Below are positions 1 to 64,000 of a DNA stretch of 64,000 nucleotides, piece after piece (the stretch's first letter is position 1; every line of letters starts with the position of its first letter). Both the position numbers and the translations under genes were made by a program. The notes beneath the pieces are model-generated. The model was not told where the DNA came from and made no database searches. It was given only the letters and a program-made list of their open reading frames with translations. Source of the DNA: Gemmatimonadota bacterium. Lineage in GTDB: Bacteria > JBHIER01 > G020348925. The DNA lies in the NCBI GenBank assembly GCA_020348925.1, contig CP070758.1, forward strand, positions 2,082,030-2,146,029, written 5' to 3'.

Positions 1-243
1 CGGATCGATGCTGTTCGCCACAGGGTAGAAAAAGCTGATTCGGTTTAGTAGTGGCGAACTGTTGTGCATTGCGATGCCGACGAAAGGTCCGCCCACCTCA
101 ATCTGTGCATGCTCACTCTTAAAATTAATTTTCAACGCCTCATACAGAAAATTATCCCTTTGTCGACTACTACAAGAAAAAAAGAGTATTACAGTCACAA
201 CTGATATTATAGAAATAAATAATCCGTATCGTGTTCTCAACAT
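1..243 (-). CDS. Hypothetical lipoprotein, 5' part only (runs off the window); absent from the ORF track
   Basis: Manual translation from the ATG at 243: MLRTRYGLFISIISVVTVILFFSCSSRQ...EVGGPFVGIAMHNSSPLLNRISFFYPVANSIDP, open to position 1. Hydrophobic signal ending in a lipobox-like FFSC; AAGGA upstream. Confidence 0.7.
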   Translation of the reverse strand, partial: MLRTRYGLFISIISVVTVILFFSCSSRQRDNFLYEALKINFKSEHAQIEVGGPFVGIAMHNSSPLLNRISFFYPVANSIDP

Positions 244-687
244 TGTATGTCCTTGTTAGAGAAATGCTCAATATTTGTGTCCATCTTTAAATCTATCTTT
301 CGATTGAGGGTTTGACATTAACAACCTCTCTTTTCAAACCGTAATGTACAAAATTATTATCACACCGTCAAGGGCAACGATGTAGTTTCGACTCTGCGAC
401 TCAACCCAAAAATGTCAACGATATAGAGAATATTACATGAGATTCGATCCCCTGGTAACCATCTTATTACGCTTTCATTAGATAATGGAGGTGATTTCTG
501 TGATTCTTGCGAGTAACATTGACTTTTTAGCTAAAATCCAACGTGTTGATTATCTGTTATGTAGAAAGTCAAGAGATTTCTTGACGATTTTTTCGGACAG
601 GGTGTACTCCTTCCTGAGATGTTGGTGAGACATCGTCTGGTTTTTCTTGTTCTCTGAAAAGTGCAAACCCGCTAAGCACCCATCATA

Positions 688-787
688 NNNNNNNNNNNNN
701 NNNNNNNNNNNNNNNNNNNNNNNNNNNNNNNNNNNNNNNNNNNNNNNNNNNNNNNNNNNNNNNNNNNNNNNNNNNNNNNNNNNNNNN
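688..787. other. Assembly gap (100 N)
   Basis: Run of n. Confidence 1.
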
Positions 788-789
788 TG

Positions 790-3700
790 GTGGTGACCGA
801 TGACAGCGGGACGCCAGGTGTGCCTGGGGATGATTTCAACCCGACTTTTATTGGTGGGGATACGAACGGCAACAGCCAGTTGGATGTGGGGGAGACGTGG
901 ACGTATGAGGCTGGTGGGACGGCCTCGGTGGGTCAGTATGTAAATTACGGGACAGTGACAGGGACCGATCCTGTGGCCGGGGAAGTGGTGGACAACGATC
1001 CCAGTCATTATTTGGGGATTCAGCCCGGATTGGTGGTGACAAAGAGTCTTATTGATCCGGCTGGCGGGACAGCGGCATTGGGTGATGACGTCACCTTCCG
1101 TATCACAATGCAGAATACCGGAAATACGACCATCACCCTTCTCCCGATGAGAGACGATTATCCGGAGACGTGTTTGACACCGGTGAGTGCAACCGTACCA
1201 TGGAGCAGCGATAATGGATCAGTATTGACCTGGAACAATCTGGGATCATTGGCTCCCTCGAACAGTACCATCATTGATGTGACGTTCAATGCTGGTGCGG
1301 CGTGTGATCCGGCCACGAACGTAGCCATCGTGGATCAGGCCAGTGACGAGCACGGGACGCCTGTTCCACCAAACCAGGACGATGCGAACCTGACGGTTAC
1401 GATACCTTCTGCCAGTTACCTCTTGACGAAAACTCTCGTTTCACCTTCTGATGGGACGGCCCAAGTGGGTGAGATGATTGTTTTCCAGATTTCGATAACG
1501 AACACCGGCGGATCGACGATGACGGCTGTGCCGCTCAGCGATACGTACAATCCGTCGTGTCTCGGATATATCTCGGCGTCGGTCGCACCCAGCAGCCAAT
1601 CGGGGGGATCGATTGAATGGACCAACCTGGGACCTCTCACTCCCAGTGCCAGTATGACAGTGACTTTAGGTTTCACGGCCCTCAGCCCCTGCGGGGCGAC
1701 CGTGAATACGGCCGCGATCAACGGGGTCCAGGATGAATACGGGACGCCGTTGCCCTCTCAACAGAAAGCGGCCTCAGTGATCATCTCCTGTAACGATCAG
1801 GACGGGGACGGTGTGTGTGACGATGCGGACAATTGTCCAACAGATCCGAATTCTGCGCAGACCGATACAGACGGCGATGGTCTGGGTGATGCGTGCGATC
1901 CCTGCCCGTACGATGCATTTAACGATTACGACGGCGACGGCATCTGCGCCGATGCGGACAATTGCCCGACAATAAGCAATCCCAACCAGGCCGACAGCGA
2001 CGGTGATGGTCGGGGGGATGCCTGTGACTTCAGCGATACTTTTCCGGATATCGGTACGGCCAAGACTGTCCTCGATTTTGGGGATGTCCCCTCCGGGACG
2101 TGCAGGGATACCCTGTTCGCCATTTCCAACGATGGGACTGCGCACCTGCACGTCTACAGTGTGACGACGAATTGCGACGAGTTCGTTGTGCTCCAGCCGC
2201 CGACACCTCCCTTTACGATTGCTCCCTTCGGCTGTCAGCACATTCCGATCCGGTTCTGTCCGCCTGAGAATGGGCTCGAAAGCTGCTACCTCACCATTAC
2301 GAGTGACGATCCTGACGAGAGTACAAAAATTGTCACGTTGATTGGAAACGGTTCGTCTGCGGCGGAGCCTGATATATCCCTGTCCTCTTCCAATCATAAC
2401 TATGGGGATGTCTTCGTGGGTGCGACGTCACCCTGGAGTTTTTCCATATTAAATACCGAGACAACTCCGTTGCTCATCACCTCGGTCACTTCAAGTCACA
2501 TCGATTTTACGGTGACCGTGCCGTCATCCTATCCGCGAACGGTGCCAGCGGGAGGAACCCTCACTGTGACGGTCGTTTTCAATCCTTCATCTCAGGGTTT
2601 GAAGAACGGATCTCTGAGCGTCATCAACAGCGATCCTGATGAGAGTATTGCCACGGTGCTGCTCCAGGGGAACGGAATCATGTCTGGCGGTGCAGCCGCC
2701 CAGATTTATTTCCCCCAGACCTATTACGGAGCGCCTGGGTCATACGTAACCGTGGATGTCTATGCGGACAACGCGACGTATTTGGCTGAATCGATCGGTG
2801 GGGTGCAACTCAACCTGTCCTTCGATGCCAGCATATTGACGGTCACCAATGTGACGGCGACGCCCAGAACAGTTGACATGGATCTTTTCCAGTGGAACGA
2901 ACCTCAATCCGGACAGGTAGCCATTATTATGGCGGATTTCTCTGGTGATGTCATCGCACCAGCCATCGGCTCTGTGGCTCGTATTACCTTCCTCGTCAGC
3001 AGCAGTTCGGTTGTCGGGCAGAGTGTCGATTTGCAATTCACGAAATCGCTGCTATCCGACCCGTTCAGTCATTCCCTGCCAACGGCTTCGACGAACGGAA
3101 CATTCATTGTCGGTGGGAGCTCATACCTGAAAGGTGATGCAAACCTCGATGGCGAGATCGATGTCTTAGATGTTGTTCTCGTATCCAACATCATCGTTGA
3201 GAAAGTTGATCCAACACCCGAGCAGTTTGATGCTGCCGATTGCAATGATGACGGGAGCGTGGATGTGCTGGATGTTGTCGGCATTGTCAATTCAATACTG
3301 GGGACCGGGACATGTCCGCCGGTGGGAACAACGGGCAAAACCATCGGCTCTCAACCCGGTGTTTTCGGGGCGTCCGACATTTCGGTATCAACGAATACGA
3401 CCTTTGAGCTCCCAATTTTTATGGAGACGGCGACAGAGATATACGGACTTCAGTTCAGATTGAAGTTCGGTTCGGAGTTTTTTATACCCGCTCTGCCGCG
3501 ACTGACGGAACGTAGCGCGCACATGACTCTGGTCTCGAATATCACGGATGATGGGCTGATTGTGGTGATATACAGCCCTGAAGGGAGAGCCGTCCCGGCT
3601 GGAACGGAACCTGTCGTGATCATACCCTTTCGGATGCAAGATACAGGATCCGTGACGCGGAGCATAAAGATGGAATTTGAAGGGGTGATTCTGGCGGTAA

Positions 3701-4044
3701 GCTGTAGGGAGAATATACCCGTGGAGATTGAACCGATCAGCTTCAAGAAGGATACCTTCGTTCCTGAAAGCTGGAGCCTGTTACAGAACTATCCCAATCC
3801 TTTCAATCCTGAGACGAGCATCGGATATCATGTGCCTCGACCAGAACATGTCAAGGTGATTGTGTTCAATACTCTGGGTCAGATGATCCGGACCCTTGTC
3901 GATGGTATGCAACAGCCTGGAGCGTATACGGTGAGATGGGATGGATATGACAATTCCGGACGGCCCCTTCCCAGTGGAATTTACTTCTATCAACTCACTG
4001 CTGGAGATTATTCTCAGACGAAACGGATGATTCTGATAAAGTAA
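790..4044 (+). CDS. Secreted modular protein, 5'-truncated at the gap: DUF11/DUF7507-like Ig repeats, thrombospondin type-3 repeats, 2x choice-of-anchor D (ASH), cohesin-dockerin-cohesin, FlgD-Ig/T9SS-like tail
   Basis: [15 protein letters not shown] (DUF11); DxDGDGxCDxxDNCP (TSP3); [15 protein letters not shown] (ASH); [11 protein letters not shown] (cohesin); [14 protein letters not shown]...[14 protein letters not shown] (dockerin); [11 protein letters not shown]...[11 protein letters not shown]...KRMILIK (tail). Confidence 0.85.
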
Positions 4045-4233
4045 CGAGAGACGCACAGAGCCTACGATTTGGACAAAGCCGGGGGCGATTCGGGTTTGGT
4101 GATGTATCGCCCCACGGTAATTCTACTCGATGCCATTTGTATCAGTGCACATAAAATGCTTTAGCCTGAGAACCGACTTTGAGCGGATTCGAAGATTTTG
4201 AAAGAAAGGCCGCGTTTCAAGTAAGGAAACGAT

Positions 4234-6168
4234 GTGACGGATGAACAAAAAACAAAGAAGCAACTCGTCGCTGAGCTGAAGCACATGCAACAGCGGGTTG
4301 CGGATTTGGAGGTGTCGGAGGCCAAGTGTAAGCACGCGGAGGAGGTGCTGCGGGTTTCCCATCGCTTTCTCGGGATCGCGAACCGGCGGATGGAGATGAT
4401 TCCCCTGCTGCGTGAATTTGTGGCGGAAGTCAAGAACTTCACCGGCTGTACCGCCGTAGGAATCCGCATATTGGAGGACGAAGGGAACATACCCTACCAG
4501 GTTTTTGAGGGTTTCAGCCGGGAATTCTATGAATTCGAGAGCCCGCTTTCGGTCAATTCGGACGCATGCATGTGTATCAATGTGATCAAGGGAGATACCG
4601 ACCCGGAGCGCCCTTTTTTCACCGAGGGTGGCTCCTTCTTCATGAACACCACGACGCGCTTTCTGGCCACGGTTTCGGAGGAGGAGAAGGGGCAGACCCG
4701 CAATGTGTGCAACGAGCACGGCTACGAGTCCGTGACACTCATTCCGATCCGCCTGGCGGACCGCATCCTGGGTTTGATTCACGTGGCGGATTTCCGGGAG
4801 GGGATGGTCCCTCTGGAAAAGGTGGAGGTGCTGGAGACGGCGGCCATGGAGCTGGGTACGGCCATCCAGCGGGTGCGATTGGAGGACATCCTGCAGCGGA
4901 GCAAGAGGGAATGGGAAAGAACCTTCGATGCCATGTCCGATTGGGTGTGTCTGATCGATCTCGAGACGCGCAGGATCGTGCGGAGCAACCGTGTGGGAGA
5001 GCACTTTACAGGCCTCCCCCTGCCGGAGATCATTGGCGGCAACTGCTGTGCTATGGCTCACGCTTCAGAGGAACCGGTCTCGGACTGTCCGGTGGAAAAG
5101 ATGCTCAGAACGCACCAGCGGGAATCGGCGGAGATTCAGGGGCCTGACGGCGACCGGTGGCTGATGGTTACGGTGGATCCGCAGACGGATGAGCAGGGAA
5201 ATCTCGTCGGTGCTGTCCACATCGTCTCCGACATTACCGAAAGGAAGCGGGCTGAGAAAACACTCAGTGAACAGAAATCACTCCTGGACGAGGTCTTCAA
5301 CGGGATCAATGAGGGGATTGGAATTGTCGATGAGAACGAAACCATTCTCTTCTGCAATCCTGCCTATGCCGACATCTTCGAAGGGAACAAGGATGATTTC
5401 GTGGGTAAAACTGTGCTCTCGTTCTTCGATGCTGAGGCGTATTCCAAAATTCTCCAAGGGACGCAAGAGAGACGAGCAGGGAAAACCACCACGTACGAAA
5501 TTCCGCTCGTCACCCTCAAGGGCAACCGGAAATTTATTCGTATTACTGCGTCCCCGCGCTACAAGGAGAATGGATCTTACGCCGGTGCTTTTGGTGCTGT
5601 TCTGGATATTACTGACCGGGTGCAGGCGGAGGAAACCATCAGGCAGTTGGCCTATCACGACGATCTGACAGGTCTTCCCAACCGGATGCTGTTCGATGAT
5701 CGCCTGTCCCTGGCCTTGGCCCAGGCCGAGCGCCATCGACAGAAATTTGCTGTCCTGTTGCTTGATCTGGATAATTTCAAGGATATCAATGATACGCTGG
5801 GGCACAGTGTGGGAGATGCATTGCTGCGCGTGATCGGGGATCGGCTGACAGGGCTTCTGCGTAAGAGCGATACTGTCGCCCGACTTGGAGGAGACGAATT
5901 TTTACTCCTGCTGCCTGAGATCGGGTGTATGGAAGACGCGGCGAAGACCGCCCAAAAAATCCTCAAGACCATCCGTGAGCCAATTGAGCTGGATGGCCGT
6001 CATCTCAATATCACCACCAGCGTCGGGATCGCTCTCTTTCCCGACCATGGTGAAGATGGAGACAGCCTCATAAAGAATGCCGATATTGCCATGTACCGTG
6101 CCAAGAATCGAGGTCGGGATACGTTCCAAAGGTACGCGAACGATTTGAAAGTTCGGACGATTGGATGA
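4234..6168 (+). CDS. Diguanylate cyclase, GAF-PAS-PAS-GGDEF
   Basis: AYHDDLTGLPNR, RKSD I-site-like motif, RLGGDEF, ADIAMYRAK; PAS/PAC ends SDITERK and LDITDR; GTG start after AAGGAA. Confidence 0.92.
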   Translation: MTDEQKTKKQLVAELKHMQQRVADLEVSEAKCKHAEEVLRVSHRFLGIANRRMEMIPLLREFVAEVKNFTGCTAVGIRILEDEGNIPYQVFEGFSREFYEFESPLSVNSDACMCINVIKGDTDPERPFFTEGGSFFMNTTTRFLATVSEEEKGQTRNVCNEHGYESVTLIPIRLADRILGLIHVADFREGMVPLEKVEVLETAAMELGTAIQRVRLEDILQRSKREWERTFDAMSDWVCLIDLETRRIVRSNRVGEHFTGLPLPEIIGGNCCAMAHASEEPVSDCPVEKMLRTHQRESAEIQGPDGDRWLMVTVDPQTDEQGNLVGAVHIVSDITERKRAEKTLSEQKSLLDEVFNGINEGIGIVDENETILFCNPAYADIFEGNKDDFVGKTVLSFFDAEAYSKILQGTQERRAGKTTTYEIPLVTLKGNRKFIRITASPRYKENGSYAGAFGAVLDITDRVQAEETIRQLAYHDDLTGLPNRMLFDDRLSLALAQAERHRQKFAVLLLDLDNFKDINDTLGHSVGDALLRVIGDRLTGLLRKSDTVARLGGDEFLLLLPEIGCMEDAAKTAQKILKTIREPIELDGRHLNITTSVGIALFPDHGEDGDSLIKNADIAMYRAKNRGRDTFQRYANDLKVRTIG

Positions 6169-6830
6169 GGGGTATCATCCTCGTGATATCACGACCTGCG
6201 CATGAGCGGAACGATCACAGAGACAAAGGAGAGAAAAAGAGCAGCTTCTTCGTGAATCGGTTCTTTTCCAATCTGCTTGAACATCATGGCCAAAAGAGTG
6301 TGATACTTTTGAAGTTGAAAGAAATCGATTTCGAAGCCTGGGCGCCGTGCCTGGGATTCGGGAATTCGTTGTATCTCCCCAAAGAAACTTGACGACGTAC
6401 CCATAACTATATGGGGCAAAACATGTTTATGACGGCCATCCCACCTTCGTGGGGATGGCCTTTTCATTGTGCCAGCCAGAGCGATTGTTCCGAGGTGCCT
6501 CAAAGAATCCAGCCCCCGTTTTCTCGTGTCTCTTTTTCGAGGGCGAACATTTTTCCCGCGATCAAGCCGGGTATTGAAAAATGGGTTGCTGAAAGGATTG
6601 AAGCGTGTTATTATTAGAGGGACTGGTTCCAAGTGGGCAGTCTCGACAGGTGGAGGGGCCGCTCAAATGATATTATGGTGGCAATACAGAAACGGTTTTT
6701 TGAATAACTTCTGTCGAACACGGATCTGTACCGGCTGCTTTTTCGCAGCCTCTTCTGGGATGTTGTTCGATGAATTCCAAGCGTTGCATATCTGACGATT
6801 CCTCAGGAATCAAAGCCGTGAAAGAAAATC

Positions 6831-9662
6831 ATGGATAGAGAACACCACGCTTCAATGCTTCGTTTTGTGGCTCAGGGGAAAGCCCGTTTCCTGCTGGGCG
6901 TCTCAATCGTCTTGGGATTGTACCTGACGAGCCTTTACAGCTACCTGCTTTTTCACAGTCTCGCTGAAATATTCAGCATCGTCGTGGCTTGCAGTATTTT
7001 TATGGTGTTCTGGAACTCCCGACGTTTATTGAGCAGTGGCTATTTTCTGTTCATTGGTATTGCCTATCTGTTCGTCGGGGGTATGGATCTGCTCCATACA
7101 TTGAGTTACACAGGCATGGGGGTGTTTCCGGGATATGGGACGAATTTACCAACCCAGTTGTGGATCACAGCCCGCTATCTTGAGAGCCTCTCTTTTCTCA
7201 TCGCCGTGTTCTTTCTTCGTCACAAACTGAAAACCATTTTCGTGATTCTCGGTTATACTCTGACCGTTTCAGTTCTGCTGATCTCGATTTTTTATTGGAA
7301 GATTTTTCCCGATTGTTTTGTTGAGGGGCCTGGTTTGACCCCCTTCAAGAAGATCAGCGAATATTGTATCTCTCTCATACTCCTCGTTTCGATAGGACTG
7401 CTGGTTCGGAAAAGGAGGGAGTTCGATAACCATATCTACCGCTTGTTGGTCTCATCGATCGTTCTGACCATTGCTTCGGAGTTGGCCTTCACGTTTTATG
7501 TCCATGCCTACGGCCTGCCCAATCTGATCGGGCACTTCCTCAAGATTGTGTCGTTTTATCTCATTTACAAGGCACTTATTGAGGTTGGTCTGAGTCAACC
7601 GTACCATCTCATGTTCAGAGATTTGAAGCGGAGTGAGGAAAAATATCGCGATCTGGTTGAAAATACGAGCGATGTCATCTATGCCCTTGATACCGCTGGG
7701 GTGTTGACGTACGTCAGTCCTGCAGTGGAATCGTTTATCGGATACAGTTCATTCGAGGTTCAAGGTCACAATATCAAGGAATTCATACATGACGAAGATG
7801 TACCGATCATCACGGAGGGTCTGCGGACAGTGTTTTCAGGCCAATCTGCGGCCAACGAGTATCGGGTGTTGAGCAAATCCGGCGAAGTGCGTTGGATGCG
7901 CACTTCGAGCAAGCCTGTATTTGTAAAAAATCGTGTCGTGGGATTGAGTGGAGTGCTGACCGATATTACCGAGCGGAAGCTGGCGGAGGAGGCGCTGCGA
8001 GAGTCAGAGCGAGAGTTGGCCATCAGAAACCGGATCGCCTCTGTTTTTCTCACCATCCCAGATGAGGAGATGTACGGAAATGTGTTGGAGGTAATTGTGG
8101 AGGCCATGGAAAGTACATACGGAGTTTTTGGATATATAGATGAGTATGGGTCACTGATTATTCCCTCTATGACCAGAGACATCTGGGATCAGTGTCAGGT
8201 TCTTGAGAAGACAATTGTATTCCCTCGCGACAAATGGGGTGGCATTTGGGGTCGCGCCCTCACACAGAAGAGAAGCCTGTATGCCAATGAAGGCTTGAAT
8301 GTACCCCAGGGGCATGTTCCCATAGCGAAGGTTCTGGTCGTACCTATTGTGTATGATAAAGAAATAATAGGGCTTTTAGAGGTTGCCAACAGGGCCAGAG
8401 ACTACGGCGAAAAGGACAAGGAGTTCCTGGAAGGCATTGCGGGTTATATGGCTCCGGTTCTGAGTGCAAGATTGCAGAGAGATCGCCAGGAGGGGGAACG
8501 TCAGCATGTGGAGGAATCGTTGCGGAAGAGTGAAGAAAGATTGAAGCATTTCGTTGAATCAGCTACCGACAGTATTCTCCTCTTGGATTCCCACTTGAAC
8601 ATCGTCGAGGTGAATGAAATCGGATTGAACGAATTTGGCCTGAGTAAAAACGAGATCCTTGGAAAGAATCTCTCAGAGCTTGTGCCCGACCTTCGGGAGT
8701 CAGGCAGATATGACAAGTATATGGAAGTGATGAAAACCGGGGAACCATTCATTAGAGATGATCTTATTCATCATCCTGAATTTGGAGAGAAACACGTAAC
8801 CGTAAAAGTGTTTCAAGTGGGTAGTGGTCTTGGAATTATTGCTATGGACATCACCCAAAGAAAGCTCTTGGAGGAAAAGCTCACAAAAATGGCTCACGAT
8901 CTGGAGAAGGAGGTTGAAAAGCGAACAAAGGAGCTGCTGAAAACGCAACACCATTTAACGCAATCGCAGAAGTTAGCGGGCCTGGGGCAATTGGCTGCCG
9001 GTGTTTCTCATGAGCTCAGAAATCCTCTGGGTATCATCAATGCATCGTTGTATTTTCTCAAGAGTACTTTTACAATCGAAAATTCTGCCTTTCACAAGCA
9101 TATCAAGATCATGGAGGAGGAAGTGGAACGCTCCAGCAAAATAGTTGAAAATCTTCTGGAATTTGCCCGTCGCTCACCCTACGACGTGCAGGCGATCGAT
9201 GTCAACGAGCTTCTGGAGAAGACTCTGATTCTGCTGGAGAAGGAGTTGTTGGCCAATGACGTCAGAGTCTCGACGGTCTTTGAGCCGTTACCCCAGGTGA
9301 GTTTACACCTCGATGAGATGAAACAGGTTTTTCTCAATATTTTGCTGAACGCGACGCAGGCAATGCCTGAAGGCGGCGATCTGAAAATAAACACGCATGT
9401 TGTTCAAGGGGATGAAGGGGATGGGTACGTGAGTATTGTTTTTCAAGATACCGGAATTGGTATTTCCGAGGAGGATCTGACCAATATTTTCAATCCGTTC
9501 TTTACGACGAAGGAAGGGGGGGTGGGGTTGGGATTGTCGCTCGTGTATGCCACTGTGAAGAGATTTGGGGGGAAAATACACATTGACAGTCATAGAGGTG
9601 AAGGGACGAAGGTCACCCTGAAGCTCCCGCTGATCCAGGGAAGCTTTTTTTCGAAAACATAG
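6831..9662 (+). CDS. MASE3-domain sensor histidine kinase (MASE3-PAS-GAF-PAS-HisKA-HATPase)
   Basis: YLLFHSLAEIFSIVVA...DLLHTLSY...TQLWITARY (MASE3); H-box GVSHELRNPL; NATQAM, DTGIGI, FNPFFTTK, GVGLGL. Confidence 0.92.
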   Translation: MDREHHASMLRFVAQGKARFLLGVSIVLGLYLTSLYSYLLFHSLAEIFSIVVACSIFMVFWNSRRLLSSGYFLFIGIAYLFVGGMDLLHTLSYTGMGVFPGYGTNLPTQLWITARYLESLSFLIAVFFLRHKLKTIFVILGYTLTVSVLLISIFYWKIFPDCFVEGPGLTPFKKISEYCISLILLVSIGLLVRKRREFDNHIYRLLVSSIVLTIASELAFTFYVHAYGLPNLIGHFLKIVSFYLIYKALIEVGLSQPYHLMFRDLKRSEEKYRDLVENTSDVIYALDTAGVLTYVSPAVESFIGYSSFEVQGHNIKEFIHDEDVPIITEGLRTVFSGQSAANEYRVLSKSGEVRWMRTSSKPVFVKNRVVGLSGVLTDITERKLAEEALRESERELAIRNRIASVFLTIPDEEMYGNVLEVIVEAMESTYGVFGYIDEYGSLIIPSMTRDIWDQCQVLEKTIVFPRDKWGGIWGRALTQKRSLYANEGLNVPQGHVPIAKVLVVPIVYDKEIIGLLEVANRARDYGEKDKEFLEGIAGYMAPVLSARLQRDRQEGERQHVEESLRKSEERLKHFVESATDSILLLDSHLNIVEVNEIGLNEFGLSKNEILGKNLSELVPDLRESGRYDKYMEVMKTGEPFIRDDLIHHPEFGEKHVTVKVFQVGSGLGIIAMDITQRKLLEEKLTKMAHDLEKEVEKRTKELLKTQHHLTQSQKLAGLGQLAAGVSHELRNPLGIINASLYFLKSTFTIENSAFHKHIKIMEEEVERSSKIVENLLEFARRSPYDVQAIDVNELLEKTLILLEKELLANDVRVSTVFEPLPQVSLHLDEMKQVFLNILLNATQAMPEGGDLKINTHVVQGDEGDGYVSIVFQDTGIGISEEDLTNIFNPFFTTKEGGVGLGLSLVYATVKRFGGKIHIDSHRGEGTKVTLKLPLIQGSFFSKT

Positions 9663-9718
9663 CGGGGGAGTCGTGAGGGAACATGTAGGGATAGGAGTCG
9701 GATTTCGAGGGGTGCTCA

Positions 9719-11086
9719 ATGCGTAACACTTTGAATATACTGCTGGTGGATGACGAGATCAATATGTTGGAGGTGATGAGAGATGTTCTGGAAGCTGAGG
9801 GGCACTGTGTGACAACTGTCAGCAGCGGATATGAGGCTTTGGAAAAGTGTGAGGATGATCCTCCCTTTGATCTGATCATCACCGATTTGAAGATGCCTCG
9901 AATGAACGGCATTGAACTTCTGGAAAAAGTCAGGGAGAAAGGGTCTCCGATTCCGGTTGTGATACTGACTGCACACGGAACAATTGGGAGCGCTGTGGAG
10001 GCGGTCAAGAAGGGAGCGTACGATTACATTCTCAAGCCGTTCAAGCCCGATGAAATATTTGGAATGATCGGGCGGATATTGGAGCGAAAGAATCTCTTGG
10101 ACGATAACCTCTATTTTCAAAAGGAACTGAGCAAGGCATACGGGTTCGAGACCATAATTGGCACTTCGTCGGTGATGCAAGATTTGTTCGAGAACATTGA
10201 GAAGGTGGCCAGGACCGATGCTTCGGTGGTTTTAAGGGGTGAGAGTGGCACGGGAAAGGAGTTGCTCGCACATATCATTCACTACGCCAGCCGTAGGAAA
10301 AACAAGCGATTTGTGAAAGTGAGCTGTGCCTCTCTGGCCGAAGGTGTTTTGGAGAGCGAGCTTTTTGGGCATGAGAAGGGAGCTTTTACCTCGGCCGTTA
10401 CTAGCAAACCCGGAAGATTCGAGGTGGCTCACGGCGGCACCCTCTTTCTGGATGAGATCGGTGATATCCCCCTGACGACTCAGATCAAGCTGCTCCGTGT
10501 GCTCCAGACGAAAGAGTTCGAGCGAGTCGGTGGAACGCGGACGATAAAAGTGGACGTGCGATTGATTTCGGCGACCAACCAGGATCTTGAGGAGAAGAAA
10601 AAGCAAGGCACTTTTCGGGAAGATCTGTTCTATCGTCTCCATGTCGTCCCGATCCTTGTCCCTCCCTTGAGGGAGAGATCGGAGGATATTCCGATCCTCT
10701 CAGAATACTTTTTAAGACTGTTTTCCGATCAGACGAATAAGCGGATTCGCGGGTTTTCCCAAAAAGCTCTCGAGCTGATGTCGTCATATCCTTGGCCTGG
10801 GAATGTCAGAGAGCTCCGAAATTACATCGAACGAGCCACCGTTTTTTGCCAGTCAGATGTCATCAAACCTGAGGATCTTCCGCCTGTTCTGATGCACCAC
10901 GGGGATACGGGGAGACTGAGCTTGAGCTTAGAATCAAGATCTCTCTGTGAACTGGAAAAAAAGTTGATACGAACCGTTCTTGAAGAAGCACAATGGAATT
11001 TGACGAAGGCGGCCGGAGCGTTGCAGATCAGCCGGGGGACACTTTACAGTAAGCTTAAGAAATACGGTCTGACTGAGAAGGCATGA
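9719..11086 (+). CDS. Sigma54-dependent response regulator (NtrC/AtoC family; REC-AAA+-Fis HTH)
   Basis: LLVDD and ITDLKMP receiver; GESGTGKE; ESELFGHEKGAFTSA (GAFTGA variant); LFLDEIG; WPGNVRELRN; C-terminal AAGALQISRGTLYSKL. Confidence 0.95.
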   Translation: MRNTLNILLVDDEINMLEVMRDVLEAEGHCVTTVSSGYEALEKCEDDPPFDLIITDLKMPRMNGIELLEKVREKGSPIPVVILTAHGTIGSAVEAVKKGAYDYILKPFKPDEIFGMIGRILERKNLLDDNLYFQKELSKAYGFETIIGTSSVMQDLFENIEKVARTDASVVLRGESGTGKELLAHIIHYASRRKNKRFVKVSCASLAEGVLESELFGHEKGAFTSAVTSKPGRFEVAHGGTLFLDEIGDIPLTTQIKLLRVLQTKEFERVGGTRTIKVDVRLISATNQDLEEKKKQGTFREDLFYRLHVVPILVPPLRERSEDIPILSEYFLRLFSDQTNKRIRGFSQKALELMSSYPWPGNVRELRNYIERATVFCQSDVIKPEDLPPVLMHHGDTGRLSLSLESRSLCELEKKLIRTVLEEAQWNLTKAAGALQISRGTLYSKLKKYGLTEKA

Positions 11087-11242
11087 TGGTTTGTGCCAAG
11101 AATGTGCGGAGTCCTTTTACCGCTCGCCACGAAAATGCTGCGAGTTTAAGAAGGAGTGGATACTGTGCCACTGAAGCACCGAGATGCAGAGATCCATGAA
11201 AGACAATAATAATATTTAAGACCCAAGTTTTATCGTTCAATC

Positions 11243-11335
11243 TGTTGGATTTTGAACGATGCGACGTGACATCTAAGAGTTTGTTCTGCAACAACACAGA
11301 AGAACCATTCAGCTGTTACTGCCCGATTTTGAACA
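11243..11335. promoter_or_regulatory. Two candidate enhancer-binding-protein UAS sites
   Basis: TGTTGGATTTTGAACG (11243-11258) and TGCCCGATTTTGAACA (11320-11335) share GATTTTGAAC and have TGY-N10-ACR geometry, about 110-200 bp upstream of a sigma54 motif. Confidence 0.45.
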
Positions 11336-11444
11336 AAGTTTCCCCGCCGGGCCATTCCAAGTTCCTTCCCTAAAAAGTGCTTTGCATTTCCAATTTCTTT
11401 ATTACTAAGATCTTAGAGAACTATGCCGATGACCGCTGGGTTTG

Positions 11445-11460
11445 TGGCATAAGAATTGCA
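11445..11460 (+). promoter_or_regulatory. Sigma54 (-24/-12) promoter
   Basis: TGGCAT-AAGAA-TTGCA matches TGGCAY-N5-TTGCW, upstream of 11621. Confidence 0.75.
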
Positions 11461-11620
11461 TTTTGGGAAACTCAGGTATCGTGACAAATCCCGAAGCGGT
11501 TGGTGAGGGGTTTATGAGAAGATGCGTGGGCATGAGGAGAGACATTTTTGAACCACACGGGTGGGAATGCCGATCCGAAGATGTTGGACTTGAAATTGAA
11601 ATGGGCCGACCGATCCGAAC

Positions 11621-11995
11621 ATGAGCAGCAAGCAATTTCATATCCTGGTGGTTGATCAGCATCGAAACAGTTTGGAAGTGTGTACGGACCTTCTGAAATC
11701 TTGGGGGTACAGAGTGACGCAAGTCTCCATGGAGCATGATGCCATTGCACTTATGAGTGACAGGACGTTCGATCTTGTGATTGCAAATCTCCAGATGCCT
11801 GAGATGGGAGTGAGACGCATTCTGGAACATGCCAGGGAGAAAGATCCGCCGGTTCCTGTTATCGTATTGGCTGCCTTCGGTTCCGTTGACAGGGCTGTTG
11901 AAGTGATGCGCCAGGGTGCAGCGGATTATGTCAGAAAACCCCTATCGCCAGAGAAGCTGCAATCAAAAATAGAATCGATTTTAAAGGAGAAATAA
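11621..11995 (+). CDS. Stand-alone atypical receiver (pseudo-receiver) domain protein
   Basis: Receiver pattern ILVVD...FDLVIANLQMP...VIVLAAFG...DYVRKP; the phospho-acceptor Asp position is Asn. Confidence 0.85.
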   Translation: MSSKQFHILVVDQHRNSLEVCTDLLKSWGYRVTQVSMEHDAIALMSDRTFDLVIANLQMPEMGVRRILEHAREKDPPVPVIVLAAFGSVDRAVEVMRQGAADYVRKPLSPEKLQSKIESILKEK

Positions 11996-12178
11996 GCTTC
12001 ACCTTGAAAACCAAGAAGCGAACGATTGCCAAGAGCTCAGGAATAGTTGGAGATGATCATTTTGCGCTGTACAGAGGCACGAGCCGAATATTACTTAAGC
12101 CGTTTTTCAACGAAAATTTCGCGGTTCTGCCCCCTGCTCATAATGGCGGAGTGGAAGGTTTCGAATCCGCCCAACCGA

Positions 12179-12265
12179 TCCCCAGTCGATGACCGGCTTA
12201 TGGTGTGTCTACCATCTCAGCACTTTCATCCTATGCCGAAATCATAGGTCGGTGTCGACTGGGGA
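12179..12265. repeat. Long imperfect inverted repeat (hairpin)
   Basis: TCCCCAGTCGATGACCGGCTTATG (12179-12202) pairs with CATAGGTCGGTGTCGACTGGGGA (12243-12265) using G-U pairs. Confidence 0.6.
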
Positions 12266-13123
12266 GAAGTGAAGTAAGAGAACGATCGTTTCACGGTCCC
12301 GGAGAGCTCGTTTTGGCGAAAACGTATGAAACGCAGAACGAACGATACATCGATTACGATGCAGGCGTGACAGAAGAGTGAAGGAGTTGTTTTGAGATAA
12401 ATCGTCCCAGTCGATGGCTGTCGATCCATGAATTGGGATCGTACTGTCTCTTGTAAATATTTTTTTAGCGGAGTGAAAACATGGATCGCCATCGGCTGGG
12501 ATACAAAAAATGCTTTGATCCTCGTCCAGGACGAGCAAAAGTGCTGGATGCGGAAAAGGGCACACATTCGAAAGCTCACCCAACCTCAATACGGTGAAGA
12601 AAACGGATACGGCAGGCGGAGAGGCGTGAACGCAGGATGTCAGGTGCGTTCGAAGCGATGCTCGATGGAAACACTCAAGTCTAAACGGTTTCTCTGTAAC
12701 GGGCGATTTTGCTTTCGGAGCAAGGCGTATGCGATAAGGGGAAGGGAAGGATTTGTCCGCTTCGAGTTCTTTGAAAAAAGAGGCATGTCGGCCGCCTGCT
12801 CACCTCCTGCGCCTGTGAGAAGATCGAACGTCGGGCGATCGCCCTGCTTTCTGTTCTCTCTTGCGCAGTCCGTACGTTTGCGGTCTCTGTTGCGCGCACT
12901 GATTTGTCGCGGAATCGTGAGATGGTATGAGATCCACATCGAGGATGTTTTGAGGGTCGTATCAGTATGAGGCAGTGGGCAAGAGAATCTCTTTTTCTCG
13001 ATTTTTGGGCGTTGGATTTCTAAATTCATGTGTGAATTTGGTGGTGACGTTTTGGTCAATGAAGAATTCATTATGATACAGAACAAATTCCCTAAAGGTA
13101 TGGTTCTTATTAAGGAGGGGGCT

Positions 13124-13357
13124 ATGAAAGGTGAAGTGACCGACAAGATTGCAGCCTTAGTAACCGCTGCTTTCGGACTTGTTGCTGCTCTGGCGTGGAA
13201 CGGGGCGATTATTACTATTTTCAAGAAAATTTTCGGTGGCCAAGAAACGATTGCTTCAATGCTTATCTATGCGGTTCTTGTTACAATCATTGCAGTTCTT
13301 GCGACCATCTGGGTCGGCAAAGCTGTTGCGAAAGCCAAAGGAGGGGAATCGTCGTAA
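13124..13357 (+). CDS. DUF5654-family small membrane protein
   Basis: LVTAAFGLVAALAWN...YAVLVTIIAV signature; RBS AAGGAGG before the ATG at 13124. Confidence 0.85.
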   Translation: MKGEVTDKIAALVTAAFGLVAALAWNGAIITIFKKIFGGQETIASMLIYAVLVTIIAVLATIWVGKAVAKAKGGESS

Positions 13358-13498
13358 CGTACAGTATCTGACGACCCGTCAGACATTCATTGTTTTTTGA
13401 AGATAACGAGCGAAATGAAAAACTGCAGCGTTAAACAGTACCATACCTTTAGGGAGTATTTTGAACAAACCGCACATTTACAAAAAAGGGAGTAAGAT

Positions 13499-14359
13499 AT
13501 GAAATTCTGGAGCATATTCGTTGCTGTGACGCTTACTTTATCAGTCTTCGCACCGACCGTCTGCGCCGAAGCCGATCAATGGGGAGACTTCGGTGTGACC
13601 TACCAGGTCATTGCCGGACTCAATGTCACACAGAACACGTACGACAATTGGGCAGCCGGTGGTGAGGACGCTCTGGCCTATACTCTGACACTCAACTCGA
13701 AAATAGAGAAAAATCGGCCCAAATATATCTGGACCGTAACCGGCGATTTCGCCTTCGGCCAGACGAAACAGGGGGACGATCCCGTAAAAAATGCCCTCGA
13801 TAAAATCTCCGTGGAAGGTCTGTACACGTATAAGTTGGGCGCATATGTCAATCCCTACGTCGGCTTGGGTTTTGATACGCAGTTTACCAAGGGGTATGAT
13901 TATTCCCAGGACCCAAAGGTGTCAAGGTCGAACTTTTTGGATCCAATTTATATTATGGGTGGAGCGGGGGCGGGCTTCTTTCTCAAGCCCAATTTGAAGA
14001 CGCGTCTCGGTTTGGCCTTCAAGGAGACGAGGGCCGATAAGTTTGCGAATTTTTACACTGACGACCCGGAGACACCTGCGGAGGTCGAGAAATCGCGCTT
14101 CGAGACTGGTCTCGAATCCGTTACGGACTTCAATGCGAAATTGGGGGAGAATCTTTTGTACGAAACAAAGTTGGGACTGTTCTCCGCCTTCGAGCACCTT
14201 GATGTCGTCGACATCAAGTGGGACAATAAATGGACCGCTCAGGTGGCAAAGTACGTCAGTGTTAATTTGAATATCCTTATTTATTATGACGAAGACATTG
14301 TCAAGAAAACACAAATCAAAGAGACCCTGGCCATCGGATTGACGTATACTCTTTTTTAA
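13499..14359 (+). CDS. DUF3078-like outer-membrane beta-barrel protein
   Basis: Signal peptide; TQNTYDNWAAGGE motif; amphipathic strands; ends QIKETLAIGLTYTLF with a terminal Phe. Confidence 0.8.
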   Translation: MKFWSIFVAVTLTLSVFAPTVCAEADQWGDFGVTYQVIAGLNVTQNTYDNWAAGGEDALAYTLTLNSKIEKNRPKYIWTVTGDFAFGQTKQGDDPVKNALDKISVEGLYTYKLGAYVNPYVGLGFDTQFTKGYDYSQDPKVSRSNFLDPIYIMGGAGAGFFLKPNLKTRLGLAFKETRADKFANFYTDDPETPAEVEKSRFETGLESVTDFNAKLGENLLYETKLGLFSAFEHLDVVDIKWDNKWTAQVAKYVSVNLNILIYYDEDIVKKTQIKETLAIGLTYTLF

Positions 14360-14479
14360 CCCATGTTCCAGGGAGGGTCAGAACGAAAGGGGGTGTTGCT
14401 CAGCGAGAGAGAACGTGCAATTTTTTGAATGCGTTGTCAGGGAATATTCAACAGGGTATCAGGAAAGGAAGTATTGGGT

Positions 14480-15292
14480 ATGCAGGATGTCTTTGAAACA
14501 CTGACGTCATTTGCCACAGTCTATGTGCTGAAGGTCGTTGGGGCGATCGTTATCCTCATCATCGGTAGGATTGCGGCGAACATTGGTAAGCGTATTATTA
14601 TGAAGCTGATGAGGAACCGAAACGTGGACGAAGCCATCGTAGGTTTCGTCGGCACCTTGGCGAAAACCCTCATTCTCGTAGTGGCAGTTGTGGCCGCGTT
14701 GGAAGCATTTGGGGTTAAAACCGCGTCCTTTGTCGCCATCCTCGCCGCCGCCGGTTTTGCCATCGGTTTTGCCCTCCAGGGTTCCCTGTCCAATTTCGCT
14801 GCCGGCGTCATGTTGCTCGTATTCAGACCCTTTAAAGTCGGCGATTTCATCGATGCCGCAGGAGAGAAAGGATCCGTCAGGGCTATTCGTATCTTTACGA
14901 CGGAATTGGCCAGTCCGGACAATGTTCAGATTATTATCCCCAACGGGCAGATTTTCGGTTCGATCATCAAAAACTACGCCGCCAACGACATTCGTCGGGT
15001 CGATCTGACGGCCGGCATCGGGTACGGCTCGGATATGACGAAAGCGGCCGATATTCTCCTGCGAATCCTGAAAGAGGATCCGCTGGTGCTGGACGAACCG
15101 GCACCTGTGGTGGCAGTCTCCGAGCTGGCTGATTCGAGCGTCAATTTTGTTGTGCGACCGTGGTGCAAGAAGGAGAATTACTGGACGTTATTCTTCAGAA
15201 TAACCCAGAACATCAAGGAAGAGTTCGACAAGGCCGGGATCGAAATCCCCTTCCCGCAGAGAGACGTCCATATGTACAAGGAAACGGCGTAG
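14480..15292 (+). CDS. mscS: Small-conductance mechanosensitive channel
   Basis: AAGFAIGFALQGSLSNFAAGV, RPFKVGD, IIPNG, GIEIPFPQRDVH. Confidence 0.92.
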   Translation: MQDVFETLTSFATVYVLKVVGAIVILIIGRIAANIGKRIIMKLMRNRNVDEAIVGFVGTLAKTLILVVAVVAALEAFGVKTASFVAILAAAGFAIGFALQGSLSNFAAGVMLLVFRPFKVGDFIDAAGEKGSVRAIRIFTTELASPDNVQIIIPNGQIFGSIIKNYAANDIRRVDLTAGIGYGSDMTKAADILLRILKEDPLVLDEPAPVVAVSELADSSVNFVVRPWCKKENYWTLFFRITQNIKEEFDKAGIEIPFPQRDVHMYKETA

Positions 15293-15461
15293 TTTGTGTC
15301 TTGGATGCAGGAACAGGCATTGTACTCTCTCTATTTTTTAGGAGAATGAGGAGGTGATGATAGAACGGATTGTGTTCGTAGTGATGCGTCGTATGTTTCT
15401 TGTTCATCGTAACGTGATTTCTCGTTACCAGATATGAGTGATTTCGAGGAGGGAAAAAGAT

Positions 15462-16856
15462 ATGAGAAAAACAGTATCGATACTGATGGCAATCGGTTTT
15501 TTCGGTTTCCTGTGTCAAGCGGGAATGGCCAACGATGTCGCCCAGAAGGTGGGTGTCGGAGTAAATTTCGGTCTGGAGAAATATCGGGGCGAAGAAAAGT
15601 TCAATGAAAGCTCCACCTTCGGATCTGCCCGGGAGTTTTTTATCCGCTACGGTCTGTCATCAAAAGTCGGCGCGGTATTCAACTATAGCTTAACGGATTT
15701 GGAGACCGATTCCTTTAAAACTGAGGTCAGTCCTGCCCTGGAGTTCAAGCTCCTGTTCACGATGTTCCCTGAAAAAAGAATCAGTCCCTTTGTCTTTACT
15801 GGAGCCGGTCTCATCGATTTCACGCCCCGAGATCCTGAAGGCCATGATTTTCCGGTGCAGGAGGATGAGGATTACGGGAAGCGCAAAGCGATGGTTCTGC
15901 TGGGCGCCGGTGTCGAGTTTTTCATCAACGAATATGTCGCACTCAATGCGATGGTTGATACGCATCTTCCTTTCACCGATCAGCTTGATGCGCAGGCATT
16001 GGGGGATTGGGATGATGGGTACTGGGGGGGGAAGGTCGGCCTGACGTTCTTTGCCGGGACTACGGACTCTGATGGTGACGGAATTCCCAACAAACATGAC
16101 GCCGATCCGAAGCATCCAGAGGATTTTGACGATTTCGAGGACGACGACGGTGCGCCTGACTTCGATAACGACCGCGATGGCATACCGGATATGTACGATT
16201 GGGCTCCCCTGAGTCGAGAGGATGTCGATAACTTCGAGGATTGGGACGGTGCGCCGGATTTCGACAACGACGGCGACGGTATTCCGGATGACAAAGACAA
16301 AGCACCGAATCAGCCGGAGGATTACGACGGCTTTGAGGATGAGGATGGCGTTCCGGACTACGACAACGACGGCGACGGTATTCCGGACATTTACGACGGT
16401 GCGGCCAATGAGCCTGAGACCTTGAATGATTACATGGATTGGGACGGCATTCCGGATGAAGCTGCGAAGAGAGAGCCGGAACCGATCAAAGTCGACATCA
16501 TGCCGGAGAAGGTCGGGGAGAAGGTTGTCCTTCGGGGGGTCAATTTTGAGACGGGATCGGCGAAACTCACCTTGAACTCCTATGCCGTACTCGATGGGGT
16601 CGTGGAAGTTCTGGGAAAACATTCCGAAATAGAGCTTGAAATTCAAGGACACACGGACAGCCAGGGGAATGACGCGTACAATCAGGGTCTGTCTCAGAGG
16701 CGGGCCGATTCGGTCATGAACTATCTCCTCCAAAATGGAGTTGCATCCTATCGGCTACGAGCTGTTGGTTATGGTGAACGTTATCCGATTGCCTCAAACG
16801 ACACGGCCGAGGGACGAGCCCTCAACAGAAGGGTTGAATTTCTGAGAACGAAATAG
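15462..16856 (+). CDS. OmpA-family protein (beta-barrel, Asp-rich TSP3-like Ca-binding repeats, OmpA-C domain)
   Basis: Signal peptide; ~31-aa repeats EDxDxFEDxDGxPDxDNDxDGIPD; NFETGSA, IQGHTDSQG, LSQRRADSV, NRRVEF. Confidence 0.92.
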   Translation: MRKTVSILMAIGFFGFLCQAGMANDVAQKVGVGVNFGLEKYRGEEKFNESSTFGSAREFFIRYGLSSKVGAVFNYSLTDLETDSFKTEVSPALEFKLLFTMFPEKRISPFVFTGAGLIDFTPRDPEGHDFPVQEDEDYGKRKAMVLLGAGVEFFINEYVALNAMVDTHLPFTDQLDAQALGDWDDGYWGGKVGLTFFAGTTDSDGDGIPNKHDADPKHPEDFDDFEDDDGAPDFDNDRDGIPDMYDWAPLSREDVDNFEDWDGAPDFDNDGDGIPDDKDKAPNQPEDYDGFEDEDGVPDYDNDGDGIPDIYDGAANEPETLNDYMDWDGIPDEAAKREPEPIKVDIMPEKVGEKVVLRGVNFETGSAKLTLNSYAVLDGVVEVLGKHSEIELEIQGHTDSQGNDAYNQGLSQRRADSVMNYLLQNGVASYRLRAVGYGERYPIASNDTAEGRALNRRVEFLRTK

Positions 16857-16883
16857 GACATCGATTCACATTCGGTGCAACGC

Positions 16884-16916
16884 AAGGGGGACGTTCGGTG
16901 CGAACGTCCCCCTTTT
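16884..16916 (+). terminator. Rho-independent terminator
   Basis: AAGGGGGACGTTCG-GTG-CGAACGTCCCCCTT followed by T's, after the OmpA gene. Confidence 0.7.
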
Positions 16917-16963
16917 CCCTGGATTTGAAGGGCACGGCGTGCACCCGGAGAGAGGAGGTACTT

Positions 16964-17464
16964 GTGGCAACTGTTGAGAATTTGAAGGATGCCTTTGCCG
17001 GCGAGAGCCAGGCGAACAGGAAATATTTGGCCTTTGCCAAGAAAGCGGAAGCCGATGGCTATCCCCAGGTGGCGAAGCTTTTTCGCGCTGCCGCCGAAGC
17101 GGAGACCGTTCACGCCCACGCCCACCTCCGCGTCATGGGCGGTATCCAGGATACGACGGAGAATCTCCAAGCGGCCATCGAGGGCGAGGGATTTGAATTC
17201 AAGGATATGTACCCGAAGTATGTTGATGAGGCCGAAGCGGAAGGGAATAAAGCCGCAGTGGTCTCCTTCAAGAACGCTTTGGCGGTCGAGGAAATTCATC
17301 ACGGTCTCTACGGAACTGCGCTGGAGGCGGTGCGCGCGGGGGATGACCTGCCGGAAGCGAAGATATTCGTCTGTTCTGTCTGCGGGAATACGGTCCTGGA
17401 CCATGCCCCGGACACGTGTCCGATCTGTGGTGCTCCCGAAGCGAAGTTTTTTGAGATCGGTTAG
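16964..17464 (+). CDS. rbr: Rubrerythrin
   Basis: AFAGESQANRKY, EAETVHA, EEIHH, rubredoxin-like CSVCG...CPICG; GTG start after GAGGAGG. Confidence 0.93.
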   Translation: MATVENLKDAFAGESQANRKYLAFAKKAEADGYPQVAKLFRAAAEAETVHAHAHLRVMGGIQDTTENLQAAIEGEGFEFKDMYPKYVDEAEAEGNKAAVVSFKNALAVEEIHHGLYGTALEAVRAGDDLPEAKIFVCSVCGNTVLDHAPDTCPICGAPEAKFFEIG

Positions 17465-17578
17465 GGCTCTTTGATCGTTTCCGGAGTGTTATCCTGAAAA
17501 ATTTTTGAGGCCATCCTGTCTTCCGGCGGGATGGCCTCTTCCGCCTCGATCGATAGAAGCGGTTCCACGGAGGGCGAT

Positions 17579-18466
17579 ATGAGGGAAACAGCGAAACCAA
17601 CCGAAAAGAGACCGCTGATGTGTTGGTTCGTACTTTTGGGGGTCCTGTTCTTATCCTGTTCGGGATTTCGGGAGCTCGCTGAATCGGCCAAAGTGAAGCG
17701 TCCGGGCGTCGCATTTGCCGGGGCGAACATAACCGGATTGTCCTTTGAAAATATTGATTTCATGTTTGATATCCGTATTGTAAATCCGAATCCCGTGGGG
17801 GTGAAACTGGCCGGCTTTGACTACGATTTCCGCATTGACGACAACACCTTTGTGAGTGGTGATCGGGCGGAGAGGATTGAGATTCTGGCAGAGGGGGAGC
17901 ATACGGTGCATCTACCCCTATCGATTGCGTTTTCAAGCCTGTACAGAGCTTTCCAGAGCCTGCGCGACAGTGACACCTCCTCATACCATTTAAATTGCGG
18001 TTTTTCTTTTGATGTGCCGATTCTTGGACCTGTCCGGATCCCTGTGAGCACGAAAGGGGATCTTCCTCTTCTCAAACTTCCTCGAGTGAACCTGGAGCAA
18101 CTTTCTCTGAAACATCTCGACGTGACAGAGGCTGATCTTGAGCTGGGTGTCCGGGTGCATAACCCGAACGGTTTTTCCATGCTTCTTGAGCGGTTCAATT
18201 ATCAATTTCTGATCAACGGACAACCGTGGGCATCAGGAGTGGTTCGCGAAAAAATGGAAGTTTCGGAGAGGAGCGAACGCCTTGTGTCGATACCGATCTC
18301 TTTAAATTTCCTGCAAATCGGGCGCTCGGCTTATCGGATGCTTGAGGGAGATCAAGCGTTTCGCTATGAATTGAAAGGCGATTTTGATGTGACCGGCACG
18401 CTGTCACTGTTGGAAAAAGTCAATCTCAACTTCGATCGTTCCGGGTTCACAGAGTTAATACGGTAG
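17579..18466 (+). CDS. LEA type-2 (WHy) tandem-domain lipoprotein
   Basis: Lipobox-like FLSC; two NPN motifs (IVNPNP, VHNPNG), each followed by a YxF-xI-x[DG] strand pattern. Confidence 0.85.
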   Translation: MRETAKPTEKRPLMCWFVLLGVLFLSCSGFRELAESAKVKRPGVAFAGANITGLSFENIDFMFDIRIVNPNPVGVKLAGFDYDFRIDDNTFVSGDRAERIEILAEGEHTVHLPLSIAFSSLYRAFQSLRDSDTSSYHLNCGFSFDVPILGPVRIPVSTKGDLPLLKLPRVNLEQLSLKHLDVTEADLELGVRVHNPNGFSMLLERFNYQFLINGQPWASGVVREKMEVSERSERLVSIPISLNFLQIGRSAYRMLEGDQAFRYELKGDFDVTGTLSLLEKVNLNFDRSGFTELIR

Positions 18467-19006
18467 GAATTGAGGGGCGAACGGTCCTTCGACCCTCAAC
18501 TGACTCGCCAACGGCAAAAGAGGTTATCCGTGAGGATGTTATAAGAAACGGGTATCATCCCACCCCCAAAAAAGGTCGATGCCTTGACTCTGTCGATGAA
18601 GGTTCGTGTGGAGGTTGCGTTGACGGGATTGTCCTGAGTTCACGATGGATCTCTTCTCTTCTCCTCCGTCGCAGCGCTTTCCAAGGAGCGAATGCGGAAA
18701 TCGGTCTCAGGGAATTGACATTTTTTCGACTTATCTTAAAGAAAAGACTTGACTTTAGTATACTTCCTTTATTATTATTACCTTTGGTCCATTATGATGA
18801 CGTTCTTAGTGTTGAACAGTTGCCCAACAGAGGGTCGAGGACAACGTGTCATTCATCTTGAATACAAGGCAAAGCTGAAAACGATTATTGATACCATTTT
18901 GAGGAATCTTCACCCATTTTTTAGCAACTGTGGCGAAACTTGCAAAGGACGTCTTTCTATATGTGCGTATTATGTCGGCACAGTGAATATGATAAGGAGA
19001 GAAAGA

Positions 19007-22000
19007 ATGGATGGACTCAAACGGTACTGTGCGTTTCTTCTGACAGTCTTGCTGGTTGTGGGTGCCGGGGGTATATGGGCGGCGACCATTGAGGTGAGTC
19101 AGCCAAACTCTGTGACAGCCAACAGTGCCTACGATCGCAATCCCTCAATAATTCATGACGGGACTTTCTATTGGCTCTTCTACACGAAGGGGGACGATAC
19201 CAGTACCGGCGGCGTTCGCGGGGTGAGCTACAATCCCGACGGTGACACCTACGTGCTTTTTTACAAGAGGGCAGCCACAATTGCCGGCTTGGCCGGCGAG
19301 GCCGAGACGAAGCTCTCGCTGTCCGAATCGGCGCGTCCGGCCAATTTCGACCAGCGGGTGGTGTGTGCAACATACTTCGGCGGTAAAATATACGCCTTTG
19401 TCTCCAGCGGGCAGTCCGGCACGAACCGCGGTTTGTACTATTACGAGTACAGCGGCGGATCCTGGGGTGGTCCCATGACGCTGATTGCCGATACGGGCGT
19501 CCCAAATCGCGGCGGACACGTCAACGTGACCAGCGATGGATCGAGGGTGTACATCGTTTGGGAGTGTTCCGACGGCACTGCAGATGCGTACACATGGGAC
19601 GGCGCGACGCTCAGTTCCAAAATCGATGTGAGCAATGACAACATGCCAAAGATCACCCTGATGGGAACTACGCTCTATGTGGTCAGCATTGAGGATGGCA
19701 CCGGCGACATTGAGGTCCACTCCGCAGCATCCGGGGCGAGTCCCAGTTTCACCGGACACTCGACAGCAATCGCAGGAGCAGGACTCTATGATCCGTGCAT
19801 ATTTCATGATGGGACGAATCTCTATGTGATCTCCGCACCGTACGACGGAGGTGACGACCGACAGTGGTTGCTCCAGAGTATCTATAGCGGTGGCTGGGCG
19901 GCTGCGAAAACGATCGGCTACGGCGGGTATGGTACAACGTATTGGTGGGATTATTGGCCCGTGGGATATCACGACGGCTCGGATGCCTACGTGTTCTTTA
20001 CGACGGAGACGGCCAGCCCGACTTACAGTGATGGCGAGATCGCATACGTCAAGATGGATTGGAATCCTGGCAATGACCACTACTTTCATATTCAGAATGC
20101 GATCGACCAGGCGAGCAGTGGAGACGTTATCAATGTAGCAACAGGGTCGTACACTGAGAATCTATCGATTTACAAGGAACTGACCTTACAGGGTTATAGT
20201 ATGCCCACACTGACAGGTCATCATACAGTCACGGATAATAATGTGACGATAGACGGCTTCGCCTTTGTTCCCGCCAGTTACGGGATCACTATCGATGCGA
20301 CGGCTGGTTCCATCAGCAACGTGATCATCACCAATAATGTGTTCACTCTATCGGGCTACGGTGGTGTTCATATTGGTGGGGATGCGGGATCGGCCAATCT
20401 GATATCGAATGTAACGATGAGCCACAACACGTTTGACGGTCCGGTCAGCAAGGCTGCCAATCCGTGGAAGATCGGTGGGTTCTATGGTTCTCCGGCTGGT
20501 CAGGCGGTGACGGATGTGGATTTTACGGAGAACACCGTGAACAGGTGTTCGATTCCCATCAATCTGCATGACAAGAACCTCACCGACATTCTGATCAAGC
20601 AGAACATATTCCGGGATACCGATGGGGTGGTGTATGTTTGGGGTGATGGGCCGGGTGGGGTGTTGTCTCAGTTTGTGTTTGAGGAGAATGATGTGGATGG
20701 CAGCAATACGTATGGTGTGGTCCTTGGTGAGGATGGGGTTGGTGCCTATACACCCTTCGGTGATGGCAACTACGGAGCTGGTAACAAGGTGTACAACAAC
20801 AGTCTGGCTAACATTCCTGGGGGGTATGGGTATGCGTCAGTGAGTCTCAAGACGACAGGAAGCCACGTGTTGGATGCTTCTGGCAACTGGTATGGCAGTA
20901 CTGATCCCGCCACCGTTGGGGCTGCAGTGAGTGCTGGTGTGGATTACACGCCTTGGTTGGGTGTTGGTACGGACACAGATGGTGGGACGATGGGTTTCCA
21001 GGGTGATTTCTCCACCGTGTGGGTGGATGACAGCAGTCCCCAGACCGGGGCGGTAAATAGTATCCAGGAAGGCATCGATATGGTCACGGCCAGTACTGTC
21101 ATCGTGGCGCCGGGAACCTATGTAATGGATTTTATCATCAACAAGAATGATGTGGAGTTGACATCAAGTGGCGGAAAAACCGTGACGACCATCAAGGGCG
21201 TTTCGACACTGGCTTGGGCGAATTGGCCTTTAGCCAGCCCGAACATTGACCTCCAGGCCAACAATGTCAAGATTCATGGATTCACCATCGAGAGTCCGGA
21301 AATACCCGCCGCTGACTACTCAAGCGGCTTGGTTATGACAGGGACAAACAACGAGATCTACGATAACGATTTTGTTGTTCAGGAATTGACTCCGGCGAGT
21401 GGTGCTGGCGGTGTTTGCATCCAGACATATCGCAGTAGTACCATTCCGGGAAGCAACATCGATGGGCTGAACATCCATGACAACACCTTCAGTGGGACAC
21501 CTGGCGGGGATTACGTGGCGGTGTACATCAACCACACGGCAACCTCAGCAGGAGTAGTGACGGTGAGGTATAATACCTTTACCGGCAGCCCTTGGCAGGG
21601 AGTTGTGACTGAGCGGTCGAACGTTACCATTCAGGACAACCAGATCACGAGAACATCGGCCACTGCAGGCCGGGGTATCATCGTGTCTGATTTAGGTGCT
21701 CCCGGACCTAACCCGATCAACGGCGTGAGCTTGACTGGGAACACCATAAGCGGTTTCGAGTACGGTCTGCGCACCAGTTCTGGTCAGACGTTAACCAGCA
21801 TTACGGTGGCTGGCAACACCTTCAACACCAACACTGTCCAGGTTCAGGATCGTGCTAATCAGTTGAATATCGGCGATATTTGGTCTGATAATACCTTCGA
21901 CAAAGCCGTCGGGGTTTCGGGATCTCCTACACATAACACCATCTGGAGCAATATCCAGAGTGCTATCGACGATGCCGGAACATTGGACGGAGATACAGTG

Positions 22001-25000
22001 ATTGTGGCGGCGGGCACGTATACGGAGAATGTTGTTATCAACAAATCAGTCGATCTTACTGGGGAAGATCGCACCACGACCATTATTGACGGAAACAATG
22101 CTGGAAACACGGTCACGATTACGGCTTCCAATGTAACCCTAACTGGGTTCACCGTAAAGAATGGGCATAACGGTGGTGGGAACATCTGGTCTCCATACGG
22201 AGGCGTTGTTGTCGACGGCAATGGAGGGACTTCCGCCTTGACGAACATCACCATCGACAACAACAGTATTGAGAACAATGCCGGGAATGGTGTGTATGTT
22301 TCCGCCGCAGGACACGGAGGTACGGCAGATAATATACAGATTACGAACTGCGACATTTTCTTCAACGGTGGTTCCACATCGTTTTTCGGTGGGATCTCGC
22401 TCACATACGGATGGTTTCCTGGCAGTGGTGGTCCCACAGGAAGCTGCGATGGCCTTTCCGAACCGTACGATGAATGGCGTCGACCTATGAACATCCTTGT
22501 TGAAGGCTGTGAAATAAAGAACAATGTATCAACAGGTTATGTCTATGGAGTGTATGTCAATGGAGGTAAAGAGAACACCCTTCGTTCGAATTTTATACAC
22601 GATTTCTCGGCGAAAGGCCTGTTGATCGCTGCCAGTATGCCCTGCACATCGATTCCGTCAGAATATACAACGGTTGAGAACAACGAGATTTACGATAATA
22701 GCCAGAATGGTGTGAAGTTGTTGAGCTGGAATAGCTATAACACCTTCGATGGGAATAAGTTTTACAACAACGGGCACGGATATACGGGAACGAATCTGGC
22801 GCGTAAGTATGGATTCAACTTTAAGGACGGCGATCACAACGCAATTACAAACAACGAATTCTATGGGAATGCCTTAGGCGGTCTTTATCTGTGGGGCAAT
22901 GGTGATCCCTCGTATACCTGGTACTATACGACCGACAATACGATTACGGGAAACATCATTAAAGATCACACAGCGGCAGGGGCTCAAGGTGTCTACGTTC
23001 CTGCAAAGGCTGGCAATCCTAATAGTGGATTTCTGAACGCTCATATTAACAACAATAGTATTACGAATAACCATACCTATGGACTCGAAAATGCAGATGC
23101 CACTCAAGATATCGATGCCTCCGGTAACTGGTGGGGGACAAATACCCCGGCCGGTGTGGCCGCAGAAGTCAGCGCCAACGTGGACTATACCCCGTGGTTG
23201 CACAGTGGGGCAGACACCGATCCCGGGACGGCTGGTTTTCAGGGCGACTTCTCTTCAGTCTGGGTCGATGATAGCAGTCCGCAGACTGGTTCTGTGGGCC
23301 GGATCGGGGAAGCTCTCAGCATAGTGACCGGCAGCACTGTCTATGTAGCCCCTGGGACGTATAATGAGACCGTCATTCTGGATGACACCACGCCGGACAA
23401 TCTCACTCTTGCGGCTTCTGATCCCGGTAATCGCCCGGAAATTACTGGTGGTGTGCTGTTCGATAATGCTACCGACGATCTTGATGGGCTCACCCTGAGC
23501 AGTCTCGTGTTGAAGGGCGATGCGGATCCCAGCAGCCGAGAGGCAATCATCGATATGAACAACGGCGCTGCTGTGAACAATTTCACCATGGACGGTTGCC
23601 TCTTGGACGGGGAGAATGTCGCGGTCAGTGCCAATGGGGCCAACGGCCGGTTCGGCATCGTCGGCAACAGGTTCGGAGGATCTTGGTCCGTAACGAACAC
23701 CGAATTTCAAAATATTCTCGGCTGGGTAGTGATGGACATGGATGCCTCCTATGCGGGTCCGCCCTTAGGTGGGAATGAGCTTCCACTGACGACGGTAACT
23801 TTTTCGAATAACAGTATCCATAATTGCAATGGGAGTGTTGCCCTGCGCGGCAATAATGCGTCCAGAACCGGTACGGTCAATGTCTTGAACAACACCTGGG
23901 ACACCATTGGTGGCAACGGCGGCCAAGCAGGTATCCATTGGGCGGCCTTGGAGGTGAATAACGCCACACACGTCACTGTCCAGGGCAATGCAATCAACGC
24001 TGTGCAGCAGGGTGATTACGGAGAAGGGCAGGCCATTCAGTTCTGGAATGTGGATCTTCTGGATGTTCAGGGGAACACGATCGCCAACAACTATCAGGGA
24101 ATTTACCTTTACAGTGACGGCATCGGCGGTTCGTATTGCGGTACGCCCGGCTGTCCTGTGCCGGATGGGCTCATCTCATATAACGACATCATGGCGAATA
24201 CGGACTATGGCTTAAAGATTGAGGCTGCAGCGGCCGGAGGCCCCCTTAATGCGGAGTTCAACTGCTGGGGGCATTACTCGGGCCCGTATCATCCGACACT
24301 CAATCCTGGCGGGATTGGCAACGGTGTGAGCGACAATGTTGATTTTATCCCGTGGGGTTGCTATGATTATCCAAGCCTCATCATCACGGTGGATACGGAG
24401 CTGTTCGAGGACGGAGGTGGCGGAGGCAATGTGAACGTCTTGAACGCGGATGGTGACGGCGTTGTCGACCCCGGCGATGTGCTCCTGGGTCATATTCTCA
24501 TCGAAAATGTCGGGGGTGAAGACGTCACAGGGGTGGAATATTCAGGAGTTTACGAGCATACAGCCATAGTGATTGGAAGCGTGACCACGACACAGGGGAA
24601 TGTGACAAAAGGAAACAATCCCGGAGATACGACGGTTGTTGTCGACATTGGTACTATTGACGCTGATGGAACGGTGCTCATCACCTATCAGGTGATCATC
24701 GACGATCCCCTGCCTCCAGGTGTGACCGCCATCACACATCAAGGTGTTGTGAAAAGTAACGAGCTTGGTTTTATGCCCACTGAGGATATCCACACGATGG
24801 ATGGAGTGACCCGAATCGTCATCGGTGAGCCACTTCTTCATGCCTTCATCTCACCTGAGCTGAGTATTGCTAAACCCGACTCGCAGTTTGAGGTGTGCAT
24901 TGAGATCGATTCAGCCACGGCTGAGATGGAGATCATCTCAGTGTACGCTCTCTTGACTTTTGACGGCATTCTCCTTGATTCGGTCAAGGTGCCCATTTTT

Positions 25001-27232
25001 GGCACCCTTCTTGACTCTTCAGGGTGGGATTTAAAGTGGCACTTTTTTCCGGGCGTGTTGGTTGACACGTTGGACATGTGGCTGATCGGTGGGGGAGGTG
25101 CAGAACCCTTGGTGGGTGCCGGATCCCTCGTCTGTTGGGAGTTCCGGGTAGGAGAAGGCGCTCCACCAGGAGACACCACGATCATCCGTTTTTCCAAATT
25201 CTGGTTCAACGAGGGCACGCCCTTAGTGGAGACGGAAAACGGATATGTGACGGTGAACCGTTCCCCCGAATTTATTACGACCTTTGACGATACAACATAT
25301 CTCATTGAAAAGCACGAATACTGTTTTGACATAGAGGCGTACGATCCTGATGGCGACAGCCTCATCATGTGGAGTCTCCTCGATCCGTACCCCTGCGATG
25401 GGGCCGAACCTGACACGGTCTACGGGCGGGGGACGGTTGCGATGGAATGGTGCTGGACGCCGCCGAAACCGGGGACGTGTGACACGCTGCGCGATACCCT
25501 CATTGTCATGAGCACCTTTGAGACGGGTCAACCGTTGTACGATACCCTGACGACGGTCTTTGTGGTCTATGACAACCTGGTTGACATATGGTGGCCGGAT
25601 ACGGTCTGGCACGCCTGCGGATGTATCGAGGTGCCGTTGTATATCATGCAGAACCTTGATTACAACGAATGCCTGGATTCCCTGGACATCATGTCCTTCG
25701 ATATCATCCTCGATTACGACCCTGAGCTCCTGACCGTCTTTGAGGTGGGCAACGAGGGCTTGATCACCGAGGATTGGGGGGCCATGCAGTTCCGGGTTGA
25801 GGATGGGTACATCTATGTCGGCATGGGCGGAAATAGGGCCTTGAGCTACTGCGATCCGGTGCCCACACCCCTCATCTACGTTGGATTCTGTGTCGATGAG
25901 GGGGCCGAAGTGGGGGACAGTGCCTTCCTGTCGGTGGATCATGTCAAGCTCAACGAGGGCTGGCCGACGTCCTACTGGTGGAACGGCTCGATCACAGTGG
26001 TCGATTATACCATTTCCGGCACGATTACCTACTGCGATAACGCTTTTCCCATTCCGGATGTGGAGGTGAAAATCTCCCAGGACTGGCCGGCGCTTCTGTA
26101 TGAGGACACGGTGTATACGGATGCCTTTGGATTCTATGAAGTTCAAAACGTTCAGGGATGTACCGATTATTGTCTGACGCCCCAAAAGCACAATTTGCCC
26201 GGCCAGGTGATCACCTCCTACGACGCTTCGCTGATGTTGAGAAGCATTGTTGGCCTGGTCGGCCTCAGCAGTTGCGATTCCCTGGCAGCCGATGTCACTT
26301 TTAACGGGGAAATATCGGCTTTTGACGCCTCAGTTCTGCTAAAATACATCGTCACCGGTTATACCGATCAACCCCTCATCCCGGAGCATCACGCCGGGGA
26401 GTGGGTCTTTGTACCGGATCACCGATGCTACAGCGATCTGGATTCCAGTTCCGTGGATCAGGATTATGTGGGGATCATTATAGGCGACGTGAGCCAGAAC
26501 TATCCGGGCGATGGGCCGCCGAAGTTGGTGGTGAGTGTGGGGTGTCAGGTGTCCGTACCCCAGGTCACAGGAGCAACTGGAGAGACGATACACCTTCCCA
26601 TATCGGTTGAGGGCGCACAAGGTGTCTTCTCCGCAGATATGGAAGTTCGCTTCGATCCGCAACTTTTGACCGCGGTGGATGTCGATACGACGGCGTGGAC
26701 GGCCGGTTTCATGAGCGCCCATCATGTCCAGGATGGCGTGATTCGGATCGCTCTGGCTGGGGCTCGGAAATTGCAGGGCGATGGCGAGATCGCTCACCTC
26801 ACGTTTCGGGTTAACCCTGCGCTCCGGGAAGGTTTGGCGTGTCCGCTGGAGCTTTCGGTCGCCTTGAATGAGGGCATCGTTCCCGAGACCATCTCGACGG
26901 GAATGTTTACATCCGCTCGTCTTGTTCCGGAAACCTTTGCACTGGCTCAGAACTATCCGAATCCCTTCAACCCGACGACGACGATTGCCTATGCGGTACC
27001 CTTCGAACCAGGCTTGAATGACGACGGCACTCTGAAGGTTACTCTTAAGGTTTACAATGTGTTAGGGCAGGAGGTTGGGACCTTAGTGGAGGAGCATCTG
27101 GCGCCGGGGTATTACACCGTTCAGTGGGATGGGCAGACGGGTCGGGGGCAGGAGTTGGCCACTGGCATCTACTTCTATCGTATGACAGCCGGTAGGTTTA
27201 CGAAGACAATGAAGATGGTCCTTCTAAAATAA
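19007..27232 (+). CDS. Giant secreted protein (~2740 aa): propeller-like N-domain, four right-handed beta-helix modules, DUF11, cohesin, Ig, cohesin, dockerin, cohesin, FlgD-Ig/T9SS-like tail
   Basis: Signal peptide after MDGLKRY with RBS AAGGAG; four module starts IQxAID/IGEAL...V[A/Y]xG[T/S]Y; NEGxP-type cohesins; ITSYDAS...ADVTFNGEISAFDAS dockerin; QNYPNPFNP tail. Confidence 0.88.
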   Translation: MDGLKRYCAFLLTVLLVVGAGGIWAATIEVSQPNSVTANSAYDRNPSIIHDGTFYWLFYTKGDDTSTGGVRGVSYNPDGDTYVLFYKRAATIAGLAGEAETKLSLSESARPANFDQRVVCATYFGGKIYAFVSSGQSGTNRGLYYYEYSGGSWGGPMTLIADTGVPNRGGHVNVTSDGSRVYIVWECSDGTADAYTWDGATLSSKIDVSNDNMPKITLMGTTLYVVSIEDGTGDIEVHSAASGASPSFTGHSTAIAGAGLYDPCIFHDGTNLYVISAPYDGGDDRQWLLQSIYSGGWAAAKTIGYGGYGTTYWWDYWPVGYHDGSDAYVFFTTETASPTYSDGEIAYVKMDWNPGNDHYFHIQNAIDQASSGDVINVATGSYTENLSIYKELTLQGYSMPTLTGHHTVTDNNVTIDGFAFVPASYGITIDATAGSISNVIITNNVFTLSGYGGVHIGGDAGSANLISNVTMSHNTFDGPVSKAANPWKIGGFYGSPAGQAVTDVDFTENTVNRCSIPINLHDKNLTDILIKQNIFRDTDGVVYVWGDGPGGVLSQFVFEENDVDGSNTYGVVLGEDGVGAYTPFGDGNYGAGNKVYNNSLANIPGGYGYASVSLKTTGSHVLDASGNWYGSTDPATVGAAVSAGVDYTPWLGVGTDTDGGTMGFQGDFSTVWVDDSSPQTGAVNSIQEGIDMVTASTVIVAPGTYVMDFIINKNDVELTSSGGKTVTTIKGVSTLAWANWPLASPNIDLQANNVKIHGFTIESPEIPAADYSSGLVMTGTNNEIYDNDFVVQELTPASGAGGVCIQTYRSSTIPGSNIDGLNIHDNTFSGTPGGDYVAVYINHTATSAGVVTVRYNTFTGSPWQGVVTERSNVTIQDNQITRTSATAGRGIIVSDLGAPGPNPINGVSLTGNTISGFEYGLRTSSGQTLTSITVAGNTFNTNTVQVQDRANQLNIGDIWSDNTFDKAVGVSGSPTHNTIWSNIQSAIDDAGTLDGDTVIVAAGTYTENVVINKSVDLTGEDRTTTIIDGNNAGNTVTITASNVTLTGFTVKNGHNGGGNIWSPYGGVVVDGNGGTSALTNITIDNNSIENNAGNGVYVSAAGHGGTADNIQITNCDIFFNGGSTSFFGGISLTYGWFPGSGGPTGSCDGLSEPYDEWRRPMNILVEGCEIKNNVSTGYVYGVYVNGGKENTLRSNFIHDFSAKGLLIAASMPCTSIPSEYTTVENNEIYDNSQNGVKLLSWNSYNTFDGNKFYNNGHGYTGTNLARKYGFNFKDGDHNAITNNEFYGNALGGLYLWGNGDPSYTWYYTTDNTITGNIIKDHTAAGAQGVYVPAKAGNPNSGFLNAHINNNSITNNHTYGLENADATQDIDASGNWWGTNTPAGVAAEVSANVDYTPWLHSGADTDPGTAGFQGDFSSVWVDDSSPQTGSVGRIGEALSIVTGSTVYVAPGTYNETVILDDTTPDNLTLAASDPGNRPEITGGVLFDNATDDLDGLTLSSLVLKGDADPSSREAIIDMNNGAAVNNFTMDGCLLDGENVAVSANGANGRFGIVGNRFGGSWSVTNTEFQNILGWVVMDMDASYAGPPLGGNELPLTTVTFSNNSIHNCNGSVALRGNNASRTGTVNVLNNTWDTIGGNGGQAGIHWAALEVNNATHVTVQGNAINAVQQGDYGEGQAIQFWNVDLLDVQGNTIANNYQGIYLYSDGIGGSYCGTPGCPVPDGLISYNDIMANTDYGLKIEAAAAGGPLNAEFNCWGHYSGPYHPTLNPGGIGNGVSDNVDFIPWGCYDYPSLIITVDTELFEDGGGGGNVNVLNADGDGVVDPGDVLLGHILIENVGGEDVTGVEYSGVYEHTAIVIGSVTTTQGNVTKGNNPGDTTVVVDIGTIDADGTVLITYQVIIDDPLPPGVTAITHQGVVKSNELGFMPTEDIHTMDGVTRIVIGEPLLHAFISPELSIAKPDSQFEVCIEIDSATAEMEIISVYALLTFDGILLDSVKVPIFGTLLDSSGWDLKWHFFPGVLVDTLDMWLIGGGGAEPLVGAGSLVCWEFRVGEGAPPGDTTIIRFSKFWFNEGTPLVETENGYVTVNRSPEFITTFDDTTYLIEKHEYCFDIEAYDPDGDSLIMWSLLDPYPCDGAEPDTVYGRGTVAMEWCWTPPKPGTCDTLRDTLIVMSTFETGQPLYDTLTTVFVVYDNLVDIWWPDTVWHACGCIEVPLYIMQNLDYNECLDSLDIMSFDIILDYDPELLTVFEVGNEGLITEDWGAMQFRVEDGYIYVGMGGNRALSYCDPVPTPLIYVGFCVDEGAEVGDSAFLSVDHVKLNEGWPTSYWWNGSITVVDYTISGTITYCDNAFPIPDVEVKISQDWPALLYEDTVYTDAFGFYEVQNVQGCTDYCLTPQKHNLPGQVITSYDASLMLRSIVGLVGLSSCDSLAADVTFNGEISAFDASVLLKYIVTGYTDQPLIPEHHAGEWVFVPDHRCYSDLDSSSVDQDYVGIIIGDVSQNYPGDGPPKLVVSVGCQVSVPQVTGATGETIHLPISVEGAQGVFSADMEVRFDPQLLTAVDVDTTAWTAGFMSAHHVQDGVIRIALAGARKLQGDGEIAHLTFRVNPALREGLACPLELSVALNEGIVPETISTGMFTSARLVPETFALAQNYPNPFNPTTTIAYAVPFEPGLNDDGTLKVTLKVYNVLGQEVGTLVEEHLAPGYYTVQWDGQTGRGQELATGIYFYRMTAGRFTKTMKMVLLK
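20873..23290 (+). repeat. Duplicated 59-codon inter-module linker (20873-21049 and 23114-23290)
   Basis: DASGNWxG...VSAxVDYTPWL..GxDTDxGTxGFQGDFSxVWVDDSSPQTG occurs twice, 177 nt each. Confidence 0.85.
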
Positions 27233-27255
27233 ACAGTATGAACTATAAAAAAGTC

Positions 27256-27284
27256 TTGACAAACCCGTTGTTTTTTGTTAACAT
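27256..27284 (+). promoter_or_regulatory. Sigma70-type promoter
   Basis: TTGACA-17 bp-TAACAT with TG extended -10. Confidence 0.6.
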
Positions 27285-27425
27285 TATGCTTGAGAAAGTT
27301 TCAGTGTGATCATTCCGAGTCTCACAGGGATTTTGATCTGACGAGTGATATGGATGCACACGTATCCAATTGAGAAAATACCCGGTGTTTTGCTGCATGA
27401 GGCAGCAAAAAAGAAAGGAATAGAA

Positions 27426-30400
27426 ATGCACGAATGCAAACAGGGTGTTCGAAAACTGAAGGATTATCCCTTGTTCTCCTATTGTATTCAAGGATTCATA
27501 AGCCTACTTATCGCCGTTTCTCTTTTTATCGGCGGCATGGTTGTCCCTTCAACATCGTTCAGTGAGAACACGGAATTTCTCGCTCCCGGACCGATTCTTG
27601 AAGTGTACAAGGATGACATCGCTTTCGGGGATGCAGACGGGAATGGGTATCCCAGTGCGGGCGACACCTTGGAATACGAAGTGAATTTACTCAATGATGG
27701 TGATGCAGATCTCACCGGAGTATGCTTTACCGATTGGCCGGATTCAAATGTCGCCTTAATAATAGGGAGTGTTCAATCTACATCCGGATCGATTCTCAGC
27801 GGAAACAGCCCAGGTGATGATTTTGTGCGGGTCTGTGCGGGCGATATCGCCCCTGATGATACGGTTCGAATCACATTTTTAGTAATAATCGATGATCCGC
27901 TTCCCCCGGGTGAGTGTTTCATCTACGACCAGGGTGAAGCCATTTCGAACGAAGTGCCTGTGGAGTTGAGCGACGATCCCCAAACGCCCATGGGTGACGA
28001 TCCGACGATGACGTATGTTTGCGCTTTGCCGCTTTTGGAAGCATATAAAATTGACAGCCTATATGACGATACCGATCTCAACGGACACCCCAGTGCCGGT
28101 GATACGCTCAAGTACCGTATTCTGGTTGTAAATATTGGGAACGCGGATGCGACGCAGAGTTGTCTTATCGATACACCGGATGTGAATACATCGTTGGTTC
28201 TTGGAAGCGTGACAGCCACGGACGGCACCGTACTCGAGGGCAATGACCCGGGCGACATACGGTTGCGAGTCTGTTTTGGGACCCTCTCGCCGGGTGAAGA
28301 GATCACCATCACATTCTTGGTGGTTATCGATGATCCTCTGCCGCCCTCCCTGACGGAATTGGCCGACCAGGGGTGGGTCAGCTCCAACGAGCTCCCTACG
28401 GAGCCGACGGATGACCCCGATACGCCTGAAGAGGACGATCCGACCGTCACACCGCTTACAGATGAACCCATTTTGGAAGCCTATAAACATGACGTCCTTT
28501 TTATTGACGCCGACAGTAACGGGTATTTCAGCCCCGGGGATCTCATACTCTATTCGGTCGTCCTTTATAATTTTGGCAACGAACCGGCCACAGGCGTGGT
28601 CTATACGGATACCGTCGATGCCAATACGACACTGGTTACCGACGGCATCGGCTCCGTGTTCACGAGTCAGGGGACGGTGACTTCCGGGAACAGCCCCGGC
28701 GATGTTATCGTCGGGGTCAGCATAGGTACGATTGATCCCGGTGAGATGGTGGCGATCACGTTTCAGGTGACCATCAACGATCCGGTATCCGCAAGTATTC
28801 TGGTCAATCAAGGATATTTTACGAGCAATGAGCTGCCGCCGGAACCCACGGACGATCCGGAGACCCCCGATGATGACGACCCGACGGAGACACCGCTTGC
28901 GGTCTACCCCGAACTTGAAGTCTACAAGGACGATATGCTCCTCATCGATGCCGATGGCAACGGTCAGTTCAGCCCGGGTGATACATTGCAGTACGAGGTG
29001 ACCATTGTCAATTTCGGAGATGTCGCGGCGACGGATGTGGTCTTTACCGATACCCCTGATGCCATCACGGATCTCGTTGTGGGCAGCGTCACAACGACCC
29101 AAGGGACCATTGCGTCGGGCAACACACCAGGTGATACCCAGGTGATTGTAAACGTGGGAACGATCCTCGGTGCCGGGGGGACGGTGACGATCACCTTCGA
29201 GGTGACAATCCCTGCGACGGTGACCCTTTCCATACAGCCGCCGGTGAGTATTGCCAAGCCGGACTCCCATTTCACCGTCTGTGTGGATGTGGGCTGTATT
29301 GACGAGACCGAGGTGGCCGATCAGGGTGTCGTGAGCAGCTTCGAGCTCCCGGACGTCTATAGCGACGACCTCGATACCCCGGATCCGGATGATTCTACGA
29401 GGACTGATATCACGGGGGTCGTGATCAGCGGCATCTATTTTTCCTTAACTTTTGATACGACTATCATTACCTTCGACAGCACCATCTCTTTTATGAATAC
29501 CTGTTTGGAATCCCTGGGATGGTTCCCGGCCTGGAATCTCGGAGTGACCCAAGACACACTCAAAGTCTGGCTCCTCGGTGGCGGGAACACGACGACGTGC
29601 TGCGAATGTTTTGCCTATATCGGATTTCACGTCGATCCGAGTGCCACCCCGGGTGATACCTCCGAAATCCATTTCGAGGAGTGCGAGATCAATGAAGGGG
29701 ACCCGATGTGCATCACCGAGGACGGAATATTTATTGTGAATCGACCGCCTGTTTTTGCCTCTTTACCGGACACCATCTACTTCATCGAGGCTCACGAACA
29801 GTGTTTCACCGTCTCGGCCACTGATCCGGATGGTGATTTCATGGTCATGTGGGCCGTGATCGACTCGTGCGCGGACTCTACCGGAGCGGTTTTTGGAGTG
29901 ACCGATACCGTAACCGGGATAGGGGAGGTGGAAGCCGATTTTTGCTGGTGTCCGATCAAAGAGGACTCGTGCGATACCGTCGATGTGACCTTCTTTGTCA
30001 AGAGCACCATGCCGGATTCCCTCATGGATACCCTCAATGTCACCATTGTGGTCGAGAACACCTTTATTCATGGTCAGTTCCCGGACACGTCCTATTATCC
30101 GTGCGGGTGGATCGAAATGTTCTTCTGTATCGACCCCAATTACGTCGATTGCATTGATACACTCGGTATCTTCTCCCTGGACGTGATTCTGAGCTATGAT
30201 CCGGAGTGTATTCATGTGACCGAAGTGGGACACGTGGGCACGCTCACTGAGTTTTGGGGAACAATTACGTATAATATTATCAACGGGACCATTTTGGTCT
30301 CCCTGTCCGGCAACGATACCTTGGATTGGTGCGATACAACCCTGGCTCAACAGGAGTGTGTCGACCTCTTCTATGTCGGATTTACGGTCGACCCGGAAGC

Positions 30401-31685
30401 TGTGCCGGGGGATACGTGCTGGTTGTGCATCGAACACGTCAAGGTGAATGAGGGTTGGCCGCCAGCCTACTGGGGCGACTGCTCCGAAATCGGTTGCGCA
30501 GCCATTGCCATTGACTGCAATGCCATCTCGGGAACGGTAACGTACTGTTCCACCGGTGTGGCCGTTCCCGGTGTTGAGATGAAGATGTCCGGAGATGCCA
30601 TCGATACGGTGCTCACGGACAGCAGCGGAGATTACGAATTCCCGTGTGTCTTCGCCTGCGGTGATTATTGCATCAAACCTCAGAAAGAGTGGCTGCCTCC
30701 GCAGGTGGTGAACTCCTTCGACGCGTCCATGATTATGCGCAGTCTGTGCAATCAAATCACCCTGGACTCCTGTGCCCGGATTGCTGCTGATGTGACCGGT
30801 GATGGCAACATTACTGGTTACGACGCCGCCATTCTCTTGCGGTGGAGAGTGGGTTACGAGGTCCCAGGGCGAACGGGAGAATGGAAATTCAATCCGGACA
30901 GCATCTGCTATCATTGGCTCACGGAGGATATGCTCGACCAGGATTACGGGGCTATTGTCATGGGCGATGTGAGCCTCAACTGGCCCGGTGACGGCCCGCC
31001 CAAAATGGTTGCCGGAACCGACAGTGCAGCCCTCATCTGTGCCGGGGTGGCTGCACCTCCGGGCCGGACCTTTGTCATGCCAATTTCGGTCAAAGGAACG
31101 CCTCCGATCTACTCGGCGGATATAACCGTCACGTACGATCCTCAGATAGTTACGGCTCTTGAGGCCGCCACGGTGGATGTCACCGAGAATTTCTTGTCCG
31201 CCTTTCAAGTGGCGGAGGGCGAGATGCGGATCGCCATGGCCGGCGCTGAGCCGGTGCTGAGCGGAGGCCCGATTGCCTATATCGTGGGTCAGGTTTCCGA
31301 GGCCGTCAAAGAAGGCGCAACGAGTGATTTTGAGTTGACTGTTACGCTGAACGAAAATATCACCATCGCACACTCTGAGCGTTTTACCGCGAAACTCCCG
31401 GTGCCGCAGGTGTACGATCTGGCTCAGAACTATCCGAATCCTTTCAATCCTGAAACGGTCATTCAATATCAGCTTCCGAAAGCCGGTCGTATCACTTTGA
31501 AAGTGTACAATATCCTGGGACAGGAGATCGTCTCATTGGTGGATGAGTTGAAGGAGGTCGGCTATTACACTGTCCGTTGGAACGGAAGGGACAGGTTCGG
31601 AGCGGAAGCGGCCAGCGGTGTGTATTATTACCGTCTCGTCGCCGGAGACTTTGTCAGCACGAAGCGCATGCTTCTTCTGAAATAG
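27426..31685 (+). CDS. Secreted protein: 4x DUF11-like repeats, cohesin, Ig, cohesin, dockerin, cohesin, FlgD-Ig/T9SS-like tail; C-terminal half paralogous to 19007-27232
   Basis: Repeats LExYKxD...DxxGNGxxSxGDxLxY...SNELPxExxDDP; blocks shared with the upstream gene (SIAKPDS, HVKxNEGWP, GDVSxNxPGDGPPK, [11 protein letters not shown]); RBS AAAGGAA; start uncertain. Confidence 0.88.
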   Translation: MHECKQGVRKLKDYPLFSYCIQGFISLLIAVSLFIGGMVVPSTSFSENTEFLAPGPILEVYKDDIAFGDADGNGYPSAGDTLEYEVNLLNDGDADLTGVCFTDWPDSNVALIIGSVQSTSGSILSGNSPGDDFVRVCAGDIAPDDTVRITFLVIIDDPLPPGECFIYDQGEAISNEVPVELSDDPQTPMGDDPTMTYVCALPLLEAYKIDSLYDDTDLNGHPSAGDTLKYRILVVNIGNADATQSCLIDTPDVNTSLVLGSVTATDGTVLEGNDPGDIRLRVCFGTLSPGEEITITFLVVIDDPLPPSLTELADQGWVSSNELPTEPTDDPDTPEEDDPTVTPLTDEPILEAYKHDVLFIDADSNGYFSPGDLILYSVVLYNFGNEPATGVVYTDTVDANTTLVTDGIGSVFTSQGTVTSGNSPGDVIVGVSIGTIDPGEMVAITFQVTINDPVSASILVNQGYFTSNELPPEPTDDPETPDDDDPTETPLAVYPELEVYKDDMLLIDADGNGQFSPGDTLQYEVTIVNFGDVAATDVVFTDTPDAITDLVVGSVTTTQGTIASGNTPGDTQVIVNVGTILGAGGTVTITFEVTIPATVTLSIQPPVSIAKPDSHFTVCVDVGCIDETEVADQGVVSSFELPDVYSDDLDTPDPDDSTRTDITGVVISGIYFSLTFDTTIITFDSTISFMNTCLESLGWFPAWNLGVTQDTLKVWLLGGGNTTTCCECFAYIGFHVDPSATPGDTSEIHFEECEINEGDPMCITEDGIFIVNRPPVFASLPDTIYFIEAHEQCFTVSATDPDGDFMVMWAVIDSCADSTGAVFGVTDTVTGIGEVEADFCWCPIKEDSCDTVDVTFFVKSTMPDSLMDTLNVTIVVENTFIHGQFPDTSYYPCGWIEMFFCIDPNYVDCIDTLGIFSLDVILSYDPECIHVTEVGHVGTLTEFWGTITYNIINGTILVSLSGNDTLDWCDTTLAQQECVDLFYVGFTVDPEAVPGDTCWLCIEHVKVNEGWPPAYWGDCSEIGCAAIAIDCNAISGTVTYCSTGVAVPGVEMKMSGDAIDTVLTDSSGDYEFPCVFACGDYCIKPQKEWLPPQVVNSFDASMIMRSLCNQITLDSCARIAADVTGDGNITGYDAAILLRWRVGYEVPGRTGEWKFNPDSICYHWLTEDMLDQDYGAIVMGDVSLNWPGDGPPKMVAGTDSAALICAGVAAPPGRTFVMPISVKGTPPIYSADITVTYDPQIVTALEAATVDVTENFLSAFQVAEGEMRIAMAGAEPVLSGGPIAYIVGQVSEAVKEGATSDFELTVTLNENITIAHSERFTAKLPVPQVYDLAQNYPNPFNPETVIQYQLPKAGRITLKVYNILGQEIVSLVDELKEVGYYTVRWNGRDRFGAEAASGVYYYRLVAGDFVSTKRMLLLK

Positions 31686-31731
31686 AATATTTGAATCGTC
31701 CGAAATCTCGTATTCGATCATCAGCGGGAAC

Positions 31732-31770
31732 AAGCCATCGGAATCATTCCGGTTCTGGTGGCTTTTTTTT
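31732..31770 (+). terminator. Rho-independent terminator
   Basis: AAGCCATCGGAATC...GGTTCTGGTGGCTT followed by a T-run. Confidence 0.7.
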
Positions 31771-31876
31771 GAAAGGATTGGAGGGTCCGACGGGTCAAGG
31801 ATCAGACGATACAATACTCTTGCTCCAAAAATCCTCCAGCCCTTGATCCCTTGAGTCCTGATACGAACAATCCGCT

Positions 31877-32581
31877 ATGAGCATTCAAAAAAAGAGACTG
31901 ACAAGATTGTACGAATCCATCGTCGGAGATATCGATGAAAGCCATTTCGAACGGCTCTGGGAGACATTCTGCCGTGCCGGACTCGATCTTCGAAAGCGAT
32001 TGCTGTGTGCCATTTCGACGCTAGTGACGATGGGAAAGAGCCGACACCTTGAATTTTTTATCGAATGGGCCTTGAGTGAGAACGTGGTCCCTGTCGAGAT
32101 CAACGAGGTCATTCTTCAATCGTATCTCTTTGCGGGATACCCGGCGGCCATTGAAGGCTTGTTCGTTCTTCGCAAAGTCCTTCAGAAGAGTGGGATGTCT
32201 TTTGAAGCGTCGGATGTGGGTTATGATGTTCGTGGATGGCGGGAGCGTGGACTCAAACTGTGCAGGCAGGTCTATGGAAAGAATTTCAATCGTCTGCAAG
32301 AGAATATGGCGGAGTTGAGCCCTGAATTGGCGGAGTGGATGATTGTGGAAGGGTACGGAAAAGTACTCGACCGTCCGCAGCTCGGCACGGTGGAACGGGA
32401 ACTGTGCACCGTCGCCTCGCTGACGGCCATGGGCTGGGAACGGCAGCTTCTCTCTCACATCAAGGGAGCCCTCAATGTCGGGGCTCCGGAGGACGAAGTC
32501 AGGGAGGCAATATGTCAGACAGCACTTTTTGCCGGAGATCCCGCCTCCCAGAATGGGCTCGAACTTTTGAATCACTGTTAG
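31877..32581 (+). CDS. Carboxymuconolactone decarboxylase (CMD) family protein, two-domain
   Basis: EVILQSYLFAGYPAA; YGKVLDRPQL..ERELCTVASL...HIKGALNVG. Confidence 0.82.
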   Translation: MSIQKKRLTRLYESIVGDIDESHFERLWETFCRAGLDLRKRLLCAISTLVTMGKSRHLEFFIEWALSENVVPVEINEVILQSYLFAGYPAAIEGLFVLRKVLQKSGMSFEASDVGYDVRGWRERGLKLCRQVYGKNFNRLQENMAELSPELAEWMIVEGYGKVLDRPQLGTVERELCTVASLTAMGWERQLLSHIKGALNVGAPEDEVREAICQTALFAGDPASQNGLELLNHC

Positions 32582-32714
32582 TGTGAAACAGTATTTCGTG
32601 TTTCTGTGTATCGAAGGACTCAGCTTCTGACACGCTTCAATTTTCTCCGTGATACTATCCAATATACAAAGGGGTGTCGAGAGGTACTGTTTGGATTTCA
32701 GAGGACAAAAATCC

Positions 32715-32742
32715 TTGACTTCAAAAGCTCGTTGTGTATATT
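32715..32742 (+). promoter_or_regulatory. Sigma70-type promoter
   Basis: TTGACT-16 bp-TATATT upstream of the Lon-like gene. Confidence 0.5.
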
Positions 32743-32891
32743 TACGTGCCGATTGAAACCTTCTTGATATATCACAAATCTTTACCTTTCACCTGGTATT
32801 CGGAGAGGAGAAAAGATCATCGACAGTCTCTATTCTTATGAATCCTTTTTGGCGAAATGATGGGACGTACGAAACGAACCGGAGGTGAGTC

Positions 32892-35348
32892 ATGCCGAAT
32901 GTGAAGAGATCGAAAGAAGTTCCTGTCAGCAAGTTGCGATGGCGATGTGATCCCCGGCGATTCAAATTTAAAACGACGGATCAACTTGATCCGTGTACCG
33001 AAATCTTGGGGCAGGAGAGGGCTCTCAGGGCGGTCAGACTCGGATTGGATATTGAGAGTGAAGGGTATAATGTCTTTGTCACAGGGCTCGCTGGAACAGG
33101 CCGAGATACAACAGTGAAAATGATGCTTGAAGAACTCAAGGAAGGCAAAACACCGAACGATATCTGCTATGTGAACAATTTCAAGAATCCGGATATGCCG
33201 ACAGTACTCTATCTCAAGGCTGGAGAGGGATGCCAGTTCAGGAGTGAGATGGATGATCTTATTCTCACGCTCAGAAAGCAGATTCCGGTCGCATTTGAAA
33301 GCGATGAATTTCAACAGAAAAGACAGGAGATCATCAATTTTCACAGAGAGCGAGAGAAGGAGATTGTGAAAGCCTTTGAGGAAAAGGTGACGCAGGCCAA
33401 ATTTGCGCTGGTCCAGCTCCAAGTGGGCCCGTACACAAAACCGGAAGTGATGCCGGTCATTGATGAAAAGCCGGTGGCTCTGGATCAGTTGGAGGCGTCT
33501 GTCGCCTCGGGGGAGTTTTCCGCTGAAGAGTATGAGAAATTGAAAGAGAAGTACGAGCAATTTTCAGCAGAACTTGCCGAAGTGTTCAAGGAGACGCGGA
33601 AGATCGAGAAAGAGACCCGCACGAAATTGGTTGCGTTGGACCGTGAGGTTCTCCTGCCTATTATCAAACGTTACATTGACGATATCCGTGAAAAATTTCG
33701 ATACGACAAGGTGGAACAATACTTGGTTGAGGTTCAAGAGAGCATCCTGGGCAACATAGACCTTTTTCGCGGAAAGGAGAAGGAGAAGGAGCAGGAGCAA
33801 AATATTCTCGGAATGATGGCAGCACAGCAGGGAGATCCCTTTTTGGAGTACAAGGTCAATCTTTTGGTGGATAATTGTGACACGAAGGGCGCTCCCATTG
33901 TTTTTGAGACGAATCCGGTGTTCAAAAACATCTTCGGTACCATCGAGCGAGTTTGGGATCGCCTTGGGCAGTGGCGAACCGATTTCACAAAGATTAAGGC
34001 TGGTTCGTTTCTGAGAGCCAATAACGGGTACCTGGTTCTGAATGCCCTTGACGCTCTTGTCGAACCCGGAGTTTGGCAGGGGTTGAAACGTTGTCTGAAG
34101 ACTCATACCATTGAGATTCAGAGCTTCGATCCGTTTTATATGTTTACGACTTCCGGTATGAAGCCTGAGGCCATAGAGACAAAGGTGAAGGTGGTTATGA
34201 TCGGTGATCCGCACCTCTATGAATTGCTTTATTTTCGCGATGAGGATTTTCAGAAAATCTTCAAGGTGAAGGCCGATTTTGATACCGTCATGGATAATAT
34301 CGGAAAGACCCCTGTGCAGTATGCGCAATTTATTCGCAAATTGTGTCAGCAGGAGCATCTCAAGCCCTTTGATCGGACCGGTGTTGCTGAGGTTGTTGAG
34401 TATGCGGTCCGCCTGGCCGGCCGGCAAAAGAAGATTTCTGTCAAGTTCACCCAAATCTCAGATTTAATCAGGGAAGCCAGCTATTGGGCTGAAAAAGAAA
34501 GAACGAAAAGTGTGACCGCACAGCATGTCGATAAAGCATTAGAAGAAAAGTACTACCGCGTTCGAAAGATCGAGGATAAGATCCAGGAAATGATCGATGA
34601 AGGAACGATCATGATCGATACGAGGGGGAAGAAGGTGGGACAGGTCAACGGTCTGTCGGTCTACAATCTGGGTGATTACTCTTTTGGAAAACCTTCTCGG
34701 ATCACGGCCGAGACGTCGATGGGGCGATCCGGGATTATTAATATTGAGCGCGAGGCAAAATTGAGCGGGAGTACTCACGATAAGGGCATGCTCATTCTGG
34801 GCGGCTATTTGCGAGGAAAGTATGCCCAGGATAAACCGCTCACCATGAGCGCCAGCATCTGTTTCGAGCAGTCATACAGCGGTGTGGATGGTGACAGTGC
34901 CTCCTCCACAGAAGTGTATGCTCTGTTATCCAGTCTGTCGGGGCTTCCCCTTCGTCAGGATATTGCAGTCACCGGGTCTGTGAACCAGAAGGGCGAAGTG
35001 CAACCCATCGGTGGTGTCAACCAGAAGATCGAGGGGTTTTTCGATGTCTGCAGGGCGAAAGGACTCACGGGAACTCAAGGGGTCCTCATCCCTCATCTCA
35101 ATATCAACGATCTTATGTTGAGGAAGGACGTCGTTGAAGCGGTGAAGAAGGGGAGGTTTCATATCTATGCTGTGAAGATGATTGACGAGGGCATTGAGAT
35201 TCTGACAGGTGTTGAAGCCGGAAAGCGTCGTAAAAATGGAACCTTCAGGCAGGGTACGGTCAACCACTTGGTCGACAAACAGCTCGAAAAGCTGGCCCAA
35301 GGTTTGAAGAAGTTTAAAGAGGAAGAATCGAAGAAAAAGGAGAAATAA
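32892..35348 (+). CDS. Lon-like S16 protease (LonC/LonB-related)
   Basis: ILGQERA, degenerate P-loop GLAGTGR, GQVNGLSV, FEQSYSGVDGDSAS (catalytic Ser), QPIGGVNQKIEGF (Lys); RBS GGAGGTG. Confidence 0.92.
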   Translation: MPNVKRSKEVPVSKLRWRCDPRRFKFKTTDQLDPCTEILGQERALRAVRLGLDIESEGYNVFVTGLAGTGRDTTVKMMLEELKEGKTPNDICYVNNFKNPDMPTVLYLKAGEGCQFRSEMDDLILTLRKQIPVAFESDEFQQKRQEIINFHREREKEIVKAFEEKVTQAKFALVQLQVGPYTKPEVMPVIDEKPVALDQLEASVASGEFSAEEYEKLKEKYEQFSAELAEVFKETRKIEKETRTKLVALDREVLLPIIKRYIDDIREKFRYDKVEQYLVEVQESILGNIDLFRGKEKEKEQEQNILGMMAAQQGDPFLEYKVNLLVDNCDTKGAPIVFETNPVFKNIFGTIERVWDRLGQWRTDFTKIKAGSFLRANNGYLVLNALDALVEPGVWQGLKRCLKTHTIEIQSFDPFYMFTTSGMKPEAIETKVKVVMIGDPHLYELLYFRDEDFQKIFKVKADFDTVMDNIGKTPVQYAQFIRKLCQQEHLKPFDRTGVAEVVEYAVRLAGRQKKISVKFTQISDLIREASYWAEKERTKSVTAQHVDKALEEKYYRVRKIEDKIQEMIDEGTIMIDTRGKKVGQVNGLSVYNLGDYSFGKPSRITAETSMGRSGIINIEREAKLSGSTHDKGMLILGGYLRGKYAQDKPLTMSASICFEQSYSGVDGDSASSTEVYALLSSLSGLPLRQDIAVTGSVNQKGEVQPIGGVNQKIEGFFDVCRAKGLTGTQGVLIPHLNINDLMLRKDVVEAVKKGRFHIYAVKMIDEGIEILTGVEAGKRRKNGTFRQGTVNHLVDKQLEKLAQGLKKFKEEESKKKEK

Positions 35349-35417
35349 GAAACATCTGTTTCATTCAGTATCGAGCTCATTCTCACGTGTTTCAAAGTAT
35401 AGAGGAGTAAGACGATT

Positions 35418-36356
35418 ATGGAGAACCTCATTATTATGGGATCAGGTCCGGCTGGGCTTTCGGCAGCTCTCTATGCCTCACGATCCGCCCTTGAACCAAT
35501 TGTTATTGCCGGAGATCAGCGAGGCGGGCAGATCACTCTGACCCAGGATATGGAAAACTACCCTGGATTTCCTGAAGGTGTCGGTGGCTTTGAACTGGCA
35601 GAGTTGATGGAGAAACAGGCTGTCCGCTTCGGGGCCAGGATTTCGTCGGACGCCGTCACCGAAGTCGATCTCTCAAAACAACCTTTTGCCGTACGCACCC
35701 GTGAGAAGAACTATGAGACGAAAGCCGTCATTATCGCGACCGGCGCATCGCCCAGAACGTTGGATGTGCCCGGCGAAAAGGAGTACACAGGGAAAGGGGT
35801 TTCATACTGCGCCACGTGCGATGGATTCTTTTATCAGGACAAATCGGTTGTGGTGGTTGGTGGGGGGGACAGTGCCGTGGATGAAGGGTTGTTTCTGACA
35901 AAGTTTGCCTCGAAGGTGACGATCGTTCACCGGCGCAACCGGTTGCGGGCCGATCCGATTCTCCAGGAGAGGGCCAAGAACAACGAGAAGATGGCGTACA
36001 TTTGGGATTCGGTCGTCAGTCAGGTGTTGGGTGATGACTCGGGCGTGAAGGGTGTTCGGCTCAAAAATGTAAAGACCGATAGCGAATCGACGTACGATAG
36101 TGATGGTGTATTTATCTATATCGGTCACATTCCCAATACAACATTGTTCAAAGATCAGCTCGAAATGGATGAAGAGGGCTTTCTCATCACCGACAAGCGA
36201 CAGAAGACGAGTGTGGAAGGTGTCTTCGCTGCCGGCGATGTTCAGGATCCCGTTTACAAACAGGCCGTGACCTCGGCCGGAACAGGAGCGATCGCAGCTA
36301 TCGAAGCGGAAAAATTTATCGCTGAATTGGAAGGAAAAGCGTATCCTGGAAAATAA
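35418..36356 (+). CDS. trxB: Thioredoxin-disulfide reductase
   Basis: GSGPAG, ENYPGF, GVSYCATCDG, VGGGDSA, VFAAGDV. Confidence 0.95.
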   Translation: MENLIIMGSGPAGLSAALYASRSALEPIVIAGDQRGGQITLTQDMENYPGFPEGVGGFELAELMEKQAVRFGARISSDAVTEVDLSKQPFAVRTREKNYETKAVIIATGASPRTLDVPGEKEYTGKGVSYCATCDGFFYQDKSVVVVGGGDSAVDEGLFLTKFASKVTIVHRRNRLRADPILQERAKNNEKMAYIWDSVVSQVLGDDSGVKGVRLKNVKTDSESTYDSDGVFIYIGHIPNTTLFKDQLEMDEEGFLITDKRQKTSVEGVFAAGDVQDPVYKQAVTSAGTGAIAAIEAEKFIAELEGKAYPGK

Positions 36357-36372
36357 AAACGGCGGAACGAAT

Positions 36373-36407
36373 CGGGCAGAGTCTACGTAAGCGCTCTGCC
36401 CGTTTTT
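36373..36407 (+). terminator. Rho-independent terminator
   Basis: CGGGCAGAG...CTCTGCCCG followed by TTTTT. Confidence 0.7.
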
Positions 36408-36521
36408 ATATAAAGATAGGTATTCGAGGATTCAAGTATTATGCTTAGAGAGGCCTTTCACTTGAACACTTGAATCCTTATTGAATGATCGAGGAATAAG
36501 ATTTTGAACGAAGAATAATGG

Positions 36522-37964
36522 ATGAAACTGGAGAAACCTATGAGAAGAGAATTCAAACTACTTATCGGTGAGGAGCGGCGGGAATCGAGCGAGAAGATGG
36601 AAGTGAGGAATCCATACAACGATGAGGTCGTCGGGATCGTTCACAAAGGTGCTGCACAGGATATCGATGATGCCATTGAAAAGGCGGTCAGGGCCTTTGA
36701 GGTGACGCGGCGCATGGCGTCCCATCAAAGGTCTGAAATTCTTCATACTGTGGCGCAACGGATTCAGGAGAGAAGGGATGAATTCGCCAGGACGATCTGT
36801 CTGGAAGCGGGGAAAACCATAACCGATTCAAGAATTGAGACGGATCGTGCGGTCAACACATTTACCATAGCCGCCGAAGAGGCCAAACGAGTCGCAGGCG
36901 AAGTCATACCCCTTGATCTGCTTCCGGCCTCCGCCAACAGGCTCGGCATGACAAGGAGGTTTCCCCTCGGGCCCATGGCTGGAATCTCTCCTTTCAACTT
37001 TCCCCTCAATCTCGTGGCTCACAAGGTGGCGCCGTGCATTGCCTCGGGCAATACCATCGTTGTGAAGCCGGCTTCGACCACCCCGATGACAGCTCTGCTC
37101 TTGGGAGAGGTCGTAGTGGAGGCCGGAATGGTGGATGGGGGGATGAGTGTCGTGCCCTGCCCGGGTTCTGCGGGTGAACCTCTGGTGACGGATGCGCGGC
37201 TGAAAAAACTCACCTTCACCGGCAGTGCCGAGATTGGCTGGTACTTGAAAAGCAAGGCCGTCAAGAAAAAGGTGACATTAGAGCTGGGGGGCAACGCCGG
37301 GGCCATTGTGCACACCGACGCGGATCTCGATTATGCGGTGCCGCGTCTGGTCCGCGGCAGCTTTGCCTACGCCGGACAGATCTGTATCTCGGTGCAGCGT
37401 ATCTTTGTCCACAAGGACATTTACCAGAGTTTTATAGAGCGGTTTGTCGAAGAGACCGCGAAGTTAAGGAGAGGGGATCCGATAGAGGAGACGACCGACC
37501 TCAGCCCGATGATCGATGAGCCCAACGCCATACGGGCTGAGACGTGGGTGAATGAGGCGGTTGAGGGCGGTGCCACGGTGATGACCGGCGGGCAGAGAGA
37601 GGGCACCTATTATGAGCCCACCGTGCTGGTGGATACAAGGCCTGAGATGAAGGTCAACTGTATGGAAGTCTTCGCCCCCATCGTGACCATCACACCGTAC
37701 GATCGGTTTGAGGAGGCCGTGGCAGGGGTCAATGATTCGGATTTCGGACTGCAGGCCGGAGTCTTCACCCGGGACGTCAAACGTATTTTCTACGCCTACG
37801 ACAACATCGATGTCGGTGGGCTCATCGTCAATGATTTTCCGACCTACCGGATCGATCACATGCCGTACGGCGGCGTCAAGGATTCCGGCTTCGGCCGGGA
37901 AGGATTGCGTTACGCCATCGAGGAGATGACGGAGCTGAAGCTGTTGGCCCTCAATCTGGCGTGA
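36522..37964 (+). CDS. Aldehyde dehydrogenase family protein
   Basis: SPFNFPLNL, FTGSAEIG, LELGGN (catalytic Glu), AGQICIS (catalytic Cys), PYGGVKDSG. Confidence 0.93.
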   Translation: MKLEKPMRREFKLLIGEERRESSEKMEVRNPYNDEVVGIVHKGAAQDIDDAIEKAVRAFEVTRRMASHQRSEILHTVAQRIQERRDEFARTICLEAGKTITDSRIETDRAVNTFTIAAEEAKRVAGEVIPLDLLPASANRLGMTRRFPLGPMAGISPFNFPLNLVAHKVAPCIASGNTIVVKPASTTPMTALLLGEVVVEAGMVDGGMSVVPCPGSAGEPLVTDARLKKLTFTGSAEIGWYLKSKAVKKKVTLELGGNAGAIVHTDADLDYAVPRLVRGSFAYAGQICISVQRIFVHKDIYQSFIERFVEETAKLRRGDPIEETTDLSPMIDEPNAIRAETWVNEAVEGGATVMTGGQREGTYYEPTVLVDTRPEMKVNCMEVFAPIVTITPYDRFEEAVAGVNDSDFGLQAGVFTRDVKRIFYAYDNIDVGGLIVNDFPTYRIDHMPYGGVKDSGFGREGLRYAIEEMTELKLLALNLA

Positions 37965-38060
37965 GAAATTCAAATTTTAAAGAAATACCTTTGTATTAAA
38001 TGTTATACCTGCAAAGGCAGACATCCACCGTTCTAAAATATTATTATAAAATTATAGACG

Positions 38061-38257
38061 TGGATTCCCGCTTTCGAGAGAAGGACAAATACCTAAGCTG
38101 GGCGGTTTAATAGACCAAAGTACCGGATTTGTCATTCTGAACGGAGCAACGCGAAGTGAAGAATCTCACTCATAAGGTAAGAGATTCTTCGCCCGATAAA
38201 TCAAACTCAGAATGACATCTAAGTCATATTGTTTGCCAAGAATCGCTCAATTTAGGT
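38061..38257. repeat. Cluster of REP/MITE-like palindromic elements
   Basis: GGATTCCCGCTTTCG..GAAGGACA (38061-38087); TGTCATTCTGA...GAAGAATCTC / GAGATTCTTC...TCAGAATGACA (38130-38217), nested in an outer imperfect inverted repeat 38091-38107 / 38241-38257. Confidence 0.7.
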
Positions 38258-38344
38258 TTATGGTACGTTCTTTGAACCCTCAAGCACATTAATGGATACC
38301 GGAGTATTATATAATTATATATTTTTTCAAGGGTTTCCCGTAAG

Positions 38345-38444
38345 NNNNNNNNNNNNNNNNNNNNNNNNNNNNNNNNNNNNNNNNNNNNNNNNNNNNNNNN
38401 NNNNNNNNNNNNNNNNNNNNNNNNNNNNNNNNNNNNNNNNNNNN
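38345..38444. other. Assembly gap (100 N)
   Basis: Run of n. Confidence 1.
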
Positions 38445-38558
38445 CCCGGCCATTACAGTGTGGATTGGGATGCGAGTGAGATGGCCAGTGGCGTCTACTT
38501 CTATCGGTTGGAAGCGGGTGATTTCAGTGCGACGAAGCGGATGGTGTTGATGAAGTAG
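38445..38558 (+). CDS. 3' fragment of another FlgD-Ig/T9SS-like-tailed secreted protein
   Basis: PGHYSVDWDASEMASGVYFYRLEAGDFSATKRMVLMK*; 112/114 nt identical to 42006-42119. Confidence 0.85.
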   Translation, partial: PGHYSVDWDASEMASGVYFYRLEAGDFSATKRMVLMK

Positions 38559-38585
38559 TCTTTGCACCTCCACGGATATTTTCTC

Positions 38586-38629
38586 AGAACCGCTGGGTTT
38601 TTGATGATAAGACCCAGCGGTTCTTTTTT
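38586..38629 (+). terminator. Rho-independent terminator
   Basis: AGAACCGCTGGGT...ACCCAGCGGTTCT followed by a T-run. Confidence 0.8.
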
Positions 38630-38747
38630 CGTTCGTCTCGTGAAAGACCTTCCTGCACTCTTTTTCCTCTCATCTGGTTCCTCATCATTACGCTTCGAGA
38701 AAAAAATCTCCCTTCAGACGAAAGGTAGGCAATTGAATGCTCAAGAG

Positions 38748-38877
38748 TGCACCAAATTGCAGCAACCCCATACTGGCTTTCCCCGGTTCGATCCGACCTC
38801 GTACATCATATCTCTTTGTAATTCAATAAGATTTCAATTTTTCAGTTTTTTTTGAATCTATAGGTATGATATTTGCA
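38748..38877 (+). promoter_or_regulatory. Candidate sigma54 promoter with an NtrC-like upstream activator site
   Basis: TGCACCAAATTGCAGCA (38748-38764), an AT-rich spacer, then AGGTATGATATTTGCA (38862-38877; GG-N10-GC). Confidence 0.5.
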
Positions 38878-39227
38878 ATTTATCATTCGAATGTATCGAA
38901 TGATGCACCATTCATTTTCTTCAATAGTAATGTGAAATACCGCGAAAAGAGTTGGCAGAGACCTTCACACACGCGAACTTCTTATAAGAGAATCCATCCC
39001 ATGTCAGTAAAAGCTTTCCCCCCGAAGAGCATAATCCTATTTTCCGGAAGGAGGTGATGTCGAGGGTGGTTGATTGATCCTTGAGAGGGAGTGCATGAAG
39101 TTGTTTCACTATCCAGTATAATGACGATAGAAAGGAGGTGACGCCTTTCAGCAGATCAGTGTCAACATAATTTTCAGAAAGATGAGGAATATTCTTGAAA
39201 CTCTACAATTCTCATGGGAGAGGGAAT

Positions 39228-42119
39228 ATGAGTAAGAAATCGATTGTGTTTTGTTTTGTCATTGTTCTTCTGGCGGTAGGTCTGAGCCATATTGTTTTCG
39301 CACGTCATCTTCCGGTCGTGAAACATACTCCCGCTGCGCACAAAGAAGTTCCTCAAGTACCCTTTGTTGCGGCGGAAGTGGAAACACTCTACGGTCCCAT
39401 CTATTTTGAGGACGGTTTGCCTGATGGGTGGGAGTTCATCGACGGGAAGTGTCAGTATCACTGGCATGCTACGGAACATGGGGCGTACGACAATCATTCG
39501 TATTGGTGTGGCATTCACAGTGACACCTACAGTGGTTATTACAGCTACTGGTCCGACTGGCTGGATTCGCCGGAGATTACGATTCCGGGAGGAACCGGCA
39601 GCTTGACCTTGACCATCCTCCACAAGTTGTATACTGAGGATCCGACCGCAATGTATTGGGATGGATCTGCAGTCTTTGTGCGTGTTGATGGTGGTCCCTG
39701 GGAGGTTGTCCGCCCGACGAATACGACCGGCCATCCGGATGGTGACTTTGCGGATTATATTCGCGTGGACAGTCTGAGAGCCTGGGAATGTACAGACATG
39801 GCCAACACCGTTTACGAGAGATTGGAAGGGCTCCCCGGGTGGGCCGGATTGGGCGACAATTGGCTGACCTCCACCTTTGACCTGAGCGCTTATGCTGGTG
39901 CCTCCACCATTGAGTTTCGGTACGCCTTTGTCAGTGACTGGGGTGGGGATTCCTTTGATGAACCGGATCATTACGGCGGGAACTGGGTGGAGAGCTTTGA
40001 ACTCACGGCCGACGGAAGTGTTATTTTCTTCGATGATGCGGAGGATCCGCAAATGACGGCCAACGCTCCGTGCCCAGGTCACCAGATGAGCTTAAGCGGG
40101 AACAATCAGGCGATGAATCAGAAATATCCTGGTTGGCCTGAAGAAGAGCAGATGGATTGGCCGCCGGTCATCACTGAGCCATACCCACCATCAGGTTGGA
40201 CGCCCGGGACACAATCCGTACGGTGCGCGGACGAGATGTATCTCAATACCATGGTTGTATCTCCTTGGATCACCCTGCCGCCTCAGGGATATCCGCGAAT
40301 AGCCTGTTTCATCCTGGCGGACATGCCCGGCGGTGACTGGGATAACGACGGTGATGTCGATGATTACTGGCACTGGGAGTATGAGTCATCGGACGAACTT
40401 GGTGTGTGGCATGAATTCACGTATTCATCAGGTGGTGCTCCCACTGATAACGATTCCACGTGGGAGTACTGGTGGTGGGATCGTGTGACGCAGTTGAAGG
40501 TTCACGATCTCAATGGGCAGGAATTTCGAACCCGCTGGCGCCTGAATACCGATGGCTATCAAACTCCGGCTGATGATCCCAATGATACTGAGGCGTGTCA
40601 GAGGGATCCTTGCATCGGCAACGGATGGTTCTTGGATGAGTTTACGGTTGTCTGGCTGGGTACGCCCGCCCTGGATTTGGCTATATCGGAAATCGATATT
40701 CCGTGGATTGTCTCGGTCGATCATCCTTCGACGGTGACGATTGAATTGGCCAACATCGGAGAAACAGATATTCCGAGTGCCGTCACATTCTTCTTCCTCT
40801 TGGATCCAGAGACACTCGAACCGATCCCTGGTTGGGAGGCAGGGGTGCCCATGGGACCTCCGTATCCCTTTGTACCTGCTCTGGACACCTTCTGGTTTGA
40901 GTACGAGTGGATACCGGAGGAGGTTGATACGGTTCGTTTTAGAGCCCAATACCTGATGGTCGACGAGATCACCGAGGACGACGAATTGTTCAGTAATCGC
41001 GTTGCCATTTACCCCTCATTCCATGGGCAGCTTGGGAATACGATCCGTCAGGTCACGGGTGGGTCCGGCGGTTCCATTCAGGAGGATACCGGTCCTGCAG
41101 TCCGTTTCACGGTTCCTGATGAATTTGAGAACGGTATCTGCATCGATGCAATTCGACCCAGTCATATGGGGAACCACGCAACCCCGATTTGGGTGTATGT
41201 GAAGGGGGCAGGACCTGATGATACGACCTGGGGCGAAGATCTCATCGAACCTTTCTTGGTAAACGAGCCCGACACGCTCGGACAGCGGGTCTATTTAGAC
41301 CTGACCGGTCGTCCGGATTACGAGAACCTGTGCGGAATCACGGGCGATTTCTGGATCCACTTGAGGCAGACGGCGGAATCCAATTTCTCTTTCACGACCC
41401 GAGGTGCCGATGAGGACAACTGTCTCGAAGATCATGACGGTCGGGATTGGCTGTATTACCTCGGAACCATGGTTCGTAAAACAGACTGCTATGATATCCT
41501 GGTGCGGATCAACTGGGCGCCCGCCGGGTGTGTGGGGATTAGGGGTGATGCCAACGGCGACGGTGGTATCGACGTGCTCGACGTGCTGGCTGTGGTCAAT
41601 CACATTTTGGGTATCACTCCTCTGACAGGTGATGCCTTGTGCCGCGGTGACTGCAACGGCGATGGTGGCATCGATGTTCTCGATGCTTTGGGCATCGTCA
41701 ATGACATTTTAGGCACGGGCGGTTGTTTGCCCGGTGCGTGCAAGACGGTGCTGACGCCTGAAGCCATGGAGGTACTGGAGTCGCTGCGTTCCTACCTGTC
41801 GGCTGAGGACTACGGCCGGTTCATGGCCCTGGTCAAGGGCGAGGTGGGCATGCCTCTCGAGTACAGTCTGGCTCAGAACTATCCGAACCCCTTCAACCCT
41901 GCCACGAGCATCGAGTATTCGGTGGCCGGGAATGCGCGCACGACGCTGAGAGTGTACAACGTGCTGGGTCAGGAGCTCGTGACCTTGGTGGATGAGGTGA
42001 AGGGGCCCGGCCATTACAGTGTGGATTGGGATGCGAGTGAGATGGCCAGTGGCGTCTACTTCTATCGGTTGGAAGCGGGTGATTTCAGTGCGACGAAGCG
42101 GATGGTGCTGATGAAGTAA
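39228..42119 (+). CDS. Secreted protein with InhA/MAM-like beta-sandwich domains, CARDB-like Ig, dockerin and FlgD-Ig/T9SS-like tail
   Basis: Signal peptide MSKKSIVFCF...; LDSPEI, FDLSAYAG...FRYAFVSD, GWFLDEF; DLAISEI...ANIGE; GDANGDGGIDVLDV...[23 protein letters not shown]. Confidence 0.85.
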   Translation: MSKKSIVFCFVIVLLAVGLSHIVFARHLPVVKHTPAAHKEVPQVPFVAAEVETLYGPIYFEDGLPDGWEFIDGKCQYHWHATEHGAYDNHSYWCGIHSDTYSGYYSYWSDWLDSPEITIPGGTGSLTLTILHKLYTEDPTAMYWDGSAVFVRVDGGPWEVVRPTNTTGHPDGDFADYIRVDSLRAWECTDMANTVYERLEGLPGWAGLGDNWLTSTFDLSAYAGASTIEFRYAFVSDWGGDSFDEPDHYGGNWVESFELTADGSVIFFDDAEDPQMTANAPCPGHQMSLSGNNQAMNQKYPGWPEEEQMDWPPVITEPYPPSGWTPGTQSVRCADEMYLNTMVVSPWITLPPQGYPRIACFILADMPGGDWDNDGDVDDYWHWEYESSDELGVWHEFTYSSGGAPTDNDSTWEYWWWDRVTQLKVHDLNGQEFRTRWRLNTDGYQTPADDPNDTEACQRDPCIGNGWFLDEFTVVWLGTPALDLAISEIDIPWIVSVDHPSTVTIELANIGETDIPSAVTFFFLLDPETLEPIPGWEAGVPMGPPYPFVPALDTFWFEYEWIPEEVDTVRFRAQYLMVDEITEDDELFSNRVAIYPSFHGQLGNTIRQVTGGSGGSIQEDTGPAVRFTVPDEFENGICIDAIRPSHMGNHATPIWVYVKGAGPDDTTWGEDLIEPFLVNEPDTLGQRVYLDLTGRPDYENLCGITGDFWIHLRQTAESNFSFTTRGADEDNCLEDHDGRDWLYYLGTMVRKTDCYDILVRINWAPAGCVGIRGDANGDGGIDVLDVLAVVNHILGITPLTGDALCRGDCNGDGGIDVLDALGIVNDILGTGGCLPGACKTVLTPEAMEVLESLRSYLSAEDYGRFMALVKGEVGMPLEYSLAQNYPNPFNPATSIEYSVAGNARTTLRVYNVLGQELVTLVDEVKGPGHYSVDWDASEMASGVYFYRLEAGDFSATKRMVLMK

Positions 42120-42145
42120 ACGATCACTTTTGATCATATACGAAT

Positions 42146-42193
42146 AAGGGTCGCTGGGTTTCTGCTGTTGAAACCCAGCGGCCCTTTTTTTTT
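42146..42193 (+). terminator. Rho-independent terminator
   Basis: AAGGGTCGCTGGGTTTC...GAAACCCAGCGGCCCTT followed by a T-run. Confidence 0.85.
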
Positions 42194-42344
42194 CGGCCCC
42201 ATATTTCCCGAAGTCTCGGGAATGCGGGAGAGAAGGACGGAGGAACGGCTTGACATCTCAACCACTCTGCATTACTTTTGATGTTGTGTTTGCAGAAAAT
42301 ATTGATTCATGAAATTATTACGTATGGATTGCGGGGACGGTCCA

Positions 42345-43298
42345 ATGCGAGAGACGGATGCGCACCCAACTGAGATGGAATTTCGGATCGATGCAGATTT
42401 TGAGCCGGCCTACCTCCGACTCCATCGTGAGGGACAGTTGGCGCAGCGGGTCCACATGGCTCTGGGAATGTTCGAGGCGTGTCGGATGTGCCCACGAGAG
42501 TGTGGTGTGAATCGCTTCCAAGGGGAGATCGGTGTTTGCAGCGCACCCCCGAGGCCAAAAATCTCGAGCGTCGGGCCGCATTACGGCGAGGAACCTCCGT
42601 TGGTCGGTTTTGGGGGATCGGGGACCATCTTCTTCAGCCATTGCAATCTGAAATGCGTCTTTTGTCAAAATTCGGACATCAGCCAACTCGGCCACGGCTA
42701 TGAAATTTCTACGCAAGAATTGGCCGGAAAAATGCTCCAGCTTCAGAGTATCGGCTGCCACAATATCAATTTCGTCACTCCCACGCCGTACGTCCCTCAC
42801 ACCTTAGAGGCGCTGGAATTGGCCGTGGGACAAGGTTTGAAACTCCCTCTGGTGTATAACTGCGGCGGGTACGAATCGATGGAGATGATCCGACTTCTCG
42901 ATGGAATTGTGGACATCTATATGCCTGATTTTAAATACGGCGATGATGAGAACGCCAAAAAATACTCGAAAGCCGAACACTATTTCTCAAGATGCTCAGA
43001 GGCTCTTGAGGAGATGCACCGACAGGTCGGAGTGTTGAAGATGGACGATCGAGGCATCGCCCAACGCGGTGTGTTAATTCGACACTTGGTCATGCCTCAC
43101 GGATTAGCAGGTTCTCGAAAGGTTCTCGAATTTATCGCCAAGTGTCTTTCGAAGGACTCCTATGTGAACATTATGGCCCAATATTACCCTTCACATCGGG
43201 CCGATGAGTTTTCACCCCTGACCCGGCGGATCACCCCGTATGAGTACGATGAAGCTGTCACACTAGCGAGAGATTGTGGTCTGCATCGAGGATTGTAA
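42345..43298 (+). CDS. Radical SAM protein, PflX-like (PFL-activating-enzyme related); start uncertain (42309/42345/42375)
   Basis: N-terminal CRMCPREC; GSGTIFFSHCNLKCVFCQN (CxxxCxxC); HNINFVTPT; DIYMPDFKYG; RHLVMP. Confidence 0.88.
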   Translation: MRETDAHPTEMEFRIDADFEPAYLRLHREGQLAQRVHMALGMFEACRMCPRECGVNRFQGEIGVCSAPPRPKISSVGPHYGEEPPLVGFGGSGTIFFSHCNLKCVFCQNSDISQLGHGYEISTQELAGKMLQLQSIGCHNINFVTPTPYVPHTLEALELAVGQGLKLPLVYNCGGYESMEMIRLLDGIVDIYMPDFKYGDDENAKKYSKAEHYFSRCSEALEEMHRQVGVLKMDDRGIAQRGVLIRHLVMPHGLAGSRKVLEFIAKCLSKDSYVNIMAQYYPSHRADEFSPLTRRITPYEYDEAVTLARDCGLHRGL

Positions 43299-43380
43299 CC
43301 GAATGGATTTCCCCGACCACGTATTTCTATTGTAAAGAATAAACCGCTGAAGCGGTAACTCCGAATATAATGGATCGAAT

Positions 43381-44178
43381 ATGGCTCATAACGCAATCAT
43401 CACCCTGACCACGGACTTCGGCACTCAGGATGGATATGTCGGTGCAATGAAAGGTGTGATTTTGTCAATGAACTCGAAAGCCGTCATCGTCGATATCACC
43501 CACGAGATTGATGCGCACGATGTTCTCAGTGGTGCGTTCACTCTAAAAAATTCATGCCAGTCATTTCCGGAGAGCACAATTCACCTCGCCGTCGTCGATC
43601 CCGGTGTGGGGAGTACACGTAAGTCGATACTCCTTCAGACAGAGAAATATTTTTTCCTCGGACCGGACAATGGTGTGTTCAGCTTTGTCACAAGAGAGGG
43701 AGAACAGGTGGGTGTTTTTGAGCTCACGGAATCCAAATATTTTCTGACACCTCTCAGCGACACCTTCCACGGTCGTGATATTTTTGCGCCAGTAGCTGGG
43801 TACCTCTCTTTAGGAATCGATCCGAGTGAATTCGGGCCGGAGTTGCACGACTACGTGAGGATTTCCCTTCCAAGTCCAATCGTATCAGAGAGTGGAATTG
43901 AGGGACACATCATTCATATCGATCGCTTTGGAAACCTTGTCACAAATATCGACACCGAAAGCGTCGATGCTTTCAGAACAAGAGGGGACATTCGAATCGA
44001 TGTGGGATCAATTGCATTGAAGAACATCGCTCGTTCGTATTCCGAGGTCGAGGCAGGTTCACCTTTAGCCATTGTGGGGAGTACGGGATTTCTCGAGATC
44101 GCCGTGAACAAAGGAAGTGCCCGGCAAAAACTGGTTTTGAAGCGGGGCGATCCGGTCCGAGTGGAAATGATTTCATGA
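43381..44178 (+). CDS. SAM hydroxide adenosyltransferase (DUF62; SAM-dependent chlorinase/fluorinase superfamily)
   Basis: ITLTTDFG, VVDPGVGSTR, GPDNG, TFHGRDIFAP, IDRFGNLVTN, LEIAVNKG. Confidence 0.93.
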   Translation: MAHNAIITLTTDFGTQDGYVGAMKGVILSMNSKAVIVDITHEIDAHDVLSGAFTLKNSCQSFPESTIHLAVVDPGVGSTRKSILLQTEKYFFLGPDNGVFSFVTREGEQVGVFELTESKYFLTPLSDTFHGRDIFAPVAGYLSLGIDPSEFGPELHDYVRISLPSPIVSESGIEGHIIHIDRFGNLVTNIDTESVDAFRTRGDIRIDVGSIALKNIARSYSEVEAGSPLAIVGSTGFLEIAVNKGSARQKLVLKRGDPVRVEMIS

Positions 44179-45782
44179 GCGTCGATACATTTGTCACAAA
44201 TAAACTGTTCAGGGATTACCTGTTCAATGTTCAGGCACTGAAGGATTTTTTCGCCTGGAATCCATATCACCCTGAAGAGTGTCGAAAAGCCCTGGAGGTT
44301 GTGAAGGGATACTCGTACCCTCGAAAAAAGCTTGTCGAGATTTTGCGAAGACAGAATAAAACGTTCGGATGCGGTGAAAAAACACTGGCCAATATCGATC
44401 TGTTGAGCGCTGATGCTACCTTGGCCGTAATCACTGGACAGCAAGCAGGCCTCTTCACCGGCCCTCTGCTTACAATTTATAAGACTTTAACAACCATTAA
44501 GTTGGCGGAACAACTTCAACAAAATTACGAGGATAAGTTTGTGCCTGTGTTTTGGGTCGTCTCCGACGATCACGATTTCGAGGAGGTGAACCATATCTTT
44601 TGCGTTAGCAGCGACAATGATGTGATACGAGTTGAGTATACTCCTCGAGGGGATTTTGACCGATGCCCGGTTAAATCTATTCCCATCGATGAACATTTCG
44701 AATCTGTTCTTCAAAAATTAGAAGGACATTTGCCTGAAACTGACTTCAAGGCATCTATTGTGGAAATGGTCAAAATGGCCTATACGGATTCGCGAAGTTT
44801 TGCGGATGGATTTTCCCGTCTGCTGACGCGCTTATTTCAGGATTACGGACTTGTGCTCGTCGATCCACTGGATCAGGAGTTGATGGAGTTAACCGCCACA
44901 ATTTTTAAGGGTGAGATTGAGAACCCTACAGGTTCGAGTAATCGTGCTCTACAGGTCAGTGAACAATTAAAAGAGCGAGGATATCCTCAGCAGATCAACC
45001 TTCGCGCCGGTCATCTCAACCTTTTTATAGAAATCGAAGGGCGTCGGTGTTCTGTTTCCATGGGCAGTAATGATTTTCAAGCAGAGGGCAGAAGTTTTAC
45101 AGCAAAGGATTTCCTCGATATACTGCAATCTTCACCTGAAAAAATCAGCCCGAACGTCGTCTTGCGACCGGTGGTCAGGAGCTCCATTCTTCCCACGGCA
45201 GCCTATATCGGCGGGCCTGCGGAGATCTCCTATTATGCTCAACTGAAGGGGGTTTTTGAATTCTTCGGCGTACCCATGCCGATAGTCTACCCGAGGGTAC
45301 GTGTGACCTTAATAGAATCGAAAGTACGTAGAATTTTAGAGAAGCATAGTGTAACACCGGAGGAAGTGTTTCAGGATGCACATGGAGTTATAAGGAATAT
45401 TATTGAAAAGTCACTTCCTGATACATTTCAAATCGTATTTCATGAGTCGAAAAGTGGGATTGACGAACTGTTCGGCAAGATCCGTGAATCGGTATTGCCC
45501 ATAGACAATTCCTTGGACGGTCTCATCACCCGTTCGAGGAATCGACTCGCCCATGATGTGGATAAAATAGAAAAGAAGGCGATTCAAGCGAAGAAGAAGT
45601 CCGAGGAGACTGTTGTGCAGCAGATTCACAAAGTGAGGGCTCATTTGTTTCCTCAAGGCATGCAACAGGAACGGATCTTGAATATTTTGCCCTTTCTCAT
45701 ATTATACGGGCCTCATTTTATTGAACGATTATACGAGGCCATCGACGTAAATAATAAACACCATCAGATAATTGATGTGTGA
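44175..45782 (+). CDS. bshC: Bacillithiol biosynthesis cysteine-adding enzyme
   Basis: VITGQQAGLFTGPL, FWVVSDDHDFEEV, SPNVVLRP, YIGGPAEISYYAQ, QERILN; ATGA overlap with the upstream gene. Confidence 0.93.
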   Translation: MSVDTFVTNKLFRDYLFNVQALKDFFAWNPYHPEECRKALEVVKGYSYPRKKLVEILRRQNKTFGCGEKTLANIDLLSADATLAVITGQQAGLFTGPLLTIYKTLTTIKLAEQLQQNYEDKFVPVFWVVSDDHDFEEVNHIFCVSSDNDVIRVEYTPRGDFDRCPVKSIPIDEHFESVLQKLEGHLPETDFKASIVEMVKMAYTDSRSFADGFSRLLTRLFQDYGLVLVDPLDQELMELTATIFKGEIENPTGSSNRALQVSEQLKERGYPQQINLRAGHLNLFIEIEGRRCSVSMGSNDFQAEGRSFTAKDFLDILQSSPEKISPNVVLRPVVRSSILPTAAYIGGPAEISYYAQLKGVFEFFGVPMPIVYPRVRVTLIESKVRRILEKHSVTPEEVFQDAHGVIRNIIEKSLPDTFQIVFHESKSGIDELFGKIRESVLPIDNSLDGLITRSRNRLAHDVDKIEKKAIQAKKKSEETVVQQIHKVRAHLFPQGMQQERILNILPFLILYGPHFIERLYEAIDVNNKHHQIIDV

Positions 45783-45876
45783 GTGTGAAGGAGAATCGAA
45801 TTGAATCGTTGCGTGGGTTGGAGTTCTATGACTCAGGTGGGAGGTGAGCTTCCACCCGAATGTGGGCGTTCTATGT

Positions 45877-45910
45877 AAACCTTTCGAAGGGTTCGAACCT
45901 TTGCGGGTTT
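45877..45910. repeat. Short REP-like palindrome
   Basis: AAACCTTTCGAAGGGTTCGAACCTTTGCGGGTTT. Confidence 0.45.
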
Positions 45911-45949
45911 GTGTTCAATGGTTTTATAAAAAATTAGAGGAGGCACATT

Positions 45950-46681
45950 TTGGATTATGATATTGTCGCTTTTGCCGCTCATCAGGACGATCTCGAGCTG
46001 GCCTGCGGCGGGACGCTGATCAAGATGGTTAATAAAGGATACAAAGTCGGTATTGTGGACTTAACCCGAGGTGAGATGGGGACGAGGGGGACGGCGGAGC
46101 AACGAGTTGCTGAGGCTCAGGAGGCGGCCAAGATCATGGGTATTCGACATCGTGAGAATCTTGGTCTTCCCGATGCTTGTATTGAGATCACGAGAGACAA
46201 TAAGTTGAAAATTATTGAAGCGGTGCGGCGGTTGCGACCGCGCATAGTTCTGTTGCCCTATTGGGAGGATCGGCACCCGGATCATGCCAAAACGGGAAAA
46301 TTGGTGTATGAAGGGGCGTTCTTGGCAGGTTTGGCGAAGTTGGACACAGGTCAGGAGCGATACCGGCCCAATCGGTATATCTATTACATGTGTCATTACT
46401 CTTTCACGCCGTCCTTTGTCGTTGACATCACCGACCAGATCGAAAAGAAGTGGAAAGCCATTCAGGCCTACAAGACGCAATTCTATAATCCGGACGGATT
46501 CCGGTCAGCCGTCGAGCCAGAGACCATCCTGAGCTCAGAAGATTTCATAGAGCGAGTGATGACCCGATACAGATATTACGGATCCCTCATCGGCGCCGCA
46601 TACGGCGAACCCTTTCTCATCAGGGAAACAGTTGAAGTCGATGATCTTGTCACATCGTTCCAAAGGACGGTTGAATTTTAA
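45950..46681 (+). CDS. bshB1: N-acetylglucosaminyl-malate deacetylase (PIG-L family)
   Basis: AHQDDLELACGG, DLTRGEMGTRG, DRHPDH, AYKTQF, YGEPF; TTG start after GAGGAGG; bsh context. Confidence 0.9.
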   Translation: MDYDIVAFAAHQDDLELACGGTLIKMVNKGYKVGIVDLTRGEMGTRGTAEQRVAEAQEAAKIMGIRHRENLGLPDACIEITRDNKLKIIEAVRRLRPRIVLLPYWEDRHPDHAKTGKLVYEGAFLAGLAKLDTGQERYRPNRYIYYMCHYSFTPSFVVDITDQIEKKWKAIQAYKTQFYNPDGFRSAVEPETILSSEDFIERVMTRYRYYGSLIGAAYGEPFLIRETVEVDDLVTSFQRTVEF

Positions 46682-46755
46682 CCTGAATAACTTGTCCTCG
46701 ATATCATTGGTCTAATTGCTTCTTGGAAAGTGTTACTTTTAAGCAAAAGGTCATT

Positions 46756-47763
46756 ATGGATAAATATACATATGTTCACAGATATTGTAATGTGAAATGG
46801 TTAGAAAAAATACAGATTACATCTGGGGCGCTTGAAGTATTAAACAATACCCTTAAAGATTTAGAGAATCAGGCAGGATTTCAAAATTACTTGAAAGAGT
46901 TACATAAGACTACTAACATTGAACATTTCAGAGATATTCTTTCGGAAGGAAGGGCAGCAAGTCTTTTTCGGGATAAAAATTATAATGTGACTCTATATCC
47001 TTTTTATAAACCTCAAGCTTCGGGAATTGATTTTAAGGTAGAATTAGAGAATCATCCGCTATTTGTCGAGGTTAAGCGGATTAGGGATCCTCATTTTGGG
47101 AAAAGACATCATGAAATCAAGACGCAAATTGTGAAACAAATAAATCAAATCCCTTCTTGTTGTGGTTTTGATTTGTGTTTCGAGGAAAGACTTACCGATT
47201 ATAATTGTATTTCACTAATTGTTGAACATATTAAGGGTACAATGAGATTTTTAGAGCGCAGTAATAACTCACAAGATAACGGAATTAACAGATTTTCTAT
47301 AAAATTAGGAGAAACTATTTTATGCGAATTGATATTATCGAAAGTCTCAAATGAGCCAATGAGTGAAAGTCCATTTTTTTACCGTGGAGATTTATACAAT
47401 CGTTGTTCACTGCATGGTAAAGAAAAGCAGCATCGAAAATTTTATGACATCATAATTGAATCTTACCGACAACTTGTTGATGGAGAATTGAACATGTTCT
47501 TATTTTATGTCACTGGTGAAGGATATGTTCCTTATCACCTCGAGAGAGCTGTGTTTGGGACTGATGGTGTGTTCCGAAGCAGAGATTGTCCAGGATTTCC
47601 ATTCCCAACCTCAGGATTCTCAAAACTCTCAGGTGTTGTTTTTTATAACGATTGGATTACTTTAAATGGATTGCCAGAAAGAAGTGAAAAACGTGTTTTT
47701 GTTAATCCTAATGCTGATTGTAAAGTAGATGCACAATTAAAATCTCTTCTGGAGCAACTATGA
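46756..47763 (+). CDS. AT-rich hypothetical protein with a PD-(D/E)xK-like nuclease motif
   Basis: Long ORF visibly more AT-rich than its neighbours; LSEGRAA...GIDFKV...FVEVKR motif. Confidence 0.6.
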   Translation: MDKYTYVHRYCNVKWLEKIQITSGALEVLNNTLKDLENQAGFQNYLKELHKTTNIEHFRDILSEGRAASLFRDKNYNVTLYPFYKPQASGIDFKVELENHPLFVEVKRIRDPHFGKRHHEIKTQIVKQINQIPSCCGFDLCFEERLTDYNCISLIVEHIKGTMRFLERSNNSQDNGINRFSIKLGETILCELILSKVSNEPMSESPFFYRGDLYNRCSLHGKEKQHRKFYDIIIESYRQLVDGELNMFLFYVTGEGYVPYHLERAVFGTDGVFRSRDCPGFPFPTSGFSKLSGVVFYNDWITLNGLPERSEKRVFVNPNADCKVDAQLKSLLEQL

Positions 47764-48023
47764 GACTGAAACGCATAATGGTGCTTTCACTTTAAAATAT
47801 AACAGCAGACTCGTTTCTATCATGACGTTATTACGACCATTAGATTATGCTATGGTGATGTTCGTCACTTTTAAAGTCACTCGATACATATCCATGTTTG
47901 AAGCATTCTTTGGTACCTTTTCCCTTGCCGTCTTCTTTTCACCTTCGGAAGGAAAATGATGAGATAGAGAAATAAACAGGAAATGCTAAATGAAACTTTG
48001 GAGATTATAGGGAAGAATAAGAA

Positions 48024-48068
48024 GAAGAATCAGATTCTTCGATTTCGCTTCGCTCCACTCAGAATGAC
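48024..48068. repeat. Half-copy of the 38130-38217 REP-like element
   Basis: AGATTCTTCG...CTCAGAATGAC matches the right arm at 38182-38216. Confidence 0.65.
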
Positions 48069-48106
48069 GTTACGAATAGAGAATTTGAAAATGGAGTTTT
48101 AAGGTT

Positions 48107-49561
48107 ATGTTCCCTGATATAGTAAAAAGACAATGTACGTATGAAGGGTGTGGGGAAGAGGCATTGAAGACCTCGAAGGAACGATTGTGTATCCTTCACG
48201 ATAAGAGTGAGAGCAAAGATCGCGACGAATTTCAGAGGGCATTGCATAAGAAACTGAGCAATCAGGATTATGATTTTCGAGGATACTGTTTTGCCGGGAA
48301 ATGCAGCTTTCACGGATTTACCTTTCCGAAAGATGCCGATTTCAGGGAAGCTCAGTTCAGAGGGGATGCCGATTTTGAGGAGGCCCGGTTCTCAGGAAAA
48401 GCGACCTTCAAGGGCGCGACGTTCTCGGGACGCGCTCTCTTCTTGGGGGCGAAATTTTCGAAAGAGGGAAAAGCCGAATTTCGGAACACACAATTCTTGG
48501 GGGATGCGCTCTTTTCTGGTGCTGAGTTCTCCGGGGATACCCTTTTCTGGCAAACTCGGTTCTCGGCCGACGCCGTTTTTTGGCACGCCAAATTCTCCGG
48601 CCAGACACTCTTTCTGGATGCGATATTCGCCGAAGAACAACGGGCTGATTTTCGGGACGCCAAGTTTTCAGAAAAGGTCGACTTCTCCGGGGCGGATTTC
48701 TCAGGAGACGCTCTCTTCTGGCGGGCCAAATTTTCAGGCGAAGCACTATTTCATGGTACCAGATTCTCAGAAGAAGGGAAAGCCGATTTCCAGGAGGCCA
48801 GGTTTTCAAAGAACGCTCTTTTTCAGGGTGCGAAATTTTCGGGGGATGCCCTCTTCGGGGGTGCCGCATTTTCAGGGGTGCCAGATTTCGAGTCGAGCCG
48901 GTTCTTTGGGGAGATCAATTTCGGGACGACAGATGTGGGAACATTGCATCTCGCGGAATCGAACATCGATACCGTCGACTTGACAAATGCCAAGTGGTCG
49001 CGTGATTTCAAGAATGTGTATGAAAAAAGAGCGAAAGATGTTGAGACTTTCAGAAAAGCCGAGGAGATCTATCGAAAGGTGAAGATGAGCTATCACAGAA
49101 CAGGGGATTACAACCTCGGGGCTATGTTCTATTATAGAGAAATGGAGTGCAGAAGAAAACAAATCCGGTTCAGGAGTCTTAACATAATCAGCAAAGTGTT
49201 CAAAAGTCTTGGTTACGATTTCATACGATTGTACTGCGGTTACGGGGAGAAGCCACTGCGAGTGATCGGATTCTCCTTGGCCGCCATCGTCGTATGTGCT
49301 GTGCTCTTCATGAAATCCGGGATCTATGACGAGCAGGGATTACGATTGATTCAATATGATATCTCCCAGACATGGCTTGAAATTCTTCGTGATTTCTGGA
49401 CCTGTTTCTATTATAGTGTCATCACCTTTACGACCGTAGGGTACGGTGATATCAGCCCGGCCACTGGCCTGGCCAGGACTATAGCCATGGCTGAAGGCTT
49501 TTTCGGGGCCTTTTCGATCGCCTTGTTCGTCCTGACCTTCGGACGCAGGATGATGAGATAG
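48107..49561 (+). CDS. Pentapeptide-repeat protein with a C-terminal 2-TM potassium-channel (Ion_trans_2) domain
   Basis: N-terminal C..C..CILH; ~11-residue AxFxxAxFSG repeats; GYGEKP; YYSVITFTTVGYGD. Confidence 0.88.
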   Translation: MFPDIVKRQCTYEGCGEEALKTSKERLCILHDKSESKDRDEFQRALHKKLSNQDYDFRGYCFAGKCSFHGFTFPKDADFREAQFRGDADFEEARFSGKATFKGATFSGRALFLGAKFSKEGKAEFRNTQFLGDALFSGAEFSGDTLFWQTRFSADAVFWHAKFSGQTLFLDAIFAEEQRADFRDAKFSEKVDFSGADFSGDALFWRAKFSGEALFHGTRFSEEGKADFQEARFSKNALFQGAKFSGDALFGGAAFSGVPDFESSRFFGEINFGTTDVGTLHLAESNIDTVDLTNAKWSRDFKNVYEKRAKDVETFRKAEEIYRKVKMSYHRTGDYNLGAMFYYREMECRRKQIRFRSLNIISKVFKSLGYDFIRLYCGYGEKPLRVIGFSLAAIVVCAVLFMKSGIYDEQGLRLIQYDISQTWLEILRDFWTCFYYSVITFTTVGYGDISPATGLARTIAMAEGFFGAFSIALFVLTFGRRMMR

Positions 49562-49725
49562 CGGACTGGTTCGAGAGCCACAAAATCGCACGAAATGACA
49601 CACCATAACTAAACGCCACACGATACGAATTTCTTCATCCTGCCAATTGAACGCAACCATTTTTTTCAATCGATTTCCAGTTGAAACAAATAACTCCGCC
49701 CTCGTTCATGGTCGGGTGCTCCGGG

Positions 49726-52506
49726 TTAGGAACCCAGGATAGAATTGACGATCGCAACGGCATCAAGAATGTTGACTGCACCATCCTCATTGAAATCCGC
49801 CGCCCAGTGTTGGATCGGTGTGGGAGAGATAAGTCCGAGTACGATGTTGACGGTCCAGATCACGTCGATGATGTTCACCTGACCATCCTCATTGACATCG
49901 CCCATGGTCTGCTCGTACCCGAGCCACTGGATGATCGTATCCAATAGGTTTCTTCGGAGCTCTTCACTGGTTCCCGTGGTTTCGGTAAGCCCTTCGAAGC
50001 CAAAGGCGAAATAGATCAAACGGTAATCACCGCTGTACCTCAATGCCGCCGATTCGTCCGAAGAGAGGTATGTGAAGACAGGATGTGCTCCCTGCAGCAC
50101 CGACATGGCATCGGGGCTGTTTTGTGAACCATCTAATGTGAGCATGTTGTACTGACCTGAGATGGGATCTCCGGGAATTCCTTCGAGGAATCCATTGCTC
50201 GACGTGCCGCTGACAAAGTGGGCGTGCAAGTAATTGGTGTAGAAATTCAGACCATGTTCTTGCTGGACCAGATCCTGGCCGATGTTTTGACCTGATATGA
50301 AAAGAGCGCCTCCGGTGTCCAGGAAATCGGCCAGGAGGTTTTGGTCGAGTTCGGTCAGTGTCGATTCCTCCTCCTGTCCTGTAAACCAGATGATGGTGGT
50401 GTGTCTCGCAAGAGTTCGTTCGTTTATGTGGTCCAACGAGGGAACATCCCATGTGTCGAAATCGTCACCGTTTAAGGTCAAGGAGTTGATGTATGGGGCG
50501 GCACTGTTTCCTTGGCCGTCGTCACAGACTAAAAGTATGTCGGCGATAGCGTTGAGGGGGACGTCAAAAGCAGTCTCCAGTGTTCGGTTGTCCGCATCGA
50601 CGACCCTGAGACTGAAGGAAGCGGTATCATCGTGCTGGCAGTCCGGCGATATTGCCAGGATGAACCCATCGTTGCAGGAAAGCGCGGTATCACCTTCGAT
50701 GTCGTTCCAATGTCCCGTGTCATCGATGAGGGAGACATAAGGATTGGGCTGTGCCAAGGAAAGGGAGGCAGTAATATTTTCGGACGGTCCGTCTCCGATA
50801 AATCCGATGTCGATCAGGATTTCGACGGTCTCACCGGCATCGGCGACATGATCTGAATTTCCGTCGCTCCCATCGAGGGTGTCGTCATCAATGGAGTAAT
50901 CGACATAATAGAAGATATTGTTCCCTGCAGTTATTACTGATGAAGCAGTTCCTCCTATCCAGTCGGAATAGGGCCCGTACGATTCCGTGAATCCTTGAAT
51001 CAGTCCTTTCGCCTGCACGCGGATCGTGTCAAAAACTGATGAGGACGCTGGGCTGCGAACCGTCCAGGAAACAGCTCCTTGGGTTCCTGAAGGGCCGATG
51101 GAAGGGCACATCTGGGTGGGTGCCATCTCCTCATACATGTATCCCTGGGGGAGTGACAGCGTCACCTGAGCATCCGCGGCAACGTATTGCCCTTCGAAAA
51201 GGGACGGCCCGAGATACGTAACCGAACAGGAGACAGTAAAGACAGTTTGTGTGGATACCTGATCGGGGACGTTCATAGTTAAAAGCCACGGAGCAACGAA
51301 GCAGCCCCAGCGGTCACTCACAAGCCAGAGGTTGTCAACGAGTATCCCTTGCGGGATGTAGAAGTCAGGACCGTTATCAGGCCAGGGATCGTGAAAGATG
51401 AAGACTTCGAGACTGTCATTGTACCCGGTCAGGAGCCGGTAATGACGGCTCGTATGGGAAATATTTCCCCACGTTCCGAGAATGATCGGATAATCCTGAC
51501 AGATAAGATGTTTCAGGTCTTCGTAGCGAAACTCCTGGTGTTCGGGATCTGACCACCAGGCTTCTGTTGCTTCGTACCCGAGTTCCCTCTCCCGATAGCC
51601 GATCAGGGATGGGTTCTGTATGGCCGTGCTGATGGAGCTGAAGTGAGCGGCCCGAAGAAGGTCATCTCTGTATGTCCCGTAGCTGGGGTCTTCGTTGGCC
51701 GCATCCCCGATGTCTTCCTGGCTGATGAGAGGACCGTAATAGTCAAAGAGCATCTGGAGGCACGCTTCGCCGCAGTACCAACCGGTCTCTTGATAGTGAA
51801 AGGGAACATTGCTGATGATATACGCCGGAGGAAGATCGATCCTTTTCCGGTCTTCTGTGTGCGGTACTCTTCTTCTGTTGTGGGGTTTTGGAAAGTCCAT
51901 GACGCTCTGTTCCAGAGCAGGCGCGATTTCAAATTTTCGGTGAACGCGTTGACTTCCACGGAGAGGTATAAAGAGCTCTTCTTTGGGTTCCGCTACCTCC
52001 CTGCTCGCGGAGTACCAGTACAAGCTCATGTCCGGAAATTCGATCAATAGACAGTGTGCCCGGAGTTCTCCGATGTTGTGATCCCTGCAGAATGTTTTCA
52101 TTTTTTGATGCGCCGCATAGGGCAGGAAAGGCAGAGTGTGCTCGCTTGCGTGGCACATTCTGTACCAGAGGCATTCAAAAGTCGATGCGTCGATGCCGAT
52201 GCGTGCGATCACCGTTCCGGTGATGGTTGTAACAGGTACCATATAATACAGCGGCGAGAGGCCCGGATAGGAATGGACGAGGATCGGTGCTCCGGCTGTC
52301 GCTCCGAACCAGTCAGGCAAACTTCCTGGAGATTCAGGATGGGCCTGGGAATACGTTGCAACTCTTTGGATCAGAAACGCAGCTGCGTTTTTCGCTGTGT
52401 CACTGTTGCTCTCCTTTGTTTGTGCTGATGAAGATTGAAAGAGAGAGCTCATGAGGAAAAGAACGTAAAAACAACAAACCGCATGCTGTACCCAAACTCT
52501 TTTCAT
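49726..52506 (-). CDS. Secreted C39-like cysteine peptidase with Ig-like, flavodoxin-like and C-terminal dockerin domains
   Basis: Signal peptide after MKRVW with RBS GGAGG; YQETGWYCGEAC (Q/C), HYRLLTGY (H), FHDPWP (D); ILLVCDD...IIWFTG...LFISGQNIG; GDVNEDGQVNIIDV...ADFNEDGAVNILDA. Confidence 0.85.
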   Translation of the reverse strand: MKRVWVQHAVCCFYVLFLMSSLFQSSSAQTKESNSDTAKNAAAFLIQRVATYSQAHPESPGSLPDWFGATAGAPILVHSYPGLSPLYYMVPVTTITGTVIARIGIDASTFECLWYRMCHASEHTLPFLPYAAHQKMKTFCRDHNIGELRAHCLLIEFPDMSLYWYSASREVAEPKEELFIPLRGSQRVHRKFEIAPALEQSVMDFPKPHNRRRVPHTEDRKRIDLPPAYIISNVPFHYQETGWYCGEACLQMLFDYYGPLISQEDIGDAANEDPSYGTYRDDLLRAAHFSSISTAIQNPSLIGYRERELGYEATEAWWSDPEHQEFRYEDLKHLICQDYPIILGTWGNISHTSRHYRLLTGYNDSLEVFIFHDPWPDNGPDFYIPQGILVDNLWLVSDRWGCFVAPWLLTMNVPDQVSTQTVFTVSCSVTYLGPSLFEGQYVAADAQVTLSLPQGYMYEEMAPTQMCPSIGPSGTQGAVSWTVRSPASSSVFDTIRVQAKGLIQGFTESYGPYSDWIGGTASSVITAGNNIFYYVDYSIDDDTLDGSDGNSDHVADAGETVEILIDIGFIGDGPSENITASLSLAQPNPYVSLIDDTGHWNDIEGDTALSCNDGFILAISPDCQHDDTASFSLRVVDADNRTLETAFDVPLNAIADILLVCDDGQGNSAAPYINSLTLNGDDFDTWDVPSLDHINERTLARHTTIIWFTGQEEESTLTELDQNLLADFLDTGGALFISGQNIGQDLVQQEHGLNFYTNYLHAHFVSGTSSNGFLEGIPGDPISGQYNMLTLDGSQNSPDAMSVLQGAHPVFTYLSSDESAALRYSGDYRLIYFAFGFEGLTETTGTSEELRRNLLDTIIQWLGYEQTMGDVNEDGQVNIIDVIWTVNIVLGLISPTPIQHWAADFNEDGAVNILDAVAIVNSILGS

Positions 52507-52872
52507 GAAAACCTCCAGGAGAGAGCAGACTTTTTGTTTGATCTCGGTTTGAAGAAGATTATGGAGACGACCCTCCCGTCGAAGCACACAACCCGCAAAT
52601 TCTATGCCCGTCCAACGGGAGAAACTCTAAAATTTTTTATTTCATTGAAAATTAAGTTGTTAGCCACATTCGAAAGGGAAAACGCTGGGGAAAAGAATTG
52701 CATGAGAGGAAAATCTTTGCACGAAAAAATAACCCTGACGACTCAAAATGCGTCTTGGGTGTGTATGAGCCATTTCACTAATTTATAGACCTGTCGGTGG
52801 TATTTCACCGCAGACAGAGTCCGAGGTGTTCGAAAGAGATTGGTCCGATCTCGGTTGGACAGGGAATAAAAC

Positions 52873-52900
52873 TTGACAAGGAACAAAGATTTGTTAATTT
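52873..52900 (+). promoter_or_regulatory. Sigma70-type promoter for bshA
   Basis: TTGACA-16 bp-TAATTT with TG extension. Confidence 0.45.
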
Positions 52901-53048
52901 TACTTGAAAATGCGGCGGGTTGTTGGACAGAAGGTATCCGGGATTCGATAGTATGAGGGATTCATATGAGTCACTTCGCTCGGAATGAAGCGGAAGACGC
53001 TCCTGATGGTGAGAAGAGAGACCCAGGCGAGTAAGGTTTTTCACGCTT

Positions 53049-54173
53049 ATGAAGATTGGAATCACATGTTATCCGACCTATGGAGGGAGCGGTACTGTCG
53101 CGACTGAGCTCGGACACGAGTTGGCAAAGCGGGGCCATCAGGTCCATTTCATCAGCTATTCACTCCCCTATCGGCTCAACGTCTACGACGAAAATATTTT
53201 CTTTCACGAAGTGACGCTCATGGCCTATCCGCTTTTCGAATACCCGCCCTATTCTCTGGCCCTGGCAGCAAAAATGGCGGAAGTCGCGGAGCGCGAGGAC
53301 CTCGATCTGCTCCATGTGCATTATGCCATCCCTCACGCCGTGTGCGCTTTTTTAGCCAAACAGTTATTGGGAACGGAACAACTGAAGGTGATCACCACCC
53401 TTCATGGGACCGATATTACGCTGGTGGGGAATGATACGTCGTTTTATTCCATCACGAAATGGAGTCTCGAACAGAGTGATGGGGTGACAGCCGTTTCACA
53501 CTCTCTGCGCGACGAGACGGTCCGTCATTTTTGCTGTGAGGATGAGATTACTGTCATTCCAAATTTCGTTGACACGCAGCACTTTCGTCGGGATCGAGTT
53601 CAAGCGGAACGGACTCATTTCGCACGTCGGACTGAAAAAATTATATGTCATATTTCCAACTTTCGACCCGTGAAGCGAGTGGGAGATGTTATTCGGGTTT
53701 TTTCTCGGATTCAATCCGAAGTGCCAGCGAAGCTTCTTTTAATTGGGGATGGTCCAGACCGCTCGCTGGCTCAGAGCTTGAGCCAGGAATTGAATATATC
53801 GGATAGAGTAATGTTTCTGGGGAGGCAGGAGAGCGTCGCTGAACTGTTGGCAATTTCCGATCTTCTGTTGCTTCCCAGCGAAAAGGAGAGCTTCGGGCTG
53901 GCTGCGTTGGAGGCCATGAGTTGCCAGGTGCCTGTGATCGCATCGAAGACCGGAGGACTGCCTGAACTCATTAGCCATGGGGAGACGGGGTTCTTGGCTG
54001 CTGTGGGTGATGTTGCTGCCATGGCTCGCTTCGGAGTTCAGATTTTGTCTGATGATGCGCTCCGAGAGAATCTTGGAACGCATGGCCGGCAAAGAGTTTT
54101 GAAACAATTTACCACAGATTACGTTGTTCCTATGTATGAAGATCTCTATCGAGAGATGATCGGCCGTTCGTAG
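53049..54173 (+). CDS. bshA: N-acetyl-alpha-D-glucosaminyl L-malate synthase
   Basis: MKIGITCYPTYGGSG, HVHYAIPHA, TTLHGTDITLVG, HISNFRPVKR, ESFGLAALEAM. Confidence 0.96.
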   Translation: MKIGITCYPTYGGSGTVATELGHELAKRGHQVHFISYSLPYRLNVYDENIFFHEVTLMAYPLFEYPPYSLALAAKMAEVAEREDLDLLHVHYAIPHAVCAFLAKQLLGTEQLKVITTLHGTDITLVGNDTSFYSITKWSLEQSDGVTAVSHSLRDETVRHFCCEDEITVIPNFVDTQHFRRDRVQAERTHFARRTEKIICHISNFRPVKRVGDVIRVFSRIQSEVPAKLLLIGDGPDRSLAQSLSQELNISDRVMFLGRQESVAELLAISDLLLLPSEKESFGLAALEAMSCQVPVIASKTGGLPELISHGETGFLAAVGDVAAMARFGVQILSDDALRENLGTHGRQRVLKQFTTDYVVPMYEDLYREMIGRS

Positions 54174-54212
54174 TTGCTTTCAATTGTCAAGGAAACAGGG
54201 GAGAAGGAGTGT

Positions 54213-54659
54213 ATGATGGCGAATAAGAGTGAAAAATCGTTTGGAGGATTAGGGGCATTGAGCGAGGAGATGGACACCCTTTTTGAAAGTATTTTCGGTC
54301 TGCGGCATCCGGTATTGGAAGCGAAGGGCATCTGGCATCCACCGCTGGACGTTATTGAAACAGAGACGGAGTACGTGGTCAGTATTGATATTGCCGGTAT
54401 CCGTCAGGAGGATGTGCGCCTGACATATGAAGCAGGATTACTGATCGTTCGCGGGATCAGGCGTGAAATCGATTACGGACCCGAACGACACTTTCACATT
54501 ATGGAAATCGATTGCGGTCCCTTCGAGCGAAGAATAAAGTTGCCCAAAGCCGTCGACAGTGAGGCCATCGAGGCAACGTACAAGGACGGCATTCTGGAAG
54601 TTCGGCTGGAGAAGAAATCAGAACCGTCGGAAGAAACGGTTATCATTGAAGTTGAATAA
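54213..54659 (+). CDS. Hsp20/alpha-crystallin small heat-shock protein
   Basis: WHPPLDVIE, GPFERRIKLP, ATYKDGILEVRL. Confidence 0.92.
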   Translation: MMANKSEKSFGGLGALSEEMDTLFESIFGLRHPVLEAKGIWHPPLDVIETETEYVVSIDIAGIRQEDVRLTYEAGLLIVRGIRREIDYGPERHFHIMEIDCGPFERRIKLPKAVDSEAIEATYKDGILEVRLEKKSEPSEETVIIEVE

Positions 54660-54734
54660 TGTGCGAACTCGAACGGTTCATCCCTTTTTGTCCCAAGAGG
54701 TGCGTTTCAAAATATTCAACAGAGAAGCGATCAG

Positions 54735-57116
54735 ATGACAGAGATTGAAAAAAAAGACGAGTCTTTCGAAGGAGTTCCCGAGGTGCCGAGTGCACTCCCT
54801 ATTCTCCCAGTGAACCATGTTATATTTCCATATATCATCGCACCCCTAGCTGTGGAAGATCCAAAAAATGTGGCCATGATCAATGAGATCCTGACCGGCA
54901 ATAAACTGGTGGCTCTTTTCGCCGAGCGGGAAGGAAAGGGATCTGAAGGAAGAAGAAAGAGACAGTTGTATTCGATTGGTACGATGGTCACCATCATACG
55001 AATGTTTACGGTACCTGACGGGAGTCTGCGTCTGTTGGTCCGAGGACTCTCACGCATTCGGCTGGTCAAGATCACTCAATCAGAACCGTTTTTGAAAGGA
55101 ACGATGAAACCGGTTGCTGAGGTGGGGGAGAAGACTCTTGAAATGGAAGCTCTCAAGAGAAATGCGACGGATCTTTTCGATAAGATGGTCAACCTTTCAC
55201 CCAATCTACCGGAAGAACTCACTGTTGCGGTGATGAATGTTCAGGAGCCTGGCAGGGTTGCGGATTTCATCGCTTCGAACATAAACCTTGATCTTCAGGA
55301 GCAGCAGGAGATTCTGAAAACACTTCATGTCGCTGATCGCCTGAAAAAGCTGACGATTGCCATGAATCGGGAGTTGAAAGTTCTCGAGCTCAGCAACAAG
55401 ATCCAGACGCAGGTCAAGAAGGGTATGGACAAAACCCAGAGAGAGTATTTTCTACGAGAACAGCTGAAGGCGATCCAGGAAGAGCTCGGTGAAGGTGACG
55501 AGCGGACCATGGAGATCAATGAACTTCGGGAGAAAATTTCCAATGCGCAGATGCCGCAACAGGTACTGGAGGTTGCAGAAAAAGAGCTGAATCGATTGAT
55601 GAAGATGCCGCCGGCTGCGGCTGAGTATACGGTTTCCCGAACATACCTCGATTGGCTGATGGCGCTTCCCTGGGCGAAAAGCACGAAAGACAGACTCGAC
55701 ATGAAAAAGGCGATGAGGATTCTTGACAAAGATCATTATGGTCTGGATGAGATCAAGGACCGCATTGTGGAATTCATCGCCGTGCGAAAATTAAAAGAGA
55801 GCACCAAGGGTCCGATTCTCTGTTTTGTTGGCCCGCCGGGAGTAGGGAAAACCTCGCTCGGTCGATCCATCGCTCGCGCCATGGGACGGAGGTTTATTCG
55901 CATGTCCCTCGGAGGTATGCGCGATGAGGCGGAAATTCGGGGTCACAGACGGACATACGTCGGGGCTCTGCCCGGACGGATCATTCAGGGAATTCGTCAG
56001 GCGGGCTCGAACAATCCTCTTTTCATGCTGGATGAAGTGGATAAGATCGGTATGGATTTTCGTGGGGATCCCGCTTCGGCTCTCCTGGAGGTTTTAGACC
56101 CAGAACAAAATGCGACCTTCTCAGATCACTACCTCGAGGTACCCTTCGACCTCTCACGAGTTATGTTTGTTACCACGGCGAACATTCTGGATACTGTACC
56201 GGCGGCACTCAGAGACAGGATGGAGGTCCTCAGTTTAGCGGGATATACCGATGAAGAAAAATTCCAGATCGCAAAGAAGTATTTGATTCCGAAACAATTG
56301 GAGGAGAATGGGCTCCTCAGAAAGCAGTTGACCTTTCGTCCCGGTTCAGTGAAGCGTATTATTCACGAATATACGCGGGAAGCGGGTTTGCGGAACCTGG
56401 AACGAGAGATCGGGAGTATTTGTCGAAAGGTTGCACGGCGCATCGCAGAAGGGGAGATGACGTCGACGAGCGTGACCAGAGAGACGGTTCCCGACTATTT
56501 AGGTCCACGCAAGTTCTACTCGGAGGTCGCGAGTCGTTTGGATGAAGTGGGCGTGGCCACGGGCTTAGCCTGGACGCCTGTTGGGGGTGAGGTGCTCTTT
56601 ATTGAGTCGACCTCAATGAGAGGTGGGAACAGGCTGTCTCTTACGGGTCATTTAGGAGACGTGATGAAGGAGTCCGCTCAGGCGGCTCTCAGTTACTTGC
56701 GTTCGCGGGCAGATGGCATGGAGATCTCTGAATCCTACTTTTCAGAACATGATCTCCATATCCACGTCCCGGCAGGAGCGATTCCGAAGGACGGACCGTC
56801 GGCCGGACTGGCCATTGCCACATCCCTGGTTTCCTTGCTCACGGGAAAGCCGGTTCGACGAGACGTTGCGATGACCGGTGAGATCACCTTGCGGGGTAGA
56901 GTGCTTCCCGTTGGCGGTATCAAGGAGAAAATCCTGGCGGCCCATAGAGCAGGTATCAAACATCTCATTTTACCGCTCCTCAATGAAAGAGACTTGGAAA
57001 AGGTCCCGGAGCAGATTCGCAAAGAACTGACCGTTACATTTGTGGACACGATAGATCAGGCATGGAACGTTGCCTTGAGAGATGGTGCGTTCCGCAAGGC
57101 AGCTCTTACAAAATAA
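54735..57116 (+). CDS. lon: ATP-dependent protease La (LonA)
   Basis: [52 protein letters not shown]. Confidence 0.96.
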
Positions 57117-57262
57117 AGTCTTGCTAAGTAAACCGTCGTGACAAATTTCCTTTGCGCCGGTTTGTCCTCGCTGGATCACGATGCGGAGTGTCGGTCTTCA
57201 TTCGATCGTCGTGTGGGGCGTTCGAATATGAGCATGATTCCTAACCTGGTTTATTCATGAGC

Positions 57263-57368
57263 TGTCATTCCGGCCCCCGTAATAGAATACGGGGTAAACT
57301 CCGTGCCGGAATCTCCTCGATTGATGCAACGGATTCTCTGTTCAGGAGATTGCGGGATAAACCCGGAA
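57263..57368. repeat. REP-like palindromic element cut by the gap
   Basis: TGTCATTCCGGC...GCCGGAATCTCCT...AGGAGATT...CCCGGAA, with internal hairpin CCCCGTA..TACGGGG. Confidence 0.6.
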
Positions 57369-57468
57369 NNNNNNNNNNNNNNNNNNNNNNNNNNNNNNNN
57401 NNNNNNNNNNNNNNNNNNNNNNNNNNNNNNNNNNNNNNNNNNNNNNNNNNNNNNNNNNNNNNNNNNNN
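57369..57468. other. Assembly gap (100 N)
   Basis: Run of n. Confidence 1.
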
Positions 57469-58212
57469 ATCGATGGCGTACTTTTCCCAATCGGAGAGAG
57501 GGGTTTGAGGTGAAACGACGACGAGGACGGCAATCTCCTCGGGGATCGTGTTTCCGGCGCTCAAATCCACCTGGGTTAGGGTGTATTGCCGTTGAAGCGA
57601 CCCTGTGACGGTATTCAGATCCGTCGTCATTTCAGGTTCGTCGTGACCGGTTAAAAACCCCACCGTCATCAATTCCTCGCTGGTGATCCGCTTTACGGCG
57701 GCCGTCAAATCGTACTCCAACCCTTGCACGCTCTTAATAACCGGCATGACCTCGCTCTTATCCTCATAGAGCATGACGAGCCCCATGTACACCTGTTTGA
57801 TCTCGATCTTATCATTGGCCACGACGTTCACCTGGAGGGGAGGAATTCGGTAGCTCTGTGCTTCCCGCTCCAACTTCTCCTCGCTGCCGGGATCGATGAA
57901 CTCATACTGAAATTTCCCCTTGGAATAGGCCTTGTATTCGTCCAGTTGATCCCTCAGATAGCGGGACTGATTGTTGTACGGTGACGGAAGATCGTCACTG
58001 AAATACGCTTTGACCACCAGCTTGTCATCCAGGTTTCGGACTGTCTCTTTGCTGGCCTTCGACAGGGAAAAGAGATGTCCCTCAGTCAAATCGAGCCTCC
58101 GGAAGACGTTCAAGGAGAATAGATTGAGGATGACGACTATGCCTGCCACAAGCAGAAGCGTGGTCGCCGAATTGATGTCAAACTGTCCTCTGGATTTTGT
58201 CTTATCTTTCAT
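57469..58212 (-). CDS. GldG-like ABC transporter auxiliary component, 3'-truncated at the gap
   Basis: RLDLTEGHLFSLS, YEFIDP, LEYDLT, GFLTGHDE, LVVVSPQ. Confidence 0.85.
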
Positions 58213-58252
58213 TGCCTCTCACCACTTTGAAAATAATGTTATCCTTTACACG

Positions 58253-58966
58253 TTACGCCGATTTTCTACTGGCCAGAGTCCTCGTTGCCAGGAAGAGACC
58301 GAGGAATATGAGGGAGAGATAGTAGATGAGATCGCGGGAATCGATGACACCTCTGGCAATATTGGCGAAATGATTGTTAATGGATACATATTCGAGAATT
58401 GAGACCAGGCCACTGGGAACCAGCATGAGGATTTTATCCAGCATGAAAAGAGCAAAGATGATGGCCAGACTGATGATGAAGGCCACAATCTGGTTCTCCG
58501 TCATGCTTGAGATGTAGACACCAATGGCCAAGTACGAAGCTCCCATGAGAATCAGGCCGAGGTACCCACCCACAATGGAACCCCCATCCGCGTTGCCCAG
58601 TATCGAGATGGTCAGTGGATATGTGAACGTCAACAGGATGGCCGTCAGAAGCAGCACGAAGGCGGCAAGATATTTACCGAGGATGACCTCGCTGTCCCTG
58701 ATGGGCATGGTGACGAGGACCTCCAGGGTACCGGATCGCTTCTCCTCGGCGATGAGGCGCATGGTCATGGCCGGGACGAAGAGCGTCAGGAAGAAGGGGA
58801 CCCAGAATCCGAAGACGGAGCGCAAATCGGCCTGGTTTTGAAGAAACAGTGTGCTGCCGAAAAAGTATCCTGATAATAGCAGAAAAAGGGTGATGAAGAT
58901 GTAGGCAATGGGTGAGTTAAAATAGGATCTGACCTCTTTTTTGAATATAGAGTAGATATTGTTCAT
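58253..58966 (-). CDS. GldF-like ABC-2 permease
   Basis: KEVRSYFNSPIAY, TMRLIAEEKRSGTLEVL, ILGKYLA, TENQIVA, RGVIDSRD. Confidence 0.9.
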   Translation of the reverse strand: MNNIYSIFKKEVRSYFNSPIAYIFITLFLLLSGYFFGSTLFLQNQADLRSVFGFWVPFFLTLFVPAMTMRLIAEEKRSGTLEVLVTMPIRDSEVILGKYLAAFVLLLTAILLTFTYPLTISILGNADGGSIVGGYLGLILMGASYLAIGVYISSMTENQIVAFIISLAIIFALFMLDKILMLVPSGLVSILEYVSINNHFANIARGVIDSRDLIYYLSLIFLGLFLATRTLASRKSA

Positions 58967-58975
58967 TGTTCACTC

Positions 58976-59911
58976 TCACTCCGATTTTGTTAATTCGCGA
59001 AAGACGTTCTCCAAACTGACCTGTTCACGGTGCATTTCAAAGATTGTCCACCGTTTCTCAACGGCCAGGTGAAACAGGCTTTCTCTGATATCCGTGCCTC
59101 TTTGGGACTCCACAGCGTAGCGCCTCAGGTTGCCGGTCTCAACTCCCTTATCCTCCACCTTGGACACGTTTTCCAGATTGGCAAGAGCGGCCGGCACGTC
59201 ATCCTCTGGAGCCTTGAGCACGAGATGGACCAACTCCTGGCCCTGAAAGCTGCTCTGAAGTTCCTCGGGTGTCCCGTCGGCGACCAGTTTCCCCTGGTGG
59301 ATGATGACGACCCGGTCACAGGTGGCTTGAACCTCCGGGAGAATGTGGGTGGAGAGAATAACGGTCTTCTCTTTTCCCAGCTCCTTGATGAGGTTTCTGA
59401 TTTCGACGATCTGGTTGGGGTCAAGACCCACGGTCGGTTCATCGAGGACCAGGATCTCCGGATCATGAACCATGGCTCGGGCCAGTCCGACCCGCTGCCG
59501 GAATCCTTTGGACAACTCCCCGATGTCCTGATGGAGGACGGTGCCCACTCCGCACAGCTCGATGATGTTCTTGAGACGTTGGGTGCGCTCTGCCGGAGGT
59601 ATGCCCCTCAATTCAGCGATAAAATAAAGATAGTCGACCGTATTCATGTCGTGGTAGAGAGGATTATCCTCGGGCATGTAGCCGAGCATGCGCCGGATCT
59701 CGAGGGAATGATCGAAGACGTTCATATCGCCCACCTCCACGGTGCCTGATGTCGGAGGCATGTAGCAGGTGATGATCTTCATGGTCGTCGTTTTGCCGGC
59801 GGCATTGGGGCCGAGAAATCCCAGAATTTCACCCGCCTTTACCTCGAAGGTGATGTCATCCACGGCCCTCAAAGATCCGTAGTGTTTCGATAAATTGGTA
59901 ATAGTAATCAT
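58976..59911 (-). CDS. GldA-like ABC transporter ATP-binding protein
   Basis: GPNAAGKTT, LSKGFRQRVGLA, LDEPTVGLDPNQ, STHIL. Confidence 0.92.
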   Translation of the reverse strand: MITITNLSKHYGSLRAVDDITFEVKAGEILGFLGPNAAGKTTTMKIITCYMPPTSGTVEVGDMNVFDHSLEIRRMLGYMPEDNPLYHDMNTVDYLYFIAELRGIPPAERTQRLKNIIELCGVGTVLHQDIGELSKGFRQRVGLARAMVHDPEILVLDEPTVGLDPNQIVEIRNLIKELGKEKTVILSTHILPEVQATCDRVVIIHQGKLVADGTPEELQSSFQGQELVHLVLKAPEDDVPAALANLENVSKVEDKGVETGNLRRYAVESQRGTDIRESLFHLAVEKRWTIFEMHREQVSLENVFRELTKSE

Positions 59912-60082
59912 CTTTCCGTTCCTGTAGCTTTATTTGTAATAGTTATCAACCTTCTCTTAACGTTTCTAACGTATACATTTTTCATATCCGTTCCCGTGCC
60001 ATGTATGAGCTGTGTTGTCCCTCAGTAGTATTCCAAAATAATAGTAGTGTTTAAAGACTCCGTTTCCAAAAAATGGTTCCAA

Positions 60083-60110
60083 AATATACAAAAAAATTCC
60101 ACGGAGTCAA
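60083..60110 (-). promoter_or_regulatory. Sigma70-type promoter for the ABC operon
   Basis: Minus strand TTGACT-16 bp-TATATT. Confidence 0.5.
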
Positions 60111-60635
60111 GGGAAAACCGGTCCGCGAGGCGGAGGAAGGCGGTAGAAAAGTAACATTATGTGTGTATTGAGGATAAGATCGGGAGAAGGCGGAATGAGA
60201 AAAAATGTGAAATCGCGACGGCACAGAATCCGTGGCTCTCGTCTCAAAAGGTCGGCTTGAGCCAGCATGTCATTGCCAGCAGTACCAAACGAAATGTTAG
60301 AAGCCGCTTCTGACAGGTTGTTACAGACTCAGGACCATCACCAGATTTCTCCACGAAGTTTGCCTCGGACTTGTCCCGAGGGTGCGGTCTCACCCCAACT
60401 TCTCAAGCGGTCCTTGCATGAGAATTCCAAGGCGAAGCTTTCTTCTACGACATGAAGTTGCTTCATTCTACCATGCATCGCACGGCCCTCCTCGCTATGA
60501 CGAGATGAATGCAGGACCATCTTGTTTCGAACGCGTCGAGCGTCGTGGTGGTGAAGCGGTCATCTCCTGGACACCTGGGGTATGGGGAACGAGATGTTGC
60601 GCTCCGGAAGATGTGGACCATCGTATTTTTAAATC

Positions 60636-60665
60636 TTGCATGAAACAAACGGTTTTTCGTATATT
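60636..60665 (+). promoter_or_regulatory. Sigma70-type promoter for the histone gene
   Basis: TTGCAT-18 bp-TATATT about 50 nt upstream of the ATG at 60715. Confidence 0.45.
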
Positions 60666-60714
60666 AAGAAACGGTGCTTGTGTTATGAAGGCTTCAAATC
60701 AAAGGAGGGCTATT

Positions 60715-60927
60715 ATGAACGAAGCGCAGGGAGGGGAGATTCTGGTTGTTGTCTCCAAGCTGAAAGGATATATTCGTTCAGCGTCGGGGATGAACACTTC
60801 GGCGAACGTCGTCCCGGTCTTATCCGACATAATCCGCCGACTGTGTGACCAGGCCATAGAGAGAGCGAATATGGCGGGCCGCAAAACCGTCATGGACAGG
60901 GATTTCACATCGGACGAGGTATCGTAG
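60715..60927 (+). CDS. Bacterial histone-fold protein (Bd0055/HBb-like), 70 aa
   Basis: MNEAQGGEILVVVSKLKGYIRSASGMNTSANVVPVLSDIIRRLCDQAIERANMAGRKTVMDRDFTSDEVS: LVVxSK...MNTS...GRKTVMxRD pattern; RBS AAAGGAGG. Confidence 0.88.
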   Translation: MNEAQGGEILVVVSKLKGYIRSASGMNTSANVVPVLSDIIRRLCDQAIERANMAGRKTVMDRDFTSDEVS

Positions 60928-61058
60928 CGAGCTTTTGCCGGATTGTATTCGCCTCAGCGATCGGACAGAATCAAGTGGAGGCTGCCTTGTGTTTCGGGCA
61001 GCTTCTTTCTTTTATGATGACACAATCATTGTGTGGATGTTGTACTGTAGAACGACGC

Positions 61059-61139
61059 GCCGGCCCTCGAACGGAGACAGATCCGTTGAGCCCATAAGGG
61101 GGTGCACCTGGGTGTCCGTTCAAACCGCGACAGGCTGGC
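61059..61139 (+). promoter_or_regulatory. Candidate multi-stem cis-regulatory RNA in the TonB-receptor leader
   Basis: Closing stem GCCGGCC/GGCTGGC encloses three hairpins; alternative pairing is possible. Confidence 0.35.
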
Positions 61140-61165
61140 TGAGAATCAATGAGGGGGAAAAAGGT

Positions 61166-63278
61166 ATGGTGTTCCTAAGTGCAAACATGTTGCGCAGGCT
61201 TGTTCGTATCATCACGGTCCTTGTGGTCCGCATGACGCCCTTGAATGCTCATGAAATGAAGGATGCGGGTACCATCGAAGGGAAGGTCACAGACAGCAAG
61301 AGCAAAATACCGCTGGAAGGCGCTACGGTTCGCATTCTCGGAACGGAGCGTGCCACGACATCGGACAGGAGTGGGTATTTCGAGATTCGCAATATCACAC
61401 CTGGTATGTACACTGTGGAGATATATGCGCCCGGCTACGAGATCATACTGGAACGAGAGGTACGAGTTTCCTCCGAAAAGATTTTTCTTTTGAATATCGA
61501 GCTGGAAAAAGAGTACATCTATACGCTGGATGAGATCGTCGTTACGGCAACCCGTATGAGGGAGAAGGTCAAAAATATAGAGGGGAGTGTTTCGGTCATA
61601 CACAAGGAAACGATAGAGACGATGCCGACGGTGCACCTGGTGGACATTATTGACGTCTCTCCTGGATTTCAAACGTATAGCGCCGACGGGAACAGTATGA
61701 GCCCGGGTGTCAACGTCCGGGGCTTCACCGGCGGGGGAATGGCGGAGTATCTTCTCGTCATGGTTGATGGGGTACCGATCAATGACATGGAGACAGGTCT
61801 GGTCAACTGGAATCTTGTGCCTGCGGGAAAAATCGAAAGAATTGAGATCCTCCGAGGCCCATCGTCGGCTCTTTACGGTGACGCAGCCTTGGGCGGGGTC
61901 ATCAATATTTTGACTGATGAGAGACGAGGCCGAAGGGTCACCGAGTTTTCTATAGAGGGCGGCAGTTACGGTGAATACGGCGGCAGGCTCCATTTGGCTC
62001 GGACATCAGAACATGCTGCGTACGAGATGTATGCATCGCAGTTACGACGGGACGGCTGGCGGGACCGTAGTGACTGGCGAGGTGAAAACATGACCGGTAA
62101 GGTGCGATTGGCCATTGGCAAAGACTGGAAGTTGTCTCTCTCTTCCCTCAACCAGCGCATTCGCAGCCAGACACCAGGGGCTCTTACTCCGGCTCAACTT
62201 CAGGAAGACAGAAATCAATCCGTGTTGGATCTTGATCGAGAAGATCAGCGCAGGCATCTCCTTTTTCTCAATGTCGATCGAGAGCATTTCCGGAGAGGCA
62301 GAGTCGAGGCCAACCTCTACTTTCAATACAAGGATACGGATATATACCGGACGCTGTTTTTCGAGACGAAGGAACAATCCAAGGAGACGTACCATGTCCG
62401 GGCGAGCACCCAGTATAGTACATCCCTCTCATGGAAGGGGATCACGCATCAACTCGTATGTGGCGCCGAAGTGGAATGGGGGAGGATGCACAGCAGGTAC
62501 TTCGATCTCCTCTCCGCCGACCGGTTTTCTGAAACGCCTTCGACAAAGGGCCTCGGAGTGAGGAGGAAAGCGGCCTGGTATCTTCAGGGGAAATTTTTCC
62601 CGGTGGAACACGTGAGCGCCACATTGGGATTGAGATGGGATGGGATATACGATGATTATGAAGACGAGCTCCGCAACAATTCATCCCTCACATCGGACAA
62701 GTCCGCTCTGAGCACGAAGCTTGGCCTCAATTGGAAACCGGATGAGTACGGCCACCTGTATGCGAACCTGGGACGGGCATTCAAGGCGCCCACAATCGAA
62801 CAACTCTTCGATCAAAGGCCATTTTACCATGAGTATTTAGGGACTGTTTTCATTTCAAATGCTGCCCTGGAAGCACAGAGTGGGATAAATTATGAGATCG
62901 GATTAAGGCGGAGTTTCGGCCCTTTGATGGAGACAGGTCTCTCGTTGTACCAGATGGACATGGAGGATGAGATCGAGTTCGATATGGGCACTCTTCAATA
63001 CGTCAATATAGGGAAGAGTCGACACCGAGGTTTTGAAGGGGAGATAAGGATCCAACCCTTTTCAAGCGCAACGGGTTTTGTCAGTTATACATATTCGGAT
63101 GCCCAGTACAGAACTGGAGGGAACACGGGCAATCAAATCAACAACATACCCAACCATCAGATGACGGTAGGTCTCCTTTACACGAGTGATGTGGGCTTCA
63201 AATCCGGAATCCTCATCCACTCGGTGAAGGACCAATATATGGATGCGGAAAACGAATATCCGCTCGCCGATTACACCA
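61166..63278 (+). CDS. TonB-dependent receptor with an N-terminal carboxypeptidase-regulatory-like domain; 3'-truncated at the gap
   Basis: GTIEGKVTD...PLEGATV; LDEIVVTATR; LVMVDGVPIN; IERIEILRGPSSALYG..ALGGVINI; RAFKAPT; NYEIG. Confidence 0.92.
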
Positions 63279-63378
63279 NNNNNNNNNNNNNNNNNNNNNN
63301 NNNNNNNNNNNNNNNNNNNNNNNNNNNNNNNNNNNNNNNNNNNNNNNNNNNNNNNNNNNNNNNNNNNNNNNNNNNNNN
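63279..63378. other. Assembly gap (100 N)
   Basis: Run of n. Confidence 1.
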
Positions 63379-63817
63379 TGATTCCTCGGGTGCCGTTTCT
63401 GAGTATTTTGAGATTGAATCTGCGGTTGTTATTCTGCGAAAAAATGGGTGGAAGTTTCTCAATGGCCAAACTTTTTTTGCGCCTGTGCAATCGGAATAAT
63501 TTCTTTGGTTATCAGTTTTTGATGTTCAGACCTTAACGGCTCACAAAGCGGTTCAAGGGGACGAGAAGATGTCTAATGTAGATTCAAAGATTTTAAAAGC
63601 TAATGTGTAAGATTTAAAGCTCGTCGCTTCTTTGCCGCTTCTGAGCTTTGTCGTTAGGTATTGTATAGATATCTTTTCGTAATTTATGTGAATTTTGGGG
63701 AAATCAGGGAGTTTGGTTAAAATCCGGCACTGTAGAACATCTTTGATAACATTCACTTTGAGAGAGAGGATTAATTTAGTATCCTCCAGGGAATAAGCGA
63801 TAGATTTCTCCACGTGA

Positions 63818-63845
63818 AATAAAAAATGGCGGCCGGAAGGCCGCC
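63818..63845 (-). terminator. Rho-independent terminator
   Basis: GGCGGCC-loop-GGCCGCC followed on the minus strand by ATTTTTTATT. Confidence 0.7.
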
Positions 63846-63877
63846 TTTGGAAGGATACGTGTGGCGGACAAAATCCT

Positions 63878-64000
63878 TTACTCGGGTCTGATCATCATAT
63901 TTTCATCTTTTTCCAATCGCAAGCCTTTGGGCAGCTCGAATTCACTATCTTTTAACGAAGTTTTTACTACCTCAGAAACCGTGGTAACGTTCCTCATCGT
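63878..64000 (-). CDS. 3' end of a gene entering from beyond the window (possibly DUF4412-like)
   Basis: Manual translation ...TMRNVTTVSEVVKTSLKDSEFELPKGLRLEKDENMMIRPE*; FELPxG ending; followed by a terminator. Confidence 0.5.
   Translation of the reverse strand, partial: TMRNVTTVSEVVKTSLKDSEFELPKGLRLEKDENMMIRPE

Follow-up and report, generated by a model that had tools for sequence, protein, structure and literature searches.

Two questions are raised by a short reading frame near the end of the 64,000-nucleotide stretch of bacterial DNA analyzed here (hereafter the window): whether a 70-residue frame that forms the tail of a much longer open frame encodes a genuine bacterial histone, and what such a protein might do in its host. 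To our knowledge, it was only in 2023-2025 that bacterial histones came to be seen as working chromatin proteins, and HBb and HLp are the only ones characterized. Well-supported members from distant lineages would help to map the spread of this patchy family. The initial annotation of the window had proposed a stand-alone histone of the Bd0055/HBb type. In this study, we examined the gene, its predicted product, its host and its relatives, and found that it very probably encodes a small nucleoid-associated HBb/Bd0055 'bacterial dimer' histone that would act as a DNA-bending dimer.

The gene, its start and its neighbors

The gene lies on a 5.8-kb segment flanked by runs of 100 N (57369-57468 and 63279-63378), with the following features:

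57469-58212, minus strand: GldG-like ABC transporter gene, cut by the N-run (NCBIfam, below equivalog cut-off)
58253-58966, minus strand: GldF-like ABC transporter gene (NCBIfam, below equivalog cut-off)
58976-59911, minus strand: GldA-like ABC transporter gene (NCBIfam, below equivalog cut-off)
60382-60714, plus strand: portion of the 181-aa ORF before the histone start, considered non-coding (5' leader and intergenic DNA; paralogues unrelated there, no Pfam match)
60636-60665, plus strand: candidate -35/-10 pair, TTGCAT (60636-60641), 18 nt, TATATT (60660-60665), seen by eye and weak
60701-60708, plus strand: Shine-Dalgarno sequence AAAGGAGG, perfect, 6 nt 5' of ATG 60715
60715-60927, plus strand: CDS of the HBb/Bd0055-type (bacterial dimer, alpha3-truncated) histone, stop included (ORF list, homology, model, dN/dS)
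60977-61016, plus strand: terminator-like hairpin (60977-61006; 11 pairs, 6 of them G-C, loop of 8) followed by the T-run TTCTTTTATG, before ATG 61166
61166-63278, plus strand: TonB-dependent receptor gene, truncated by the N-run, whose product has a CarboxypepD_reg domain at its N terminus (PF00593 1.8e-40, PF07715 7.6e-25, PF13620 1.2e-16)

The histone ORF runs from ATG 60715 to the stop codon TAG at 60925-60927 and encodes 70 amino acids (MNEAQGGEILVVVSKLKGYIRSASGMNTSANVVPVLSDIIRRLCDQAIERANMAGRKTVMDRDFTSDEVS); both the coordinates and the length given in the initial annotation agree with the sequence, and the motifs quoted there (LVVVSK, MNTS, GRKTVMDRD and the tail TSDEVS) were all found in the product. 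The same frame forms the 3' part of a longer, 181-aa ORF starting with GTG (60382-60927), which had been described as misleading. Our comparison of three histone copies (the window copy, the second copy of the same genome and a copy of the sister genome) led to the same view: their DNA similarity starts at AAGGAGGG, which is invariant in the alignment of all three, and continues through the CDS, whereas the sequences 5' of it are unrelated. In addition, each of the 35 homologues in the alignment starts no more than a few residues from the conserved histone core, and no Pfam model matched residues 1-111 of the 181-aa ORF. Thus, the 70-aa product was taken to be the gene. It has the strong ribosome-binding site of its own that had been claimed (AAAGGAGG, at a spacing of 6 nt).

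Other local signals were less clear. A promoter-like motif had also been proposed, and a TTGCAT/TATATT pair is indeed visible by eye; however, its first hexamer has only three of six matches, the pair is not conserved upstream of the histone paralogues, and a sigma-70 scan flagged no plus-strand site directly upstream of the gene, the sole plus-strand site being located at 60015-60042, approximately 670 nt upstream. Downstream, the terminator-like hairpin suggests that the histone gene is monocistronic, although the terminator call should be regarded as suggestive only because one such site was found versus 1.6 +/- 1.5 expected in shuffled sequences. An Rfam scan by E-value of positions 59900-61200 gave no match.

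The genomic context was as initially described, with divergent GldAFG-like genes (57469-59911, minus strand) and a TonB receptor (61166, plus strand) on one segment. The GldA/F/G-like genes scored 357.6, 199.4 and 111.2 bits with TIGR03522, TIGR03518 and TIGR03521, respectively, each below the equivalog cut-off. The GC content was 0.51 for the segment, 0.50 for the window and 0.54 for the histone gene.

Family membership, fold and predicted dimer

A phmmer search of all PDB chains placed HBb first (8cmp_A, E 4.7e-12; 8fvx_A, 5.9e-12; query residues 7-67), followed by HLp (9qt0, 6.9e-5), HTkC (9f2c, 7.2e-3) and then archaeal histones. The same order was obtained when a profile of 35 family members was compared with the PDB (HBb 8cmp, 6.9e-21; HLp, 5.4e-11; HTkC, 6.8e-8). 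The bacterial dimer category, to which HBb belongs (Schwab et al. 2024, PMC11390915; Hocher et al. 2023, PMC10627809; Hu et al. 2024, PMC11317129), was defined by Schwab et al. (2024) through sequence clustering with HBb and partly by the loss of tetramer-interface residues. With HBb chains as its top PDB matches and HLp as the next family, our protein clusters with this category, and the initial assignment holds on sequence as well as on the fold and the predicted handshake dimer described below.

Curated models miss the HBb-type family: both Pfam PF00808 (17.3 bits, cut-off 21.4) and NCBIfam archaea_histone (NF043032; 22.1, cut-off 50) stayed below their thresholds on this protein. An archaeal or eukaryotic nucleosomal histone was rejected on these two scores and on an alpha3 helix of three residues. 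A pseudodimeric DUF1931 histone was likewise rejected, as PF09123 matched neither the protein at E <= 1 nor anything else in the genome, and the protein contains a single 70-aa fold.

For a residue-level comparison, HBb positions were mapped through the phmmer alignment (query number = HBb number + 5), using the DNA-contact list taken from part of Hu et al. 2024 (PMC11317129):

DNA contacts S9, K10, K12, N22, S24, K52, T53 and R57 of HBb: S14, K15, K17, N27, S29, K57, T58 and R62 of the query, identical
DNA contact K16 of HBb: R21 of the query, conservative
DNA contact T8 of HBb: V13 of the query, changed
RD clamp R51-D58 of HBb: R56-D63 of the query, kept
Auxiliary clamp partner D49 of HBb: A54 of the query, lost
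Hydrophobic dimer core V11, L31, I35, L38 and I59 of HBb: L16, L36, I40, L43 and F64 of the query, kept or conservative

Among the ten DNA-contact residues, eight are therefore identical, one is conservatively replaced and one is changed. The RKTxxxD motif with the RD clamp (R56-K57-T58...D63) and the S14-K15 pair are present in the query and invariant in the 35-sequence alignment. The lost D49 joins the salt bridges of the RD clamp in HBb, as described in the same part of PMC11317129. With respect to HLp, the residues given for its tetramer interface in the consulted part of PMC12701072 include R49, S52 and N53; the query keeps the first (R50) and has M53 and A54 at the other two. Of the conserved HLp interface set R49, N53 and R55, it has R50 and R56 but Ala54 in place of N53, so that the face-to-face signature is incomplete. 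Because of these comparisons with HBb and HLp, we placed the query in the alpha3-truncated 'bacterial dimer' category and not among the face-to-face histones.

Structure prediction agreed with this placement. The first AlphaFold2 monomer model, built on 35 near-identical sequences, had a pLDDT of 66 and spurious strands and was discarded as poor; with it, Foldseek gave no match in the PDB at E <= 0.001, and VIA-align found no Z >= 5 among 48,161 chains. Replacing the alignment by a more diverse one of 68 sequences repaired the model (pLDDT 88.2), which consists of alpha1 (13-24), alpha2 (32-53) and a three-residue alpha3 (61-63). For this model, HBb chains occupied Foldseek ranks 1-5, followed in order by HLp, HTkC, archaeal and eukaryotic histones, and the match to 8fvx had a TMq of 0.83, a TMt of 0.91 and an rmsd of 1.2 A over 63 columns at 48% identity. 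The fold comparison with known histones proposed in the initial annotation thus came out in favor of HBb. The alpha3-truncated fold (alpha3 of 3-4 residues and a shortened alpha2) is seen here in a predicted model and not in a solved structure.

A homodimer was also predicted, with ipSAE values of 0.67, 0.67 and 0.69 compared with 0.00 for the best of three controls, a partner pLDDT of at least 79 and a contact agreement of at least 98% between runs. In a calibration of such predictions, the mark was reached by 20 of 30 proteins whose solved form is a one-chain pair, but by just 1 of 23 whose solved form is a single chain. The contacts with the lowest error paired L1 (26-29) with L2 (57-60) of the opposite chain, and alpha2 with alpha1; in the model these contacts correspond to the histone handshake, the feature on which the initial histone call had been made to depend. 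Since HBb dimers have already been solved, this pass, which may stem from the model's memory of them, indicates likeness and is not a proof of binding.

Host, paralogues and distribution of the family

The host genome is a single 5.04-Mb scaffold that is 96.3% complete. It contains exactly two histone copies, the second of which is 80% identical to the window copy and located 0.8 Mb away on the same scaffold (C1:2952622-2952819), as well as four HU/IHF genes (PF00216), a number also found in the sister genome. At least 150 C-terminal sorting domains of the type IX secretion system (T9SS) were detected (150 of 268 candidates were scored, all above the cut-off), together with one SprA, and the closest named relatives of its Lon protein belong to KSB1 and Calditrichota (61-64% identity). 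On account of these three observations, the earlier suggestion of an FCB-like host holds.

In a collection of 199,900 species, the GTDB phylum of the host comprises only two genomes, which represent one family and two genera, and each has two histone matches; the second match of the sister genome is partial and lacks the N-terminal LVVVSKLK segment. A comparison of synteny across the histone copies of both genomes revealed no common context: the paralogue in the window genome lies between genes for an SH3-domain protein and signal peptidase I, the full copy of the sister genome between an ACT-domain gene and DnaE-like fragments, and its second copy next to unrelated small genes. The two sister copies are alike at 41 of 45 shared residues, whereas only 34-37 of these 45 match the copies of the window genome. 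Because copies within a genome are more alike than copies between genomes, and because the two window-genome copies pair in the tree (98/75, a fork not starred as supported), each genome seems to hold a histone pair of its own, and this within-genome likeness points to repeated duplication or concerted evolution, for instance by gene conversion. Synonymous divergence was lower between the second window-genome copy and the sister copy (dS 0.98) than between the window copy and its paralogue (1.88, or approximately 1.9), values that are near saturation.

Purifying selection on the histone gene is very strong, with a dN/dS of 0.069 against the same-genome paralogue and 0.071 against the sister-genome copy. 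Together with a protein search in which 562 of 564 candidates matched at E <= 1e-3, this dN/dS of 0.07 confirms that the ORF is more than a chance reading frame.

The whole protein has a net charge of 0 and a pI of 6.1, at the low end of the family (median +1 and pI 7.9), whereas the charge of its core, +4, equals the family median (n = 79 sequences). The low net charge was therefore not regarded as an oddity. Acidic N-terminal extensions are the rule across the family, and both ends of the query are acidic. C-terminal tails were surveyed in 119 proteins, the 120 best-listed ones minus P0096, which has a variant motif: 60 stop one residue past RDF, and 11 have a tail with at least two acidic residues or an SDE motif, including seven of the eight best matches (P0001-P0006 and P0008). 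The acidic tails observed were TSDEVS, KSDEM, MSDETE, ISDEI, VSTTDEEN and VSTTGEDE. The acidic-tailed relatives have Ala before GRKT, a position occupied by Asp or Glu in most of the family. Three traits set this clade apart: the acidic tail at the C terminus, an Ala where HBb has D49, and the paired copies. The tail and Ala54 are small variations on a known theme.

The family is widespread. In a representative library, 511 clusters at 50% identity matched at E <= 1e-3 and 225 at E <= 1e-10. In species genomes, at least 577 loci were confirmed among 598 pattern matches, and in metagenome contigs 437 of 596 pattern stretches. The best of the 80 metagenome matches kept (L095; 79% identity) lies on a contig of 1,238 bases, has an acidic tail and is accompanied by no neighboring genes. 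According to the labels of their records, the best 80 genome loci belong to Bdellovibrionota, Planctomycetota, Myxococcota, Nitrospirota, Thermodesulfobacteriota, Pseudomonadota, Gemmatimonadota, Eisenbacteria and Latescibacterota, among others. Matches at E <= 1e-8 were found in 10 of 201 sampled genomes from the phylum of the Latescibacterota-labelled genome, and 3 of 59 unrelated bacterial genomes had a histone match.

A phylogenetic tree was built from 79 rows and 66 columns. Of these rows, 76 came from the best 80 genome loci and three from the host phylum (the two window-genome copies and the full copy of the sister genome); L013, L033, L072 and L077 (missed by the motif search), L085 (partial) and L003 (noise) were omitted. 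The three host-phylum sequences form one clade (95/95), which is placed weakly beside anammox Planctomycetota (87/87). Most deep forks are open because the tree has only 66 columns.

The initial annotation had also suggested an extension of histone-based chromatin to a new lineage. The host phylum is indeed outside the six phyla named in the parts of PMC11390915 and PMC11317129 considered here, but the family is already public in other phyla. Since it is present in genomes labelled Latescibacterota, Eisenbacteria, Gemmatimonadota, Nitrospirota and Thermodesulfobacteriota, the taxonomic step is small and not conceptual; the extension is real but modest. Among the matches listed for a literature search combining histone terms with FCB phylum names, no paper contained both. 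Hymenobacter is a genus of Bacteroidota, and the Hymenobacter marinus protein aligned in the HLp paper is presumably a dimer-type histone. The legend of that alignment, in the portion of PMC12701072 consulted, places this protein between HBb and chlamydial histones. The main text of PMC11390915 mentions no Bacteroidota, Latescibacter-, Gemmatimonad-, KSB1, Nitrospir- or Desulfobacter- name.

Proposed role and comparison with known histones

The most likely role of the protein, by analogy with HBb, is that of a DNA-bending homodimer, or of a heterodimer with the paralogue, working alongside HU/IHF. Two chains would pair head-to-tail through their long alpha2 helices in a histone handshake, the partner being a second identical chain or possibly the 80%-identical paralogue, with the L1 loop of each chain set against L2 of the other. 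Such a dimer would bind the DNA backbone in the minor groove independently of sequence, making contacts through the L1-L2 pairs (N27, T28 and S29; K57 and T58; R62) and through S14, K15, K17 and R21 in the first turn of alpha1. Binding is expected to bend DNA, much as an HU dimer does, and we propose that it would therefore compact it. DNA binding, bending and any chromatin-wide role are extrapolated from studies of HBb. The histone would act beside the four HU/IHF genes of the genome, and because these are present it need not be the main chromatin protein.

Two alternatives concern the identity of the gene itself. Translation could in truth begin at GTG 60382 and yield a 181-aa protein whose C-terminal domain is the histone fold; the frame is open throughout, and longer proteins with a C-terminal HBb-like domain do occur in the representative library. 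This is exceedingly improbable given that the three copies share nothing upstream of AAGGAGGG, that 35 of 35 homologues start near the core, that Pfam is empty in residues 1-111 and that the Shine-Dalgarno spacing is correct for ATG 60715. Similarly, the 5.8-kb segment could have been mis-binned from another organism, such as a planctomycete, which would make the histone foreign to its host, as the segment is linked to its neighbors only through 100-N gaps and the nearest relatives outside the phylum in the tree are the anammox Planctomycetota (weakly, 87/87). We give this almost no credence, since the scaffold has another copy at a distance of 0.8 Mb, a member of the same clade (95/95) also occurs in the one further genome known from the phylum, the GldAFG-like genes and the CarboxypepD_reg TonB receptor suit a T9SS-bearing genome, and the GC content of the segment (0.51) is close to that of the window (0.50).

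The other two alternatives accept a 70-aa histone native to the host and differ in how it would act. A minor or condition-specific HBb-type histone, with HU/IHF doing the bulk of the packaging, seems unlikely to us, although several observations speak for it: four PF00216 genes in each of the two genomes, a net charge of 0 with both ends acidic, synteny that is unconserved between the two genomes, and the statement, in the part of Schwab et al. (PMC11390915) used here, that histone-fold proteins need not all organize the chromosome globally. Against these stand the retention of the gene, with two matches, in both genomes of the phylum, the very strong purifying selection, the perfect and conserved Shine-Dalgarno sequence, and the precedent of HBb, which is essential and abundant even though HU and IHF are present as well (PMC10627809, PMC11390915 and PMC11317129). 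A face-to-face histone of the HLp/HTkC type, which would form a stable tetramer wrapping ~60 bp instead of a bending dimer, is less probable again and in our view quite improbable. Among solved structures, HLp 9qt0 ranks next after HBb (E 6.9e-5; profile 5.4e-11; Foldseek TMt 0.95), and Arg50 of the query occupies the position of the tetramer-interface residue R49 in the portion of PMC12701072 consulted. However, the E-values of HBb are better than those of HLp by 7 to 10 orders of magnitude, its identity to the query is 48-50% versus 37-38%, and the tetramer hydrogen-bond network is incomplete in the query because Met53 and Ala54 replace HLp S52 and N53, the kind of interface loss that partly defines bacterial dimers in the part of PMC11390915 considered here. 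The bending dimer of the HBb type thus remains the preferred reading.

A broader possibility is that histones form a fixed, phylum-wide two-gene system in which regulatory tails and variant dimers give different chromatin states, a proposal that we regard as rather doubtful. The acidic Ser/Thr-rich tail (as in TSDEVS, KSDEM and VSTTDEEN) may be a built-in regulator of DNA binding or a docking tip for a partner, and homo- and heterodimers of the paralogues may produce distinct chromatin states; if so, the paralogue dimers would represent a primitive histone-variant system in a bacterium. The current picture of the family, which is already abundant in public genomes of many phyla, is unchanged by this locus. 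It does add a T9SS-bearing FCB-type candidate phylum with the gene in every known genome, and it offers natural variants (acidic tail, lost D49 salt-bridge partner and paired paralogues) for studying what tunes DNA binding.

Compared with known systems, the protein shares with archaeal nucleosomal histones (HMfB; PF00808, NF043032) the histone fold with its L1-L2 DNA-binding surface, as well as the RKT motif and the RD clamp, but it falls below both curated cut-offs, its alpha3 is truncated, its alpha2 is approximately one turn shorter, and an interface for hypernucleosome formation would not be expected. With HLp (Leptospira perolatii, 9QT0-2) and HTkC (Thermococcus kodakarensis, 9F2C) it has in common the alpha3-truncated fold, the RD clamp and, within alpha1, the S-K and K residues, and with HLp also the Arg at position R49 (R50 of the query); on the other hand, identity to these two is only 32-38%, their E-values are 7 to 10 orders weaker than that of HBb, and Met and Ala occupy the HLp interface positions S52 and N53.

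The closest resemblance is to HBb/Bd0055 of Bdellovibrio bacteriovorus (8CMP, 8FVX, 8FW7, 9EZZ and 9F0E). The query is ~48-50% identical to it over ~60 residues and has its fold, including the short alpha2 and an alpha3 of three residues, S-K at the start of alpha1, MNTS in L1, RKTVM-RD in L2/alpha3 with the RD clamp, nine of ten DNA-contact residues kept or conservatively replaced, and a predicted handshake homodimer; the host genome also encodes HU/IHF. Unlike HBb, which belongs to a predator, it comes from an FCB-type T9SS bacterium of a two-genome phylum, and it differs further in its 7-residue N-terminal extension, an acidic C-terminal tail (TSDEVS) common only to its closest relatives, Ala in place of D49 and Val in place of T8, a net charge of 0, and the occurrence of two paralogues per genome in its phylum.

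Nucleoid proteins and secreted repertoire of the host genome

The GTDB phylum of the host comprises only two species genomes, that carrying the window and its sister genome (G001), and each of them was found to encode four HU/IHF-family (PF00216) genes. Those of the window's own genome are located on its scaffold, C1, at the following positions:

C1:1649065, HU/IHF-family gene
C1:2367024, HU/IHF-family gene
C1:458623, HU/IHF-family gene
C1:3339117, HU/IHF-family gene

With these four genes beside two histones, the window's genome (5.04 Mb) possesses a rich set of nucleoid proteins. Its secreted repertoire is also very large, as at least 150 of the encoded proteins contained the C-terminal sorting domain of type IX secretion.

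Surroundings of the histone copies

The window histone gene is separated from a gldA-like gene by a long intergenic gap, in which neither an Rfam match nor a conserved ORF was found, and a strong promoter-like site was observed on the minus strand.

59912-60714, intergenic gap of 803 bp, gldA-like gene to histone gene
60110-60083, minus strand, promoter-like site (TTGACT, 16 nt, TATATT; 10/12 matches)

At the paralogous copy of the same genome, a signal peptidase I (Peptidase_S26) gene follows the histone gene by approximately 40 bp on the same strand (L002:1741-2343, plus strand), an arrangement that was absent at the window copy.

G001, whose assembly is 87% complete and 7% contaminated, also has a second histone copy:

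L085:329-535, minus strand, contig C354, second histone copy of G001

The N-terminal segment EILVVVSKLKGY was missing from this copy, although the contig extends further upstream. Degeneration, recombination or faulty assembly may account for the loss.

Paired and doublet histones in the wider family

Two near-identical histone loci (L005 and L006) were observed on separate contigs of one anammox genome (labelled Candidatus Subterrananammoxibius californiae); therefore, histone pairs are not confined to the host phylum. Many of the top representative matches, with chains of 120-270 aa, contained two HBb-type histone folds per chain. The sequences of four such doublets (P0241, P0242, P0244 and P0257) provide examples, of which P0244 has a Cys-rich, zinc-finger-like region N-terminal to the doublet. 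Each doublet represents a pseudodimer of the 'bacterial dimer' type within a single chain.
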